From contig CBDIID010000003.1 of the NCBI GenBank assembly GCA_965279515.1, positions 2,272,001 to 2,336,000 of the forward strand: a stretch of 64,000 nucleotides of DNA, in the 5' to 3' direction. Below the pieces are notes generated by a model that saw nothing but the letters and a program-made list of their open reading frames with translations, was not told the DNA's origin and did no database searches. The DNA is from Turneriella sp. (GTDB lineage: Bacteria; Spirochaetota; Leptospiria; Turneriellales; Turneriellaceae). Below, piece by piece: positions 1 through 64,000 of this stretch. The stretch's first letter is position 1. Each line of letters begins with the position of its first letter. The translations under genes were made by a program, and so were the position numbers.

Positions 1-605
1 TCTATGCGCTTTTCCAGAATAAAAAACCCGAGAGCTCGGTGCTCTATCCCACACGACTCCCAAATCTTTTTGTGATTCCTTCGAACCTGCACCTGGTCGA
101 AGTCGAATCACAGCTCACAGGGGCCATCGACGGCTTCTTTCGTCTCAACGACGCGCTGCAGATTCTGCGGCACGAGTTTGACTTCATTCTGCTCGATTGC
201 CCGCCCTCGCTCTCTGTCATCACCATCAACGCGATGGTCTCGGCAGATTTTCTGCTGATCCCCCTGCAGATCTCCAAATTCTCGATCGACGGCATCCAGA
301 ATATCCGCGATGCGGTAACCACGGTGAACCGCCGCTACAACGCACACCTCAAGATCGCCGGCGGATGCCTGACCCTGCACGACGGGCGCACGACCCTGTC
401 GCAGGCGATGATTCCCGAAGTGGAGAAGATCCTGCCGATTCTGAAAACGACTATCCCCCGCTCGGTCGCCGTTGAAGAAGCCCACCTGATGCGGCAGGAT
501 ATCTTCGATTACGCGCCTGATAACAAGGTCGCTGTTGCCTATAACGACCTGGCCGACGAACTTGCCGGCGTCTTTGCGGCCCATGCCGCGGGTGCCGCGC
601 CATGA
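1..605 (+). CDS. parA: ParA/Soj family ATPase, 5' end outside window
   Basis: Motifs FDFILLDCPPSL, NAMVSADFLLIPLQ, IPRSVAVEEA; reading frame is open from the window start. Confidence 0.85.
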   Translation, partial: YALFQNKKPESSVLYPTRLPNLFVIPSNLHLVEVESQLTGAIDGFFRLNDALQILRHEFDFILLDCPPSLSVITINAMVSADFLLIPLQISKFSIDGIQNIRDAVTTVNRRYNAHLKIAGGCLTLHDGRTTLSQAMIPEVEKILPILKTTIPRSVAVEEAHLMRQDIFDYAPDNKVAVAYNDLADELAGVFAAHAAGAAP

Positions 606-1381
606 AAAAGAACAAAAAAGATCTGTTCCGCAAGGCCGTAGCCGATAACCTGAGTGAAAACCAGGAAGAGAATTCCGAACTCGGCGATTTTGTCAGTGAC
701 ATGAAGCGTTCGCGTGACGACATCCATGCCTCCGCGAACCTCGGTGCCTCCGTGCACCACGGTTCGCGCGCCGACAACCCCGGCGAAGCGGCCGAAAAAG
801 AAACCGGCGAAAACAAAAATGACTTGCCGGAACAAAAAGAAGAAAAAAGAACCGGCTCAGCTATGGAAAGCCGTCTCAAAAGACTCACATCGGGTTCCGG
901 AGGACCGGTTCAACCCGCGGCATTTGCCGACGACGATGAACCGCCCCGCTGGCGTAAAGCGGCCCTATACGGCGTCGCCGCCTTCCTTGTACTCAGCCTG
1001 TTATACTGGGCCATCTTTTCTCCGGGGCAAAAACCCACAATCTACCTGTCTAACGCAGTGATCGAAGAAAACAACGCACGAAACCTCAGCACCGCGAATC
1101 TCGTGTTTCCCCGCAACAAGACCCTTTACCTGTTTTTCTCCAGCGGGGGCCGCCTGGGGCAAGATAAGCTCGTCACAAAACTTACCGAAGTCTATGCCGA
1201 TTCGAGCAACATGATGAAAGAAGAGAGTGTCGCGCAGATCGAAGGCAGTGTGAAATCGAACTGGCGCTACTTTACGACCCAGTTCCAGAAAGAAAACTTT
1301 GATCATACCGGCAGATTCCGCATCCATGTCCTTTCGCCTAATGGTGAAGTGCTCGCTTCGCAGGAATTCCGCATCCAGTAG
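602..1381 (+). CDS. Hypothetical single-pass membrane protein
   Basis: Charged low-complexity N-terminus, one hydrophobic helix (ALYGVAAFLVLSLLYWAIF), beta-rich C-terminus; 4-bp overlap with parA. Confidence 0.75.
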   Translation: MKKNKKDLFRKAVADNLSENQEENSELGDFVSDMKRSRDDIHASANLGASVHHGSRADNPGEAAEKETGENKNDLPEQKEEKRTGSAMESRLKRLTSGSGGPVQPAAFADDDEPPRWRKAALYGVAAFLVLSLLYWAIFSPGQKPTIYLSNAVIEENNARNLSTANLVFPRNKTLYLFFSSGGRLGQDKLVTKLTEVYADSSNMMKEESVAQIEGSVKSNWRYFTTQFQKENFDHTGRFRIHVLSPNGEVLASQEFRIQ

Positions 1382-4300
1382 GTGAAAGCATTGCACCGAC
1401 TTGCTATCGTTTTAGCCGGTGCCTTGATTGCGGCGCATTGCTCGGGTGCGAACGTGCGCGACGACGCGCACTTTAGTTACGAGAACATCTATCAAGACCG
1501 CTACCAGCGCGGTAACGGTGGTATTATTCCGATCACGCTGGAGCGCGGCGAATCATACAGCGGGTCGATCACGCGCGACCAGAAATATCTCTACTTCTCT
1601 TCAAACACATCGGGTAATTACGATATTTACCTGCGCGACCTTTCCGACGTATTTTCGATTCCGGTCGTCACGACGGTAACAAACCAGCGCGAGCCATCGA
1701 TCAGCCCCGACGGCAAGTACCTTGTCTATGTCGACGACGAACTCGATCCCGACGGCGATATTATTCTGCTCAAGGTGAGCCCGAAAAAACTCATCGAGCT
1801 CTACCGCGACCGGGAGCAACCCGGCGACGAATGGTTTGCCTCGCGCGCAAAAAATCTCACGAACAGCGAAAAGAACCGCATCCGCGCACGCGACGCCAAC
1901 CCAACTTGGTCGCCCGACGGAAAATGGATCGCCTACAGTTCTGACCTGGTCGCGCTGAAACAGGATGACCTCGGTGCGGGCGCCGGTGCGATACAAAATA
2001 TCTGGATCATGCCCGCATCGAGCCCCGAAGAGAAAAGACAGCTCACGACGAAAGGCGGCGTGATGCCGTCTTTTTCCCCGGACGGGAAACGCATCGTCTA
2101 TATCTCGTACGAAGATGAAAAATCTTCGGGCGCAGTTTACGAAGTCGAGGTTGCCACAGGAAAAACACGGCGCATCACCTCAGGCAAAAGCATGGATTTT
2201 TATCCAAGTTATACGCCCGATATGGACGGGATTATTCTGACACGGATCGCGGCAGATACTAACGGCGACGGCCAAATCGACCGTAAGGATGCGGGACAGA
2301 TTATTCGTATCGAACCCGACGACCTCGATACCGACGCACCGCTCGACTCGCTCGACAGGGGTTTTGTCGAAGACCACGAACACGTCGCACTCACCGCAGA
2401 TACAGACCATGTCTTTGATTCGCGGGTGAGCAATTTTATCGGCGGCAGTGTGATTCTGGCCCAGCTTAAGGGCGAAGACGTCAACGTCGGCTTTATTCCG
2501 TTATCAGGGGCAATCCCCGTGAAACCTGATGTGCGGCAACAGCAGGCCTACCTGTTTGAACAGATGAAAAAAGCCAAAAACAAGGCCCGCCCCTGCCTGG
2601 GCCTTGAACAATTGCCCAGTGCCTTTGAAAAATCACCTGACATCGAAATCTACCAGGCGCTGAGCCGTATGCGGCAAGCCGCGTGCGATACAAATGAGGC
2701 CGCAGAACTCAGGGAATTCATCGCCGATGTGACGTATGAAGAGCAGGTTGTTTACCGCCTGTTAAACGACCTCTCGGCAATCTCGGCGGATTATGCGGAT
2801 TTAAAGGGTATCGTGCGCCTTGCTGCCCTTGCCGAAACAGGCAACGTGCAGGAATACTTCGAAAAAATAACCAGCGACAAAAAAATCTGGAATGAATACC
2901 GCGATGGGGATCCCGGGGACAAAGAAGATTATCGCGCGATCTTCTCCTTCATCCGCCATGAACAGGCAAAATATTTTATCCGCCAGGGTAAACACAAAGA
3001 TGCGGTAGAAGTTATCCGCAAGGTTATCCGCTTCAATGTGGATTACCTGGGCCTCGACGAATTGCTGCTCGGGAACGGAAGCATCGATTCCGCGTCGCTG
3101 CCTGCCTCTGAAATTGTTTATCTGCTCGCCGATACACCCGATCCGGCGCTGATACCGGATTATTTTTCGGGCCTCAAGAACACCGCCATCAAAGTCAGGC
3201 CGCATGTGCGCAGACAGGCCGAAAGATTTCTCGCCGATTTCTTCAGAAAACAATTTGCAGCCGGCAGCGAAGCCGCGCAGAAACAATTTCTTGCCGCATA
3301 CCCCGAGAAAAATCACCGGACCATGCACGCACTTTATTCTGTAGCCTCGGCACGCAGCGCTGTAAAAAAAGAGCTTCTCGATGAAGCGGCGGCCGCTTCG
3401 GCGCGCGCGCAGGCATTGGCTCCGGCGGGCTCGCTCATCCACTATGATGCAGAAATCGTGCGCGGCAAAATCGAAGAAGTCCGCAACGGCGCCGACGGGG
3501 CAATGCGCGTCTATGCCGCAGCGGTGGGGGCCTTCCGCGATACCGAGATACCGGCGAGCGCGAAGAACATTATCGCAAAACTCACGCGTTACCACGAAGA
3601 GCGCGCCGAACGTTTCCGCGGAGAACAAAATGACCGCGCGGCGGCGGGCGAGTACCAGGCGCTGCTCGATCTCTATTTGTCTGCGCATGCGAACAAACTG
3701 ACAAAAGAGATCGCGGCGGGGGAGCTCCTGGATAGTGCCCTCAATCTCGACCAGGTGGCGCTGCGCGCGGCGGGTGACGACGGCGACGAGAAGCTGCTCG
3801 ATGAAATCATGAATTTCTATGATTCGCGCATTGACATCGCGCGGCGTTACCTCGTGAGCGAGTTTATTTTCGGGCGCGGTTTTTTACGCGCACAACTCGG
3901 CATCAAACGCCACCTGGCAGCGGAAGCCGATGGCCTCACCAAATCTGAGAAGAAAAAAGTCTTTGAACACTTTCGTAAGGCAGAGGTTGACCTCAATTGG
4001 TGTTTTTTTGCGAACGCACGCTTCGCCGACGCCTACATCATGCTGGGGTGGATGTACCAGTTCATCGACGAAAAACGCGAAGTCGTATTGGAGCCGAGTT
4101 CGGGAAAAAGAGACCGCGAGGTATTCGAGTCGCTCTATAAGTCGTTCTTCCCGGATTATCTTTTTGAAAAGAACATCCGCCTTTACCAGAAAACGCTCGC
4201 ACTCTTTGGCAAATCCGGTTCGCCGCGTATCAAGAACAGCTTCCATCTCAACATCGCGAATAACTATTTCCTCCTTAATAATTACAGCCAGGCCGAAGAA

Positions 4301-7300
4301 CATTACGCTGCCATTCTCGATAAAAATGGCAATCCCGATTTCCAGTTTGAAAACCCTGAACAGGAAATGATGTTTTATTATCATTTCGGCCGAACGCTGT
4401 ATTTTTCGGGTAAGAACGACGTAGCGGCACGCTACCTGAAGTATGTTGAGAACAACCTGAATTCACGCTATCCCATTGCCGGGGTACCCGCCGACGTGCA
4501 GAAACTCAATCAAGGGAGGAGGGAGATCGCCTATAAGACTTTCGCCCTCAACAGCGAGTATTCGCAGAATGTTCCGATGGCGATCCAGTACCACCAGACC
4601 ATTCTCGCCGAAGCCAAGGCCGTCGCCGCCGAAACCCCCGTATCGATGTCGCAGCTCGAACTGGCACGACTTTTTCTCAGGCAGGGCGATCTCGCCGCCG
4701 CGCTCAGGCATACCAACCGGGCAGAAAAAGCGCTGGAAAAAGAAAAAGAAATTCCGATTCCAAAGTTTAAGCTCCGCCTCAAATGGTTCTGGATCTACGA
4801 GCCGTGGACAACGGTGGTCGGTTGGCTTTACAAACTTTCGTATGACGATGTCTACATCGGTGAAAATCATCTTGCCTTCGAATTACCCACGGTGAACCGC
4901 TACCAGCTACTCTACTCCATCCGCGCCGATGTTTACAAACAGAAGGGCCTCATCCAGGACGCCTCGGAAGCACTGGCGAAACTTGTCGAATACGCCGAGA
5001 AAGACAAAACGACACACGGCAAAGAAACTCTGAGCGCTGCTGTAAGCCGGCGCGGCGAGCTGGAGTTCCAGCTCAAGAACTGGGATAATGCCATGGCGCT
5101 GTACCAGACTGCGCTCAAGCAGGCGGAAAAAGACGCGAATGCTACAGCCGCGCTGACCTTCCGCAAAAACATCCACCTCTGTAAGCTGCGCAAACTCGAA
5201 ACCGAGAACCAAACGCTGGCCGATAAAATCAAGACCGCGCAAAAAAACAGCGAAGAAGTTGCGGAATTTGAGAAAGATAAAATTGAAGAGCGGCTCAAAG
5301 CCGTACGCAAAGCGATCAAAGAAAAGGATGATCCCGAGAAAAAAGACATTTCTCCCGAAGGCGTCATCAAAGTCACACAGAAAGTCCAGGCTGAAATCCA
5401 GCCGATTCTTTTCTTTAAAGGTCTGAGCCTGGCGCATGAAGCCGAGCTCGCCGACTTCAAAGACCGCTTTGAAGCAAAAGACGAAACATTCGATCAATAC
5501 CTGGCTCATAAAAAAGCAGGGTTCGATAAATTCCGGCAGGCGCTGAAATACTTCAGAGGCTTTACAAAAGAAAGTTTTCCGGAAGTCGACCCGGTATTCG
5601 AACCCGATCTGAAAAATAACAGTCTCAGGATTAAACTGGCGATGAACCGCGCCAAGGTTCTGCAGGAAATGAATCTCGTCGACGAATCCATCGCCGAGCT
5701 CAAGGAGATCCAGGAACGCAGCCAGGAGTTCCGCGCCGATCTTGAATATGCCATCGCCACTTACCGCGTATACCGGGTCTATGAAGAGGCTGAGCTCGAA
5801 GAGAAAGTCAACCTGACACAATACCGTAACCTGATCCGCTTTTTTATGCGCAACCAGAACTTCATGCGCGCCAACACGGATCTCTTTGAAAGAATCTGTA
5901 ATATCATCACAGACCGGGCCCTGAAAAAACGAAACTTCGCCGAGGCTATCCTCACGGAAGATCTGCGGCGGCAACTCACGGGAATACAAATGTACCTCGA
6001 TGATCTGAAACTCTATGGACCCAAGGAAGAGCAATTTTCGAAGCTCCTGATCCTGGAACAGAAACGGTATACGCTCTCGAACCGCATCCGCGCGGGACGT
6101 CTTGCCCGCCAGAGTGTGCAGACTCTGGAAAAAGAGCTTTTCGACGCTGACTCTGAAGCCGAATCCCTGAAACGCCGGCTGCGGCAACCAGATCGGCTCG
6201 ATTACCGCTACGATACATTTTTCAGCGACGGTTACTCCGAAGCTGAACTTGCGCGTATTGCCCGCTACGGCGTCATCTATGCCCTGAGGCCGCGCGACGA
6301 CCTGATGTTTGTTTATGTGAAATCTGAAGGCGGAAAACGCGGCGGCTTCCGTTATGAAGTTTCTGTACCCGTGGAAGGCCAAAGCGATATTCAGGAACTC
6401 GAGGCCTTTGCCGCAAAAACACGTGCACGCGTTTTGATTTTAGCGCCGCAAATTCTCGCCGACGCTCTCAAGAGCGAGAAATTAAAACCGCTGGCGATGC
6501 AAACCACCGCGCGGGCGGCGATCAACTTTGCCGACAACCCCGACCGCGCCAAACGCAGCCTCGTGCAACTCGTCAAGAGTGGAACGTTCTTCGGCCTTGC
6601 CGGCAAGAACGAAATCACGTACAATCTGCCTCAATCCGTCGAGCGCGTGAAAAAGGCCTCTGAAATCAACGCCCTGACGATTCACCGCAACGTCGTCGAT
6701 TACGAAGCTGAACTCGTGCGCAAGACTGTGGTTACAGACAACGCCCCGATCACGCCCTCAGCGATGTTTGCATTGAAGAGCAATCCCAACTACGCGCTGG
6801 CATCATGGTCATCACGCGATAAGATCGGCAAAGGCGATGAATTCCGTTACGCAACCTCCATCGACCTGTATTTTTCCGCGATGGGTGCAGGGCAGGTATT
6901 ACATACCCTTGCGCCCCGTAAAACCGCACAAGGCGCTATCGAGACATTTCTGAGTTCCGGGGAGATCACGCCGGGAACCATGCTTACCGGAAATGCGCAT
7001 TTTATCGAAAGTGAAGAAGCCGAGCGGAAACTCATGGCTTCGCAACGCGCCTCGTACCAGGCAAAGGTCACGGCTGCCCGAAAATTGCGCGAGTACACCG
7101 AAGCCGCCTCTTATGCCGAAGACGCCCTCTCGCTGTTCCCCACGGACGTAAATTTGCACCTAACGGCGGCGGAACTTCACATGATGCAGGGAGTCAATGG
7201 TGCGGCGGCACGGCATATCGCGGCAGCGCACATTACTCAGGCATCACCCCTGAAAGACCGGAAAAATTATGCAAAACTTTTACTGCGCTCCGGCTCACAT

Positions 7301-8938
7301 GACGAAGCAGAGCGCTTTATCTCCGCAAATGCTGATGTGAAGTCGGCTCTGGCAGGCGAAACAGCCGAGAGTGAGAGCCTCGTGCAGCTGGCCGCTTTCG
7401 TCAGTGGCGACCTGTCGCGGCTCAATCAATCTTTTCCTTGGGAAACCAAGGCAGGCGGTTCGCACGCTGATCTTAAAAACAAACTCTCCGCAAATCTGAA
7501 AAATGAAGAACTCAAGAATGAGATCTGTAGCGCGGCGACCGATGCGCTGGAATATGCGCTGGTGCTGCGTGCCTGTATTGAAAATAAAAACGCCGACGAA
7601 ACGGAAAGGGCCGACCGCCGGCAGATCAAAGCCTGGTTTGCCGGCTCTAAGTCTGAACTCAAAGACCTGACGCGGCCCGAAGACACGGATTTTTTCCATG
7701 CGATTTCACTGATGCAAGCGGGTTTTGTCGCCGACGCACTCTTCTATTCGAAGAAACACCTGGCACCGGTAACTCTGTCGGTATCGGAAAACCTTCTCGC
7801 CTTCACCTTGCTGCGCGTTCTTGCCCAACGCCGCACGAGTGAAAGCGACGCGCAGGGCATTGCCCGTCTGCTCAGCGAGTACGGCGCCGCGGCAGTCCCA
7901 AAAGCACCGAATGCACAAGTGCAGGCATTTTATACCCTGCTCTCGCGCAGCGCCAGCGTCTATGCGACCGGTGTCGCAGCGCTGGCCGATATCGCGCCCC
8001 GCGATGCGGGTCAGTGGACATCGGGTGTCCATTCCGCCTTCAACCAGCTTTATCTGACCGGTATCTCTGTAAATCCCCAGGGCAATACAATCGCAGCGGC
8101 AACCGCAACGGGATTTCCCGCGGATACGCTCGTCGATGCGAATCTTAAATCCTACGCCGAAACCGACCGGGGTTACTCCCCCACCATAGACTGCACCCGC
8201 GTTAACTGCGCATTGCTTATCAAACGTCATATCGCGCGCGGCGAGAACACGGCGGGGCTGAACCTGCTGCTGAGAAATCAGGGCGAACCGGGAACAAACA
8301 CGAAACGCCTGGCGGCAGGATCTTTTGGTTACAGTGAAATCTTTACTGATGAAATTTACGAATGGTACAGCGACGGAACGAACGTGCAGTTCCAGCGTTT
8401 GCCGGCATTTGACGAAAAATCGCTCGTGACCGTGCGACCCGGGCGGCGCTACCTGGCGTACACGCCCAAACGCAATCTCTTCGCACGGCACAAGATTCAG
8501 CCGCCGCGCGAAGCCGTGCTCGTCGATATTTCGAGTAGCCCTGGCGCCACGACGGAAGTCCCCGAATCACTGAGTTTCGCTGCCCCGGAGCCAACGGCAC
8601 TCTACTCGGCACTTTACTCGGAATGGGGTTCGGGAAAAAAAACGGGCAAGTCTGCTTTTATACAAATCAAGCCGCCTTACCACGGCGCCGCAGGTGCCCT
8701 CAACATCTATTCCGAGCCGGTCGAGCTCGATAATCTGCCGCGCCTGAAGCCCGCAGCCTATCACCTGTTCTGCGCGCAGGGGGAATCTTACAATAATTTC
8801 GCGGCCTTTGCCCAGACAATGGTGCGCAATATGGCAGAACAGAAAATGCCGGTAGAAACCGCATATGAGGCCGCGTTTAAAACACTCAAGGGAAAGCAAG
8901 CCTCGACGCGGCCGCTCTATTATTTATACCGGAACTGA
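1382..8938 (+). CDS. Giant putative lipoprotein with TolB-like PD40 beta-propeller and long TPR-like helical region
   Basis: 2518-aa ORF; signal ending LIAAHC; repeats EPSISPDGKYLVY, NPTWSPDGKWIAYSS, MPSFSPDGKRIVYIS; Ca-loop-like DTNGDGQIDRKD; TPR-like segments. Confidence 0.85.
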   Translation: MKALHRLAIVLAGALIAAHCSGANVRDDAHFSYENIYQDRYQRGNGGIIPITLERGESYSGSITRDQKYLYFSSNTSGNYDIYLRDLSDVFSIPVVTTVTNQREPSISPDGKYLVYVDDELDPDGDIILLKVSPKKLIELYRDREQPGDEWFASRAKNLTNSEKNRIRARDANPTWSPDGKWIAYSSDLVALKQDDLGAGAGAIQNIWIMPASSPEEKRQLTTKGGVMPSFSPDGKRIVYISYEDEKSSGAVYEVEVATGKTRRITSGKSMDFYPSYTPDMDGIILTRIAADTNGDGQIDRKDAGQIIRIEPDDLDTDAPLDSLDRGFVEDHEHVALTADTDHVFDSRVSNFIGGSVILAQLKGEDVNVGFIPLSGAIPVKPDVRQQQAYLFEQMKKAKNKARPCLGLEQLPSAFEKSPDIEIYQALSRMRQAACDTNEAAELREFIADVTYEEQVVYRLLNDLSAISADYADLKGIVRLAALAETGNVQEYFEKITSDKKIWNEYRDGDPGDKEDYRAIFSFIRHEQAKYFIRQGKHKDAVEVIRKVIRFNVDYLGLDELLLGNGSIDSASLPASEIVYLLADTPDPALIPDYFSGLKNTAIKVRPHVRRQAERFLADFFRKQFAAGSEAAQKQFLAAYPEKNHRTMHALYSVASARSAVKKELLDEAAAASARAQALAPAGSLIHYDAEIVRGKIEEVRNGADGAMRVYAAAVGAFRDTEIPASAKNIIAKLTRYHEERAERFRGEQNDRAAAGEYQALLDLYLSAHANKLTKEIAAGELLDSALNLDQVALRAAGDDGDEKLLDEIMNFYDSRIDIARRYLVSEFIFGRGFLRAQLGIKRHLAAEADGLTKSEKKKVFEHFRKAEVDLNWCFFANARFADAYIMLGWMYQFIDEKREVVLEPSSGKRDREVFESLYKSFFPDYLFEKNIRLYQKTLALFGKSGSPRIKNSFHLNIANNYFLLNNYSQAEEHYAAILDKNGNPDFQFENPEQEMMFYYHFGRTLYFSGKNDVAARYLKYVENNLNSRYPIAGVPADVQKLNQGRREIAYKTFALNSEYSQNVPMAIQYHQTILAEAKAVAAETPVSMSQLELARLFLRQGDLAAALRHTNRAEKALEKEKEIPIPKFKLRLKWFWIYEPWTTVVGWLYKLSYDDVYIGENHLAFELPTVNRYQLLYSIRADVYKQKGLIQDASEALAKLVEYAEKDKTTHGKETLSAAVSRRGELEFQLKNWDNAMALYQTALKQAEKDANATAALTFRKNIHLCKLRKLETENQTLADKIKTAQKNSEEVAEFEKDKIEERLKAVRKAIKEKDDPEKKDISPEGVIKVTQKVQAEIQPILFFKGLSLAHEAELADFKDRFEAKDETFDQYLAHKKAGFDKFRQALKYFRGFTKESFPEVDPVFEPDLKNNSLRIKLAMNRAKVLQEMNLVDESIAELKEIQERSQEFRADLEYAIATYRVYRVYEEAELEEKVNLTQYRNLIRFFMRNQNFMRANTDLFERICNIITDRALKKRNFAEAILTEDLRRQLTGIQMYLDDLKLYGPKEEQFSKLLILEQKRYTLSNRIRAGRLARQSVQTLEKELFDADSEAESLKRRLRQPDRLDYRYDTFFSDGYSEAELARIARYGVIYALRPRDDLMFVYVKSEGGKRGGFRYEVSVPVEGQSDIQELEAFAAKTRARVLILAPQILADALKSEKLKPLAMQTTARAAINFADNPDRAKRSLVQLVKSGTFFGLAGKNEITYNLPQSVERVKKASEINALTIHRNVVDYEAELVRKTVVTDNAPITPSAMFALKSNPNYALASWSSRDKIGKGDEFRYATSIDLYFSAMGAGQVLHTLAPRKTAQGAIETFLSSGEITPGTMLTGNAHFIESEEAERKLMASQRASYQAKVTAARKLREYTEAASYAEDALSLFPTDVNLHLTAAELHMMQGVNGAAARHIAAAHITQASPLKDRKNYAKLLLRSGSHDEAERFISANADVKSALAGETAESESLVQLAAFVSGDLSRLNQSFPWETKAGGSHADLKNKLSANLKNEELKNEICSAATDALEYALVLRACIENKNADETERADRRQIKAWFAGSKSELKDLTRPEDTDFFHAISLMQAGFVADALFYSKKHLAPVTLSVSENLLAFTLLRVLAQRRTSESDAQGIARLLSEYGAAAVPKAPNAQVQAFYTLLSRSASVYATGVAALADIAPRDAGQWTSGVHSAFNQLYLTGISVNPQGNTIAAATATGFPADTLVDANLKSYAETDRGYSPTIDCTRVNCALLIKRHIARGENTAGLNLLLRNQGEPGTNTKRLAAGSFGYSEIFTDEIYEWYSDGTNVQFQRLPAFDEKSLVTVRPGRRYLAYTPKRNLFARHKIQPPREAVLVDISSSPGATTEVPESLSFAAPEPTALYSALYSEWGSGKKTGKSAFIQIKPPYHGAAGALNIYSEPVELDNLPRLKPAAYHLFCAQGESYNNFAAFAQTMVRNMAEQKMPVETAYEAAFKTLKGKQASTRPLYYLYRN

Positions 8939-8939
8939 A

Positions 8940-11330
8940 ATGATTGCGACCAAAAGCACGGATGCGTCGACCGAAGCTATCAGCCTCCCAGGTGCGGGCA
9001 ATATGCTCATGCAATCGAATGGCGGACGTCTATACATAGAAGCGACCGACGAACTGAATAAGGCGGCGCAGTATATTCTCAAAGCCGCTTGCGGCCTGAT
9101 GCAGGCAGAAGGCTGTTTTATGGCACTGCGCACGGGCCAGGGCGTCAAAACATACCGCATAGCAAAGCGCGGCCTCACGACCCTCGAAAAAAATATCATG
9201 CAGAAAAGTCTTGTCGAAAGCGAGACGCTGATCATCGAAAAACGCCAGCAACTTTTCAATGCGGCGCAGATTTCAATGGGCGAGGCCGAAACTTCGTACC
9301 TCGCGGCCCCACTCCTGACCGACGGCAAGGGAGTGCTCGGCGCCCTGTTATGGGCAACCAAACAGGGTGAAGATAATTTCAGCGAAGAGGATCTAAGCCT
9401 CGCGGCGACCTTTGCCCGTACCTTCGCGCGCATGCTCGCGAATTGTATTACCTCACCTGACCGCACCACGCTGCTGGTGAAATTCAGCGGTAATCTCGTC
9501 ACGGTTTTCGAGAATCTCTACCTTTACCGCAAGAACATCGAGAATAATTTCCTGCTCTCAGAGATGATCAAAGTGTCGAAGATGATCAATTCGACGCTCG
9601 ACATCAACAGCCTGCTCGAGTCGATCATGGATTCGGCGAAAATCGTTCTCAAGGCAGAAGCCTCGTCGCTGATGCTGATCGACCGCAAAACGAACGAACT
9701 TTTCTTTAACATCATCTCGGGCGAGAAGGAGCGCGACCTCAAGGAAATCCGCATTCCGATGGGCGTCGGCATCGCCGGCATCGTCGCCGAAACCAACAAA
9801 CCGCTGATCGTCAACGATGCGCAGAACGACGAACGTGTCTATAAGCAGGCAGACGCGAAAATTAATTTTGTCACAAACAACCTGATTGCCACGCCGCTCA
9901 TGGTGCGCAACCGCATTATCGGCGTCATCGAAGTCATCAATTCGATCGGGCGCACCGAATTTTCCGAGAAGGATCTCGAGCTCTTCAATACCTTCTCCGA
10001 GCAGGCGGCACTCGCGATCCACAACCGCGAGCTCATCGACTCCCTCAAGGATATCAACCGCGAACTGAAGAAGAAGGTGCACGAACTTTCGAGCCTGCAC
10101 GAAATCGGCAAGGTTTTGATGTCGACGCTCAATGAGAAAGATCTTTTTGACTCGATTGTACGCATTATCGCCGACGAGATGCAGGCCGATCGTGTCTCGA
10201 TCATGATCTATGCCGCCGACCACGACGCGCTTGAGATCGTCTCGCATTACGGCCTGGACCTCTCGCCCTTCGAGCGCACCTTTGTCTCCCTCGATAAATC
10301 ACTCGCCGGCAAATCGTATGAAGAGCGCAAGCTCATCTACACCAACGCCCTCGAAAAGACCCAGTACGCGGCGTTCCGGGACGTCGAACGTTACCATAGC
10401 GGCGGTTGCATTATACAACCACTGATGCACGGGCAGGAAATCTACGGCGTACTCAATATTTCTGACCGGCAATCATCGCTGAGCCATGATTTCAATGACG
10501 ACGACCTGAGACTGGTATCAACGATCGCCAGCCAGATCACGCGCAGCATACAGAACTTCCGCCTGCTCAATGAGATGTTGCAGAAACGTTCGTACGAGAA
10601 AGAACTCGAAATCACTTCGAGCATCCAGAAATCCATCCTACCCACGCATTTTCAAAAATCGGCATGGTTCGACCTCGGTGTGATTTCAGAACCCGCAAAA
10701 CTCATGGGCGGGGATTTTTACGACCTGCTGTCTTTTGACGGCGACCAGTTTGTGTTTTCCGTCGCCGACGTGAGCGGTAAGAGCCTGCCCGCCGCACTTT
10801 TTATGGCAGTGACGAGTTCGATTATTCGTACATACGGGCGTGAGATTAAGACGCCGGCAGAGGTGCTCTATAAGGCCAACGACCTCATCTACCAGGACAG
10901 CCAGGCGGGAATGTTCGTCACATTATTCTACGCCTTTTTCGACGCCCCCGAGCATCAGCTCTACTACTCGTCGGCCGGCCACAATGAACAACTGATCTTC
11001 CGCCATGACACGCGCACCTTTGAAAAACTCGGCACCCGCGGCCGGCCGCTCGGCGTCGTCGACTCGGCACTGCACGGCCCGTTCGGCGAAGGCAAGGCAT
11101 TTCTCAACGAAGGCGATTTGCTCATTCTCTACACCGACGGCGTGGTCGAGGCCATCAACGAACGCAAAGAAGAATTCGGCTTTGACCGCTTTTGCCGCAT
11201 CATCAGTGAAAATATGCTCTTATCGTCCGATCAGCTGGTGAAGAAAATCTTCCGTGAAGTGAAGACTTTTGCGGGCAGCGAGCCGCAATACGACGACTTT
11301 ACGCTAATGGTTATTAAAGTACTGAAATGA
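8940..11330 (+). CDS. Multi-GAF SpoIIE/RsbU-type PP2C phosphatase
   Basis: GAF-like segments (GIAGIVAETNKPLIVND, TPLMVRNRIIGVIEVIN); PP2C motifs GGDFYD, VADVSGK, YTDGVVE, DDFTL; ATG at 8940 chosen, 1 nt after the upstream stop. Confidence 0.9.
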   Translation: MIATKSTDASTEAISLPGAGNMLMQSNGGRLYIEATDELNKAAQYILKAACGLMQAEGCFMALRTGQGVKTYRIAKRGLTTLEKNIMQKSLVESETLIIEKRQQLFNAAQISMGEAETSYLAAPLLTDGKGVLGALLWATKQGEDNFSEEDLSLAATFARTFARMLANCITSPDRTTLLVKFSGNLVTVFENLYLYRKNIENNFLLSEMIKVSKMINSTLDINSLLESIMDSAKIVLKAEASSLMLIDRKTNELFFNIISGEKERDLKEIRIPMGVGIAGIVAETNKPLIVNDAQNDERVYKQADAKINFVTNNLIATPLMVRNRIIGVIEVINSIGRTEFSEKDLELFNTFSEQAALAIHNRELIDSLKDINRELKKKVHELSSLHEIGKVLMSTLNEKDLFDSIVRIIADEMQADRVSIMIYAADHDALEIVSHYGLDLSPFERTFVSLDKSLAGKSYEERKLIYTNALEKTQYAAFRDVERYHSGGCIIQPLMHGQEIYGVLNISDRQSSLSHDFNDDDLRLVSTIASQITRSIQNFRLLNEMLQKRSYEKELEITSSIQKSILPTHFQKSAWFDLGVISEPAKLMGGDFYDLLSFDGDQFVFSVADVSGKSLPAALFMAVTSSIIRTYGREIKTPAEVLYKANDLIYQDSQAGMFVTLFYAFFDAPEHQLYYSSAGHNEQLIFRHDTRTFEKLGTRGRPLGVVDSALHGPFGEGKAFLNEGDLLILYTDGVVEAINERKEEFGFDRFCRIISENMLLSSDQLVKKIFREVKTFAGSEPQYDDFTLMVIKVLK

Positions 11331-11364
11331 CCCCAACCGATCCATTAAAGAGAGCCTACCCAAA

Positions 11365-11796
11365 ATGAGCCGATGCAAGCAAGTTTTCGTCGCAGAACCC
11401 GCCGCAATACCGCAGGTGCATGACTTTGTCAAAGACACACTGGCTGCGAACGGTGTCGGCTCCGATTCCACCGACGATCTGGTACTCGCCTGTGACGAAG
11501 CCGCGACAAACATCGTCGAACATGCGTTCGAGGGCAAATTGGGCGCCTTAAAACCTAAACCGAAGTTCGTTCTCGCCCTCAACTGCCGCAAAGACAAGGT
11601 AACAGCAACCTTCTTCGACTCGGGCAGCGCCTTCAATTTGAAGGCTGTGGCGCCGCCGGATATCAGCAAAAATCTCGCCGGCGAAAAACGCGGTGGTTAC
11701 GGTGTTTTCCTGATCCGGAAACTAGTCGATAAAATAGTTTACAGCGCACGGCACAGGCTCAACATTACAAAGCTTGTAAAAGAAGTTCAAGGTTAA
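11365..11796 (+). CDS. RsbW/SpoIIAB-like anti-sigma factor Ser kinase
   Basis: HATPase boxes DEAATNIVEHA, FDSGSAF, GGYGVFLI. Confidence 0.88.
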   Translation: MSRCKQVFVAEPAAIPQVHDFVKDTLAANGVGSDSTDDLVLACDEAATNIVEHAFEGKLGALKPKPKFVLALNCRKDKVTATFFDSGSAFNLKAVAPPDISKNLAGEKRGGYGVFLIRKLVDKIVYSARHRLNITKLVKEVQG

Positions 11797-11797
11797 C

Positions 11798-12124
11798 ATG
11801 CTCAGAACGAAAGAAGTCGGCAACTACATAGTAGCATACCTCAAGGGTCGGCTCGATGTGCATATCAGTGGCGAGATTGAAAAAGACCTCATGGCGCTCA
11901 GCGAGAAAAATCCCGAATCTGATTTCATACTGAACCTCGAAGGCATCGAATATATGTCGTCGAGCGGACTGCGCGTGCTCGTCGCCCTGATGCGCCACCT
12001 CAAGGGTCGCAGCCGTAAAATGAAACTTTGCAACATGAATGTTGCGGTGAAAAAAATCTTTGAAGTCGTCGAACTCATGGACATGTTCGATATCTATCCC
12101 TCAGAAGAAGAAGCTCTCAAATAA
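11798..12124 (+). CDS. STAS-domain anti-anti-sigma factor
   Basis: LKGRLD and IEYMSSSGLRVLV (phosphoacceptor Ser region); 108 aa. Confidence 0.9.
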   Translation: MLRTKEVGNYIVAYLKGRLDVHISGEIEKDLMALSEKNPESDFILNLEGIEYMSSSGLRVLVALMRHLKGRSRKMKLCNMNVAVKKIFEVVELMDMFDIYPSEEEALK

Positions 12125-12127
12125 GTT

Positions 12128-13150
12128 ATGGCGTTCATTCTTTCGTCGCTGGCGAATCTTTTCAAGGCGAAAAAGAAGAGACATAATCCCGACGGCGCCG
12201 CGGGGAAACTCAATCGCCCGCTGTCGCGTTCGGAGTTCATGAGTGTCTATGAGAGCATGCCCGAAGCCGCGCGTGCGCAGCTCTTCGCCTCGCTGAACTA
12301 TGAACAAAAAGCGCGGCTGCTCGAACTACTGACCCCGCAAAATAACAACGCCCCCGCAAAACCCGCCGCCGTGACCGAAACGTGGGAGGCAGAAGATTTT
12401 CTGCCGGAAAAAGACGAGCGCAAAATCGCGCGCCTGCGCCATGTCAAAGAAGTGCGCGAACTCAAAGACCTCTATGCCGGTTTTGAAAAATATCCGCCAG
12501 CGGCAGTGGCCGAAATTCTTTCCGGCGAATCGAGCGCGGTCGCCGCGACCGTGCTTCTGCAGCTGAGCCAGCGCTTCGCATCGCAGGTCATTAAAAACCT
12601 GCCTGAACTCTCGCGCGGTGAAATCGTGCGCGCGATGGCATCGGAACGCCATATCGTCAGCGAGGCCCTGGTCGCGCTCGGCAAAAAAATCGCTGCGCTG
12701 CTCGCGGCTCTTCCTGCTGAAATGCCGGCGAGAATCGACGGCGTCAAACATGTGAATGAAATCTTAAAGCTCATGGGTGTCGATGAGGCGGATCGCATCA
12801 CGCGCGAAGTTTATGAGCACGACGAGGTTCTCGCTTCGACCCTGGAAAAAAGCCGTTACAACTTTGAGGACCTGGTCAATCTCAATGCGCGTGACTTTCG
12901 CACCCTGTTTAGCTCGATTCCGGATGAAACACTTTGGGCGCGGGCTCTAAAGGCCATCGACCAGGGTAAAAGAAAATCGCTGCTGGGTAAATTGCCCGTC
13001 AAACGCGCGGGCATGATCGCCAGCGCCATGGCCGAGATCAAGACGACGCGGCTCGACAGCATCGACAAGGCGCGCAGCAAAATTCTGTCGCAGGCACTGC
13101 GCCTCGCTGCACAGCACGAAATCAAATTCGCCGGTAACGGATTACATTAA
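12128..13150 (+). CDS. FliG-like protein (middle and C-terminal domains, divergent)
   Basis: VAEILSGESSAVAATVLLQL, DGVKHVNEILKLM, YNFEDLVNL, WARALK match the FliG M/C layout. Confidence 0.75.
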   Translation: MAFILSSLANLFKAKKKRHNPDGAAGKLNRPLSRSEFMSVYESMPEAARAQLFASLNYEQKARLLELLTPQNNNAPAKPAAVTETWEAEDFLPEKDERKIARLRHVKEVRELKDLYAGFEKYPPAAVAEILSGESSAVAATVLLQLSQRFASQVIKNLPELSRGEIVRAMASERHIVSEALVALGKKIAALLAALPAEMPARIDGVKHVNEILKLMGVDEADRITREVYEHDEVLASTLEKSRYNFEDLVNLNARDFRTLFSSIPDETLWARALKAIDQGKRKSLLGKLPVKRAGMIASAMAEIKTTRLDSIDKARSKILSQALRLAAQHEIKFAGNGLH

Positions 13151-13155
13151 GAATA

Positions 13156-13428
13156 ATGCGCAGGCGCTACGTGGTGTCAGGCCGTGTGCAGGGCGTCGGC
13201 TTCCGTCAGTTTACAGCCGAAAAGGCGCGCCTGCTGAAACTCGCTGGCTGGGTGCGTAATTTACCGGACGGCAATGTGGAAGCCGAAGCCGAAGGTGACG
13301 AACAGGTACTCATTACCTTTGAAAAGGCACTGGGACAAGGCCCGAGCTTCGGCAGGGTCGATGCGGTAAAAAAGGATGACTTACCTGTAAGGGACAGTCT
13401 ACCTGCAATTTTTGAGATTCGCGCATGA
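13156..13428 (+). CDS. acyP: Acylphosphatase
   Basis: VSGRVQGVGFR and GWVRNLPDGNVE signatures. Confidence 0.93.
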   Translation: MRRRYVVSGRVQGVGFRQFTAEKARLLKLAGWVRNLPDGNVEAEAEGDEQVLITFEKALGQGPSFGRVDAVKKDDLPVRDSLPAIFEIRA

Positions 13429-14696
13429 TTCCTCTTTATAATGTTCTGCTTTTGATTGTTTACCCCTTGCTTTGGCTGGTGTCGCGCTTCCATGGGCGAC
13501 TCAGGGAGAACTTTGCCCTGCGCGCGCAGATGCCTGATTTTAACGCGGCGCGGGGAAAACGGCATATTTGGTTTCACGCAGCGTCGGCAGGCGAATTCGA
13601 GCAGGTGCGCGCGGTGGCGCTCGAGATGCGTAAGGCATATAAGAATTTATTTTTTTCATTCAGTTATTTCTCCGATAGCGCCTATCGGGCAAAAAAAAAC
13701 GATAACGTACCCGACCTGCTCTTCGCCCTGCCCTTTGATTTTCCCTGGCGGATGAAACGACTGGTGCGGCAAATGCAACCGGACGCGCTCATCATCGGTA
13801 AATACGACGCGTGGTTAAATCAGACACGCCAGGCGCAGCAGGCGGGTGTCCCGGTTTACCTCGTGAGCGCGACGCTGCCTGCCAAATCGGGGCGCAACAA
13901 ATGGCCGCTGAAAAAGCTGATGCATGCCGTCTATGCGCCGATGCGGAAAATTTTCGCCATCAACGCAGAACATGCGGCGCGCTTTCGGAAAATTTCGTCC
14001 CTGAATGTCGAAGTCGCCGGCGATACGCGCTTCGACGCGATTCAGGCAAGGCTGAAAGAAGCGGCCGCGAGAAAAAAAGACATCGATAGCATAAAAAAAA
14101 TCTGCGCCGGGAAAACGGTGCTGGTCGCGGGTTCAAGCTATGCCGCATCAGAAAGAATGATCGTGGCATACCTCGCACAGAAACCGCGCATCGTAAAAAG
14201 ACCGGTCGTTGCAATCATCGCTCCGCACCATATACGCGAAGAGAAAATTGTGGCTCTCGAAGCGCTGTGCAAAAACGCGGCGTTGACTGTCGCAAGATTC
14301 AGCCAACGCGGGACATCCCACTTTGTTAAAAACCCAGACGTGTTAATCATAGATAGCCTCGGCCTTTTGCCGCTTCTTTACCCGCTGGCCGACGTGGCCT
14401 ATGTCGGGGGCGGTTTTGAGGGCTCGGTGCACTCGGTCATCGAGGCGACGCTTGCTGGTGCGCCGCCCATCACGGGCCCCCATATCGCCAATTCGGCGGA
14501 GGCCCTCGATCTGAAGGCTTTGGGATTGTTGCAGGTGATGGCCCGACCCGACGCGGCAGAGTTTGGCAGGCTTGTGGAAAACCTGTGTAAAAGTCATAAT
14601 GCACTGTCCAAAAAAATGCGGAGCTTCGCCGGAGAAAGATTGGGCGTGGCACGGAGAATTATGCATACTGTGATGGACGACACATTCGGGGAGTAA
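13425..14696 (+). CDS. waaA: 3-deoxy-D-manno-octulosonic acid (Kdo) transferase
   Basis: [38 protein letters not shown]. Confidence 0.85.
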
Positions 14697-14706
14697 AAGA
14701 GGACAC

Positions 14707-15318
14707 ATGGCATACGCACCAATTGTAATTGAGCAGACAAACCGCGGCGAGCGGCATTACGACATCTATTCGCGGCTACTGAAAGACCGCATCGTTTTTT
14801 TGGGATTTCCCATCGACGACGCTTACGCCAATGTCATCATCGCGCAGCTGTTGTTCCTGGAATCTGAAGATCCTGAAAAAGATATCTATCTTTATATCAA
14901 CTCACCGGGGGGCTATGTCTCCTCAGGACTCGCGATCTATGATACCATGCAGCTGATTCGCCCCGACGTGCGCACTGTTTGCACCGGGCAGGCATCGAAC
15001 ATCGCGGCGCTTATTCTCGCGGCCGGCACAAAAGGCAAGCGCTCGGCGCTGCCTCATTCGCGCGTTCTGCTGCACCAGCCGGTGGGCGGCGCCTCAGGAC
15101 AGGCCGCCGACATCGAGATACAGGCACGCGAAGTGCTGCGCATCCGCGATACCCTGAACGGCCTTTACCAGAAACATACCGGTCTCACACTCGAGAAAAT
15201 TGAAGAAGAGACTGCGCGTGACCTCTACATGGACGGCCCCGAAGCCATGAAATGGGGCCTCATTGATTATGTCATATCAGGCCGCGTAGAAAATGCCTCC
15301 AAAGAATTGGCCGGTTAA
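14707..15318 (+). CDS. clpP: ClpP-family proteolytic subunit; catalytic Ser appears replaced by Asn
   Basis: [34 protein letters not shown]-like AGAGG upstream. Confidence 0.93.
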
Positions 15319-15337
15319 ACGATAATTAAGAGATAAC

Positions 15338-16702
15338 ATGGCTGAGCGACGTTCGTATGATTCGGGTAACCATTGTTCCTTCTGCGGTAAAGAACAGGCA
15401 AAAGTAAACCGCCTGATTGCCGGCCCCGGCGTGCACATCTGCGATGAATGCGTCGTGCTGTGCAACGGCATTCTCGCCGACGATCTCGAAAAACAGGCAA
15501 CACCGGCAACTGTACAAAAACTGCCGAAACCGGCGGAAATCAAGAATATCCTCGACGAATACGTCATCGGGCAAGATTCCGCGAAGCGCGCACTCTCGGT
15601 CGCGGTCTATAACCACTACAAACGCCTGCAGTACGAAAAAGACCAGGCGACCAAGCTCGGCGGCAAGTTTCTGCGCAAACATGCGACGGCCGACCAAAGC
15701 GGCGTTGAAATCGATAAGTCGAACATCCTGCTCATCGGCCCCACGGGTTCGGGCAAAACCTTTCTCGCCCAAACGCTCGCCCGCATTTTGCAGGTACCCT
15801 GCGCCCTTGTCGACGCCACCGCGCTTACCGAAGCGGGTTATGTCGGCGAAGACGTAGAAAACATTCTGCTGCGTCTTTACCAAAACGCCGACGCCAACGT
15901 CGAAAAGGCGCAAACCGGTATCATCTATATCGACGAAATCGATAAAATTGCCCGCAAGTCGGATAACCCCTCGATCACGCGCGACGTTTCTGGCGAAGGT
16001 GTTCAACAGGCGCTTTTGAAGATTATCGAAGGCACTGTCGCAAGTGTTCCTCCCGTCGGCGGCCGCAAACACCCGCACCAGGATTTTATCCAGATGGACA
16101 CGCGCAATATTCTCTTTATCTGCGGCGGCGCCTTCGAAGGCCTCGACAAAGTCGTGCAGAAGCGCGTCGATAAGTCGACGCTGGGTTTTGACTACAAAGC
16201 ACCCAAGAAAAAAGAGCAGCAGAGCGAATACCTGCGCCTGGTGAACCCCGACGACCTGATGAAGTATGGCCTGATTCCTGAATTCATCGGCCGCCTGCCG
16301 ATCATCCGTTCGCTCGACAACCTCGACGAAGCGGCGATGGTGAAAATTCTCACCGAACCGCGCAACGCGCTCATCAAACAATACAAGAAGATCTTCGACC
16401 TTGAAGGCATTAAACTCAGCTTCGAAGACGATGCCATTAAGGCAATCGCCGCAAAAGCCCTCATCCGCCAGACCGGTGCACGTGGGCTGCGGGCAATTCT
16501 CGAAGATTCCATGATGGATCTCATGTTCGAGATACCGACGATGATCGGCGTCGACGAAGTCATTATCACACGCGCGATGATTGAAACAGGCGAAAAAGCA
16601 CGCATCATTTCACGCGCAGAGACCGATAAAGAACGTACCAAGAAGAGCAAGGCCTCCACTAACGAAGAGACCTACCTCTTACCTCCGGAGAAAATGGCTT
16701 AA
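15338..16702 (+). CDS. clpX: ATP-dependent Clp protease ATPase ClpX
   Basis: Zn finger CSFCG..ICDEC, Walker [36 protein letters not shown]. Confidence 0.97.
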
Positions 16703-19107
16703 TGGCAGAATCTTCCGCTATCCGCTACCCATTGTTGCCACTGCGCGACATGGTTATTTACCCGGGTAGCGTCACGTCCATCTTTGTCGGCCGTGAAAAA
16801 TCGATGGAAGCAACGCGGCGCGCGATGGACGCCGACCGCAAGATTATTCTCGCCACACAGCGCAACGCTGAGATCACCATACCGGGTTTAAGCGATCTCT
16901 ATGAAACCGGCGTCGCTGCAGAAATTCTGCAGCTGCTGAAGATGCCCGATAACACGTATAAAATTCTCATAGAGGGCCTCAGCCGCGTACGCCTCGTCGA
17001 AATCGATGACAACGACGAGAAATGCCCGATCGGTGTCGCCGTCTCTGCCATGTCGGTGCAGCCCGCCGGCGAAAAAGAACTCCACCTCTATGAGAAATCT
17101 ACCGCCAAACTCGTCGACGCCTTTGAGCGCCTGAACGAGCAGCAGACCTTCATGCCCAGCGACAACTGGCGTGAGATTCGCGCGAAAGATGAACCCGAAC
17201 GACTGATCCACGCCATCGCCGAAAGCCTCAGGATTCCCTTCATCGAACAGCAGGATATTCTCGGCACCGATAACCTCTGGGAACGCGCCGAAAAAGTCAA
17301 AGCGGCGATGGAAAACCAGCTCGAACTGTCACGCCTCGAAGGCCAGATCCACGACAAGGTGCGCGCGCAGCTCGACAAGATGCAGCGCCAGTATTACCTG
17401 CAAGAGCAGATCAAGGCGATCCGCGAAGAGATGGGCGAAACCGAGCCCGACGAATTTGAAACGTTAAGAAAAAAAGCCAAGGCGAAAAACTGGCCAGACG
17501 ATATCCGCGCGAAAGCCGAGTCGGAGATCCGCAAGCTCGAAAAGATGCCGCCGATGTCGGCCGAATCGGGCGTGATCCGCAACTACCTCGACTGGTTGCT
17601 CGATCTGCCCTTTTCAGAGACGACGGTCGACAATGACGATATTTCCAAAGCCGAAAAGATTCTCGAAGAGAGCCATTATGGTCTCGAAAAAATCAAAGAC
17701 CGCATTCTCGAATTTATCGCCGTAAAACAATTGTCATCCGCCATGCGCGGCCCGATTCTTTGCCTCGTCGGCCCCCCGGGTGTCGGTAAGACCAGCCTCG
17801 CAAAGTCACTCGCCGAGGCCCTCGACCGTAAATTTGTGCGCATCGCCCTGGGCGGTGTGCGCGACGAAGCAGAGATTCGTGGCCATCGCCGCACCTATAT
17901 CGGTTCGATGCCCGGCCGCATCATCGCTGCACTCAAAAAAGTCAAAGTCAAGAACCCGGTGATTCTGCTCGATGAGATCGATAAGATTTCGTCGGATTTC
18001 CGCGGTAACCCGGCGGCGGCGCTGCTTGAAGTACTCGACCCCGAACAGAACAAAGAATTCACCGATCACTACCTCGACATTCCCTTTGATTTGTCACAGG
18101 CACTCTTTGTCGCCACGGCGAACGTCACACATTCTATTCCAGAGCCCTTACTCGACCGCCTTGAAATCATCCAGCTCTCAGGCTACACCGAGATGGAAAA
18201 AATCCAGATCGCAAACAAGTATCTCATTCCACGCCAGATCGAAGAAAACGGCATCAAGGGTGTCGACCTGCAATACACAAATAAATCCCTCGCCTACATT
18301 CTGCGCCACTATACCAAGGAAGCCGGCGTGCGCCAGGCAGAGCGTGAGCTAGCGCAGATTGCACGCAAAATCGCGCGCGAAGTTGTTGAGAAGAAACAAT
18401 CCGGAACCCAGGTGCTGGATAAACAATCGATCATCCAGTATCTCGGGCCCGCAAAATATCTCTATACGCGCAAAGAACTCGAAAACCCGGTCGGCAAGGT
18501 TTCGGGCCTCGCCTGGACATCTACCGGCGGCGATATACTCAATATCGAAGTGGCGCTCGCGCACGGCAAGGGCAAACTCTCGCTCACCGGTAACCTCGGC
18601 GACGTCATGAAAGAATCGGCGAACATTGCGCTGGGCTTTGTGCGCACGCAGGCCAATATTCTCGGTCTCAGCGCCGACTTCTTCGAAAAAAATGACATCT
18701 TTATCCACGTACCCGAAGGCGCGATTCCGAAAGACGGGCCGTCGGCGGGGATTACCCTCGTGACGGCGATTATTTCAGCGCTGACGCAGCGCGGCGTGCT
18801 CAGCCACATTGCCATGACCGGCGAAGTCACGCTGCGCGGCAACGTGCTGCCGATCGGCGGCCTCAAGGAAAAAGTGCTCGCGGCATTCCGCGGCGGCATC
18901 ACGCACGTGATTTGCCCGAAAGACAATGAAAAAGACTTTGCGGAAATTCCGCAGAGCATACGCCAGCAGATGCAGTTCCATTTTGTCTCACACGTGCGAG
19001 AAGTGATTGTACTCGCGCTGGTGCAAGGCTCTTCTATTTTCCAGGACAAGGCGGGACTCGCCTTCTACGCGACACATCTCACCGGTTCTACTACGCAACC
19101 GATGTAA
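16702..19107 (+). CDS. lon: Lon (La) ATP-dependent protease
   Basis: LPLRD N-domain, GPPGVGKTS, IRGHRRTYIGSMPG, PKDGPSAG (catalytic Ser), IGGLKEK (catalytic Lys). Confidence 0.97.
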   Translation: MAESSAIRYPLLPLRDMVIYPGSVTSIFVGREKSMEATRRAMDADRKIILATQRNAEITIPGLSDLYETGVAAEILQLLKMPDNTYKILIEGLSRVRLVEIDDNDEKCPIGVAVSAMSVQPAGEKELHLYEKSTAKLVDAFERLNEQQTFMPSDNWREIRAKDEPERLIHAIAESLRIPFIEQQDILGTDNLWERAEKVKAAMENQLELSRLEGQIHDKVRAQLDKMQRQYYLQEQIKAIREEMGETEPDEFETLRKKAKAKNWPDDIRAKAESEIRKLEKMPPMSAESGVIRNYLDWLLDLPFSETTVDNDDISKAEKILEESHYGLEKIKDRILEFIAVKQLSSAMRGPILCLVGPPGVGKTSLAKSLAEALDRKFVRIALGGVRDEAEIRGHRRTYIGSMPGRIIAALKKVKVKNPVILLDEIDKISSDFRGNPAAALLEVLDPEQNKEFTDHYLDIPFDLSQALFVATANVTHSIPEPLLDRLEIIQLSGYTEMEKIQIANKYLIPRQIEENGIKGVDLQYTNKSLAYILRHYTKEAGVRQAERELAQIARKIAREVVEKKQSGTQVLDKQSIIQYLGPAKYLYTRKELENPVGKVSGLAWTSTGGDILNIEVALAHGKGKLSLTGNLGDVMKESANIALGFVRTQANILGLSADFFEKNDIFIHVPEGAIPKDGPSAGITLVTAIISALTQRGVLSHIAMTGEVTLRGNVLPIGGLKEKVLAAFRGGITHVICPKDNEKDFAEIPQSIRQQMQFHFVSHVREVIVLALVQGSSIFQDKAGLAFYATHLTGSTTQPM

Positions 19108-19120
19108 CCCCACCCCGGCC
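19105..19120. repeat. Truncated copy of the C/G-rich REP-like element
   Basis: TAACCCCACCCCGGCC is the exact reverse complement of 29547-29562. Confidence 0.55.
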
Positions 19121-19122
19121 GG

Positions 19123-20214
19123 TTACGAACCGGCCCAGTCTGCGCCCGAGCATACCGCGGGACTTTCGGTTTTACTGGCATTGTCGAAATGCGTTCTGTA
19201 CTTCACTCCCGGTCTGTCTTTATAGTACTTTGACCAGGCCAGACGATCGCGGCATTTGGTTGTGACGACCGCTTCGCCGTTTTCGCCGCGCGCCACTTCA
19301 TAGATTGCAAACTGGAAGCTGCCACCGCTGTGATAGACGATCACCGCCTTGTGCTTCTTATTCTCAGGCGCGGTCACAGCCTTCAGCAATTGTTCAAACT
19401 GCGCTTTCGAGGTATACCCCGGGTCGACGGCGTTGGAGACATGGATGACGCTGATATCAGACAGGGGCTGCACCTGCACATCGTGCAGAAACGACAGTTG
19501 CAATTGGATCGCGCCCAGCATGCGGAAGTATATGGGAAAACGCTGGAAAACGAGCCGGCAATCAGGCCGGGTCGGCCAGTAACAAAAGCTGTCGACGGTG
19601 ATACCCTCTTCACGCGGGCGGATCTGCTCTTCGTCGCCGAAATTCGCCGACCAGCGTAGTTCGAGGTCTTTGAACTTCAGGGGCTGTTCTTTCAGTAAAC
19701 GTGACAGCACCTGCATTTGCAGGTCAAGAATGCGCCAGTCGATGTCGATCGACACCCATTTATTGCAGCCCATCGTCGTGTGCATAAAATACAGTTGGGC
19801 AAAACCCACTGAATAACAGTCCTTTTGCCCGGGATAAAACTCGCGCACCATGGAGAATGCCTTCTTGACAGCGAGGTCATTCATCGTAAAAAAATTATAA
19901 CAGCCCGCAATGATCTCCGAAAGATAGGCGTTATATTTCTGTGTCCACAGCAAGGGTGAGAATTTTTTGAAAGCGTAGATATTGCCGGGAACCTTTTTAT
20001 GCAATACCTGGCAGACGGGTTCGCTGTCCTCCGTCATTTTTTTAAACAGCGCCTCGGTTTCGGCCTGATTGTATTTTGCCTTCAGCTCGGGAAAAATCTC
20101 GCGGAGCTTTTCAGAAACCACAAGGCTGAGTTCCGGTTTTTCTTTCTTTTTAGTGCAGGAGAAACAAAACCCGGTAACTATGAATAGAATCAGGGGTAGG
20201 CGCAGCGAAAACAC
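19123..20214 (-). CDS. Hypothetical lipoprotein
   Basis: 363-aa ORF with hydrophobic signal and CFSC lipobox-like motif followed by a Lys run. Confidence 0.75.
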   Translation of the reverse strand: MFSLRLPLILFIVTGFCFSCTKKKEKPELSLVVSEKLREIFPELKAKYNQAETEALFKKMTEDSEPVCQVLHKKVPGNIYAFKKFSPLLWTQKYNAYLSEIIAGCYNFFTMNDLAVKKAFSMVREFYPGQKDCYSVGFAQLYFMHTTMGCNKWVSIDIDWRILDLQMQVLSRLLKEQPLKFKDLELRWSANFGDEEQIRPREEGITVDSFCYWPTRPDCRLVFQRFPIYFRMLGAIQLQLSFLHDVQVQPLSDISVIHVSNAVDPGYTSKAQFEQLLKAVTAPENKKHKAVIVYHSGGSFQFAIYEVARGENGEAVVTTKCRDRLAWSKYYKDRPGVKYRTHFDNASKTESPAVCSGADWAGS

Positions 20215-20248
20215 TGCGCATCGAGGGCGGGGCGCGCACTCTGTAAAG

Positions 20249-21802
20249 TCAATTTGGTTCGAGCAAAACCGGCGTTAACGCGGGATATCCGGGGCCATGC
20301 GGAGCAAGTTCGATTTTTTTCGTTTCGTATCCCTTTGCAGACACAGTGATTTCAACCGGTTCGGTACTTTTGGTCAGACGGAAAAAACTGCCATCTGCAG
20401 GATTCGTCGTTCGGGTCTCGCCTTCGAAAAAATTCACATCCGAAAAGCGTAGCGTGGCTTTGACAGCTTCGCCGCGCGCGTTTTTGACCTGGAGCGCGAA
20501 TTTATGGTTTTCCGTATAATCAGCCATCACCCCTGTCCAGAGAGGCTGATAACCTTCGAGATAATACGGGACATAGCGGTACTCACAATTACGGTAAGAA
20601 CTCTCGACGATGTAGGCGAGCGTACCATACTTAAAATAGAGATAGTCCTGGTCGGTGCCGTCGACGGGATAAATATTCTTCACTGCCCGAAATCCCCGCT
20701 TCGGATTATGATGGCGTACCTTCGGCACAATATCGCGGGCGAACGCCCAGGCATAATCGGGTGTCGGGTTGCGGACATTCTCGATCGTGTACGGCACGAG
20801 AATTTTTCCCGAGACGGCATGGAAGCTTACCGCATAGAGAAAACGCTCGCGCTCGGCGAGCTCCATAATAGCCCGCGTCTCTTTTTCTGAACCCGGCGCG
20901 ACGCCGCGAAAATAGACATTGTTCGGATCTTCGCTCGAGGCCTTCTTATGCCCCGAGTTCCAGCGGAAAGGAAAGTTGCGGTTGAGGTCAACACCGCGCA
21001 GCGGCGCTCCCGTTGTCTGTCCAGGCCCCACCGCCGCATTCTTGCGGCCCATGAGGCTCGAAGCATGCCAGAAGAAAAAATTCCCATCAGGGTTGGCGAT
21101 CGGTATAATCCAGAGACTCAGGTGCTCCAGCGCGTCGCTGTAACTTCCCGGATTTTTGAGTATTTCATAGATGATATGGTAACAGTGCTCCGTCGCCGTG
21201 AGCTCATTGCCGTGCAGAGCCCCGGAGAAAAGCAGGGGGATTTTTTTCTGTGTGGATTTGAAATCCGTGATTTGCAGCGCGAGAATATTGCGCCCCAGCC
21301 CTGTCGTGCCGATGATATGCAGCTTCGCATGCCGCGGAAAGGCCTGCACGACGCCCGCCAGCAGCACCTCGTTCAGCATCGGATCTTTATACCCTGCCAT
21401 CAGGTCTTCGGGTGAAGTATAACCCTGTTGCAGGCGCATATTATAGGTCGGATCAAAATAAATGAACGGCGGGTATTTCCCGGCTTCGCGCAGCTGGAAA
21501 TCTGCCAGCGCGGCGTCTTTTGCCTCGCTCATGTTTATGAGATAAACCGAAGCCTCACCTTTTTCAGTAACGAAAACCGGATCTATACCGAAGCGCTCGC
21601 GGTATTTTTCGCGGAAGGAGCTGGCGACGGCAGTCTGCACAAAATAGGGTTTTCGTGTTTTCGACTCCTGGATTTCATCGCTGATCGCGGCCTCGTCGAT
21701 CAGCTGCGGCGCTTTGACGGTAGACCGGCAAATCGGCACGAGCAAAATAACGGCAACGGAAAACAGCAAACCACGAAGCATGCGGATGGTGATTTGAGAC
21801 AC
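20249..21802 (-). CDS. M14 zinc carboxypeptidase family protein
   Basis: HGNE zinc motif, IPIANPDG, GRKN, GVDLNRNF, SFHA. Confidence 0.88.
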   Translation of the reverse strand: MSQITIRMLRGLLFSVAVILLVPICRSTVKAPQLIDEAAISDEIQESKTRKPYFVQTAVASSFREKYRERFGIDPVFVTEKGEASVYLINMSEAKDAALADFQLREAGKYPPFIYFDPTYNMRLQQGYTSPEDLMAGYKDPMLNEVLLAGVVQAFPRHAKLHIIGTTGLGRNILALQITDFKSTQKKIPLLFSGALHGNELTATEHCYHIIYEILKNPGSYSDALEHLSLWIIPIANPDGNFFFWHASSLMGRKNAAVGPGQTTGAPLRGVDLNRNFPFRWNSGHKKASSEDPNNVYFRGVAPGSEKETRAIMELAERERFLYAVSFHAVSGKILVPYTIENVRNPTPDYAWAFARDIVPKVRHHNPKRGFRAVKNIYPVDGTDQDYLYFKYGTLAYIVESSYRNCEYRYVPYYLEGYQPLWTGVMADYTENHKFALQVKNARGEAVKATLRFSDVNFFEGETRTTNPADGSFFRLTKSTEPVEITVSAKGYETKKIELAPHGPGYPALTPVLLEPN

Positions 21803-21895
21803 GCCGCTGCGCTGTCATCTAAATGCCGGAAAAGTGAAATCGCGATCCCCTAAAAGGAGATTTACGCAGCGCGGAAAAATCTTGATCTGATCGGA

Positions 21896-22771
21896 ATGGT
21901 ATTCACCCTGCGCTTTTCAGGCACCATCTTGTTTTTTCTCGCTGTTAGTCTCATTACCTGTGGAAAAAAGGCTGAAGCATGCGGCATCGAAATCCCCGGA
22001 ATGAAGTGCATCCCCGCGGGTTTCTTCATTCGCGGTTCGAATAACCACGACGCCGACGAGAAACCCGAAGAAAAAATTCTGCTCGATGCGTTTTACATCG
22101 ACACCTACGAGACGACCAACCGCGAATTTAATGAATGCCTTGCCGCCGGTAAATGCCGCAATTGCCTGAAGGCCAATAAATGCACACAGGTGACACCGGG
22201 CTATGGCAAACCCTATATGGGCGAGAAACAACCGATCGTCGGCATCAGTTGGTATACGGCGAAAGAGTACTGCGAGTTCCGCGGTAAGCGCCTGCCGACC
22301 GAGGCCGAATGGGAAAAGGCCGCGCGTGGCCCCGACGGTAACCTTTATCCCTGGGGCAATGAACCCGCAACCTGCGCGCGCGCTGTCATTGAAGAAGGCA
22401 CGGGCGCAAATAAGGTGAAAGGTTGTTTTCCCAAACGCACCGCCGTCGAATGGCACATGCATACCGCCAACGTCGGCACAAAGGCCCCCGGCGCGTATGG
22501 CCTCTATGACATGGCGGGTAATTCGTGGGAATGGGTCGAAGACTGGTATGCACCTTCTTATGCGGCCTGTGGCGAAGCCTGCCGCGGTAAAAACCCGAAA
22601 GGCCCTTGTGCCGGCGCAGAGACTTGCCCGGGCTATACGAAACGCGTTTTGAAGAGCGGCTCGTGGTGGTGGCCCGGCGACTATGCCCGCGGTTCGAAAC
22701 GGCGCGCGCACGTACCGCAGAACTTTCCCGAATACCATCACTTTGGTTTCCGCTGCGCGAAATCCATTTGA
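21896..22771 (+). CDS. FGE-sulfatase (SUMF1/EgtB/PvdO) domain lipoprotein
   Basis: RLPTEAEWEKAARG, YGLYDMAGNSWEW, GFRCA; lipobox LITC. Confidence 0.9.
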   Translation: MVFTLRFSGTILFFLAVSLITCGKKAEACGIEIPGMKCIPAGFFIRGSNNHDADEKPEEKILLDAFYIDTYETTNREFNECLAAGKCRNCLKANKCTQVTPGYGKPYMGEKQPIVGISWYTAKEYCEFRGKRLPTEAEWEKAARGPDGNLYPWGNEPATCARAVIEEGTGANKVKGCFPKRTAVEWHMHTANVGTKAPGAYGLYDMAGNSWEWVEDWYAPSYAACGEACRGKNPKGPCAGAETCPGYTKRVLKSGSWWWPGDYARGSKRRAHVPQNFPEYHHFGFRCAKSI

Positions 22772-22801
22772 CGGCGGCATTGCATCGGGGCCGGATAACC
22801 C

Positions 22802-23101
22802 ATGAAATTCACCTTCGCCCTAATCGTGCTATTCTCCCTGGGCCTTTGCCAGTGCCGGCAGAAAAAACCGACCGCGGCGGCAAAAGGTAACTCAATTGCC
22901 TATGCGAAGGCGCGCTGCACCTGCGAGAAATTGAAGAAGAAAAACCCTCCCGGCGATCTCACACGCTGCACCGACGACATGGCAAAGGCCACGCGTTACC
23001 TCAAAATTAACCTTGAATTCAACAGTTTCAGCGAGGCCGATAAGGCCGAAATCGCCAAGGCCGGGGATGACGCTTTTGCGAAATGTATAGCAGAACCTTA
23101 G
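22802..23101 (+). CDS. Small Cys-containing putative lipoprotein
   Basis: Signal peptide ending LCQC; 99 aa filling the gap between neighbours. Confidence 0.65.
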   Translation: MKFTFALIVLFSLGLCQCRQKKPTAAAKGNSIAYAKARCTCEKLKKKNPPGDLTRCTDDMAKATRYLKINLEFNSFSEADKAEIAKAGDDAFAKCIAEP

Positions 23102-23129
23102 ACCCTGCCGATAATCTAAGGGTATCCCC

Positions 23130-24650
23130 ATGCCCGAAGGTCTGCGTCATATTCTCGATTTTATCTCCCGCCACCGGGTATTCTTTATCTCCGGCGGGGT
23201 TGTTTTTGCCCTCTTCGTGACGGCCCTCATCACACTGATTGTCGCCTTGAAGCGCGCGAGGCGGATGCACGCCCCTAACCCCGCCCCTTCCCCCAAGTCT
23301 GGGGGAAGGGAGCTAGCCCCCGAGGGGGAAGGGGGTGAGGCCCCACCCCGTGTAAAGCGCGCCAAACTTTCGATCGGCGATGCGCCGAGCCCCTGGACAC
23401 AGGGCATCTACGAGCAGCATTCACCGGAAAGTAAAATCGAAGCCCTGCTGCCCGCCTTTGCCTTCGACGAGGCGGGCAACATTCACCGGGTACAGATGCC
23501 CGACGCCGTGCAGGGCGCGGACTTTCTCAGCGCCGTGCGGCACTGCGACACCGCCGCCGGGCTTGCCGTGAACGGCGCCTATGCGACGCTGCTGCTGTGG
23601 CATAGCGGCGACCCTTCGTATGCGCAGATGGCACTCAAGGTCGCAAGCCATGCACAGATCGCGCCCGAGCAAAAAGAACTCATCCGTTTTTTATTCCAGG
23701 ACGTCATCGGCAAACCGCTCTCGCCGCGCTCCGTACCGGGATTAACCCGCTGGTCGAAACCGGCATTCCAGGCGGCAGTCACGCTCTACAATTCCGCAAA
23801 AATATCACCGCAAAAATCGCAGGATCTCGAAAAACTGCTGCCGGTCGAATTCCGCCGTTTCTATGAACTCGAGCTGGCGCAGAAATTACCCGCAAAGACC
23901 ATTTACCGCGAGGCGGCCACCAGCCCGGTTTTCAGCGAGGGCCTTTACCTCACGAACCTGAAAACACTGCGCCGCTACATGAGTCCCTCGCGCTGGTTAC
24001 GGATCCGCAATTCGGGCAATACCGCGCGTTTCAGCGAATGGATACGCAACCTGCCCTGCGAAACCGAAACCGATGCGCTGCTGCAGGTCGCGAACCCCGA
24101 TATATTTGAAAAAGAAGATTTGCCCGAAGATCTGGCCCTGAAAATCCAGGAGATTTTTGCAACGACGGATATCCGCAGCTGGCTTTTCGACAACGGAAAA
24201 AAACCGCCGCTGACCTGCCGTCTGCATTATTTCAAATTTTTCTGTTTGTTCGAACGTTACAACGAGGCTGTGCGTTGTTTCGCCTATCTCGGCATCTTCC
24301 GCCGCGACCGCGCGACACGCCTCTATTACGCGCGCGCGTTATTCGCCGTGCAGATGCAGCACGAGGCATGGACCGAGATGAGCGCGCTGATGACCGATTA
24401 CCCGCGCGACGCGGCGGTGTTGAACGAAGCGGCGATTTACGCGCACAAACTCGGGCGCCATGAAGAAGCCGCGGAAATTTTTGGACTCGCACGGGGCATG
24501 TACCCCGACGACGCGACGCTCGCTTACAACGAAGCAGTCTTCACCGAGCAGTTCAGCCAGGTGCAGATTCAGGAAAAATGGTCTGCGGTGCAAAAAATGA
24601 CCGAATGGTCAAAACCGCAGAAAATCGTTTCACCGCCGGTGGTGGAATAA
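23130..24650 (+). CDS. Membrane-anchored protein with C-terminal TPR-like repeats
   Basis: N-terminal TM helix; TPR-like LNEAAIYAHKLGRHEEAAEIF..YPDD. Confidence 0.75.
   Translation: MPEGLRHILDFISRHRVFFISGGVVFALFVTALITLIVALKRARRMHAPNPAPSPKSGGRELAPEGEGGEAPPRVKRAKLSIGDAPSPWTQGIYEQHSPESKIEALLPAFAFDEAGNIHRVQMPDAVQGADFLSAVRHCDTAAGLAVNGAYATLLLWHSGDPSYAQMALKVASHAQIAPEQKELIRFLFQDVIGKPLSPRSVPGLTRWSKPAFQAAVTLYNSAKISPQKSQDLEKLLPVEFRRFYELELAQKLPAKTIYREAATSPVFSEGLYLTNLKTLRRYMSPSRWLRIRNSGNTARFSEWIRNLPCETETDALLQVANPDIFEKEDLPEDLALKIQEIFATTDIRSWLFDNGKKPPLTCRLHYFKFFCLFERYNEAVRCFAYLGIFRRDRATRLYYARALFAVQMQHEAWTEMSALMTDYPRDAAVLNEAAIYAHKLGRHEEAAEIFGLARGMYPDDATLAYNEAVFTEQFSQVQIQEKWSAVQKMTEWSKPQKIVSPPVVE
23271..23345. 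repeat. C/G-rich palindromic REP-like element inside a CDS
   Basis: 11-bp stem CCCTTCCCCCA/TGGGGGAAGGG (23285-23310), second small hairpin, ends with GGGGGTGAGG like the 45.6-kb copy. Confidence 0.65.
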
Positions 24651-24666
24651 CCGCCGCGGTGCAGGC

Positions 24667-25011
24667 TTAAGCGGCGGCAGTCTGTGCCTGGAGAGCTTCC
24701 TCGACACTGTTATAGTTAGTAAAGAGCTCCAGCGCCCGAATGCCCCTTAAAACCTTGAGCACTTGCTCTGTAAGATTTACCAGAATCATGCTGCCGCTAT
24801 AGGTCTTGATAAACTGTTGCAGAGAGAATAGCATACCGATCGCCGAAGAATCGATTGATTCGACTTCCCCTAAATCAAAAACAACGGTGCGTGGTTGGGG
24901 TTGAAGGTGGTCCCGTATCAGGCCATTGAGGTCAGTGACGTTATACATATCGAGTTTCGTTTTTTGAATTTGCAGCACTACCGCATTATTTTCTTGAATC
25001 GCTTCGAGCAT
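24667..25011 (-). CDS. STAS-domain protein
   Basis: VVFDLGEVESIDSSAIGML; 114 aa. Confidence 0.85.
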   Translation of the reverse strand: MLEAIQENNAVVLQIQKTKLDMYNVTDLNGLIRDHLQPQPRTVVFDLGEVESIDSSAIGMLFSLQQFIKTYSGSMILVNLTEQVLKVLRGIRALELFTNYNSVEEALQAQTAAA

Positions 25012-25057
25012 GGCAAGTTAGACGCGGGCTCTTTGATTTTGCCAACAAAGGAAAAAT

Positions 25058-25075
25058 AGTGAACACTTGTTCAAT
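25058..25075. promoter_or_regulatory. Candidate TetR-family operator between divergent STAS and monooxygenase genes
   Basis: AGTGAACACTTGTTCAAT contains inverted repeat TGAACA-N2-TGTTCA, next to TTGACA at 25082. Confidence 0.45.
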
Positions 25076-25115
25076 TTTAAGTTGACAGACAGTTTCTGCT
25101 TTTGCGCCCTGCACC

Positions 25116-26603
25116 ATGAAAGAGAAACAGTTGGATGTACTCATCATCGGTTCCGGCTTCAGCGGCATCGGTACGGCGATCAACCTGCAAAAACAGGGCG
25201 TGACGAACTTCAGGATCGTCGACAAAGGTAAGGATTTCGGCGGTACCTGGCGCGATAATTTTTACCCCGGCGCGGCGTGCGACGTGCCATCACACCTCTA
25301 CTCATTCTCTTTTGAACAAAACCCCAACTGGTCGCGTATGTTTGCGACGTCGGATGAAATACAGGCCTACTTATTAGGCGTGGTCGAAAAATACCGCCTG
25401 CGCGAGAAAGCTGAATTCGGCACCACGGTAACCGGCATGAAATTCGATGAAACATCGGGTACCTGGACAGTGACAACCAAAGAAGGGAAGACGATTGTTG
25501 CACGGGTTGTCGTATCCGCGATGGGCGCCCTCTCGAATCCCGCGATTCCCAAAATTGAAGGCTCTGACTCATTTCAAGGCGAGATCTTACACACGGCGCG
25601 CTGGCGCCGCGATGTGAACCTCAAAGGCAAAAAGGTCGCCGTCGTCGGCGGTGGCGCCAGCGCGATTCAGCTGGTGCCTGCGATTGCACCCGATGTGAAA
25701 GAACTCACAGTATTCCAGCGCACGCCCTCGTGGATTATCCCCAAACCCGACTATGAGATCGGCGCGTTTGAAAAATCACTCTATCGCGCGCTGCCGTTTG
25801 TGCAAACGCTGCGCCGCAACACAATCTATGCCATCACCGAAATGTTCGGTGCCGGTATCGTTTTTAATACGCCAATGACCTCGGCTCTCGAACGCCTCGC
25901 GCGCTGGAATATTGAACGCACCATTCAAGATCCCGCGTTGCGCGCGAAGGTCACGCCGGATTACCGCTTCGGCTGCAAGCGCATGCTCATTTCGAATGAC
26001 TGGTATCCCGCGCTCGTGCGTGACAATGTCGAACTCGTGGCATCTCCCGTAACCAAGATCCATCCCACCGGGGTCGAATCGAATGGTCAGAAATTTGACG
26101 CGGATGTCTTGATCTATGCTACGGGTTTTGAAGTGCCGAAAGCCGGAGTGCCCTATCCCGTGGATGGTGCGCGCGGACACAATCTCAACAACGACTGGGC
26201 GCGCGGCGCCGAATCTTATCTCGGCATGAGCACCCACGGTTTTCCGAACCTGTTTTTCTGCATGGGGCCCAATACAGGTCCCGGGCATACCTCGGTACTT
26301 GTTTACACAGAACCGCAATACCGCTACATCGCCGCGGCCGTCTCGCGCATGCTCACCGAAGGCATACAGAGTATCGAGGTGAAAGCTGAAAAGCAGGCGG
26401 AGTTCACCCACTTCATCGACGAGCGCATGAAGATCACCAACTGGACGTCGGGTTGCAAGAGCTGGTACCTCACCGATTCAGGGCGCAATACGACCCTCTA
26501 TCCCGGGTTTGCCGGCGAATATGTTTTGAAGGCAAGCCAGTTTCACCCTAGGGATTTCGATATAATACACAAGACCGGCGCGAGAGAGAAGAAAGTCGCG
26601 TAA
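25116..26603 (+). CDS. Flavin-containing monooxygenase (Baeyer-Villiger type)
   Basis: Two GxGxxG/A motifs, GGTWRDNFYPGAACD, FQGEILHTARW (FxGxxxHxxxW). Confidence 0.92.
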   Translation: MKEKQLDVLIIGSGFSGIGTAINLQKQGVTNFRIVDKGKDFGGTWRDNFYPGAACDVPSHLYSFSFEQNPNWSRMFATSDEIQAYLLGVVEKYRLREKAEFGTTVTGMKFDETSGTWTVTTKEGKTIVARVVVSAMGALSNPAIPKIEGSDSFQGEILHTARWRRDVNLKGKKVAVVGGGASAIQLVPAIAPDVKELTVFQRTPSWIIPKPDYEIGAFEKSLYRALPFVQTLRRNTIYAITEMFGAGIVFNTPMTSALERLARWNIERTIQDPALRAKVTPDYRFGCKRMLISNDWYPALVRDNVELVASPVTKIHPTGVESNGQKFDADVLIYATGFEVPKAGVPYPVDGARGHNLNNDWARGAESYLGMSTHGFPNLFFCMGPNTGPGHTSVLVYTEPQYRYIAAAVSRMLTEGIQSIEVKAEKQAEFTHFIDERMKITNWTSGCKSWYLTDSGRNTTLYPGFAGEYVLKASQFHPRDFDIIHKTGAREKKVA

Positions 26604-26656
26604 CATGTCCCTGTCGGCTTGACACCGCTGGTTGCATCGCCGGTCTAAATCCGCCG

Positions 26657-27847
26657 ATGCAAAAACTCACTTATCTGGTGTTCAGCCTGGTTTTCCCTGC
26701 GTTGTGCGGCTGCCAATCGTGGGGAAAATTTTGGGAAATCGAAGAGCCCGATATTTGCTCGCGTAACCTGACTTACAGCCAGGTTGCTGAAGCGCAGTAC
26801 AGCGATCTCTTTCTCAAATACCTGCGCACGCAACGCGATAAGGGTTCTTCGGCCCAGGCCACCGCGCAATACACAATGACGGGGTTATCCACCTCTACCT
26901 ATAAATGGCTAGGTGGTGTACTGGCACCGAATGGCAAAATTTACGCCATGCCGTTTTACAGTTCTATCGGCCTGATCATCGATCCCGTAACCGGCACAAC
27001 AGACTCCACAACGATTCCCGCCGTTGCGGGCGCCGTTGAAAGAACGGCGGGTGGTGTACTCGCCCCGAACGATAAAATTTACGGTATTCCGACCAGTATA
27101 TCGCCCTCCGTAATTATCGACCCGTCGAACAACTCGCTCTCGTACATCACGAGTGCCGCAGTGGGGCAAAGTTGGCTGGGCGGTGCTGTTGGGCGTAATG
27201 GCAAGATTTATACGACGCCATTCTACGTTGGCACGACGCTGATCATCAATCCGGCGAATAATACCACCAGCACCGTATCTGTCGGCACCGTAAGTCCCCG
27301 CTGGGCTGGCAGCGTTCTTGCGCCTAATGGTAAAATTTATGGCATACCGCTGGGCGAGACGAGTGTGCTCATCACTGACCCTGAAACCGATACGGTAAAT
27401 ACAACGGCGATACCCGTCAGCGCCACCGCAGGCAAATGGGCCGGGGGAGTACTCGCCCCTAACGGCAAGATTTACGGCATTCCCTTAAATGCCACATCCG
27501 TTCTCATCGTCGACCCGGTCAGTAACACGGCCGATACGACATCGATCCCCGTTCCCGCAGGTACAGGAAAATGGTCGGGCGGCGTGCTCGCGCCGAATGG
27601 TAAAATTTACGGCATACCACAGAACCGGAATACCATACTCATTATTGATCCCGAAAAAAATACGGCCGAAGAGATTGCTGCGCCGGGGTGGATTGCCAAC
27701 GCGGATTGGTATGGCGGCGTTCTGGCAGCGAACGGAAAGATTTACGCGATTCCCTCGGCGAGCGACGGCGTGCTGGTCATCGACACCAAATCGAACGGCA
27801 GTTTTTGTTCCGCGGTATTGCAGTCTGCATACCTGAACAAGTTCTAA
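26657..27847 (+). CDS. Lipoprotein with seven GGVLAPNGKIY repeats (probable beta-propeller)
   Basis: Lipobox LCGC; seven ~43-45 aa repeats. Confidence 0.82.
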   Translation: MQKLTYLVFSLVFPALCGCQSWGKFWEIEEPDICSRNLTYSQVAEAQYSDLFLKYLRTQRDKGSSAQATAQYTMTGLSTSTYKWLGGVLAPNGKIYAMPFYSSIGLIIDPVTGTTDSTTIPAVAGAVERTAGGVLAPNDKIYGIPTSISPSVIIDPSNNSLSYITSAAVGQSWLGGAVGRNGKIYTTPFYVGTTLIINPANNTTSTVSVGTVSPRWAGSVLAPNGKIYGIPLGETSVLITDPETDTVNTTAIPVSATAGKWAGGVLAPNGKIYGIPLNATSVLIVDPVSNTADTTSIPVPAGTGKWSGGVLAPNGKIYGIPQNRNTILIIDPEKNTAEEIAAPGWIANADWYGGVLAANGKIYAIPSASDGVLVIDTKSNGSFCSAVLQSAYLNKF

Positions 27848-27892
27848 CGCGTCGATTTTTGTCGACGGATCGTTCAGGTTCTCCGAAATGAC

Positions 27893-27940
27893 TGTAGCGA
27901 TCGCTACACATTAGCCAGTAAATTAATTTACTGGCTAATG
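27893..27940. promoter_or_regulatory. Two abutting perfect palindromes, candidate operators
   Basis: TGTAGCGATCGCTACA (27893-27908) and CATTAGCCAGTAAATTAATTTACTGGCTAATG (27909-27940), just upstream of the thiolase RBS. Confidence 0.65.
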
Positions 27941-27963
27941 AAAGAGGTTATGCGGAGGAATAC

Positions 27964-29145
27964 ATGAGAGAAGTTTACATCATCGGTGCTCACGAAACCG
28001 AACATGGCAGTTTCAAGGATAAGAGTTTCAGGCATTTGATCGCCGACGCAGGCAATAACGCCATCCAGGATGCCGGCATGGACCGCAAAGAGATCCAGGC
28101 GCTCTACCTCGGCAATTATAACGGCAACGGCCTGAATGCGCAGAATACGATGGCTGCCCTCGCTGCCACTTCTCTCGCGATGCCGCATGCGGCGACGCTG
28201 CGTTTTGAAGCGGCCTGCGCCTCGGGCGGTGTCGCCTTTCGCAATGCCATGATCGCCGTCGGTGCGGGTGTTTATGACACCGTGATGGTGATGGGCGTAG
28301 AAAAGATGAACATCCCACCCGACGAATTGCCTTACGAAGACCAGATGAAGGCCGCGCTTTCGGGTGTGGACTATCTCTATGAGGCGGGCCCTGGCATGAA
28401 CGGCTCGACGATGTTTGCGATGTTCGCGCACCGCCACATGCACGAGTTCGGCACGACACGCAAACAGCTCGCACAGGTCGCAGAAAAAAATAAGTACCAC
28501 GGTAGCTTAAACCCCTACGCGTATAAGCAGCGCGAAATACCGCTCGAGAAAATTCTCAAATCACCCATGATTGCAACGCCCTTCAGCGCGCAGGAAGTCT
28601 CGCTGATCACCGACGGCGCGGCCGCTGTGATTATCACAACCAAAGAGCGCGCGAAGGCGCTCGGCAAAAAGAATGCTGTGAAGGTCATGGGTTCGGGCCA
28701 CGGCGGGGCATCCTTCTCTGTGGCGTTTCGGGCGAAACATACCGAATCGGAAGCGACCAAAAACGCGGCGGCCGAGGCCTACAAAATGGCGAACCTGAAA
28801 CCCAGCGACATTTCCGTCGCCGAGTGCCACGACTGTTTTAGCTTCACGGAAATCATGAATGTCGAAGATCTCGGCTTCACCGAAAAGGGCAAAGGCGGAT
28901 TTTTTGCGGCGGAAGGCCATTCGCGCCTGGGTGGCAAATTGCCCATTAACACATCAGGCGGCCTCACCGCCAAAGGACATCCCATCGGTGCAACCGGTGT
29001 CGGCCAGATCGTCGAGATGACCTGGCAATTGCAGGATAAATCAGACAAACGCCAGGTAAAAGATGCAAAGTTTGCGCTGACACACGTGCTCGGCGGCCCC
29101 GCATCGGTTTCAACCGTACATATTCTGGGAAGAGGTGATATATGA
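27964..29145 (+). CDS. SCP-x/archaeal-type thiolase family protein
   Basis: EAACASGG, AECHDCFS, INTSGGL, GHPIGATG, HVLGG; GGAGG RBS. Confidence 0.9.
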   Translation: MREVYIIGAHETEHGSFKDKSFRHLIADAGNNAIQDAGMDRKEIQALYLGNYNGNGLNAQNTMAALAATSLAMPHAATLRFEAACASGGVAFRNAMIAVGAGVYDTVMVMGVEKMNIPPDELPYEDQMKAALSGVDYLYEAGPGMNGSTMFAMFAHRHMHEFGTTRKQLAQVAEKNKYHGSLNPYAYKQREIPLEKILKSPMIATPFSAQEVSLITDGAAAVIITTKERAKALGKKNAVKVMGSGHGGASFSVAFRAKHTESEATKNAAAEAYKMANLKPSDISVAECHDCFSFTEIMNVEDLGFTEKGKGGFFAAEGHSRLGGKLPINTSGGLTAKGHPIGATGVGQIVEMTWQLQDKSDKRQVKDAKFALTHVLGGPASVSTVHILGRGDI

Positions 29146-29474
29146 GTTCAACAATACCTGCTGTAAAATGTAAGGATTGCGGCACGCCGCACCCGAAGGG
29201 TATCGCGGCCTGCCCGGCCTGCGGATCGATGAACCTCGAGGATTATGAAGCGAAAGGCACGGGTGCGATCTATACGTACTCGGTGAATACCTTCGTGCCG
29301 ATGGGTAAACACAAGGCGCGTGCGCCGTATTGTATGGCTGTGGTCGAGACCGACGACAAGATGCGCATCACGGCCATCGTCGAAATGCCCGATGCCAACA
29401 CGGCAAAGATTGGCGATAAGGTGCAGTTCAAGGCTTACGAAGACAAACTGACGCCGGTGTTTTCGAAGATCTAA
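29142..29474 (+). CDS. DUF35 Zn-ribbon/OB-fold protein
   Basis: CKDCG..CPACGS plus GTGAIYTYS; 4-bp overlap with thiolase. Confidence 0.88.
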   Translation: MSSTIPAVKCKDCGTPHPKGIAACPACGSMNLEDYEAKGTGAIYTYSVNTFVPMGKHKARAPYCMAVVETDDKMRITAIVEMPDANTAKIGDKVQFKAYEDKLTPVFSKI

Positions 29475-29562
29475 CCCCCCTCGATCCCCCCTTATAGGGG
29501 GGATGCCCTTTGTATCCCCTCCCCTATAAGGGGAGGGGTGGCCGTAGGCCGGGGTGGGGTTA
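29472..29562. repeat. C/G-rich multi-hairpin REP-like element between convergent genes
   Basis: Stems ATCCCCCCT/AGGGGGGAT, CCCCTCCCCT/AGGGGAGGGG, GGCC/GGCC; bounded by TAA and TTA stop codons. Confidence 0.7.
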
Positions 29563-30615
29563 TCGCAACCCCAACGCCCGCTGGAAAAAATTTACCAGCG
29601 GGTTTTCGAACCTGCCCAGCAATTTCTTCACGGCGAAGACGGCAATAAACGCCGTTGCCACAGTTAACATCCAAATCAATAAGGTCGGCAGACCTGGTAG
29701 CTGCCAGTTCAGAAACCGCAGAATCTGCGGATGTACCAGGTAAACGCTGAACGTCAACCCTGCCAGCGTGGCAATTTTTCCGGAGCCTTGCATCCCCCGC
29801 TCCGCCATTGCATGCAGCAGATAAATCACCGCCAGCGCATAGAGCGCTACGCTCGGCCGGGAGAAATGATTGTAATAATCGACCGGGGTACCCAGCCGCG
29901 AGTAATAGATATAGTCATGGAGCACAAGAACCAGGGCTATAAACACGGCGGTGATTGCTGTGAACATACCCCACGGTGCGGGCGGCGTCTTCGCGTGCAG
30001 AATGCCGAGCATAAAATACGGCAACCAGTAGATGCAGAACGAAGCATGCCAGCCCGGATGCGTTAGGCCAAGATAGCCCAGCGTCCGCTCCGACGTGGTT
30101 TTATAAAGAAATAAAACCACGAACAGGAAGACGATGAGCACGAACAGCCGGAACGCCTTTGCCGATCTCTCATGCAGCCACAACATTAACGGAAAGAGCA
30201 GATAACACTGCAGAAGGATGACCAGAAAGTACAAATGATAATCCCCGCTGCCTTTTCGCAGCGTGTCAATAATGACCCACGGTGTCAGATACTGAGAATT
30301 CAGCGCAAGCCCCCACGCGGAGAAAAAAAGATAAGGAATCAGAATCGTTGCCAGGCGCTTTGTGAGAAAAAAAACATAGTCGGATGCAAAACTTTCGCTC
30401 CGGCGTTTGTCCGAAAGCGCCAAACCATATGCGGAAAGATATAAAAATAGCGGCACGCTGAAGCGCGCCCACTGATTTAACAGCACACTGACAAAATCTG
30501 CAGAGAAAAAATCATGTTTTGCCGCAAAACTGTTCTCTGATGTACTGGTCGCATGAATTCCGACGACGGCGATTGCAGCTATTACCTTGGCGAAGTCAGT
30601 GAGTTCACGGCGCAT
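29560..30615 (-). CDS. Acyltransferase family 3 membrane protein
   Basis: AVVGIH, RFSVPLFLYLS, YHLYFLVILLQCYLLFP, FSVYLVH; ATG 30615 lies 7 nt after a minus-strand TATAAT (alternative start 30624). Confidence 0.85.
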   Translation of the reverse strand: MRRELTDFAKVIAAIAVVGIHATSTSENSFAAKHDFFSADFVSVLLNQWARFSVPLFLYLSAYGLALSDKRRSESFASDYVFFLTKRLATILIPYLFFSAWGLALNSQYLTPWVIIDTLRKGSGDYHLYFLVILLQCYLLFPLMLWLHERSAKAFRLFVLIVFLFVVLFLYKTTSERTLGYLGLTHPGWHASFCIYWLPYFMLGILHAKTPPAPWGMFTAITAVFIALVLVLHDYIYYSRLGTPVDYYNHFSRPSVALYALAVIYLLHAMAERGMQGSGKIATLAGLTFSVYLVHPQILRFLNWQLPGLPTLLIWMLTVATAFIAVFAVKKLLGRFENPLVNFFQRALGLR

Positions 30616-30757
30616 TGCAGACATTATAAGGATAGGAAACTTTTTCGGAAATAAAAAGTAAACGGTTGTTTGGAATTATTTTTCGTTATGTCGCATTGTT
30701 TGTCTGTTTTTTCTACTAAACGTTTGACATGTGCGGTGGCTGATTAGTATGCTCTTC

Positions 30758-33379
30758 GTGCAGCAGCGAATATTTTTTCTCATCATCTTTTTCTTTTCCT
30801 CTTCTGGTTTTTTATTCTCCGCCGATTACGATTTTAATATCGATGAGAATACGGCGCCGGCAAAGCCCGACAAAAAAAATAAAAAGAATAAAACTGAAGT
30901 ACGCCGCGAAGAATCGGACCCTGACGCTGCGAAAACTCCACTGACAAAACCCACAAAAAAAGATGCAGTCTCAAGCGCCGACGTCTTCGAGCTCTTTAAG
31001 GGCGAGCAGAAAGTTGCGATCGTGTCCAAAAAAGAAGAGCGCGTACAGGACGCCCCCGCGACAATTTATGTTGTAGGCGAAAAAGAGATAAAAGAACGCG
31101 GGTATTTGTTTTTGCACGACCTGCTGCGCGATGTTCCAGGGTTTGATTTTACCAACGATCTCGGTACCTACGGCATGATGGCGATGCAGCGGGGCGTCGA
31201 TTCTCCGGAGAATAATAAGACGCTGATCTTTATCGACGGAATTTCAACAAACAACCCCTCGCAGGGGGTGAGTTATATGTCTTATCAATTCGCACTCCAC
31301 AACGTAAAGCGGGTCGAGATTCTTTGGGGGCCGGCTTCAGCGCTCTACGGAGCGAACGCCTTTTCGGGTATCATCAACATCGTAACCAAGACCGCAGATG
31401 ATCTGGAGGCCGAAGGAAAACTTGGGCATGTCAGTGCCGGAACAGTTATTCCACGCCTCTCGCAATCGGCAACTCCGGCAGGTATGTATTTTGACTTTCT
31501 GGCGGGCGGAAGAATGTGGGAGGATGAAAACGCGGGAAAAATTACCGTTTCAGGACATTATATCCGATCGGATACCGGCCCTGAGTATGGTCGGCATTAC
31601 GATCCGGCGAAGGGAGCAAAAACCAATGCAGAATATTCTGTTCCCAGTGGCGGAACAATGCCCATATTGGGAGACTATAGTGCGCAGATTCGCTTTGATT
31701 ACAAAGGATTAACCGTCGGGGCACGGGCATGGTATATCATGTCTAAGCAGGGGGGATTCGCAAATTACAACGCGAGCGCCGTAGAACTGGCGTATTGGGG
31801 GTTTCAGGGTCAGGATGTCTATGCGAAATATAATCACAAATTCAATCAGACCTTCTCTACATTCTCCCAAGTCAGTTTCCGTGCGAGCCAGCTACCCGAG
31901 GGTGAATATGGTAAGCGCGTTGTGGATGCCGATAGAGATTGTACGATAGCGGGGGCGGCCACGACTTGTTCCCCTGCGACCTCAGCGGGAAATCCCAGCA
32001 GTTCTACACCAGGGCGTCTGCTTTGGTACAAACGCAACGACTTTGCCCTTTCAATAGATCAGCAGGCAACCTTTGATTGGAATGTGCATTCTGCAACGAA
32101 CGTGGGGATTTTTGGCGAGTACGCTAAAGTCTCAAACTGGAATACCAATGACACTTCGCTTAGTAAGTGGAATGGGACCGCTTTTACTCAACGTTACCTA
32201 GACGAACGTAAAGGCAGCTTTGACGGCAATGGCAAGGTAACGGATGAAGGTGTCGGCCCCGAGGATAAAGATGAGGTCTACTTTAAACAATATAACTTCG
32301 CTGCTTACGCGCAACATAGCGAAACCTTTTTTCAACAGTTGAAATTTACGATCGGTGGCCGCGGGGATCTATTCGTGTTAAAAGGACAAGAAGGTCCTCA
32401 ACCGATCGGCGTAGCCGCAACTTCAACTTGTGCAAGCTGTGACACAAGTACGGTTTATTCCGATGCGCAGGCCGGGGCCGCGGGAGCGCAACTTAAGCGA
32501 AGTGGAATCTATTATAATATAAGTGACGTCAATGTAAATGTCTTCTCACTAAATCCCCGAATCGGCATAGTCTGGAACCCCAATCAGACGCATACAGTGA
32601 AACTACTCCATGGCTGGGCTTTCCGAAACCCAACAGTGCGCGAACGATTCTCCCTATCCAGCAGCCGGATTCCGATAGGTGCAGATTTGAAACCGGAACA
32701 AATCAAGACAACTGAACTGGGTTACGCAATAAAGCCGCTGAAATTCCTGCGGGCCGAAATCGATGGCTTCTGGTCTGAAGTACAGGACCTCATTCAACTT
32801 TCGGATTCCAAATTCGGAAAATCCGGCTCGAGTTCGGCGATGACGCAGTTTCAGAACATCGGCTCCGCCCGGCTTTTGGGTTTTGAAATCAAAACCGATA
32901 TCGCCCTCATACAGACGAAGCCCCTGAGCATGCTATTATTCCTTAACTATTCGTTCCAAAACAACCGCTATCTCGATGTCAGTAGCGCGGGTGCAACATC
33001 ACTCAGCCATGAGAACGATCGTCCGGGAGATACGCAAAATTCTTATCAGATGCCGAGGGTATCGCAGCATAAGGCGAATATTGGTATCACCTTATATATT
33101 CAGCGCTATTTCTCTATCTCCCCCATCTTTCATTATGTGGGAGCCCGCCCGAACGTGATTACCAGTCCGGTAAATTATATACCCGCTTATGGCTTGGTTA
33201 ACCTCAGCCTCGGCTACCATAATCCAAAGAACGATTGGGATGCTTCAATTTATATTTTTAATCTTTTAGATCAGGACATCAACGACCCTGGAACGCGGGA
33301 TGCCAGCGGTGTCTATTACTCCGCCATGCGTCCCGAGGCGCGCCTCACAATCTGGGCAAAACTTACCTACAAAATATGA
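30758..33379 (+). CDS. TonB-dependent outer-membrane receptor
   Basis: Plug motifs DAPATIYVV, LRDVPG, VKRVEILWGPASALYGANAFSGIINIVTK; barrel motifs AFRNPT, LKPEQIKTTELG, C-terminal LTYKI; start uncertain (30731 or 30758). Confidence 0.9.
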   Translation: MQQRIFFLIIFFFSSSGFLFSADYDFNIDENTAPAKPDKKNKKNKTEVRREESDPDAAKTPLTKPTKKDAVSSADVFELFKGEQKVAIVSKKEERVQDAPATIYVVGEKEIKERGYLFLHDLLRDVPGFDFTNDLGTYGMMAMQRGVDSPENNKTLIFIDGISTNNPSQGVSYMSYQFALHNVKRVEILWGPASALYGANAFSGIINIVTKTADDLEAEGKLGHVSAGTVIPRLSQSATPAGMYFDFLAGGRMWEDENAGKITVSGHYIRSDTGPEYGRHYDPAKGAKTNAEYSVPSGGTMPILGDYSAQIRFDYKGLTVGARAWYIMSKQGGFANYNASAVELAYWGFQGQDVYAKYNHKFNQTFSTFSQVSFRASQLPEGEYGKRVVDADRDCTIAGAATTCSPATSAGNPSSSTPGRLLWYKRNDFALSIDQQATFDWNVHSATNVGIFGEYAKVSNWNTNDTSLSKWNGTAFTQRYLDERKGSFDGNGKVTDEGVGPEDKDEVYFKQYNFAAYAQHSETFFQQLKFTIGGRGDLFVLKGQEGPQPIGVAATSTCASCDTSTVYSDAQAGAAGAQLKRSGIYYNISDVNVNVFSLNPRIGIVWNPNQTHTVKLLHGWAFRNPTVRERFSLSSSRIPIGADLKPEQIKTTELGYAIKPLKFLRAEIDGFWSEVQDLIQLSDSKFGKSGSSSAMTQFQNIGSARLLGFEIKTDIALIQTKPLSMLLFLNYSFQNNRYLDVSSAGATSLSHENDRPGDTQNSYQMPRVSQHKANIGITLYIQRYFSISPIFHYVGARPNVITSPVNYIPAYGLVNLSLGYHNPKNDWDASIYIFNLLDQDINDPGTRDASGVYYSAMRPEARLTIWAKLTYKI

Positions 33380-34728
33380 GAATAATCCATCGACGCACAG
33401 CAGTTGTCATTTGCGTGGGACTCTGTTTGTTTTCCATCCGGGTCAGCCATGCCGAAAAAGATAAGCAGGTCTTCATCGTTTACGAAAAAGGTTCCCGCTT
33501 CCAGGAAATCACGCTCGATGGCATACAAAGCCGGCTAACCAATACAAAAGCCGTCATTCTGGGTGACGACTCACCCCTGAAGAATTGCGACGACGGCAAT
33601 ACCGCGGCGGTGATCGCCATTGGTAAACCCTCACTGGACAAGTCCCTGGAGAGCTGCAAAACGACCCCGGTGATTTTTTCCCTGGTTTCGGCACCACGAT
33701 TCAGCGATTACCGCTCGCACCATAACATAACCGGCGTCAGTTTCGACCTTTCGTTCAGATTATTCCTCGCGGAATTCCAGAAGGTCATGAAACCGGGTTC
33801 CCGCATCGGCTTCATCTACAGCTCACCGCAGAACGAGTTCCTAACAACGGAAATTGACTATGTGGAAGGCGACTTTAATTTCACGGGCGTGCGCGTGAAG
33901 ATTGAGAACCGCGAACAGATTGGCGCAAAAATCAAACAACTCATCGAAGAAGAAAAGGTAAAAGCCATCTGGGTCTTACCCGACCCGCTCTACAATCAGG
34001 CGATCTTCCGCAAACTCGCCGATCTCTGCAGCGAGAAGGGAGTCCTGCTCGTCACAAATTTCGAAGTCCTGGTCACGGAAGCGGGCGCAGCCATCGCGCT
34101 CGCGCCCAGCTATTTCGATACCGGCGTACAGACCGCCGAAATGGCGCAGAAGGTCATCAGCGGCACAAATCCATCGGACATTGCCTACCAGAGACCGCGG
34201 CAATCCGGTGTTTACCTGAACCTCAAGCTTTTCCAGGAATTAAAGATCGACCTGCCGGATGATCTGCGCTTCAAGGAAAAAGTGACGACCCTGCTCAACG
34301 ACGCGCAAGAACTACAAAAAGACGGCAGCACCGGCAGCGCGCTGGCGAAATTCCGCGAAGTTCTGAAATATGACAAAAAAAACGCGACGGCGACGTACTT
34401 TGTAAACTCCATTGAAGCAAAAAGCAACCTGAGCGCTGCGTATGGGCGTATTCAAAGCGGCAACCGGCGCGGCGCAATACCGCTGCTGATCGCCGCAGGG
34501 CGTTTTTTGCCCGAGGCGCGCAGTCGTCTCGCTTCATTGCGCGCCGAAATGCGCGGCGAGGTCGGCGGCATCTTCGAACAAGGCGTGGCGCAGTTCAAAA
34601 ATAAAAAATACCGGGAATGCATTAATACGATGAACCTCGTGCTGATGATCGACCCGGGAAACCGTGAAGCCGAAATATATAAGGAGAAGTCCGGAAAACG
34701 CGCGAAAGCCGTTTCGGCAATACACTGA
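33376..34728 (+). CDS. Periplasmic ABC substrate-binding-like protein fused to TPR region
   Basis: Signal peptide; AVIAIG, PVIFSLV, NITGVS, RIGFIYS, AIWVLPD, DTGVQTAEMA; C-terminal TPR-like helices. Confidence 0.8.
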   Translation: MRIIHRRTAVVICVGLCLFSIRVSHAEKDKQVFIVYEKGSRFQEITLDGIQSRLTNTKAVILGDDSPLKNCDDGNTAAVIAIGKPSLDKSLESCKTTPVIFSLVSAPRFSDYRSHHNITGVSFDLSFRLFLAEFQKVMKPGSRIGFIYSSPQNEFLTTEIDYVEGDFNFTGVRVKIENREQIGAKIKQLIEEEKVKAIWVLPDPLYNQAIFRKLADLCSEKGVLLVTNFEVLVTEAGAAIALAPSYFDTGVQTAEMAQKVISGTNPSDIAYQRPRQSGVYLNLKLFQELKIDLPDDLRFKEKVTTLLNDAQELQKDGSTGSALAKFREVLKYDKKNATATYFVNSIEAKSNLSAAYGRIQSGNRRGAIPLLIAAGRFLPEARSRLASLRAEMRGEVGGIFEQGVAQFKNKKYRECINTMNLVLMIDPGNREAEIYKEKSGKRAKAVSAIH

Positions 34729-34729
34729 T

Positions 34730-36853
34730 ATGAACAGAATATCCATCAAGCTCGCATTGACAGTCCTGATCGTGGCGGTCGTCGCCGCGATTCCGCTGTC
34801 GATGTATATACTGCTGAAACAAGAAAAAGAAAAGATCGAATCGACGATTGCGATCGGCCGGGGTAATACAAAGCTGCTCGGTAAAACCATGCTCGATGTT
34901 TTTCTCAAATCGGGTGGTGAACCAAATTCAATGCGCATCGATGCCGAAGAGGCGATGAACACGTACCGTGACCAGTTTGAATTGGGGCTTGTGTTCGGAC
35001 AGACGCTGATGCTCAGCAAACAACACCGCGGCCTGATCATGGCATCTTTGGATAAAAACGCCGTCGATAAGGTTAAGAAAGCCGAAGCAGGGAAGGAAAA
35101 ACCAGCCGCGACCAGCCGGAAGGAAGATGAAATCAGCAACTTCCTGAAATATGAAGAGAACCACTCCGGCCCCTGTTTTAACAACCCGGCGGAAAAATGT
35201 TATAATTTTTCATACGTGGCAAAATATGAAAAGACGCCGGTCATTCTTTCTGTCATGTCGATTTCAGAAAAACATGTCCTGGACCCTATCCACCGCCTGC
35301 GGTTGCTGATCTACATCAGCGCCGGGGTTGCCGTCGTGCTCGCCCTCATCCTGGGCGTGGGGGTTTCACGCTTCATCACTGGCCCGATTACCGCGCTGGT
35401 CGAAGGCGTGCACCGGTATACGAAGGGTGATCTTGATTATAAGGTGGATATCCGCGTCAAAGACGAGCTCAAGACCCTCGGCACGGCCTTCAACGACATG
35501 GCCGACCAGATCGCCACGAAAATCCGGGAGATCGAAGACCACCGCGACAACCTCGAAGTGAAAGTGGAGGAGAGAACCTCGGAACTGCGCACGGCCCTCA
35601 CCGAAGTTTCGAAACTCAAGGAACAACAGGATGCAGACTATTACCTGACAACTTTTCTTTTCAAACCGCTGTGCATTAACCGCAATTCGTCGGAATACGT
35701 TACAACTGAATTTTTTCTCAAGCAAAAAAAGGAATTTTCATTCCGCGATAAAAAAGGAGAGATCGGCGGCGACATCTGCATCACGGCCAACCTGTTGTTC
35801 CGCGAAGCCGACGGCAAGGTCAACCGCTACCTGTTCGCCACCAATGCCGACGCGATGGGCAAATCGATCCAGGGTGCAGGCGGCGCCATCGTCTATGGCA
35901 CGGCGATCAATACCATCATCGCTTCGTCCACTGCCAACAACCGCGTGCTCGAGACTTCGCCGCGCGAATGGCTGATGCGTATGTACCGCGAACTCCACAA
36001 TATTTTCCTGTCTTTCGACGGCTCCATGCTCGTTTCAGGTGTCTTTATGCTGCTCAATGAGCATAACGGCAATGCATACTACATCAATGCCGAACATCCG
36101 TGGACGATTTTGTTCCGCGACAACAAGCCCGAGTTTATCGAGCAGGATCTCATGCTGCGCAAACTCGGCGCCGATATTCCGGGGCATACGCTGACGGTGA
36201 AAGAATTCTCATTCCGTGTCGGCGATGTCTTGTTTCTTGCATCTGACGGTCGCGACGACATTGTTCTCAAAGAAGCCGAGAACGGCCAGAACCGCATTAT
36301 CAATGAAGATGAAAAAGCCATTCTGGATATCATTCTGCAGGGTAGCGGCAGCCTGCAGAAGACCGTCGAAACCCTGCAGAGCTCGGGCGGATTCTCCGAC
36401 GATTTATCGATGATTCGTATCGAGGTTTTGGGTTTCAACCCGGAACCCATTGAGCGGCAACGCATCACGGAAAATGCCCGCAAGTCCGTAAAAGAACGCC
36501 TGTCCGAAATCAAACTCCTCATCCAGAGAAAAGATTTCGCGGGCGCCGCGACCGCGCTGCAATCGACTTCATCGGAACTCAATATCGAAAATGTTCCGCA
36601 GTATTACATCCTGCTCAGCCGCATACAGCTGAACGACGGACAACTGCACCTGGCACGCGAGAGCCTTGAAAAGGCGCTGCGGCTCGGGCATGAAGCGGCG
36701 CCGACTTATAAATCACTGGGCAATGTATTCTATAAGCTCAAGATGAAAAAAGAAGCTGTCGAGGCATGGGAAAAAGCCATGCTCTTAAACCCCGAAGACA
36801 GATCGTTGCGTAACTTGCTCGACGAAGTACAAGCTCAAGCCGTTACGGGCTAA
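34730..36853 (+). CDS. Membrane sensor with HAMP domain, SpoIIE/PP2C phosphatase and TPR
   Basis: Two TM helices, HAMP (ITGPITAL..DELKTLGTAFNDMA), GGDIC, ADAMGKS, SDGRDD, DDLSM; ATG 34730 chosen. Confidence 0.88.
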   Translation: MNRISIKLALTVLIVAVVAAIPLSMYILLKQEKEKIESTIAIGRGNTKLLGKTMLDVFLKSGGEPNSMRIDAEEAMNTYRDQFELGLVFGQTLMLSKQHRGLIMASLDKNAVDKVKKAEAGKEKPAATSRKEDEISNFLKYEENHSGPCFNNPAEKCYNFSYVAKYEKTPVILSVMSISEKHVLDPIHRLRLLIYISAGVAVVLALILGVGVSRFITGPITALVEGVHRYTKGDLDYKVDIRVKDELKTLGTAFNDMADQIATKIREIEDHRDNLEVKVEERTSELRTALTEVSKLKEQQDADYYLTTFLFKPLCINRNSSEYVTTEFFLKQKKEFSFRDKKGEIGGDICITANLLFREADGKVNRYLFATNADAMGKSIQGAGGAIVYGTAINTIIASSTANNRVLETSPREWLMRMYRELHNIFLSFDGSMLVSGVFMLLNEHNGNAYYINAEHPWTILFRDNKPEFIEQDLMLRKLGADIPGHTLTVKEFSFRVGDVLFLASDGRDDIVLKEAENGQNRIINEDEKAILDIILQGSGSLQKTVETLQSSGGFSDDLSMIRIEVLGFNPEPIERQRITENARKSVKERLSEIKLLIQRKDFAGAATALQSTSSELNIENVPQYYILLSRIQLNDGQLHLARESLEKALRLGHEAAPTYKSLGNVFYKLKMKKEAVEAWEKAMLLNPEDRSLRNLLDEVQAQAVTG

Positions 36854-37629
36854 TGCACGTATTCATCACAGGGGCCGCGACCGGTATCGGCGAGGCGACC
36901 ATCGACCGCTGGCTTGAAAAAGAGCCCGCGTCTTCGTTTACCATTGCCGACAAGAATGAAGTGGCACTCGCCGCGGTCTGTAAAAAACTTGGAGGCCGTG
37001 GCATCAAGGTTCACGGCATTCAGGCCGATCTGACGCAGCTCGAAAAAATTCCCGCGGTCGTCAAAGAATCGCTCGATAAAATGGGCCCGATCGACGTGCT
37101 CATCAACAATGCGGGCATCATGCTGGTTGAAGATTTCTCACAGATGACCTGGGAAAAAGGCAAGCTGATGCTCGACATCAACCTGACGGCGCCGCTGCGG
37201 CTCATCTATGAGATTCTGCCGCATATGATAAAGCGGCAGTCAGGCGGCATCATCAATATCGCAAGTATGGCGGGCAAGGCGCTGTTGCCGGGCTGTACCT
37301 GGTATGGCGCCTCGAAGGCCGGTATTGGCCATGCCTCAGAGATACTCTATAGTGAGGTGAAACCTCAGGGCATACACGTGCTGACGGTTTACCCCGGCCC
37401 CATTGCCACCGAGCTTGAAAAGGGCGCGCGGCAGGGCTATGAAGACAGCTGGATCACGCAGATGATGCCGGTAGGCGACCGTTACAAGCTCGCTGAGAAG
37501 ATCGTGGGCGCTTATTTCAGAAAGGATGCCGTCCTCGCCTACCCTGAAATCTATGATACCGCGCGGCACTTTCACTCCCTCGCTGGTTGGTTCGTGCGTA
37601 TTTTCGGACCGAAGACACGCGCGGCGTAG
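36853..37629 (+). CDS. Short-chain dehydrogenase/reductase
   Basis: ITGAATGIG, LINNAG, YGASK. Confidence 0.92.
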   Translation: MHVFITGAATGIGEATIDRWLEKEPASSFTIADKNEVALAAVCKKLGGRGIKVHGIQADLTQLEKIPAVVKESLDKMGPIDVLINNAGIMLVEDFSQMTWEKGKLMLDINLTAPLRLIYEILPHMIKRQSGGIINIASMAGKALLPGCTWYGASKAGIGHASEILYSEVKPQGIHVLTVYPGPIATELEKGARQGYEDSWITQMMPVGDRYKLAEKIVGAYFRKDAVLAYPEIYDTARHFHSLAGWFVRIFGPKTRAA

Positions 37630-37648
37630 AATTAGCTTGTTTCGCCGA

Positions 37649-37793
37649 GGTTGCCGAAAAGCGTGAAAACCGGAAGCCTCGCCGTTTGCTAAGGCAAACG
37701 GCTGCTAAAGCGCTACGCGACTTGGTTGCCAAGTCGCTCCGCTGCTTCCGGTTTTCAGTGCCTGCAAATTCGGCGGCTCGCTTTTCGGCAACC
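37649..37793. repeat. Nested inverted-repeat (cruciform) intergenic element
   Basis: Perfect 15-bp and 14-bp outer stems enclosing two 9-bp hairpins. Confidence 0.8.
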
Positions 37794-37860
37794 CTGCTTA
37801 TGTCTCATCGCACACTGCTTTTTTCTCATGTAACTACTGCGAGTCCACCGAGAATAAAGG

Positions 37861-38094
37861 GTGGATCTGAGCATACGCGTCTATGAGAAAGAGGGGGAAT
37901 TTGTCGCCTCTTGCCCCGAGCTCGACGTGTATACCTATGGCAACGATGCCGAAGAGGCGCGCCGCCGTCTGCGCCATGTTATCGCCTTTTACGCTTCAAC
38001 CGCACAGGATTTAGGCTACAAGATCGACGCTTCGGAATTACTCTCGAACCTGCAAAAACCGGCGCTGCCGCGCGGCGAATCTTTTTTGAACTAG
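37861..38094 (+). CDS. HicB-like antitoxin domain protein
   Basis: EGEFVASCPELDVYTYGNDAEEARRRL matches the HicB N-terminal pattern. Confidence 0.7.
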   Translation: MDLSIRVYEKEGEFVASCPELDVYTYGNDAEEARRRLRHVIAFYASTAQDLGYKIDASELLSNLQKPALPRGESFLN

Positions 38095-39206
38095 GCCTGC
38101 TCGCGCCGCAGCGCGCTGAGCAGCATCCCACACATAATCAGGTAAACCAAGAGGGATGTACCCCCGTTGGATACCAGCGGCAGGTTAATGCCCTTGGTAG
38201 GCAAAAGCCCCATCGTCACGCCGCTGTTGATAATGACCTGAATGATCAGACACAGCAAGAAGCCCGTCGCCATGAGGCGCATGAAATCATCTTTGAGGCG
38301 TGAGGCGAGAATAATGCCGTAGATCGAAATTAAAAAATACGTGCCGATCAGTAAAATCACACCCAGCGCACCCAAGTCTTCGGCAACGATCGCCAGAATG
38401 AAGTCGGTGTGGCGTTCTTGCAGGTGGTGGCGCACCAGCTCTTCGCCCAGACCTTTTCCCGTGAGGCCACCCGCGAGAAAGGCTTTCATTGAAGCCACAA
38501 GCTGAAAGCCGGCGTCGTAACGCGCCTCCCAGGGATCGAGAAAGGCCTTGATACGCGTCAGACGGAATGGTGTTTTAACAATGATATAGGAAACCGCGGC
38601 AACAACGGCAACCAGCGCCATGAGCTGCATCGACAGCGGATACCGCGTAAAAAAAAGCAGGGCACTGCCAACGAGTACGAGATGGATTGCAGTACCCAGA
38701 TCTTGTTCGATGGCGATGAGAAAGGCCGGCACCGCGATGACGAGCAGCGTCATGAGGCTCAGCCTTAAATCCACCTCTTTCGCCTGCGAATAGATGCGGG
38801 CGAGCACCAGCACCAATGCAACCTTGGCAAAGTCTGACGGCTGAATCGAGAGGCCGGCGATAACGATCCAGCGGTTGGCGCCACCCGCGCGCCGGCCGAT
38901 GCCGGGTACAAATACCAGGATGAGCAGAATCACCGCAATGCCGTAGATCGGCCACACGAGATGGCGGTAACGGTCGGGGTCGATCTGCGTCATCGCCAGC
39001 ATACCGAGAAAACCCAGGAAGGCCGCGAAGGCCTGTTTTTTCAGAAAGAAATACGGATCGCTGAACTGCTCGCGCGCCATGAACGACGACGAGGCCAGCA
39101 GAATGTTGAGCCCGAATGCCACAAGCGCAATGATGAGACCGAAAAGAAAAAGATCGGTCGGGTTGACCTGAATACCGTGGCGCGATGAATCCGAAACCTT
39201 GGCCAT
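38091..39206 (-). CDS. ftsW: SEDS family peptidoglycan polymerase, FtsW-like
   Basis: GANRWI, IQPSDFAK, QDLGT, HTDFILA, KGINLPLVSNGGTS. Confidence 0.85.
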   Translation of the reverse strand: MAKVSDSSRHGIQVNPTDLFLFGLIIALVAFGLNILLASSSFMAREQFSDPYFFLKKQAFAAFLGFLGMLAMTQIDPDRYRHLVWPIYGIAVILLILVFVPGIGRRAGGANRWIVIAGLSIQPSDFAKVALVLVLARIYSQAKEVDLRLSLMTLLVIAVPAFLIAIEQDLGTAIHLVLVGSALLFFTRYPLSMQLMALVAVVAAVSYIIVKTPFRLTRIKAFLDPWEARYDAGFQLVASMKAFLAGGLTGKGLGEELVRHHLQERHTDFILAIVAEDLGALGVILLIGTYFLISIYGIILASRLKDDFMRLMATGFLLCLIIQVIINSGVTMGLLPTKGINLPLVSNGGTSLLVYLIMCGMLLSALRREQA

Positions 39207-40310
39207 TTACGCCTGAACTCCCGAGGCAAGCGATTCACCGGCGCGCATTTTAGCTTCGCGTTCGGCGAGAATCAGTGCGCCGATGATGCCGTCGAGTTTG
39301 CCGTCCATCACCTGGTCCAGGTTGTGCGAAGTGAAATTGATGCGGTGGTCGGTGACGCGGTTCTGAGGAAAGTTATAGGTGCGAATCTTCTCGCTGCGAT
39401 CGCCCGAACCGACTTGCGCCTTTTTCTCGGTGGCATATTTTTCTGCCGCTTCAGAGCGCTGCTTTTCGACGAGCTTTGACATGAGGGCCTTCATAGCCTT
39501 CGCGCGGTTCTTGATCTGCGATTTTTCTTCCTGGCAGCCGACGACGATGCCGCTGGGCAAGTGTGTGATGCGCACCGCAGACTCGGTCTTATTGACGTGC
39601 TGGCCGCCGGCGCCTGACGAACGGAAGACGTCGATGCGCAGGTCATTCGGGTTGATAGTGATTTCGTCTTCGTCGGCTTCGGGGATCACGGAGACGGTAA
39701 CCGCAGAGGTATGGATGCGCCCGTTGGCCTCGGTGGCCGGTATACGCTGCACGCGGTGTGTGCCCGCCTCGAGATGCAGCATATCATAGGCACTCGTGCC
39801 GCTGACGTAGATGATGGCTTCTTTCAGGCCGCCGACGCCGGTTTCGCTGAGATCCTGTATTTCATACTTCACGCCCTCGGCGTCGAGATAGCGCGTGTAC
39901 ATACGGAACAGGTCGCGCACAAAGAGGCCCGCCTCATCGCCACCCGTACCCGCGCGTATTTCGAGATAGATATTCTTACCCGAGTCGGCATCCTTCGGAA
40001 TCAGCTCGACCTGCAACTCTTCGGAAAGCTTTGCAAAACGCTCTCTGAGATCGGAAAGTTCGGCGGCGAGGATGGATTTCATTTCCGCGTCTTTTTCAGC
40101 CAGCCAGCCGGTCTCGCACTCCGCGGTCTGGGTTTTCAGCGACAGCCAGGTCTCGGCGAGTTCCGCGGTTTTCATGAGCCGCGCGCGTTCGCGCGAAAGC
40201 TCTGTCAGGCGCTTGTTATCGGCGGCGACCTGCGGGTCGGCCATGCGCTCTTCAATCGCACGGAAGCTCGAGACAATCGCGCGCAGGTTGTTTTCGTTTA
40301 ATTCTGCCAT
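39207..40310 (-). CDS. prfA: Peptide chain release factor 1
   Basis: EIRAGTGGDEA, HRVQRIPATE (PxT motif of RF1), GGQHVN, IRTYNFPQNRVTDHRI; ATG at 40310 because the longer ORF overlaps the tRNA. Confidence 0.95.
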   Translation of the reverse strand: MAELNENNLRAIVSSFRAIEERMADPQVAADNKRLTELSRERARLMKTAELAETWLSLKTQTAECETGWLAEKDAEMKSILAAELSDLRERFAKLSEELQVELIPKDADSGKNIYLEIRAGTGGDEAGLFVRDLFRMYTRYLDAEGVKYEIQDLSETGVGGLKEAIIYVSGTSAYDMLHLEAGTHRVQRIPATEANGRIHTSAVTVSVIPEADEDEITINPNDLRIDVFRSSGAGGQHVNKTESAVRITHLPSGIVVGCQEEKSQIKNRAKAMKALMSKLVEKQRSEAAEKYATEKKAQVGSGDRSEKIRTYNFPQNRVTDHRINFTSHNLDQVMDGKLDGIIGALILAEREAKMRAGESLASGVQA

Positions 40311-40319
40311 AACGGTATT

Positions 40320-40392
40320 TGCTCCCACCCGGAGTCGAACTGGGGTCTTCGCCTTAGGAGGGCGCTGCTCTATCCATCTGAGCTATAGGAGC
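40320..40392 (-). tRNA. tRNA-Arg (anticodon CCT), CCA not encoded
   Basis: Cloverleaf: acceptor GCTCCTA/TGGGAGC, D stem GCTC/GAGC, anticodon loop CTCCTAA, T loop TTCGACT. Confidence 0.9.
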
Positions 40393-40401
40393 CGTAGGCT
40401 G

Positions 40402-41091
40402 CTATAGCTCTCCTTGAGCGCTATAGGAGCGTGCACTCAAAACGGATAAAAGAGAGCCGCGGACAATCATATATTGAATCACTGAAGCTAAGGCTTTTCC
40501 GCGGTGACTGTCGCTTATCTTCTCTGCAACATCCGTTTCACCCCATGTGGGCCCACCCAAGACCGGGCAGAAAATCGGGTCGTAACCGAAACCCTTAGTA
40601 CCTCTTGCCTGTTCGGCGACATAGCCATCCTTGCGGCCAAAAAAGAAAGTGGGATCTCCCCCGGCGTCGATGAGCACCATACAGGCGACAAATCGGGCCC
40701 GACGCTTTTCCGGGGGCATGCCCTCTAACGCCGTCAGAATTTTTGCACAGCGCGTTTTGTCGTCCGGCGCAAAACGCGCCGAATAGACGCCCGGGGCGCC
40801 CGCCAATGCCTCGACCTCAAAACCCGAATCTTCGGCCAATACCCACGGATGGATTTGGGCCGACGCCGGCACGGAATGCGTCTTTGCGTCGGCCAGCGGC
40901 ATAAGAGCCTTCGCCTTAATCAGTGCATTGGCGGAATACGTCGTACCCGTTTCTTCGGCGCTGTAGGCGGCGCGTTTTTCCGCACTGAGATCTGCGACCG
41001 ACAGCACCTCGGTTTCAGGCAAAGCCGCGGAAATAATCGCGCGCATTTCGCGGATCTTACCGGCATTCTCGGTGGCGATATAGATTCTCAT
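40402..41091 (-). CDS. rdgB: RdgB/HAM1 non-canonical purine NTP pyrophosphatase
   Basis: IATENAGKIRE, EDSG, GAPGVYSARF, GFGYDPIF, SHRGKAL. Confidence 0.9.
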   Translation of the reverse strand: MRIYIATENAGKIREMRAIISAALPETEVLSVADLSAEKRAAYSAEETGTTYSANALIKAKALMPLADAKTHSVPASAQIHPWVLAEDSGFEVEALAGAPGVYSARFAPDDKTRCAKILTALEGMPPEKRRARFVACMVLIDAGGDPTFFFGRKDGYVAEQARGTKGFGYDPIFCPVLGGPTWGETDVAEKISDSHRGKALASVIQYMIVRGSLLSVLSARSYSAQGEL

Positions 41092-41825
41092 GGCTCGCCA
41101 CCGATGCGCATACTGTATACCGAACCGTCGCGCAGCATTTTATCCGCCGCGCGCGCGCCCGGGAAAAGTTTTTCGAGATATGCCCAGTAACTTTTCGAAT
41201 GGTTCTTATGTTTTGTGTGTGCGAGCTCGTGGCAGATGACATAGTCGATCAGCCGTTGCGGTGCAAACAACAGGCGGCCATTCAGCATGATGCGGTCATC
41301 GTGCGTGCAATAGCCGAGCCGCGATTTCTGCACGCGCACAAAGAATTCTTTGACGCGAATGCCATGCAGTTCGGCCCAATAGCGCGCGCGCTCCAAGAGC
41401 GCCGGCGTGCCGAACTTGACCATCTGCGCCAGCAGGTATTTCTCAAGATGAGTATAGAGCTTTTCCGTGTTTTCGGGTAAAAAGAATTCCGGCGCGAGAT
41501 GAAACGTGGATTTTCTTTCTTTATTCTTGCGATCAACCCGGTACTGGGGGTACTTCAGCGCCGGGTCAGCCAGTACGGTGAGCGCATAATGCGCCGTCTG
41601 AATCTGCGCCCCTTCGGGAACGGTACGCCCACCGCTTTGACGGTCGGCGCGCTGCCTCACCTTTTCCATCCATGCGCGGCGCGAAGTGAGAAATTCGCGG
41701 ATCCAGCCTTCGGGCGAGCCGTCGGGAACAGAGAGCACAAAACGACCTTGCGGCGTATACTTCAGCAGCGCGGTGCGCCGCCGCGTACGCGAATAAATCA
41801 CATCGACGTCGAGATCAGTCGTCAT
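41088..41825 (-). CDS. YgjP/DUF45 family zinc metallo-hydrolase
   Basis: QKSRLGYC, IDYVICHELAH, NHSKSYW; ATG 41825 chosen. Confidence 0.85.
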   Translation of the reverse strand: MTTDLDVDVIYSRTRRRTALLKYTPQGRFVLSVPDGSPEGWIREFLTSRRAWMEKVRQRADRQSGGRTVPEGAQIQTAHYALTVLADPALKYPQYRVDRKNKERKSTFHLAPEFFLPENTEKLYTHLEKYLLAQMVKFGTPALLERARYWAELHGIRVKEFFVRVQKSRLGYCTHDDRIMLNGRLLFAPQRLIDYVICHELAHTKHKNHSKSYWAYLEKLFPGARAADKMLRDGSVYSMRIGGEP

Positions 41826-42648
41826 GCGCCAAAATAAATATGCGGTCGAGAAAATCCTTATCCTGGATCTTCTTGCCAAGAATATGCTGTATATAACGCC
41901 GGGTATAACGCTTCGAAAAATGCGTCAGCACAATTCTATCATTCTGGAAAAGTTCTTTATGCGCGATGATTTCGTCGAGATGAATATGCCCCCACTCCCT
42001 CGCGCGCGCCACCGGCCGCTTGTCGTCGATGTACGTGCATTCGATAAAAAGCACGGTCGCCTGCCGCGCCTCTTCGTTGTCGCTGAGAAACTCGATCGTC
42101 GTATCACCCGAAAAAGCAAATACAGGAATATCGCGGTCTTCGAAGATGTCATCGCCGCGGTCCTTCATGCGTTTGATCTCGCGCCCCGGCGTATTCAAAA
42201 ATTCATCTTTGAGTTTGCGGCTCTTGCGCAGTACAGCGTAGCCGCGGCAGGGAACGCGGTGGTGCGACTTCAACGCTAAGACGCGTAAATCTTTTCGCAG
42301 CGTGACTTCGTCGCCGGGAACCATCCCATGGAGCTTGATCTCGTATTCGAAACCTTCTATTTTCTGCCACAGTTTCAGAATCTGCGTCAGCGGTTCGACA
42401 ATTTCAACCGGGCAATGGATGTCGGGTGGCGGCAAATGCTTGAGGCTACGCTGGCTGATATAATAGGGTAAACCCGCCGAATGGTCTAGGTGGCCATGCG
42501 TCAGAAAGATGCGCGGAATTTCGACCAGCGCATCGGGACAGCGGCCTGTATCGAAGGCAACCTGGAAGTTGGAGAGTATATAACAGGTCTCGATGCCGCC
42601 ACGGCCGATCGCATCGACCTTGATATCCTTGTGGTTGAATTCAATCAC
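41815..42648 (-). CDS. MBL-fold hydrolase, short RNase Z-like
   Basis: THGHLDH, SHHRVP, RKLKDEF exosite-like arm, FSGDT, ECTY, THFSKRY. Confidence 0.8.
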   Translation of the reverse strand: MIEFNHKDIKVDAIGRGGIETCYILSNFQVAFDTGRCPDALVEIPRIFLTHGHLDHSAGLPYYISQRSLKHLPPPDIHCPVEIVEPLTQILKLWQKIEGFEYEIKLHGMVPGDEVTLRKDLRVLALKSHHRVPCRGYAVLRKSRKLKDEFLNTPGREIKRMKDRGDDIFEDRDIPVFAFSGDTTIEFLSDNEEARQATVLFIECTYIDDKRPVARAREWGHIHLDEIIAHKELFQNDRIVLTHFSKRYTRRYIQHILGKKIQDKDFLDRIFILAHDD

Positions 42649-42673
42649 TTCGGCCGCGCCCAGTGACCGGTGC

Positions 42674-43450
42674 TCATAGAGGCGCCAGGAACGGTAGATT
42701 CACCTGGAGATTCCGCTTGTGGATGTGGATGGCTACCTTGCACTCGAGTTTTTCCGGCTTGGTGAAAATTTCCTGCACGATTTCGTAACGGAATTTCTTC
42801 TTCTGCATCGCGGTATCGAGATTTTTCGCGATCTCTGCCGATTCGGCCACGTAATAATCGCGCGGCGGAAAATAGCGGGCGTCAAGCGACGTTAGGGCCA
42901 GTCCCTCGCGTGGTATCGTCGCCCCGTGCAGCAACTTCATCTGCATCGCTTCGGAAATCAGCCAGCGGTAGAGACCTAAAATACGCGCATTGAGGCAGGC
43001 ATTGTCAAATAACACGCGTTTGATTTCCATCGGCGCACGAATCTTCTCGTCGATGAGCGCCAGGTTGATCTCTTGCGGGTTGAGCTGATTGGCTTCAGCC
43101 ACGAGAATATCACCCAGCGGAAAACCGGTCGTCGGTTTACGCTGTTTGAGAAGATTCTGCTGTTGCTGATTAAATTCGGTAAACGCTTCGTGATCGAAAG
43201 CCTCGCTGATGCTGCTTGGGAGCAGCGTGGTTTTCAGGTCAAACGGCTTGGCAAGGTCGAGCGCACGGCCATAACTGACAATCTGGTAGGTCGCGGGATC
43301 GAGAAAACCTTCTTGCAGGCGGTCGACGGGCGACAGGTAGGTAATCTGCGCTGGTTTTTGAAAACAGGCTGTGGCAAGCAGAAATACGCTACCGATACCG
43401 GCCTGGCGGAGAGCAGAAATTACATGGATTCGACGCTGCGCATGATACAT
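42674..43450 (-). CDS. Hypothetical putative lipoprotein
   Basis: Long ORF with LLATAC lipobox-like motif; start uncertain. Confidence 0.6.
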   Translation of the reverse strand: MYHAQRRIHVISALRQAGIGSVFLLATACFQKPAQITYLSPVDRLQEGFLDPATYQIVSYGRALDLAKPFDLKTTLLPSSISEAFDHEAFTEFNQQQQNLLKQRKPTTGFPLGDILVAEANQLNPQEINLALIDEKIRAPMEIKRVLFDNACLNARILGLYRWLISEAMQMKLLHGATIPREGLALTSLDARYFPPRDYYVAESAEIAKNLDTAMQKKKFRYEIVQEIFTKPEKLECKVAIHIHKRNLQVNLPFLAPL

Positions 43451-43574
43451 GCGACATAACTCCGCACGGGCTTCGCTCAGGCTGACAAGCCGAAAATCCA
43501 AAGCGGCTTTTTGCTTGACCCAAAAACTTTTCTGTCGACTCTGCACTCTCTAAATTTTATCTGAAGGGGATCTT

Positions 43575-45512
43575 ATGGAATACGTCAAGCTCAATGTCAA
43601 AACTTTTGTCGACGCGGTCGAACAATCATTCAAAAAAAATGGCAGCCGTCTGGCTGTGCGCTACCGGCAGGGGGGTGAAGAGTTTAAAACGCTGACTTAC
43701 TCCGAACTTGAAAAAAGCGTGCGCCTTGTCGCTGCGGGCCTGGCCGCAATCGGCCTCAAACCCAAAGACCATGTCGGCCTGATTGCCGATGTCAGCCACT
43801 ACTGGATCACGGCAAACCTCGCTATCCAGCTGAATGGTGCGGCGGATGTACCCCGCGGTACAGACTCTACGGGCCCTGAAATCGCTTTTATTCTCGACCA
43901 CTCCGGTTCCAGCATCGTTTTTGTGCATAACGCCGAGCAAGTCAAGAAGATCGAAGCGGGTCTCAAAAAATTTAAACACAAAGTGAAAAAATATATCGTC
44001 CTCAACGACGAAAAAACCGCGAAAGGCTCAAACGTCATGACACTTTCTGACCTGAAAGCCGAAGGTGAAAAGCTCATGAAAAAGGGCGGCAAGGCCGTTG
44101 CCGACTTTGAATCGCGCGCGGGTAAAGTTACCCCCACCGATCTTTCGGGTATTATTTACACATCGGGAACAACCGGTGAACCCAAGGGTGTCATGCTCAG
44201 CCACGGCAACTTTGCTTCGCAGATGCGCGTCATCCCCGAGATTCTTAAAATCGGCCCGTCTGACAGTGGCCTGACGCTGCTGCCGCCATGGCACGTTTTC
44301 GGGCGCATCACCGAAATGATGTTCTTCGCCATCGGTGCATCCGTCACATACACCGACATCAAACACATCGGCGAAGACATGCGCTCGATCAAACCAACCT
44401 ATGTACCGGCCGTGCCGCGCATCTGGGAAGGTGTTTACAACAAGATCATCGGCAATGTCAAGAAGCAGGGCAAAGAACCGATCTTCAATAAGTTCAAGGC
44501 AGCTGCGCTGAAGTATAACCACTTCACATCGATGCTCACCAACAAGGAGAAGCGTCCGCTGAAACGTTCGTTCGTCTCTTCGCTGATCGCACGCCTCGTC
44601 GGCCTTTTGGGAGCGATTGTCTGGTTTATCCCGAAAAAACTCGGTGATATTCTCGTCTTCAAGAAAGTGCTCGCAGCGACCGGCGGTCGCCTCAAAGCCT
44701 CGCTCTCCGGCGGCGGAGCCCTGCCGTCGTATATCGACGATTTCTTCCGCGCGATTGGTGTACGCATTCTCGAAGGTTATGGTCTGACAGAAACGTCACC
44801 TGTGCTTTCGGTGCGCCAACCCGACCGCGTGATTCCCGGTACCGTGGGCCCGTTGATTGCCGGTACAGAGTATAAGCTCATCGATCTCGAAGGCCGCGAT
44901 GTCACGAAGATTCCAGGTGCGAAAGGGACGATCCATGTGCGTGGCCCACAGGTCATGCAAGGCTATTACAAGAACCCGAAAAAAACCGCAGATGTACTCA
45001 CCCCCGATGGCTGGTTTAACACCGGCGACCTCGTCGTCATGAACCATTCGGGTGAAGTTTCCATCGTCGGCCGCAGCAAGGATACCCTGGTTCTCGTTGG
45101 TGGTGAAAACGTCGAACCGACACCGATTGAAGAGAAACTGAAAGAAAGCTCGTTCGTCGACCATGTCATGCTGGTATCGCGTGCCTTCGGCGAAGACCAG
45201 AAGGTGCTGGGCGCCCTGATTGTGCCCAATGCGGAAAATCTCGCTGACTGGTGCAAAAAGAACGGTGTCAGCGGTGATCTGGCTACGTGGGTGAGAGAGC
45301 CGAAGGTGCATGCAATGTACCGGTCCGAGATCAACAAGTACATCAATGCTGAGAACGGCTTTAAGAACTTTGAGAAAATTGGCGCTTTCGCCCTGCTGAA
45401 AAAACCTTTCGAACCTGGCGATGAACTAAACAACACACTCAAAGTACGCCGCCACATTGTCTCGGAGAAATACGACAAGTTGATCGACGAGATGTACGAC
45501 GCGGCGAAGTGA
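43575..45512 (+). CDS. fadD: Long-chain fatty-acid-CoA ligase
   Basis: YTSGTTGEPKG, EGYGLTET, GWFNTGDL, GRSKD; RBS GAAGGGG. Confidence 0.9.
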   Translation: MEYVKLNVKTFVDAVEQSFKKNGSRLAVRYRQGGEEFKTLTYSELEKSVRLVAAGLAAIGLKPKDHVGLIADVSHYWITANLAIQLNGAADVPRGTDSTGPEIAFILDHSGSSIVFVHNAEQVKKIEAGLKKFKHKVKKYIVLNDEKTAKGSNVMTLSDLKAEGEKLMKKGGKAVADFESRAGKVTPTDLSGIIYTSGTTGEPKGVMLSHGNFASQMRVIPEILKIGPSDSGLTLLPPWHVFGRITEMMFFAIGASVTYTDIKHIGEDMRSIKPTYVPAVPRIWEGVYNKIIGNVKKQGKEPIFNKFKAAALKYNHFTSMLTNKEKRPLKRSFVSSLIARLVGLLGAIVWFIPKKLGDILVFKKVLAATGGRLKASLSGGGALPSYIDDFFRAIGVRILEGYGLTETSPVLSVRQPDRVIPGTVGPLIAGTEYKLIDLEGRDVTKIPGAKGTIHVRGPQVMQGYYKNPKKTADVLTPDGWFNTGDLVVMNHSGEVSIVGRSKDTLVLVGGENVEPTPIEEKLKESSFVDHVMLVSRAFGEDQKVLGALIVPNAENLADWCKKNGVSGDLATWVREPKVHAMYRSEINKYINAENGFKNFEKIGAFALLKKPFEPGDELNNTLKVRRHIVSEKYDKLIDEMYDAAK

Positions 45513-45520
45513 CGCCGATA

Positions 45521-45613
45521 CCCGCATCCCCTACCCTTCTCCCGGAGGGAGAAGAGAGAAAAAAGTGTCTTACTCCCCCTCTCCCCCTGGGAGAGGGGGT
45601 TGGGGGGTGAGGG
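45521..45613. repeat. C/G-rich two-hairpin REP-like element
   Basis: Stems CTTCTCCC/GGGAGAAG and CCCCCTCTCCC/GGGAGAGGGGG; ends GGGGGGTGAGGG. Confidence 0.7.
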
Positions 45614-45616
45614 CCC

Positions 45617-47491
45617 ATGCTAACCTCCATCATCATCGATCGCGTTGGTAATACCAATGTTTTCAACGTCGTCCAGGAAAGTGGAGTCGGCAACCCTGCC
45701 CTCAAAGCCAATGAACGCCTGCAGTCAGTTATCGACGATGACCTCATCGGCGAATATCTCGAGGAGCTGGGGCGGATCGCCAACATTTCACGTTCGCTCT
45801 CTTCGTTGCCACGCGGCAGCGAAGAGCACCAGGCGCTGATCTTCCAGCACCTGAACCTTAGCCACAAGCTGCGCGAAATCGGCGAAGCGCTTTTTAAGCA
45901 GTTTTTTCCAGCGCCGCTGCAGGAATTTATCCGCGATTCGCAGCAGAGCTACCTGTACTTTCACGTCGACGCTGCCCTCGCCTCGTTGCCACTGGAAATT
46001 CTACACGACGGCTCGGCCTTTCTCTGGGAAAAATTCTATGTCGGCAAGGCCATCAAAGGACAGGATATCTCACTCAGCGACTTCCATCCGCGCGAGATCA
46101 TCAACATGCTCATCATCGCCGACCCGCGCGAAGATTTAGACTGGGCGCGGCGCGAGGGCGAGATGCTGTTCGAACACTTGGGCGCTTTCGTCAGCCCCAA
46201 AAAGATCAACCTGACACTCATCGGTGGCAAAACCGTAACCAAGCTCAACATTCTGAACGCCATTCTCGATAAAGACATCATCCACTACGCAGGCCACCTG
46301 CACTACAGCGGCAACCCCGATGAAAACGGCTGGTTGCTGTCAGACGGCAAGATTCTGTATGCGCGCGAATTTAAGATGAGCGGCGCGCAACCCAAACTGA
46401 TTTTTTGCAATTCATGCCTCAGCGCCCGCGCCGACCAGCATGTCGCCGATGCCTCGTGGTATGCGCATTTTGCTGCGGCGTTCATCCGCGCGGGGCGCAC
46501 GAGTTATGTCGGCACCAACTGGGAACTACCCGACCGGCAACCGACACTCGAGTTTACCACACAGTTCTACGACCACATCTTCCAGGGGAAATCGCTCGGC
46601 GAATCTTTGCAGCAAAGCCGCTCACATGCGCGTGAACATTTCTCGCTGAACGACCTGACCTGGGCATCGTACCTGCTGATGGGCAACCCGATGCAAACGG
46701 TCTTCCGCGCTGATTCGCTTCTGCCCGACGTCACGCGCAACATGCTCGAGGCCGAAGATGTCATCGCGCATTACCCCTACCCGATCGCCGAGGCATTCGA
46801 GAAGTTTCATAAAATCTTTGTTGCTAAAAGTGAAAAGGGCCAAAGCGGCGGCGAAGAGAGTCTCAAAGCGCTGTTCTATCTCTTTTCACAATGCCTGTTT
46901 TTCCTCACGGGATTGGTGCTCTCGAATTACCGGATCTTTAACTTTCCGAAGCCGATCGCGTTTCCGTTTCCCAATGTCGACAAATCACTCGCCGCACTGT
47001 TTTCGGCGCTCGGTGCGATACGCGCCATCAAGGCGCACCCGCTGGCTGTGAACCTGCTGGAAACGCTCTATGTCCATAAGGAAAACCTCGAAAAGATCGC
47101 CAACCTGCGCAAAAAATATCGTGGTGGCGCCGTCAAAGAGGCGGATTTTGAAACCTACACCATCACCGTACAATACCTCATGGAAGCGCTGCTCATCGAT
47201 CTCGACTTTTTGCGCCACTACGGCTTCTACCTGATCGTTGAACCCGGCCACCGCCAGCTGAGCTTCCACGGCGTTGAAACCCACCACACCCACCGCGATA
47301 TCATTCTACCAACGCAGGCCAATGCCATGACCTATACCGAGCTGCTCGAAAAAACCTCATACCTCGTCGGCCGCTGCGTATTTTATTCTCCGGTGAAAAA
47401 AACATTTCTCGATCTCTCGCCCTTTATGCGCATCAGCGCCGACGACGACGGCTCGTACGAATTTACTTTTACAAAGACGAAAGCAACGTAG
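45617..47491 (+). CDS. CHAT-domain (caspase-like) protease
   Basis: LASLPLEILHD, IIHYAGH, IFCNSC, AFIRAG, YVGTNW, TWASYLLMG. Confidence 0.88.
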   Translation: MLTSIIIDRVGNTNVFNVVQESGVGNPALKANERLQSVIDDDLIGEYLEELGRIANISRSLSSLPRGSEEHQALIFQHLNLSHKLREIGEALFKQFFPAPLQEFIRDSQQSYLYFHVDAALASLPLEILHDGSAFLWEKFYVGKAIKGQDISLSDFHPREIINMLIIADPREDLDWARREGEMLFEHLGAFVSPKKINLTLIGGKTVTKLNILNAILDKDIIHYAGHLHYSGNPDENGWLLSDGKILYAREFKMSGAQPKLIFCNSCLSARADQHVADASWYAHFAAAFIRAGRTSYVGTNWELPDRQPTLEFTTQFYDHIFQGKSLGESLQQSRSHAREHFSLNDLTWASYLLMGNPMQTVFRADSLLPDVTRNMLEAEDVIAHYPYPIAEAFEKFHKIFVAKSEKGQSGGEESLKALFYLFSQCLFFLTGLVLSNYRIFNFPKPIAFPFPNVDKSLAALFSALGAIRAIKAHPLAVNLLETLYVHKENLEKIANLRKKYRGGAVKEADFETYTITVQYLMEALLIDLDFLRHYGFYLIVEPGHRQLSFHGVETHHTHRDIILPTQANAMTYTELLEKTSYLVGRCVFYSPVKKTFLDLSPFMRISADDDGSYEFTFTKTKAT

Positions 47492-48047
47492 CGAGATTTT
47501 CGCCCGCTTTCCGGAAATTCTCTTTCCACTCGCGACGGCCATCGGGGCCGATGACATTCGTCGCGCACAAGAGTGCGGTGAAGGGTATACCCAGCTTACG
47601 GCAATACAAGGCAAGCGACGCAGCCTCCATATTCTCGAGAATGGGGCGCGGGTATTCGCGGGGGATATACCCCGTATTCTGCGCAAATTTTTCCGCATCG
47701 AGGCTGATGCCGTGGTTCTGCAAAACAGTCGCGCGCCGCAGCCCGGCAAAATTCACAACCTCGGCGGTCTGAACTTTCCGCGGTAAAAACTCCGGCAGTT
47801 CTTCATGGGCTACAGAGGGCAAGGCAAAATGCTGGCACTGAAAAGCCTGGAAAACATCTTCTCTCCCGGTCGAGCCGCAGGTACCGGCAAGTAAAACGCC
47901 GGCTGGTTTCTGCGCAGCCGCGAGCCGAGCAAATTCGGCCAAAGAATCAAACTGGCCGACACCCAGCGCATGGGGGGTAAATCCCCCTTTGGAAAAATCA
48001 TCAAACCCGGGAATTTCTTTCGCGTGAGCGACTACGAGCCAGCGCAT
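47469..48047 (-). CDS. Nucleoside phosphorylase/nucleosidase (PNP/MTAN fold) protein
   Basis: LGVG, LAGTCGS, ENMEAASLA, CATNVIG. Confidence 0.7.
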   Translation of the reverse strand: MRWLVVAHAKEIPGFDDFSKGGFTPHALGVGQFDSLAEFARLAAAQKPAGVLLAGTCGSTGREDVFQAFQCQHFALPSVAHEELPEFLPRKVQTAEVVNFAGLRRATVLQNHGISLDAEKFAQNTGYIPREYPRPILENMEAASLALYCRKLGIPFTALLCATNVIGPDGRREWKENFRKAGENLATLLSSL

Positions 48048-48049
48048 GC

Positions 48050-48718
48050 TTAGCGTTTTTCGTCGTGCAGGTACTTTTCGATGATAACGTGGACGAGGTA
48101 GATCACGGGAGTTACCGCGATGGCGATCACGAGTTTATAAAGATAGTTATTCGTCGCCACCTTAAAAAATTCGGCATGCGTCCATTTACCCGGAATCACA
48201 AAGGCGATGTAGAGCACGACGAAAGTATCGATGAGCTGGCTGATCACCGTGCTGCCCGTCGCACGCAGCCAGAGGTGTGAGCCGCCTGTCCGCATTTTCA
48301 GCTGGTGGAAAATAAAAAAATCGAGAAACTGCCCGATGCCGAAGGCCACCAGTGACCCGATGATGATGCTCTGCGAGGTACCGAAGACGGTATTGAAGTT
48401 ATCGTCGCTGATCGCCGAAAACGAAGCCGCCCGCGTCATACCCATAAAGTAGAGAGCGACAAACACATAAGAGATCAGCAGCATGGTCAGCAGCGTGAGG
48501 CGGCGCACACCGGCGATCCCATAATATTCATTGATGAGGTCGGTCATGACAAAGACGACCGGCCAGACCAGCACGCCCACCGACAAATTGGCGGTGGTCA
48601 GGCCAAAGAAGCTGAAAGTGAAAATTTTGCCGCCGACCATCTCGGCTAGAATCGCATTGGTGACAAAAAAACCCGCGAGTACGATATAGAGCCGTTCTTT
48701 TTTCTGTGTATTTTCCAT
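48050..48718 (-). CDS. yhhQ: Queuosine precursor transporter (VUT family)
   Basis: TDLINEYYG, GSLVAFGIGQFLD, LWLRATGSTVISQLIDT. Confidence 0.88.
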   Translation of the reverse strand: MENTQKKERLYIVLAGFFVTNAILAEMVGGKIFTFSFFGLTTANLSVGVLVWPVVFVMTDLINEYYGIAGVRRLTLLTMLLISYVFVALYFMGMTRAASFSAISDDNFNTVFGTSQSIIIGSLVAFGIGQFLDFFIFHQLKMRTGGSHLWLRATGSTVISQLIDTFVVLYIAFVIPGKWTHAEFFKVATNNYLYKLVIAIAVTPVIYLVHVIIEKYLHDEKR

Positions 48719-48782
48719 GGTAAGCGCCGTGCGCTCGTAGTTATGAAATTGACACACCCGTCAAAGAAAAAAACCATGCGCC

Positions 48783-49856
48783 ATGGAAAATACCCCGGCT
48801 CCTCTGGATAAAAAGGAGCGACGCAAATTACTGATCGGTAAACTGGTACACCTCAGCATTGTCATGGCGGTTGCCACCGTCCTGGGTGTTTTTGCCATAA
48901 AGATCATTTTATCTCATTATAAGCTCGAGCATAAGCCTATGGAGCTCGGGGGCGATGCCAAGGGTTTCCGCACGCAGTCGCGTACCGGCACTTATATGAA
49001 GCTCTCAAACCTGCACTTTCGCCTCACAGACGAGATCAACATGCAGGTCAAGGAGCTGATCGGCGAAGCTATCCCCAAGGGTAAGTCGCGGATTATCAAT
49101 TTCGACGATGTGAATTCGTTCAGCATCAACATTCTCTCCGGTGAAGCGTTTGTGCGCACCGAAATCATGGAATATATCTTCAATAACCTGGTCTTCAATT
49201 ACGACGGTTCGCCGCTGAAGAACATGAAGATGGAATTTTTCGACGACGACGAAGACGGCAAAAAGGTGAAAAAACTGCGCCTCTCGGGCGACATGAAACT
49301 CGTCATGTGGATCAGCTTCGAAATGGTCGGTAAAATGTACCTCGACCGCGAAAAGACGCTCATGATTATCGAAGCGGAACGCATCAAGTCACTGGGAAAT
49401 CCCTACACTAAAGCATTGCTCGACGCTGTCGGGCTCAACATGGAAAAACTGCTGCCGATACCGTCAGGCCGCGGCCTGACGATGGTCGGTAACAAGATTA
49501 TTGTCGAACCGTTCAAGATTTTTCCGCCGCCGCAGATCAGTGGTTTCATCAGCGACATGCGCGTACAGAACGATGGCTTACAGCTGTTCTTCTCGAGTAA
49601 CGTAAAGGTGAACTTTCCGCCCCTGCCGGTGCGCGACGTGAAGAACTATCTCTACCTCTACCAGGGCGATGTCAAATTCGGCAAGCTCATGATGGTCGAT
49701 GCGCGCCTGCAGATGGTTGACATGACGCAGAAAAATGATTTTGATTTTTACCTGAAAAAATACCAGATTCCACTCTCCGTGGGCCACTCTAAAATTATGG
49801 CCGACGGCTCGGTTGTCGCGTTTATTCCAGACTACCGCGACGTGCTCAAAAAATAG
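48783..49856 (+). CDS. Hypothetical membrane-anchored beta-rich protein
   Basis: 357-aa ORF with N-terminal TM helix. Confidence 0.75.
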   Translation: MENTPAPLDKKERRKLLIGKLVHLSIVMAVATVLGVFAIKIILSHYKLEHKPMELGGDAKGFRTQSRTGTYMKLSNLHFRLTDEINMQVKELIGEAIPKGKSRIINFDDVNSFSINILSGEAFVRTEIMEYIFNNLVFNYDGSPLKNMKMEFFDDDEDGKKVKKLRLSGDMKLVMWISFEMVGKMYLDREKTLMIIEAERIKSLGNPYTKALLDAVGLNMEKLLPIPSGRGLTMVGNKIIVEPFKIFPPPQISGFISDMRVQNDGLQLFFSSNVKVNFPPLPVRDVKNYLYLYQGDVKFGKLMMVDARLQMVDMTQKNDFDFYLKKYQIPLSVGHSKIMADGSVVAFIPDYRDVLKK

Positions 49857-49857
49857 C

Positions 49858-50283
49858 ATGCGCGGCGCGGCGGGCCTTATTATGGTTTTAATGGCGCTCG
49901 GGTGCAAAAGAAAATTCGAGATTCTGCCCGCAGACGCAAAGCAGGTGACGCGCAGCGACAAAACCGAAAGTGCAGGCGAAGGCCAGGCGGATGTCGCCCT
50001 GCGCGAATATAAATTCACCCATAAAGACCAGATCTTCCTCTGTGAATCGCGCGAGTTTGAAAACAGCACGGCGGCGCTCAATGCCGCGAAAAAAACTATC
50101 GCCGAACGGCCACAGGAAGAGCAGAAAACCGATAAAGCGCATTTTGCTCTGAGTGGCCGCTCGCTGTGGCTGAGAGCCGACAAACAACTTGTTTGGTGTA
50201 TGCTTTCCAGCGGCAAGGGTGATATCGCAGCAATGCAGCCGGTCAAAGAACTTTTCCTGAAAAAATTCCGCGAGGTTTCCTGA
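49858..50283 (+). CDS. Hypothetical lipoprotein
   Basis: ATG 49858, signal ending ALGC. Confidence 0.65.
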   Translation: MRGAAGLIMVLMALGCKRKFEILPADAKQVTRSDKTESAGEGQADVALREYKFTHKDQIFLCESREFENSTAALNAAKKTIAERPQEEQKTDKAHFALSGRSLWLRADKQLVWCMLSSGKGDIAAMQPVKELFLKKFREVS

Positions 50284-51215
50284 TGAAGCACTCCCTTCTA
50301 CCGGTTATCCTGTGTTTTTTCCTTACCTGCTCTGACGCATACGACGGCGAGACCGGAAAACAGCGCGGCTTATTCTCCCCCTCCGAAGAGTTCAATGCTT
50401 ACTGGAATTCGGGCACGGCCGAACTCACGCGCTATGATTTAAAACAGGCTCGCTATGGCAGCATGCACGACGGCGAAATGATCGTCGTCGTCGTCAGTGA
50501 ACCGTTCCGCACAGATAAACAGGTCAAGTCTGAACTGACACCGGGCACAAATGACACCCCCGTTCTCAAGGCACAACTGATGCGCCGTTTTGCGACAGGC
50601 ATCTACGACTATGAGCTGACCACGACCAGCTTCAAGCCCCTCGAAACAGGTTTGCTTCGCCGCGCCCCCAAGGTCACCGGGTCCGCCGTCGACTGGTGCG
50701 GTCACGCCTGGATGCAGCTCAACCTGAAAAGCGGCGCCTACCAGGCACAGGTGCGCTCTTATTTCGAGGCCGAAGCAGATGAAGATTTCAAAGTGGGCGA
50801 CGCGATTTCCGAAGACGAAATCTGGCAGCGTATACGTATGCATCCCAAATTTCTGCCGACCGGCGATACCCAGATGATCCCCTCGCTCATGTCGGCGCGG
50901 CTCAGGCACCGCCGCCTCAAGATCGAAACGGCCCAGGCTGAAACGCAGGCCTATGGCAAGCTCAGGCAGACGGAGTTCACGCTCCGTTATGCGACCGGTT
51001 CTCCCGAAGAACGGCAGGTCTCGTGGATTTTCGAAGATGCCTTCCCCCACCGTATTCTTGAATACCGCGAGACATACTGGGACGGCTTCGAAAAGAAACA
51101 AAAGCTGACTACCGTTGCCCGGCTCAAAAAGACCATCCGCAGCGCCTACTGGCGCGAACATAATCCGGAACATAAAAAACTAAGAAAAGAATTTGGCGTA
51201 AAGGGGTTTGATTGA
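50283..51215 (+). CDS. Hypothetical exported protein/lipoprotein
   Basis: Signal ending FLTC; motifs YWNSGTAELTRY, DWCGH. Confidence 0.75.
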   Translation: MKHSLLPVILCFFLTCSDAYDGETGKQRGLFSPSEEFNAYWNSGTAELTRYDLKQARYGSMHDGEMIVVVVSEPFRTDKQVKSELTPGTNDTPVLKAQLMRRFATGIYDYELTTTSFKPLETGLLRRAPKVTGSAVDWCGHAWMQLNLKSGAYQAQVRSYFEAEADEDFKVGDAISEDEIWQRIRMHPKFLPTGDTQMIPSLMSARLRHRRLKIETAQAETQAYGKLRQTEFTLRYATGSPEERQVSWIFEDAFPHRILEYRETYWDGFEKKQKLTTVARLKKTIRSAYWREHNPEHKKLRKEFGVKGFD

Positions 51216-52063
51216 TGCGAGTATTTATTGTAGGCGCGGGTGCCGTCTCAGGCGGCGCGGCGATGAAAGCGGCGAAAGAGTTGGGTGCCGAGATTATCAC
51301 GACCACGAGCCGCAGCGAAGATATTAAAGGCGCCGATCACACAATCTACGGCATCGACCTGGAAAAAGCGGATGCGGTCGAGAAGATGCTGGGCGATGCA
51401 AAACTTACCGCCAAACCCGTCGACTATGTCATTTACATTCCCGCGCGCGGCCAGGTGGGCATGGACGTGAGCGAATCCAAAGCCGAAATGGTGCCGCCGA
51501 GCCTTGAATACTCCGTCATTCCCTACCTGAAGCTGTCGAAGGCTTTAAACCCCAAACGCACGATCGCGCTATCGGGTTTCATGGCGCTGCCGGCGCTGAT
51601 GAAAATCTATGGGGCGATGACCTTCACAAAAATTGCGATGGAAGAGCTTGCTGTGCGCAACCCCGACAAGCTGCAGATCATCCGCATCGGCATGTTTTAT
51701 TCTAATTCAGTTAGGGGAATTGCCCTGCTCGCGCAACGGCGTTTTACCCGTGAAAAAGATTTTCAGCCCGATTGGCGCGCTGAATGGAAAGCGTCGGGCA
51801 TGAAATTCACCGAGTTCTTTTACGACAAAAACTATCGTTCCGAAGAAGAGACCTACCGGGAGCATTCGGGCGGGGTTGCTTTTCGGCCCACGATACCCGA
51901 TGACATCACCACCGGGTTCCGTATGGCACTCCAGGGTGAAAAAGCCCCGATCATCAATGTCCTGGGGCCCTGGCTGTGGACAGAAGACAAGATGCCGGTA
52001 TTGCCTGAAGCGGTAACTTCACGCGTTAACCTGATTCCACCCAGTATCTATCAAATCATATAA
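51215..52063 (+). CDS. Divergent Rossmann-fold SDR-like oxidoreductase
   Basis: VFIVGAGAVSGG; YGAMTFTKIAME. Confidence 0.6.
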   Translation: MRVFIVGAGAVSGGAAMKAAKELGAEIITTTSRSEDIKGADHTIYGIDLEKADAVEKMLGDAKLTAKPVDYVIYIPARGQVGMDVSESKAEMVPPSLEYSVIPYLKLSKALNPKRTIALSGFMALPALMKIYGAMTFTKIAMEELAVRNPDKLQIIRIGMFYSNSVRGIALLAQRRFTREKDFQPDWRAEWKASGMKFTEFFYDKNYRSEEETYREHSGGVAFRPTIPDDITTGFRMALQGEKAPIINVLGPWLWTEDKMPVLPEAVTSRVNLIPPSIYQII

Positions 52064-52098
52064 GCTTGACAGCGGGCTCAAAACCGCTATCTGGCTTC

Positions 52099-52794
52099 AT
52101 GAAATTAGCAACAGCTTTAATCCCCCTATTCATTCTCGCCGCGTGTGGTAAAGAACCGGTCGTCACCGATGGCATAATCACCCTCGTCAAAGGCAGCGCC
52201 GTCATTGAGCACATAGACAGCGACGGCTCTAAAAAAACCAAGCCTGCCCGTCCGGGTGAAAAAGTTTTTGTCAAAGACACGATCGTGACCGCTGCGGGTG
52301 CCAACGTTATTTTTAATGTCAGCGGCGCACAGATGGAAATCCAGCAAAACTCGCGCTTTGTTTACGAACGCGGCGGTGAAGAAAAAATCATGTACCTGCA
52401 GAATGGTAATGCATGGACATCGGTAACAAAAATGGGCGATAAGGGTAACTTTTCCCTGCGCACGCCGACGACAGTTGCGGGTGTGCGGGGTACGAAATTT
52501 TTCACCTTTATCGAAGGCGGCATGACGGGCACATGCCACTGCGAGGGAAAAATCTCTTATAAAAACACCCTGACCGGAAAAGAAGAAGTGAATGACGGCG
52601 ATTACCTGATGTTCTACCAGGGGCAGAAATCGGTCAAAGTGACGCTCGAAGATATTAAAAAACTGGGCATCCCTGCAAACCACAATCATTCCGAACTCGA
52701 TAACGGCTCGATGGGCAAGAAAAACACCCTGACGCCAGAGCAATATGCCAAGATGCAAAACCTGGTAGTACAGCGCTTCGCCGCGCAGAAATAA
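52099..52794 (+). CDS. FecR-domain lipoprotein
   Basis: Lipobox LAAC; LRTPTTVAGVRGTKF. Confidence 0.82.
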   Translation: MKLATALIPLFILAACGKEPVVTDGIITLVKGSAVIEHIDSDGSKKTKPARPGEKVFVKDTIVTAAGANVIFNVSGAQMEIQQNSRFVYERGGEEKIMYLQNGNAWTSVTKMGDKGNFSLRTPTTVAGVRGTKFFTFIEGGMTGTCHCEGKISYKNTLTGKEEVNDGDYLMFYQGQKSVKVTLEDIKKLGIPANHNHSELDNGSMGKKNTLTPEQYAKMQNLVVQRFAAQK

Positions 52795-52803
52795 GAGAGC
52801 CGC

Positions 52804-54186
52804 ATGCAACGCGAGGTCACGCTTGAATCGCTCGAAGGTCTGCTGAAGCCCCTGACCGAACGTTACGAGTTTGCGCGCGCCCTCTATATCGAAACCTCTG
52901 GGCTTACGGTTTCGAGTAATCTCAACCAGACATTTGTCGAACCGCTTTCGGCGCAGCGCGGTATTGTTATCAGCGTTCTCGAACGCGGACTCATTTACGA
53001 AGGTTCTTCGGTTGTACACAGCGTCGCCGACGTCAAGAAGACCATCCGCGAACTCGAAAAAACGGTGGCGGCAAGCAAACAACAGGGCTCGCTGAGGCTG
53101 CTTCCCGAGGAACCCCTGCACCTGACGCAGGGGGCACCCCTCGCCGATAACCTCAGCGAAAACGACAAAGCTGCTTTTGCGGCGAAGATGGCGCGTGAGA
53201 TCAAGGCTAAAAAGAGCCTTGTGGCCATGGCCTCTGCCCGCTACAAACAGACGAACACGCGCGAAATCTATGTCAGCGGCAAAAAATCCCTCGAGCAGTA
53301 CCTGCCGCGCTTCGAAGCAATCTATTCGGCCGTGCTCAAAGACGATGCCACGAATTCCACGGCGCAGATCTACGACGGTTTCAGCCAAAGAGGCTCATGG
53401 GACCTCATGGGTGCGAATCTTTCTCTCATCGACGGCATGCTGATCGACGGCGAGAAAATCCTCGGGGCGCCCCGCCTTACCCCGGGCCAATATGAATGTG
53501 TTTTCTCCCCTTCGCTTTCAGGCATGCTGGCGCACGAGGCCTTCGGCCACGGCACCGAAGCCGACACCATGCAAAAGGGTCGCGCACGCGGCACCGAATA
53601 TCTTGGCAAACATGTGGCTTCCGAAAAGGTGCGGCTCTATGATTCACCCCTGCTGGCAAATGCCGCCGCGAGTTACCATTTTGATCATGAGGGATTACCC
53701 GCCTCGGAAACACGCATCGTCGAAAACGGCATTCTGACCCAACCGATGACAGACCATGCCAGTGCCTCGCGCATGAATTACCGCCGCTCGCCCAACGGCC
53801 GCCGCGAAAGTTTCGACCATAAGATTTATTCGCGCATGACAAATACGTACTTCATGCCAGGCGACGACAGCCTCGATGCAATGATCTCTTCGATCGACGA
53901 GGGGTTCTTCGTCGATCGCGCCACAAACGGCATGGAAGATCCGAAAAGCTGGGGTATTCAGCTCGAAGCACTCGTTGCGCGCCGTATACGCAAAGGCAAG
54001 CTCACCGAAGATTATTTCTCGCCGGTTATTGTGACCGGTTATGTTCCGGAAATCTTACAATCGATATCGATGGTATCACCCCACCTGCACATCAACGGCC
54101 TCGGCATGTGCGGCAAGGGTTATAAGGAATGGGTCAAGGTCACCGACGGCGGTCCTTACCTGAAGCTTAAAGCTCGTCTGGCTTAG
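52804..54186 (+). CDS. tldD: TldD family metalloprotease
   Basis: LAHEAFGHGTEAD, SRMTNTYF, GMCGK, DGGP. Confidence 0.88.
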   Translation: MQREVTLESLEGLLKPLTERYEFARALYIETSGLTVSSNLNQTFVEPLSAQRGIVISVLERGLIYEGSSVVHSVADVKKTIRELEKTVAASKQQGSLRLLPEEPLHLTQGAPLADNLSENDKAAFAAKMAREIKAKKSLVAMASARYKQTNTREIYVSGKKSLEQYLPRFEAIYSAVLKDDATNSTAQIYDGFSQRGSWDLMGANLSLIDGMLIDGEKILGAPRLTPGQYECVFSPSLSGMLAHEAFGHGTEADTMQKGRARGTEYLGKHVASEKVRLYDSPLLANAAASYHFDHEGLPASETRIVENGILTQPMTDHASASRMNYRRSPNGRRESFDHKIYSRMTNTYFMPGDDSLDAMISSIDEGFFVDRATNGMEDPKSWGIQLEALVARRIRKGKLTEDYFSPVIVTGYVPEILQSISMVSPHLHINGLGMCGKGYKEWVKVTDGGPYLKLKARLA

Positions 54187-55489
54187 GCGCCTGTTTACGG
54201 CCACCACGCTCCATCCAGTCGAGGGCGCCTTTTTTCATATCCCCTTCTTTTGGTAAAAACTGGCTCAATCGGCACTTGCCATACTTACCGGGGTTAATCA
54301 TCACACCAGGCCGCCCGGGAAACCGCGTAGCGTTCACAATCGCCAGTGGAAATTGGTGGTCGTAATGCTCACATGTTGTAATTCCCTGGTGGCACATGAC
54401 CTGGGTACAACGGGGCGTCGGATACGCAATCGCCGATGGCTTGTGGGGACAACGGTTTTCAACCCGGCCGATTTCAAATCCATAATGCAGCGTAGCGTAG
54501 AGATCTTCCCAGAGTTTAGCGGTAATGTCCTGAAAACTCGAATGGAATCGACCCTGGCCAAAAGCCCTGCCCAGGCTGTAAAATAACAGCTCTGCCACCG
54601 ACATGGATTCATCTTTTTTATATTGAGATCTCAATTGTCCAAAGATATATTCTGCAAGCACGACAGATTCCTGGGCAATTTCGCCCGGGTCTAAAACGCG
54701 GAATTTTTCGGGGTCGAAGGGGTTTGTATCACGGTGGTGATTTTCGATGATCCCAGCGATGACCGGGTTCATATCAGGCAGCGTCTCGCGAACAAATTGC
54801 CCGCTCTTTGCCGCGTGTCCACTGGAGATAGCCTGCTCGATATCTTTACTGAGAAAATCGGCATCATCGGCGAGACTGATATCGTGGAATAATCCTGCAA
54901 AAACCGCGTTGCGAATGAACTCACGGGCGTTTTTATCCGGGGCCGCCCGGAGAAACTGCTCCGCAAAGCCGCCGGCCACGAGCGCAACTTCACCGAGGTG
55001 AGGGAGTATCGGATCCTCCTGCTGATCGAGCTTCAGGAACAGCGGCAGGATTTCTTTTCTTTCAACGATGTGGAGGACCATGCCCCGGATATTCACTTGC
55101 GATGCATCGACGAGCGCCTGCGCCACATGGAACCGGCCGGTTTCGAGACATTTAAAAAGCGAACGACCAATTTTATCCCTCAGTGCCGTACGTAATGCTT
55201 TCGTTCCGGCAATGGTGATATTCTCGTTGAGATTCGATTGACTGAAAAATTTCCAGAGATTCTTTATCAGTGTCGCCCTGACGTGGCTCGCCTTCGGTAC
55301 CAGCATGGCGCCACTGGCATCGAGAATAGGGCCGGCGAGCTCCACCGGCGCAGCTTCACCCACATATTCCACAAATTTCAGAAGCTCCCGGAATGAGGTA
55401 AAGGGAAATCCCGCAAGGGGGGCTGCCTCGGGAGGTTCAACACCTTCAGCTTCCGGCTTTTCGAGTTCGGCGTTGTCGCTTTCAACCAT
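54167..55489 (-). CDS. HD-domain protein with Cys-rich C-terminus
   Basis: PHLGEV, GLFHDISL, GHAAKS, ENHH; ATG 55489 chosen. Confidence 0.7.
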   Translation of the reverse strand: MVESDNAELEKPEAEGVEPPEAAPLAGFPFTSFRELLKFVEYVGEAAPVELAGPILDASGAMLVPKASHVRATLIKNLWKFFSQSNLNENITIAGTKALRTALRDKIGRSLFKCLETGRFHVAQALVDASQVNIRGMVLHIVERKEILPLFLKLDQQEDPILPHLGEVALVAGGFAEQFLRAAPDKNAREFIRNAVFAGLFHDISLADDADFLSKDIEQAISSGHAAKSGQFVRETLPDMNPVIAGIIENHHRDTNPFDPEKFRVLDPGEIAQESVVLAEYIFGQLRSQYKKDESMSVAELLFYSLGRAFGQGRFHSSFQDITAKLWEDLYATLHYGFEIGRVENRCPHKPSAIAYPTPRCTQVMCHQGITTCEHYDHQFPLAIVNATRFPGRPGVMINPGKYGKCRLSQFLPKEGDMKKGALDWMERGGRKQAPKPDEL

Positions 55490-55490
55490 G

Positions 55491-56528
55491 TCAGGAGGCA
55501 AGTTTCCCCGCAAGCATACCACAGGCCCCGTCAATATCTTTCGCGGGTGATTTGCGGTTTACGGCAACAACACCGCGTTCGACCAGCGCCCGCCAGAAAT
55601 CGTAAATCTTCTCATCGGGCGGGCGGTGCATGCCATTAAACTCCGTATTCATCGGAATCAGGTTTACCTTGGCATTTAAGGCCTTCGCCCAACGCGCGAG
55701 TTCCTTCGCATCGTCAGGGAAAATATTAATACCGTCAATCATGATGTATTCGAACATGAGCTGTCCCTGCTGCAGCTCATGCCGTTTTTCCCTGAGATAT
55801 TCGAGGACATCGAGGAAAGGGTATTTCTCTTCAATATCCATGATCTGTTTTCTTTTATCGGCAAAAACTGAGTGCAGAGATAAGGCCAGCCGGTAGGGCT
55901 GTTTCTCCTCAACAAAGCGCTTGATGCCGGGGAGAACCCCCGAGGTACTCAGGGTAATCCGCCGGCGCGAGATATTCATGCCGTGCTGGTGCCCAATCAG
56001 CCCCGCCGCGCGAATCGCATTGTCATAGTTATAGAAGGGCTCGCCCATGCCCATAAACACGATATTCGTGATACGGCGATCATAGAGCTGCTGCATGCCA
56101 TAGACCTGTGTCAGAATTTCCCCTGCTGACAGGTTGCCCTTAAAGGCAATTTTACCCGTGGCGCAGAAACTGCAATCGAGAGAACAACCCGACTGTACCG
56201 AAATGCAGATCGACTGCCGGTTTTCATAAGGCAGCCAGACGCTCTCTACCTGTCTTTTCCCGAATTCGAACAGGTATTTCGCCGTCTGGTCCGAGGGGGA
56301 TGTCGTTTCGTTCAGAATCTTGAAATCGGGAAAGGCGAATTTCTCCGTCAGGTAGTCCTGGAACTCGGCCCTGAGGTTGCTCATCTGCCGCACGTCGAAG
56401 ACCTGCTTCAGGTGCAGCCACTGGAAGACCTGTTGCGCGCGGAATTTTTTATGGCCGTCGGCGACCAGCACCGCGGCGAGTTCCTCTTCGGTCAGAGAGA
56501 GTATTTCGGGCTTTTTTTCGATACCCAA
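55491..56528 (-). CDS. rlmN: Dual-specificity rRNA/tRNA methyltransferase RlmN
   Basis: CSLDCSFC radical-SAM motif, FMGMGEP, LSLH, DIDGACGML. Confidence 0.93.
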   Translation of the reverse strand: MGIEKKPEILSLTEEELAAVLVADGHKKFRAQQVFQWLHLKQVFDVRQMSNLRAEFQDYLTEKFAFPDFKILNETTSPSDQTAKYLFEFGKRQVESVWLPYENRQSICISVQSGCSLDCSFCATGKIAFKGNLSAGEILTQVYGMQQLYDRRITNIVFMGMGEPFYNYDNAIRAAGLIGHQHGMNISRRRITLSTSGVLPGIKRFVEEKQPYRLALSLHSVFADKRKQIMDIEEKYPFLDVLEYLREKRHELQQGQLMFEYIMIDGINIFPDDAKELARWAKALNAKVNLIPMNTEFNGMHRPPDEKIYDFWRALVERGVVAVNRKSPAKDIDGACGMLAGKLAS

Positions 56529-56590
56529 ATGTATGCATCCCCGATTGCGGCGTCAAACTTAATGCAAACCCGTCGAAGATTGAAGAGACC

Positions 56591-57736
<1,146 letters not shown>

Positions 57737-58741
57737 TTATGCCTGTTTGCGCTTCCCATAATCCAGAATCTTCTGGATCAGCTGGTCATAGGATATGCCG
57801 AGCTTCTGCGCTGCGTAGGCGATCTCGTCGTCATTCGAAATGTTCGGGTTGGGATTTACCTCGATGACATAGATCTCGTTTTTATCGGTGAGCCTCAGGT
57901 CAAGCCGTGCAAAACCTGACAATCCCAATGCCCGAAACGCAGTTTTGGAAATCTCTTCGATCTCGGCTTCGACCTTTTCGTCGATATTTTTTGCAAAGGT
58001 ATTCTTGATCCCCCACTTCTTGCGGAACTCCGTATTCCATTTGGCGCGGAAAGTCGCAAACTTCGGCTTATCTTCGGGGAAGTTCGTGAACAGCATCTCA
58101 CGCAGTGGCAACGCTGTGAGCTTTTCCAGACCCAGAACACCCGCATAGATCTCGCGACCTTCGATATATTCCTCGGCCAGCGCGTCAGCCTCGTAGGTAT
58201 CGTGCAGTATCTTCACCCGTTCAATGCAGGCTTTTTCGTCTTCGACAAAAGACGCCTGCGAAATACCATCCGAACCTTCGAGCCCCAGCGGCTTTACAAT
58301 CACCGGAAATCTCAGGTCTTTAATGCTGCGGTTGGTCTTGCCGCGTCGGAACACCACCGACTCGGGAATCTTGATGTCGAACTCGCGCAACAGCTGCTTC
58401 GTGTATGACTTATTGCGGCAGATGGTGAGCGCCGTCGCGGAACAGCCCGTATAGGGAATGCCGAGGAGGTCAAAGAGACCCGCGAGTGCACCCTCGTACT
58501 GCCGGTCCTGTTTAAAGGTTTCGAGCAGGTTAAATACGATGTCGGGTTTTTTCCGGCGGATCGTGGTGATGAGCGGCATGATGTCGTCGAACACGCCCTG
58601 CAAAACCACGTCGTGACCCAGACGCTGTATCGCCTCGACAACGTTGCGTATCGGCCGCCAGTCTTCGGCGTGCAGCGCCGACTTGTAATCGCCGTCTTTC
58701 GGCAGCGCGAGGGGATAGTCAAAGGCAACTAGAACTTTCAT
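57737..58741 (-). CDS. D-Ala-D-Ala ligase-like ATP-grasp enzyme
   Basis: GIPYTG, FPVIVKP, EEYIEGREI, FARLDLRL, IEVNPNP; lacks the Ddl N-terminal GGxSxE. Confidence 0.85.
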   Translation of the reverse strand: MKVLVAFDYPLALPKDGDYKSALHAEDWRPIRNVVEAIQRLGHDVVLQGVFDDIMPLITTIRRKKPDIVFNLLETFKQDRQYEGALAGLFDLLGIPYTGCSATALTICRNKSYTKQLLREFDIKIPESVVFRRGKTNRSIKDLRFPVIVKPLGLEGSDGISQASFVEDEKACIERVKILHDTYEADALAEEYIEGREIYAGVLGLEKLTALPLREMLFTNFPEDKPKFATFRAKWNTEFRKKWGIKNTFAKNIDEKVEAEIEEISKTAFRALGLSGFARLDLRLTDKNEIYVIEVNPNPNISNDDEIAYAAQKLGISYDQLIQKILDYGKRKQA

Positions 58742-59757
58742 TTTCCCGGTTTATAACGGCTCGTATAGCGGTAGTTGCTGACAAGCGAAGTCAGGTATGC
58801 CGTGAACTGGATCAACGTTTCGGCGGCGATGGCTGGGTCGGTTTCCAGCTTCAGCGTTTCACAACGCTTTTTCAAGCGGCTTAATAGGTTCTTAATCATC
58901 ACCTTCTTCTCGCCCGTACTGCGCCCAACATAGTTTTCGAGCTGGCGCCGGTGGCTGGTAAGAAAACGCGCGGCTGAATTCTTCTTCTTGAATTCACGCA
59001 CCGGAAAAATCAGTTTCAGGTCTGCGTCAAAGAAATCCGCTTCGTGCTCAATGTAAAGCTTGCGTTTCTGCCGGTAGTGGTTATCGAGCCTTTTCTTCAG
59101 CGATTCGATCCGAAAAAAGAATTCCGAGCGCGGCACGCGTACAGTCTTAGCGCCAATCGAGGGCACAAGTCCCTCGATATACTCGAGCTTGTGCAGAGCC
59201 GGCCAGTCGGCGTAGAGCTCGCGCCAGTTCTCCTCGGGGTTGAGCCAGACCGCAAAGGTCTCGGCGAAATCTTCTTCGGGATGGCTCTGCGCGTAAAAAT
59301 CTTTGAGATTGCGTACATACGATTTGCTATAAGGCCGGTACTTATAGTAGTCGCTGAATGCCTTGCGCGGATGCCCAAAAACTTCGCGCCAGGTCTTGCG
59401 TTTAGTCAGCTGGAACGCATGCACAAAGGCGTGGCCGCATTCATGCCGCAAAAGCCGCATCGCCTCTGCCCGGTCTTCGCCCTCGGCTTCGCCGATCATC
59501 TTCTTTTCGAGCTGTATGAGACGGGGGTGCGTCAGGTAAAAGGGCAATGCAATCGCCGCGACACCATCCGGAGAAAACCACTCATCGCCGAGATAACAGG
59601 GCGGCCTGAAAGAGAGCCCCCGCGCCGAGAGCTCCGCATAAAGCTTTTCAATGATCTCCTGCAGCCAGGTATTTTCAATACGTATCGGCAGATGCGAAAG
59701 TTTTAGCTGCAATAGCTGCTTTTCATCGATGCTGTTGAGATCGATCGCATTTGGCAC
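58738..59757 (-). CDS. Putative zinc-binding metallopeptidase
   Basis: LRHECGH and YAQSHPEEDFAETFAVWL. Confidence 0.82.
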   Translation of the reverse strand: MPNAIDLNSIDEKQLLQLKLSHLPIRIENTWLQEIIEKLYAELSARGLSFRPPCYLGDEWFSPDGVAAIALPFYLTHPRLIQLEKKMIGEAEGEDRAEAMRLLRHECGHAFVHAFQLTKRKTWREVFGHPRKAFSDYYKYRPYSKSYVRNLKDFYAQSHPEEDFAETFAVWLNPEENWRELYADWPALHKLEYIEGLVPSIGAKTVRVPRSEFFFRIESLKKRLDNHYRQKRKLYIEHEADFFDADLKLIFPVREFKKKNSAARFLTSHRRQLENYVGRSTGEKKVMIKNLLSRLKKRCETLKLETDPAIAAETLIQFTAYLTSLVSNYRYTSRYKPGK

Positions 59758-59861
59758 GGCAGCGTCTCATTCAGGTCCAGATGCTCTGTGCCAACCATTT
59801 TACGTCGCAAAACAAGGATCAATTGGATCGACGCCTGAATGCTCGATGCAGAACCTTACCC

Positions 59862-60668
59862 ATGACCCCTTCAGTAAAACTCCATGACGGCCACTCCATC
59901 CCCTGCCTCGGTTTCGGGGTCTGGAAGGCGTCTTCGGGGGATTGTTACAATGCGGTGAGAACCGCGCTTGATGCCGGCTACCGCCACATCGACACGGCGC
60001 GCATCTATGGCAACGAAGAGGACGTCGGCCGCGCTATCAAGGACAGCGGAATTCCCCGCAGCGAAATTTTCGTCACTACAAAACTCTGGAACTCCGATCA
60101 GGCAAAGGCAGCGATGGCCTTCGACGACAGCCTCGCGCGCCTGGGCCTCGATTATGTGGATCTATACCTCGTACACTTCCCGGTCACGAAGACGCGCCTG
60201 GCCGCGTATGCCGAGCTGGAAAAAATCCATGCTTCAGGCAAGGCGCGCTCGATCGGTGTCAGCAATAATATGCCCGCCCACCTCGATGAACTGTTGAAGG
60301 TCGCTAAGATAAAGCCGGTGGTGAACCAGATCGAACTGCACCCCTGGCTGGCGCAGAAAGAATTGAAAGCTTATTGCGAATCGCGCGAGATCAGAATTCA
60401 GGCCTACAGCCCGCTCGCGCACGGCCAGAAAACCGGGGATGTCTCGCTGCAGCCCGTCGCTGCCAAACACGGCAAAAGTATTGCCCAGGTGTTGCTGCGC
60501 TGGTCGGTACAAAAGGGCAATATTGTTCTCGTGAAGTCGGTGTCGCCGCAGCGCATTCTGGAAAATTTTTCTATCTTTGACTTTGAGCTCGATACCGCCG
60601 ACCTCAATCTGATCGACGGTCTCGATGAAAATCTCAGGACCTGCTGGGATCCGTCAGGTACGCCTTAG
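59862..60668 (+). CDS. Aldo/keto reductase
   Basis: GYRHIDTARIYGNE, TTKLW, DLYLVHFP, IGVSN, NQIELHP, AYSPL; ATG 59862 chosen. Confidence 0.93.
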   Translation: MTPSVKLHDGHSIPCLGFGVWKASSGDCYNAVRTALDAGYRHIDTARIYGNEEDVGRAIKDSGIPRSEIFVTTKLWNSDQAKAAMAFDDSLARLGLDYVDLYLVHFPVTKTRLAAYAELEKIHASGKARSIGVSNNMPAHLDELLKVAKIKPVVNQIELHPWLAQKELKAYCESREIRIQAYSPLAHGQKTGDVSLQPVAAKHGKSIAQVLLRWSVQKGNIVLVKSVSPQRILENFSIFDFELDTADLNLIDGLDENLRTCWDPSGTP

Positions 60669-62008
60669 GCCGTTCTGAATTTCTGCCAGACGAAAAAGCT
60701 CACCGCACCGACGGCGGTAATACCGATCGCCCACAGCGACTGCTCGGTGCTGTAAATCAGCGATGAAATCATCATAAAGGCCGAAGCCACAAGATACAGC
60801 ACCGGAAAAAGCGGGAACAGCGGCGAGCGGTAAGGCCGGTTCGCGATCACTCCCATATGTTTAATGTAGTGTGCATAGAGCAGACCAAATACGGTCAGCC
60901 ACGGGAAAAAGCTGAGCGCAAAACCCATGAAGATGAGCAGTTTCAGAGTTCCACCGAAACCAAACGAGATGATATAGACGACGCTGATTGCGGTCTGCAA
61001 CAGAATCGCAAACGCGGGTGTGCCGAGCTTCGGCTGCACTTGCGCAAGCTTTTTGAAAAGCAGGCCCTGGTCTGCCATCGCATAATAGACACGCGGCCCG
61101 ATCATCACTTCTGCTGAAACCGATGAAACCAGGAAAAAGGCGATGAGGAACGACAAGGCCGCCCCGCCGACTTTACCCAGGAGCGCGGTGAAAGCGTTGA
61201 GGGCGAGATCCGTCGTCTCACGGTTGAGTCCCGCAAACTTTAAGAAGTTATAGTTGAGAATGACATAGACCGCGCAGGTGATGAGCGTACCGATCACCAT
61301 CGCGCGCGGCAGGTTCTTAATCGGGTCTTTGACTTCGGCACCGAGGTAGGACGCCGCGTTCCAGCCGCTGTATGCAAACATGACGGTGAGAACGAGACTT
61401 CCCCACTTCCAGAACTCCGGTTGCGCGGTGGCCGGCATCACCGCCGGCGCCCCACCCGGAGCGACGACAAAAAACAGCGCAATCGCCACAACAAAGATCA
61501 GGAGTGTTTTTGCGGCCGTGAGAAAATTCTGCAGACCTTCGCCGAGCTTCACACGGCCGATATGGAAGCCTGCAAGAATGACCGGGATAAACGCCGCAAC
61601 AAGCCGCAGCTTGAAATCCGACATCTGGACTTCGCTGCCCCGCATCTGCGTCAAACCCCGCACAACCAGGTCGACAATAACGAGGGATGTGAAAGCAATC
61701 GGCGCAGAAAAGCCGACGGTCAGTGAAATGAAACCCGTGAGAAAGGCGGGTAGCTTACCGAAGATGCGGTTAAGATAAGCAAACTCACCGCCCGCTTCGG
61801 GATAGGCTGCCGCAAGTTCGGCATAGCTCAGTGCTCCCGAAAGTGCCACCAGGCCCCCAATGGCCCAGAGCGCCACGATCACCATCGGTGTGAGGTGAAT
61901 ATCAAACAACAGCTCATTGCTCGTACGAAAAACGCCTGAACCAATCATCGAGCCGATGACCGTAAATGCCGCCGTCAAAAACCCCAGCTGCCGTGTTAAA
62001 CCTGCCAT
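60665..62008 (-). CDS. APC family amino acid permease
   Basis: IGSMIGSGVF, YAELAAAYPEAGG, FAYSGWN, EVKDPIKNLP. Confidence 0.92.
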   Translation of the reverse strand: MAGLTRQLGFLTAAFTVIGSMIGSGVFRTSNELLFDIHLTPMVIVALWAIGGLVALSGALSYAELAAAYPEAGGEFAYLNRIFGKLPAFLTGFISLTVGFSAPIAFTSLVIVDLVVRGLTQMRGSEVQMSDFKLRLVAAFIPVILAGFHIGRVKLGEGLQNFLTAAKTLLIFVVAIALFFVVAPGGAPAVMPATAQPEFWKWGSLVLTVMFAYSGWNAASYLGAEVKDPIKNLPRAMVIGTLITCAVYVILNYNFLKFAGLNRETTDLALNAFTALLGKVGGAALSFLIAFFLVSSVSAEVMIGPRVYYAMADQGLLFKKLAQVQPKLGTPAFAILLQTAISVVYIISFGFGGTLKLLIFMGFALSFFPWLTVFGLLYAHYIKHMGVIANRPYRSPLFPLFPVLYLVASAFMMISSLIYSTEQSLWAIGITAVGAVSFFVWQKFRTA

Positions 62009-63214
62009 TTAGGCCTCCTTCCGGTGTGCCACCATCAAATTCGAACGCGGTGGATTTCTCAGTGAACCATAACCAAAATGAAAAGGTAAATCGGGCGGAT
62101 TTCTCTCTTTATAGAGCCCGGTGAGTTCGGGCTGCACCGGGTTCGCCGGCACTATGCCGCGCAGGGGTTTCGGCCCGGTAAAATGCCCATAGATGGCGAC
62201 ATCCCAGTTATCACGCAGATCAATATAACGAAAGCCCGAATCGTCCTGTACAAGTACGTCCGGAATCTTCATGAAGAACTCCTTTACGGGCATAAAAGAC
62301 GGATTGTGCATCAGGTAGATCGCCGCCTTCATGAGCATCATGCTGCCGCGTTTTTGCTGTAAAAACTTCGCCAGCGGATAATTCGCGGCCACGCTTTGGC
62401 GATCGAGATACTGCTCGATATATGTCAGCGAGCGCACACGCTTATCGCCTTCGACGCGAAACCAGATGCGCACGCCGCGCGGTTTGAAATCCAAATTCGG
62501 ATCATCTAAGACGACGGGATTGCCGTCGCCTGAAAGATAAATCTTCTCCATGTCGACGATGCGCCAGCCAAGACCTGAAGCAAACGCCAACAACACGGGG
62601 GCAATCCCCGGAATTTGATCATTACCGATAATGTTGATGCGCATGTGCGCCGAGAAAAAATAATTGCGGTCGGCGATGTTGTTGATCACCGAGCGCGTGT
62701 TTTTGAGCCCGCGGTAATACTGCGCCGTCTGTTTTTCGGGCTGCGGAATATCACCCGCCTTTTCGAGCGCGACCATGATATATTCGCTGGCCTGCGGACA
62801 GATAGTGTAGAGATTGATGATGTCGGCGCCGCTTAAGGGATAAATCGCCGGCCGGTCTTCGCGGCAGACGATGCCGTTAGGATTGCGATTGAGCGTCGAC
62901 TCGCGCCATTCGCTGACCGGGCCGATGTTGTGCGTGCGCACCTTGTTCCAGAAGATTGCCATCTTCTCGCGGTGCTCGGCATATTCCGGCCCTTTCGTGT
63001 AGGGGACCAGTTTCGAATCGGCAGGAATCTCAAAGCCGCCGAGATAACGCGCCATGTCGTCGAAATAATAGCCGCTGCGGCCATCCTGCATGGCGCCCGC
63101 AGCGCGGCCGCTTTTCTCATCGACGACCGGGCCGCTCTGGCAGAAGCAAAGAAACAGGGCGAGTAACCCCCACCCCTTATGAGCGGAGAGTGCCAGGGGG
63201 TGGGGTTCTTTCAA
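62009..63214 (-). CDS. Hypothetical lipoprotein, tandem paralog A
   Basis: 401 aa, LCFC lipobox-like motif; IYPLSGAD, KAAIYLMH, VQDDSG, LPFHFGY. Confidence 0.78.
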   Translation of the reverse strand: MKEPHPLALSAHKGWGLLALFLCFCQSGPVVDEKSGRAAGAMQDGRSGYYFDDMARYLGGFEIPADSKLVPYTKGPEYAEHREKMAIFWNKVRTHNIGPVSEWRESTLNRNPNGIVCREDRPAIYPLSGADIINLYTICPQASEYIMVALEKAGDIPQPEKQTAQYYRGLKNTRSVINNIADRNYFFSAHMRINIIGNDQIPGIAPVLLAFASGLGWRIVDMEKIYLSGDGNPVVLDDPNLDFKPRGVRIWFRVEGDKRVRSLTYIEQYLDRQSVAANYPLAKFLQQKRGSMMLMKAAIYLMHNPSFMPVKEFFMKIPDVLVQDDSGFRYIDLRDNWDVAIYGHFTGPKPLRGIVPANPVQPELTGLYKERNPPDLPFHFGYGSLRNPPRSNLMVAHRKEA

Positions 63215-64000
63215 CCCTGTCTCCGATGCGCGACGATCAGGTTTGAGCGCGGCGGGCGCCGCAGCGAGCCGTAGCCGAAATGGAATGGCAGGTCCGGCGG
63301 ATTTCTCTCGATATAGAGTGCAGTGAGTTCCGGTTGGGGAGCATATCTGCGGAAGAAGGCGTCACCGAGGGGGACAGGCGCGCGGTAATAACCGTAAAGA
63401 CTGACTTCGAAACCAGCAGTCAGATCGAGATAACGGAAGCCCGAATCGTCCTGGACGACATAATCTGAAACTTCGATAAACATATCACGCACGGTCGCCA
63501 TCGCGGGATTGTGCATCACGTATGAAGCGGCTTTGAACAGGATCAATCCGCCTTTTCTTTGCTGAAAAAACTTATTCAGGGGATGCGTCTTTTCGGCGCT
63601 CTGCGCATTCAGATATTGTTCGATGTAAGTCAGTGAGCGCAGGCGCTTATCGCCCTCGACGCGAAACCAGATGCGCACGCCCCGCGGTTTTTGCTCGCTG
63701 GTCACCTGGTCGATGACGGGCTTGCCATCCTCATCGAGATGGAATTTTTCCATGTCGACGATGCGCCAGCCGAGCCCCGAGGCGAAGGCCAGCAGCACGG
63801 GGGCAATCCCCGGTATTTCGGCATTGTTGACGAGGTTGCGCCGCATTTGCACAGAAGAGAAATAGTTGCGTTCTGCGATGTTGCCGATCACCGCGCGCAT
63901 ATCGCGCAGATTTTTGTAATACTGCGCTGTCTGTTTTTCGGGACGCGGAATATCACCCGCCTTCTCGAGTGCGACCATGACGTACTCGGTCGCATGCGGG
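63211..64000 (-). CDS. Hypothetical protein, tandem paralog B; 5' end outside window
   Basis: Shares long identical blocks with 62009-63214 (MVALEKAGDIP, IPGIAPVLLAFASGLGWRIVDMEK, ERNPPDLPFHFGYGSLR). Confidence 0.8.
   Translation of the reverse strand, partial: PHATEYVMVALEKAGDIPRPEKQTAQYYKNLRDMRAVIGNIAERNYFSSVQMRRNLVNNAEIPGIAPVLLAFASGLGWRIVDMEKFHLDEDGKPVIDQVTSEQKPRGVRIWFRVEGDKRLRSLTYIEQYLNAQSAEKTHPLNKFFQQRKGGLILFKAASYVMHNPAMATVRDMFIEVSDYVVQDDSGFRYLDLTAGFEVSLYGYYRAPVPLGDAFFRRYAPQPELTALYIERNPPDLPFHFGYGSLRRPPRSNLIVAHRRQG

Follow-up and report, generated by a model that had tools for sequence, protein, structure and literature searches.

The clpP gene of the standard clpP-clpX-lon locus is read by annotators as encoding an active protease. 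The window analysed here, a stretch of 64,000 nucleotides from a Turneriella genome, carries such a locus in which the ClpP has lost its nucleophile, while a second copy encoded elsewhere is perfect. This raises the question of what becomes of a housekeeping ClpP, encoded beside its ATPase, when the residue that should cut is absent. The locus is organized as follows.

13425..14696, + strand: Kdo-transferase-like gene, below curated cut-offs, given for context only
14707..15318, + strand: clpP1, 203 residues, orthologue of the clpX-linked ClpPs, with the nucleophile position occupied by Asn (PRK00277 above cut-off)
14719..14763, + strand: N-terminal pore hairpin, residues 5-19, conserved in ClpP1 and absent from the ClpP2 paralogues
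14995..15003, + strand: codons 97-99, TCG AAC ATC (Ser-Asn-Ile), with Asn98 for the catalytic Ser and Ile99 for Met
15073..15075, + strand: His123, the retained triad histidine, 25 residues past Asn98; kept in 68/68 non-Ser homologues
15220..15222, + strand: Asp172, the retained triad aspartate, directly after Arg171; kept in 26/26 Asn98 copies of the Turneriella order, whereas non-Ser copies from family f8 have lost it
15338..16702, + strand: clpX, 454 residues, starting 19 bases past the clpP1 stop
16181..16189, + strand: ClpX docking tripeptide Leu-Gly-Phe, residues 282-284 (I/L/M-G-F in 73/73 ClpX rows)
16702..19107, + strand: lon protease gene, whose start overlaps the clpX stop by one base

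The clpX-linked ClpP and its codon 98

In profile searches the product of clpP1 matches peptidase S14 (PF00574) with 258.9 bits, over the cut-off; it lies below the equivalog cut-off of TIGR00493 (296.9 vs 308.6 bits) and passes the broader PRK00277 profile (303 bits). Its relatives at 92-93% identity are Turneriella proteins. An AlphaFold model built on 72 sequences (pLDDT 80; a fold from the single sequence reached pLDDT 40) adopts the ClpP fold, with TM scores of 0.84-0.92 to solved ClpPs, and includes the N-terminal hairpin. A gapless alignment to solved ClpPs places Asn98 in the column of the catalytic serine, and in the model this residue occupies the turn between a strand (residues 88-97) and a helix (residues 99-106). 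Ser97 is encoded at 14995-14997, Asn98 (AAC) at 14998-15000 and Ile99 at 15001-15003. Among the features expected of an active canonical ClpP, ClpP1 has the His and the Asp and lacks the catalytic Ser at the strand-helix turn. The first-pass annotation, made from the letters of this stretch, had read codon 98 as AAC, an Asn at the catalytic Ser, with the His and Asp motifs retained and the His 25 residues further on. The open reading frame, the gapless alignment and the orthologues confirm that reading, with His123 and Asp172 as the retained pair, and the codon is not AGC, the outcome that the annotation had named as counting against it.

Neither a sequencing error nor pseudogene decay accounts for the substitution. 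The former is ruled out by the orthologues recovered from 20 Turneriella-family genomes (the one miss is a genome 54% complete), since Ser-Asn-Ile is found in 19/19 of them with both Asn codons in use (AAC in 12, AAT in 7), which bears out the earlier argument against a lone misread base. Contigs of two runs also match 14600-15500 without a difference, though they may be the source of the sequence itself. Decay is ruled out by the open frame and by a median dN/dS of 0.022 for clpP1 (0.036 for clpP2), computed from 55 of the 78 pairs within the genus. Pairs with a saturated or very small dS had been dropped, and with dS at about 1.5 the figures are rough. The gene is under strong purifying selection (dN/dS about 0.02). 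The alignment of orthologues that the annotation had proposed shows Asn98 to be lineage-wide, so that the substitution itself stands and its treatment as a peculiarity of one genome does not, as it is shared by whole families. Chance is likewise an inadequate explanation, because the position is occupied by Ser in 77/77 ClpPs outside the class Leptospirae.

Some further positions of ClpP1 also depart from the usual pattern. Residue 170 (15214-15216), usually an Asp or Glu of the bridge between the rings, is an Ala in this protein and in those of three close relatives. Tyr70 (14914-14916) and Tyr154 (15166-15168) are nearly fixed among ClpP1 proteins throughout the class but seldom occur in canonical ClpPs; we take both positions to lie near the substrate groove, which they could narrow.

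The gene clpX lies directly downstream of clpP1 in 19/19 family loci. On the upstream side, 12128-14696 holds a FliG-like gene, an acylphosphatase gene and the Kdo-transferase-like gene, the last of which directly precedes clpP1 in 14/14 genomes of the genus. In f8 loci clpP1 is preceded by the trigger factor gene, as reported likewise for Leptospira, an arrangement not seen here. Rfam gave no match within 12000-20000, and promoter and terminator matches were at chance level only.

Distribution and history of the substitution

A search of 190 genomes of the class Leptospirae gave a readable ClpP1 from 109: 32/34 in the Turneriella order, 40/42 in f8, which is presumably the Leptonema group, and 37/114 in f9, which we take to be the Leptospiraceae from a motif match to named Leptospira proteins. 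In the class as a whole 50 of the 109 clpX-linked ClpP1 proteins lack Ser98, and only 22 have the full triad. The 32 copies of the order comprise 26 that read Asn-His-Asp and six, from families f6 and f7, that read Ser-His-Asp. Among the 40 from f8, 24 are without Ser98 (22 Asn, 2 His), Asp172 is also lost in all 23 readable non-Ser copies, and the full triad is present in four. Ser98 is found in 37/37 copies of f9, and 23 of these have Asn172 (loci such as L120-L142); an Asn in place of the triad Asp has been described for Listeria ClpP1 (PMC9765437). There are also single f9 cases with Ala or Tyr at 172. Two f8 loci, L159 (G031) and L201 (G024), illustrate a third route to a broken triad, with Ser98 kept, His123 replaced by Tyr or Asn, and Asp172 lost. 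A homologue search that yielded 121 protein clusters gave Asn at position 98 in 66, Ser in 53 and His in 2. As a control, 40 loci were chosen across families of other spirochaete classes; the clpX-linked ClpPs in this sample are Ser-His-Asp in 37/37, as are three unlinked ClpPs, with one unlinked ClpP that is not.

The history of position 98 was followed on a ClpP1+ClpX tree of 73 rows, built after the trait columns had been deleted; 28 rows that were near-duplicates or surplus and 8 with too little ClpX were left out. The 67 rows from the class group together, apart from the six outgroup rows (SH-aLRT 100), and ClpP1 is the Leptospirae clpX-linked ClpP1 orthologue, grouping with the Leptospira ClpP1. 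On this tree the state at 98 changes between Ser and non-Ser at least seven times. AU tests on quick trees reject both a single origin for all 30 non-Ser rows of the 73 (p 1.5e-05) and a single non-Ser clade within f8 (15 rows, p 3e-11). The Ser-bearing f6 and f7 are nested among Asn lineages (96/96), which raises the possibility that their Ser98 was regained by reversion; the AU test did not reject the alternative, in which the 14 Asn rows of the order are held together (p 0.107). At position 99 the Ser copies of f6 and f7 have Val, and at 170 they have Ser or Gln in place of an acidic residue; they need not be active as peptidases.

The codons bear on why it is Asn that recurs. Ser98 is encoded by AGY in 22/22 copies from the order and f8, one step from AAY, and by TCN in 37/37 copies from f9. 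A single transition would equally turn an AGY serine codon into one for Gly, yet none of the 68 non-Ser homologues has Gly; Asn therefore looks selected and not merely reachable. Speculatively, Asn might have been kept as it suits the tight turn, or it might bond His123 and thereby hold the ring extended.

The neighbouring Ser97 is an unlikely substitute nucleophile, judging from its distribution. In the order it accompanies Asn98 in 26/26 copies, encoded by TCN in some and by AGY in others. Among the 68 non-Ser98 homologues the residue is Ser in 45, Ala in 19, Tyr in 3 and Leu in 1, so that Ser97 is not conserved among them, and the outcome that the annotation had set against its own reading, Ser97 acting as the nucleophile, did not appear. 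Furthermore, Ser97 stands beside an intact Ser98 in 31 of 37 f9 copies, and so predates the loss of Ser98.

Intact paralogues and the putative docking face

An active-type ClpP encoded elsewhere had been predicted, and the genome search that was proposed to find a second clpP with an intact triad recovered three. The genome has four PF00574 genes in all; the other three, at loci separate from clpP1, are about 40% identical to ClpP1 and have Ser-His-Asp intact. Two of them are extra copies, 79% and 75% identical to the main clpP2 (L003:1405-2076 and L004:1468-2082, near 1285000 and 3785800 of G000:C3), and are possibly interchangeable catalytic rings; most of the genus has one clpP2, and G009 has two.

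Copies of the ClpP2 type have Ser-His-Asp in 70/70 cases (62/62 and 8/8 more), and an intact paralogue is present in 46 of the 50 genomes with a non-Ser ClpP1, counting for G034 and G060 a third, more distant paralogue. As for the other four, no intact paralogue was found in G013 and G001 (92% and 83% complete), unread bases cover the motif in G176, and G049, which is 54% complete, lay outside the ClpP2 search. A true loss of clpP2 in G013 is unsupported: the two genes that usually neighbour it are absent as well, which suggests a gap in the assembly. At the other extreme of completeness stand two near-closed relatives, G016 (one contig) and G007 (two contigs). Each has an intact ClpP2 gene beside the Asn copy and no further clpP, and ClpP2 is therefore the sole candidate for a serine catalyst there.

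In f8 we also observed a third clpP type with an intact triad, in which the Ser is followed by Phe instead of Met (L262, L263, L264, L331, L334, L335). In L336, L337 and eight more f8 genomes, clpP2 is located 6-9 kb away from tig-clpP1-clpX, behind a small gene and one for enolase, and in L336 and L337 it is on the opposite strand. It lies within 10 kb of clpP1 in 10 of 28 f8 genomes, and in most of the others the two are on different contigs.

The two kinds of subunit also differ in the features for ATPase docking. We compared conservation with 77 canonical ClpPs at positions that we take, from ClpP structures, to form the ClpX pocket. The residues R23, L24, D27, L49, Y63, T80, L115 and I190 are kept in 26/26 Asn98 copies of the order, as are those of the hairpin (P5-I6-V7-I8-E9, G14, E15, Y18, D19). 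In the ClpP2 of the order, Gln29 and Phe63 are found in 32/32, position 27 is mostly K, N or R, position 115 is mostly Phe, and a variable charged N terminus stands in place of the hairpin. By these residues ClpP1 is a putative docking face without a nucleophile, and ClpP2 a triad with a degraded docking face. The docking features, kept in the Asn subunit and absent from its paralogues, are in line with the ClpX-docking ring that the first-pass annotation had suggested. Thr93 and Ser113 of ClpP1 are smaller than the corresponding residues of many canonical ClpPs. Between ClpP1 and ClpP2 the charges at handle positions 137 and 141 are swapped; as this could be a swap within one helix, we do not count it as a sign that the two pair.

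A predicted docking ring and its alternatives

We propose, with a probability of roughly 0.65, that ClpP1 assembles into a catalytically dead ring, on which ClpX docks and which activates a ring of ClpP2 that does the cutting. An amide cannot serve as the nucleophile of a ClpP, so the Asn98 ring should not cut, and it is very likely that ClpP1 is without peptidase activity. That it exists in a complex with ClpP2 we also consider likely, and docking of ClpX on its ring is probable, if with slightly less assurance. Seven ClpP1 subunits would make up one ring, stacked on one ring of seven ClpP2, and all active sites would be supplied by the separately encoded ClpP2. ClpX, and probably a ClpA-like ATPase with an Ile-Gly-Phe motif that is also encoded in the genome, would bind the ClpP1 face and thread the substrate through the ClpP1 pore, while the handles of ClpP1 would hold ClpP2 in its active shape.

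Such a predicted arrangement resembles the ClpP1P2 systems of Streptomyces and Mycobacterium, in which labour is divided between a ring that cuts and a ring that binds the ATPase, and in which the serine is removable: a Ser-to-Ala change in the docking subunit is reported to leave full activity in Streptomyces (PMC9765437), and the activity of ClpP2 to be non-essential in Mycobacterium tuberculosis (PMC9067928). However, the loss of the serine was engineered in those systems, whereas here it is natural, fixed and in the ClpP of the clpX operon; and the docking ring of Streptomyces still has its triad (PMC9765437), unlike Turneriella ClpP1 with its missing Ser. A canonical subunit on which ClpX docks and which pairs with a second, divergent ring, as is predicted here, is also known from Pseudomonas aeruginosa, where ClpX is reported to bind only ClpP1 and the ClpP1 handles to activate ClpP2 (PMC12451819), and from Chlamydia trachomatis, where ClpX prefers the subunit that, as here, shares its operon, and where mutation of a single Ser leaves 40% of the activity (PMC6773864). 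Both rings are described as catalytically active in these two species, unlike what we predict for Turneriella. The locus would thus represent, in nature, the final stage of an asymmetry for which engineered mutants have until now been the only demonstration.

Like ClpR of cyanobacteria and plastids and like Actinoplanes ClpP3, ClpP1 is one of the ClpP homologues that are conserved despite a defective triad. The earlier suggestion of a ClpR-like subunit holds for the missing nucleophile; it does not hold for sequence or descent, ClpP1 being an orthologue of the ordinary clpX-linked protein. Against PRK12552, presumably the ClpR-like family, it scores 190 bits (cut-off 263), far from its score with PRK00277. 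The triad of ClpR is described as broadly missing, whereas ClpP1 keeps the His and Asp, and Actinoplanes ClpP3 is reported to lack the pocket aromatics as well, whereas ClpP1 keeps both pocket and hairpin (PMC13689560).

The proposal has to be weighed against what is known from Leptospira interrogans. There, as here, clpP1 (LIC11417) is beside clpX (LIC11418) and clpP2 (LIC11951) is apart (PMC12493166, 10.1101/2020.08.05.237438), and named Leptospira ClpP1 proteins are 68-70% identical to that of Turneriella. The two L. interrogans proteins are reported to be inactive alone and active together (PMC12493166). Unlike in Turneriella, Ser98 is kept and needed in that species: the S98A change in ClpP1 abolishes ClpP1P2 activity even with ClpX or ADEP1, and the authors of this preprint regard the ClpP1 sites as more critical (10.1101/2020.08.05.237438). 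The M. tuberculosis paper notes an L. interrogans allele without critical residues and likens it to ClpR (PMC9067928). A site that is essential in L. interrogans, yet dropped repeatedly by sister lineages, is a puzzle; either Asn does what Ala cannot, or ClpP2 here might be independent of its partner's serine. Other observations also count against a docking and activating ring: His123 and Asp172 have been retained throughout the order, as would be expected of a catalytic site; the six genomes of f6 and f7 have the full triad; and four of the 50 genomes with a non-Ser ClpP1 yielded no readable intact paralogue.

A different reading, which we think unlikely, is that the Asn98 subunit is a dead scaffold ring and that ATPase docking takes place on ClpP2, or on the faces of both rings. 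It gains from a homology model of the Leptospira complex in which the docking pockets are on ClpP2 (10.1101/2020.08.05.237438) and from the ELISA affinity of ClpA, equal for both L. interrogans isoforms, with ClpC reported to behave likewise (PMC12493166); both results weigh against our proposal. The homology model, however, was based on the Mycobacterium complex, ClpX prefers the canonical subunit in Chlamydia and Pseudomonas, and the pocket and hairpin that all 26 Asn98 copies share with canonical ClpPs are changed in ClpP2.

It is improbable that ClpP1 and ClpP2 are mixed within rings to form a symmetric barrel with fewer active sites. Mixed rings with dead subunits do occur, as in the ClpP3/ClpR rings of cyanobacteria, with three to four dead subunits (summarised in PMC13689560), but the subunits considered here have diverged at pocket residues that span neighbouring subunits, comparable bacterial systems have one ring of each kind, and clpP1 and clpP2 are at separate loci. 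To an equal degree we doubt that ClpX and dead ClpP1 constitute a non-cutting cage of their own, acting as a trap, an unfoldase aid or a brake, with ClpP2 working without ClpP1. The linkage of clpP1 to clpX and lon, away from clpP2, would fit such a cage, as would the failure of serine-less ClpP1 to support ClpP2 in L. interrogans and the presence of other ATP-dependent proteases, two Lon and HslUV. Yet ClpP2 lacks the docking residues, is inactive alone in Leptospira and Pseudomonas, and has an invariant triad wherever ClpP1 is broken, which fits dependence. The genes hslU and hslV are far apart in the genome, and the second lon is 42% identical (G000:C3:831690-833100, 3226737-3227249, near 2070000). 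Least likely of all is that ClpP1 still cuts, by way of Ser97 or of a water activated by His123 and Asp172: the order does keep all three residues, but Ser97 is inconstant and common beside Ser98, ClpP1 of the L. interrogans type has Ser97 and is yet dead as S98A, the readable non-Ser f8 copies are without Asp172, and the model puts residue 97 at the end of the strand and 98 at the turn.

Returning to the docking and activating ring, a wider scheme is conceivable, which we put forward only tentatively as it seems to us possible rather than probable. Throughout the class, the housekeeping ClpP ring may be on its way to serving solely as an adaptor for docking and activation. It would be getting there along several separate routes, with Ser98 replaced by Asn or His and Asp172 by Val, Leu, Ile or Asn, and Asn would be selected because an Asn-His-Asp 'locked triad' would hold the ring in a ClpP2-activating shape, beyond what the Ala mutant can do; in f6 and f7 the dead site would have reverted to Ser-His-Asp. 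The relatives span Ser-His-Asp, Ser-His-Asn, Ser-His-Val, Asn-His-Asp and Asn-His-Val, a series with which to ask whether the serine of a docking ring cuts or only signals, and which also bears on how pseudoenzymes arise and perhaps revert.

Dead Clp subunits have so far been known as extra paralogues, such as ClpR. A literature search that covered part of the Leptospira ClpP studies returned no report of Asn at the ClpP nucleophile in Turneriella or its relatives. What appears to be new, going by the sequences compared here, is a housekeeping ClpP of the clpX operon that is predicted to be dead in whole families, with repeated switching of its state. In another spirochaete class the ClpP of locus L303 (G242:C40:11295-11876), with no clpX within the fetched flank, has Asp at the Ser site, Lys at the His site and a changed glycine loop, and its pocket residues are intact.
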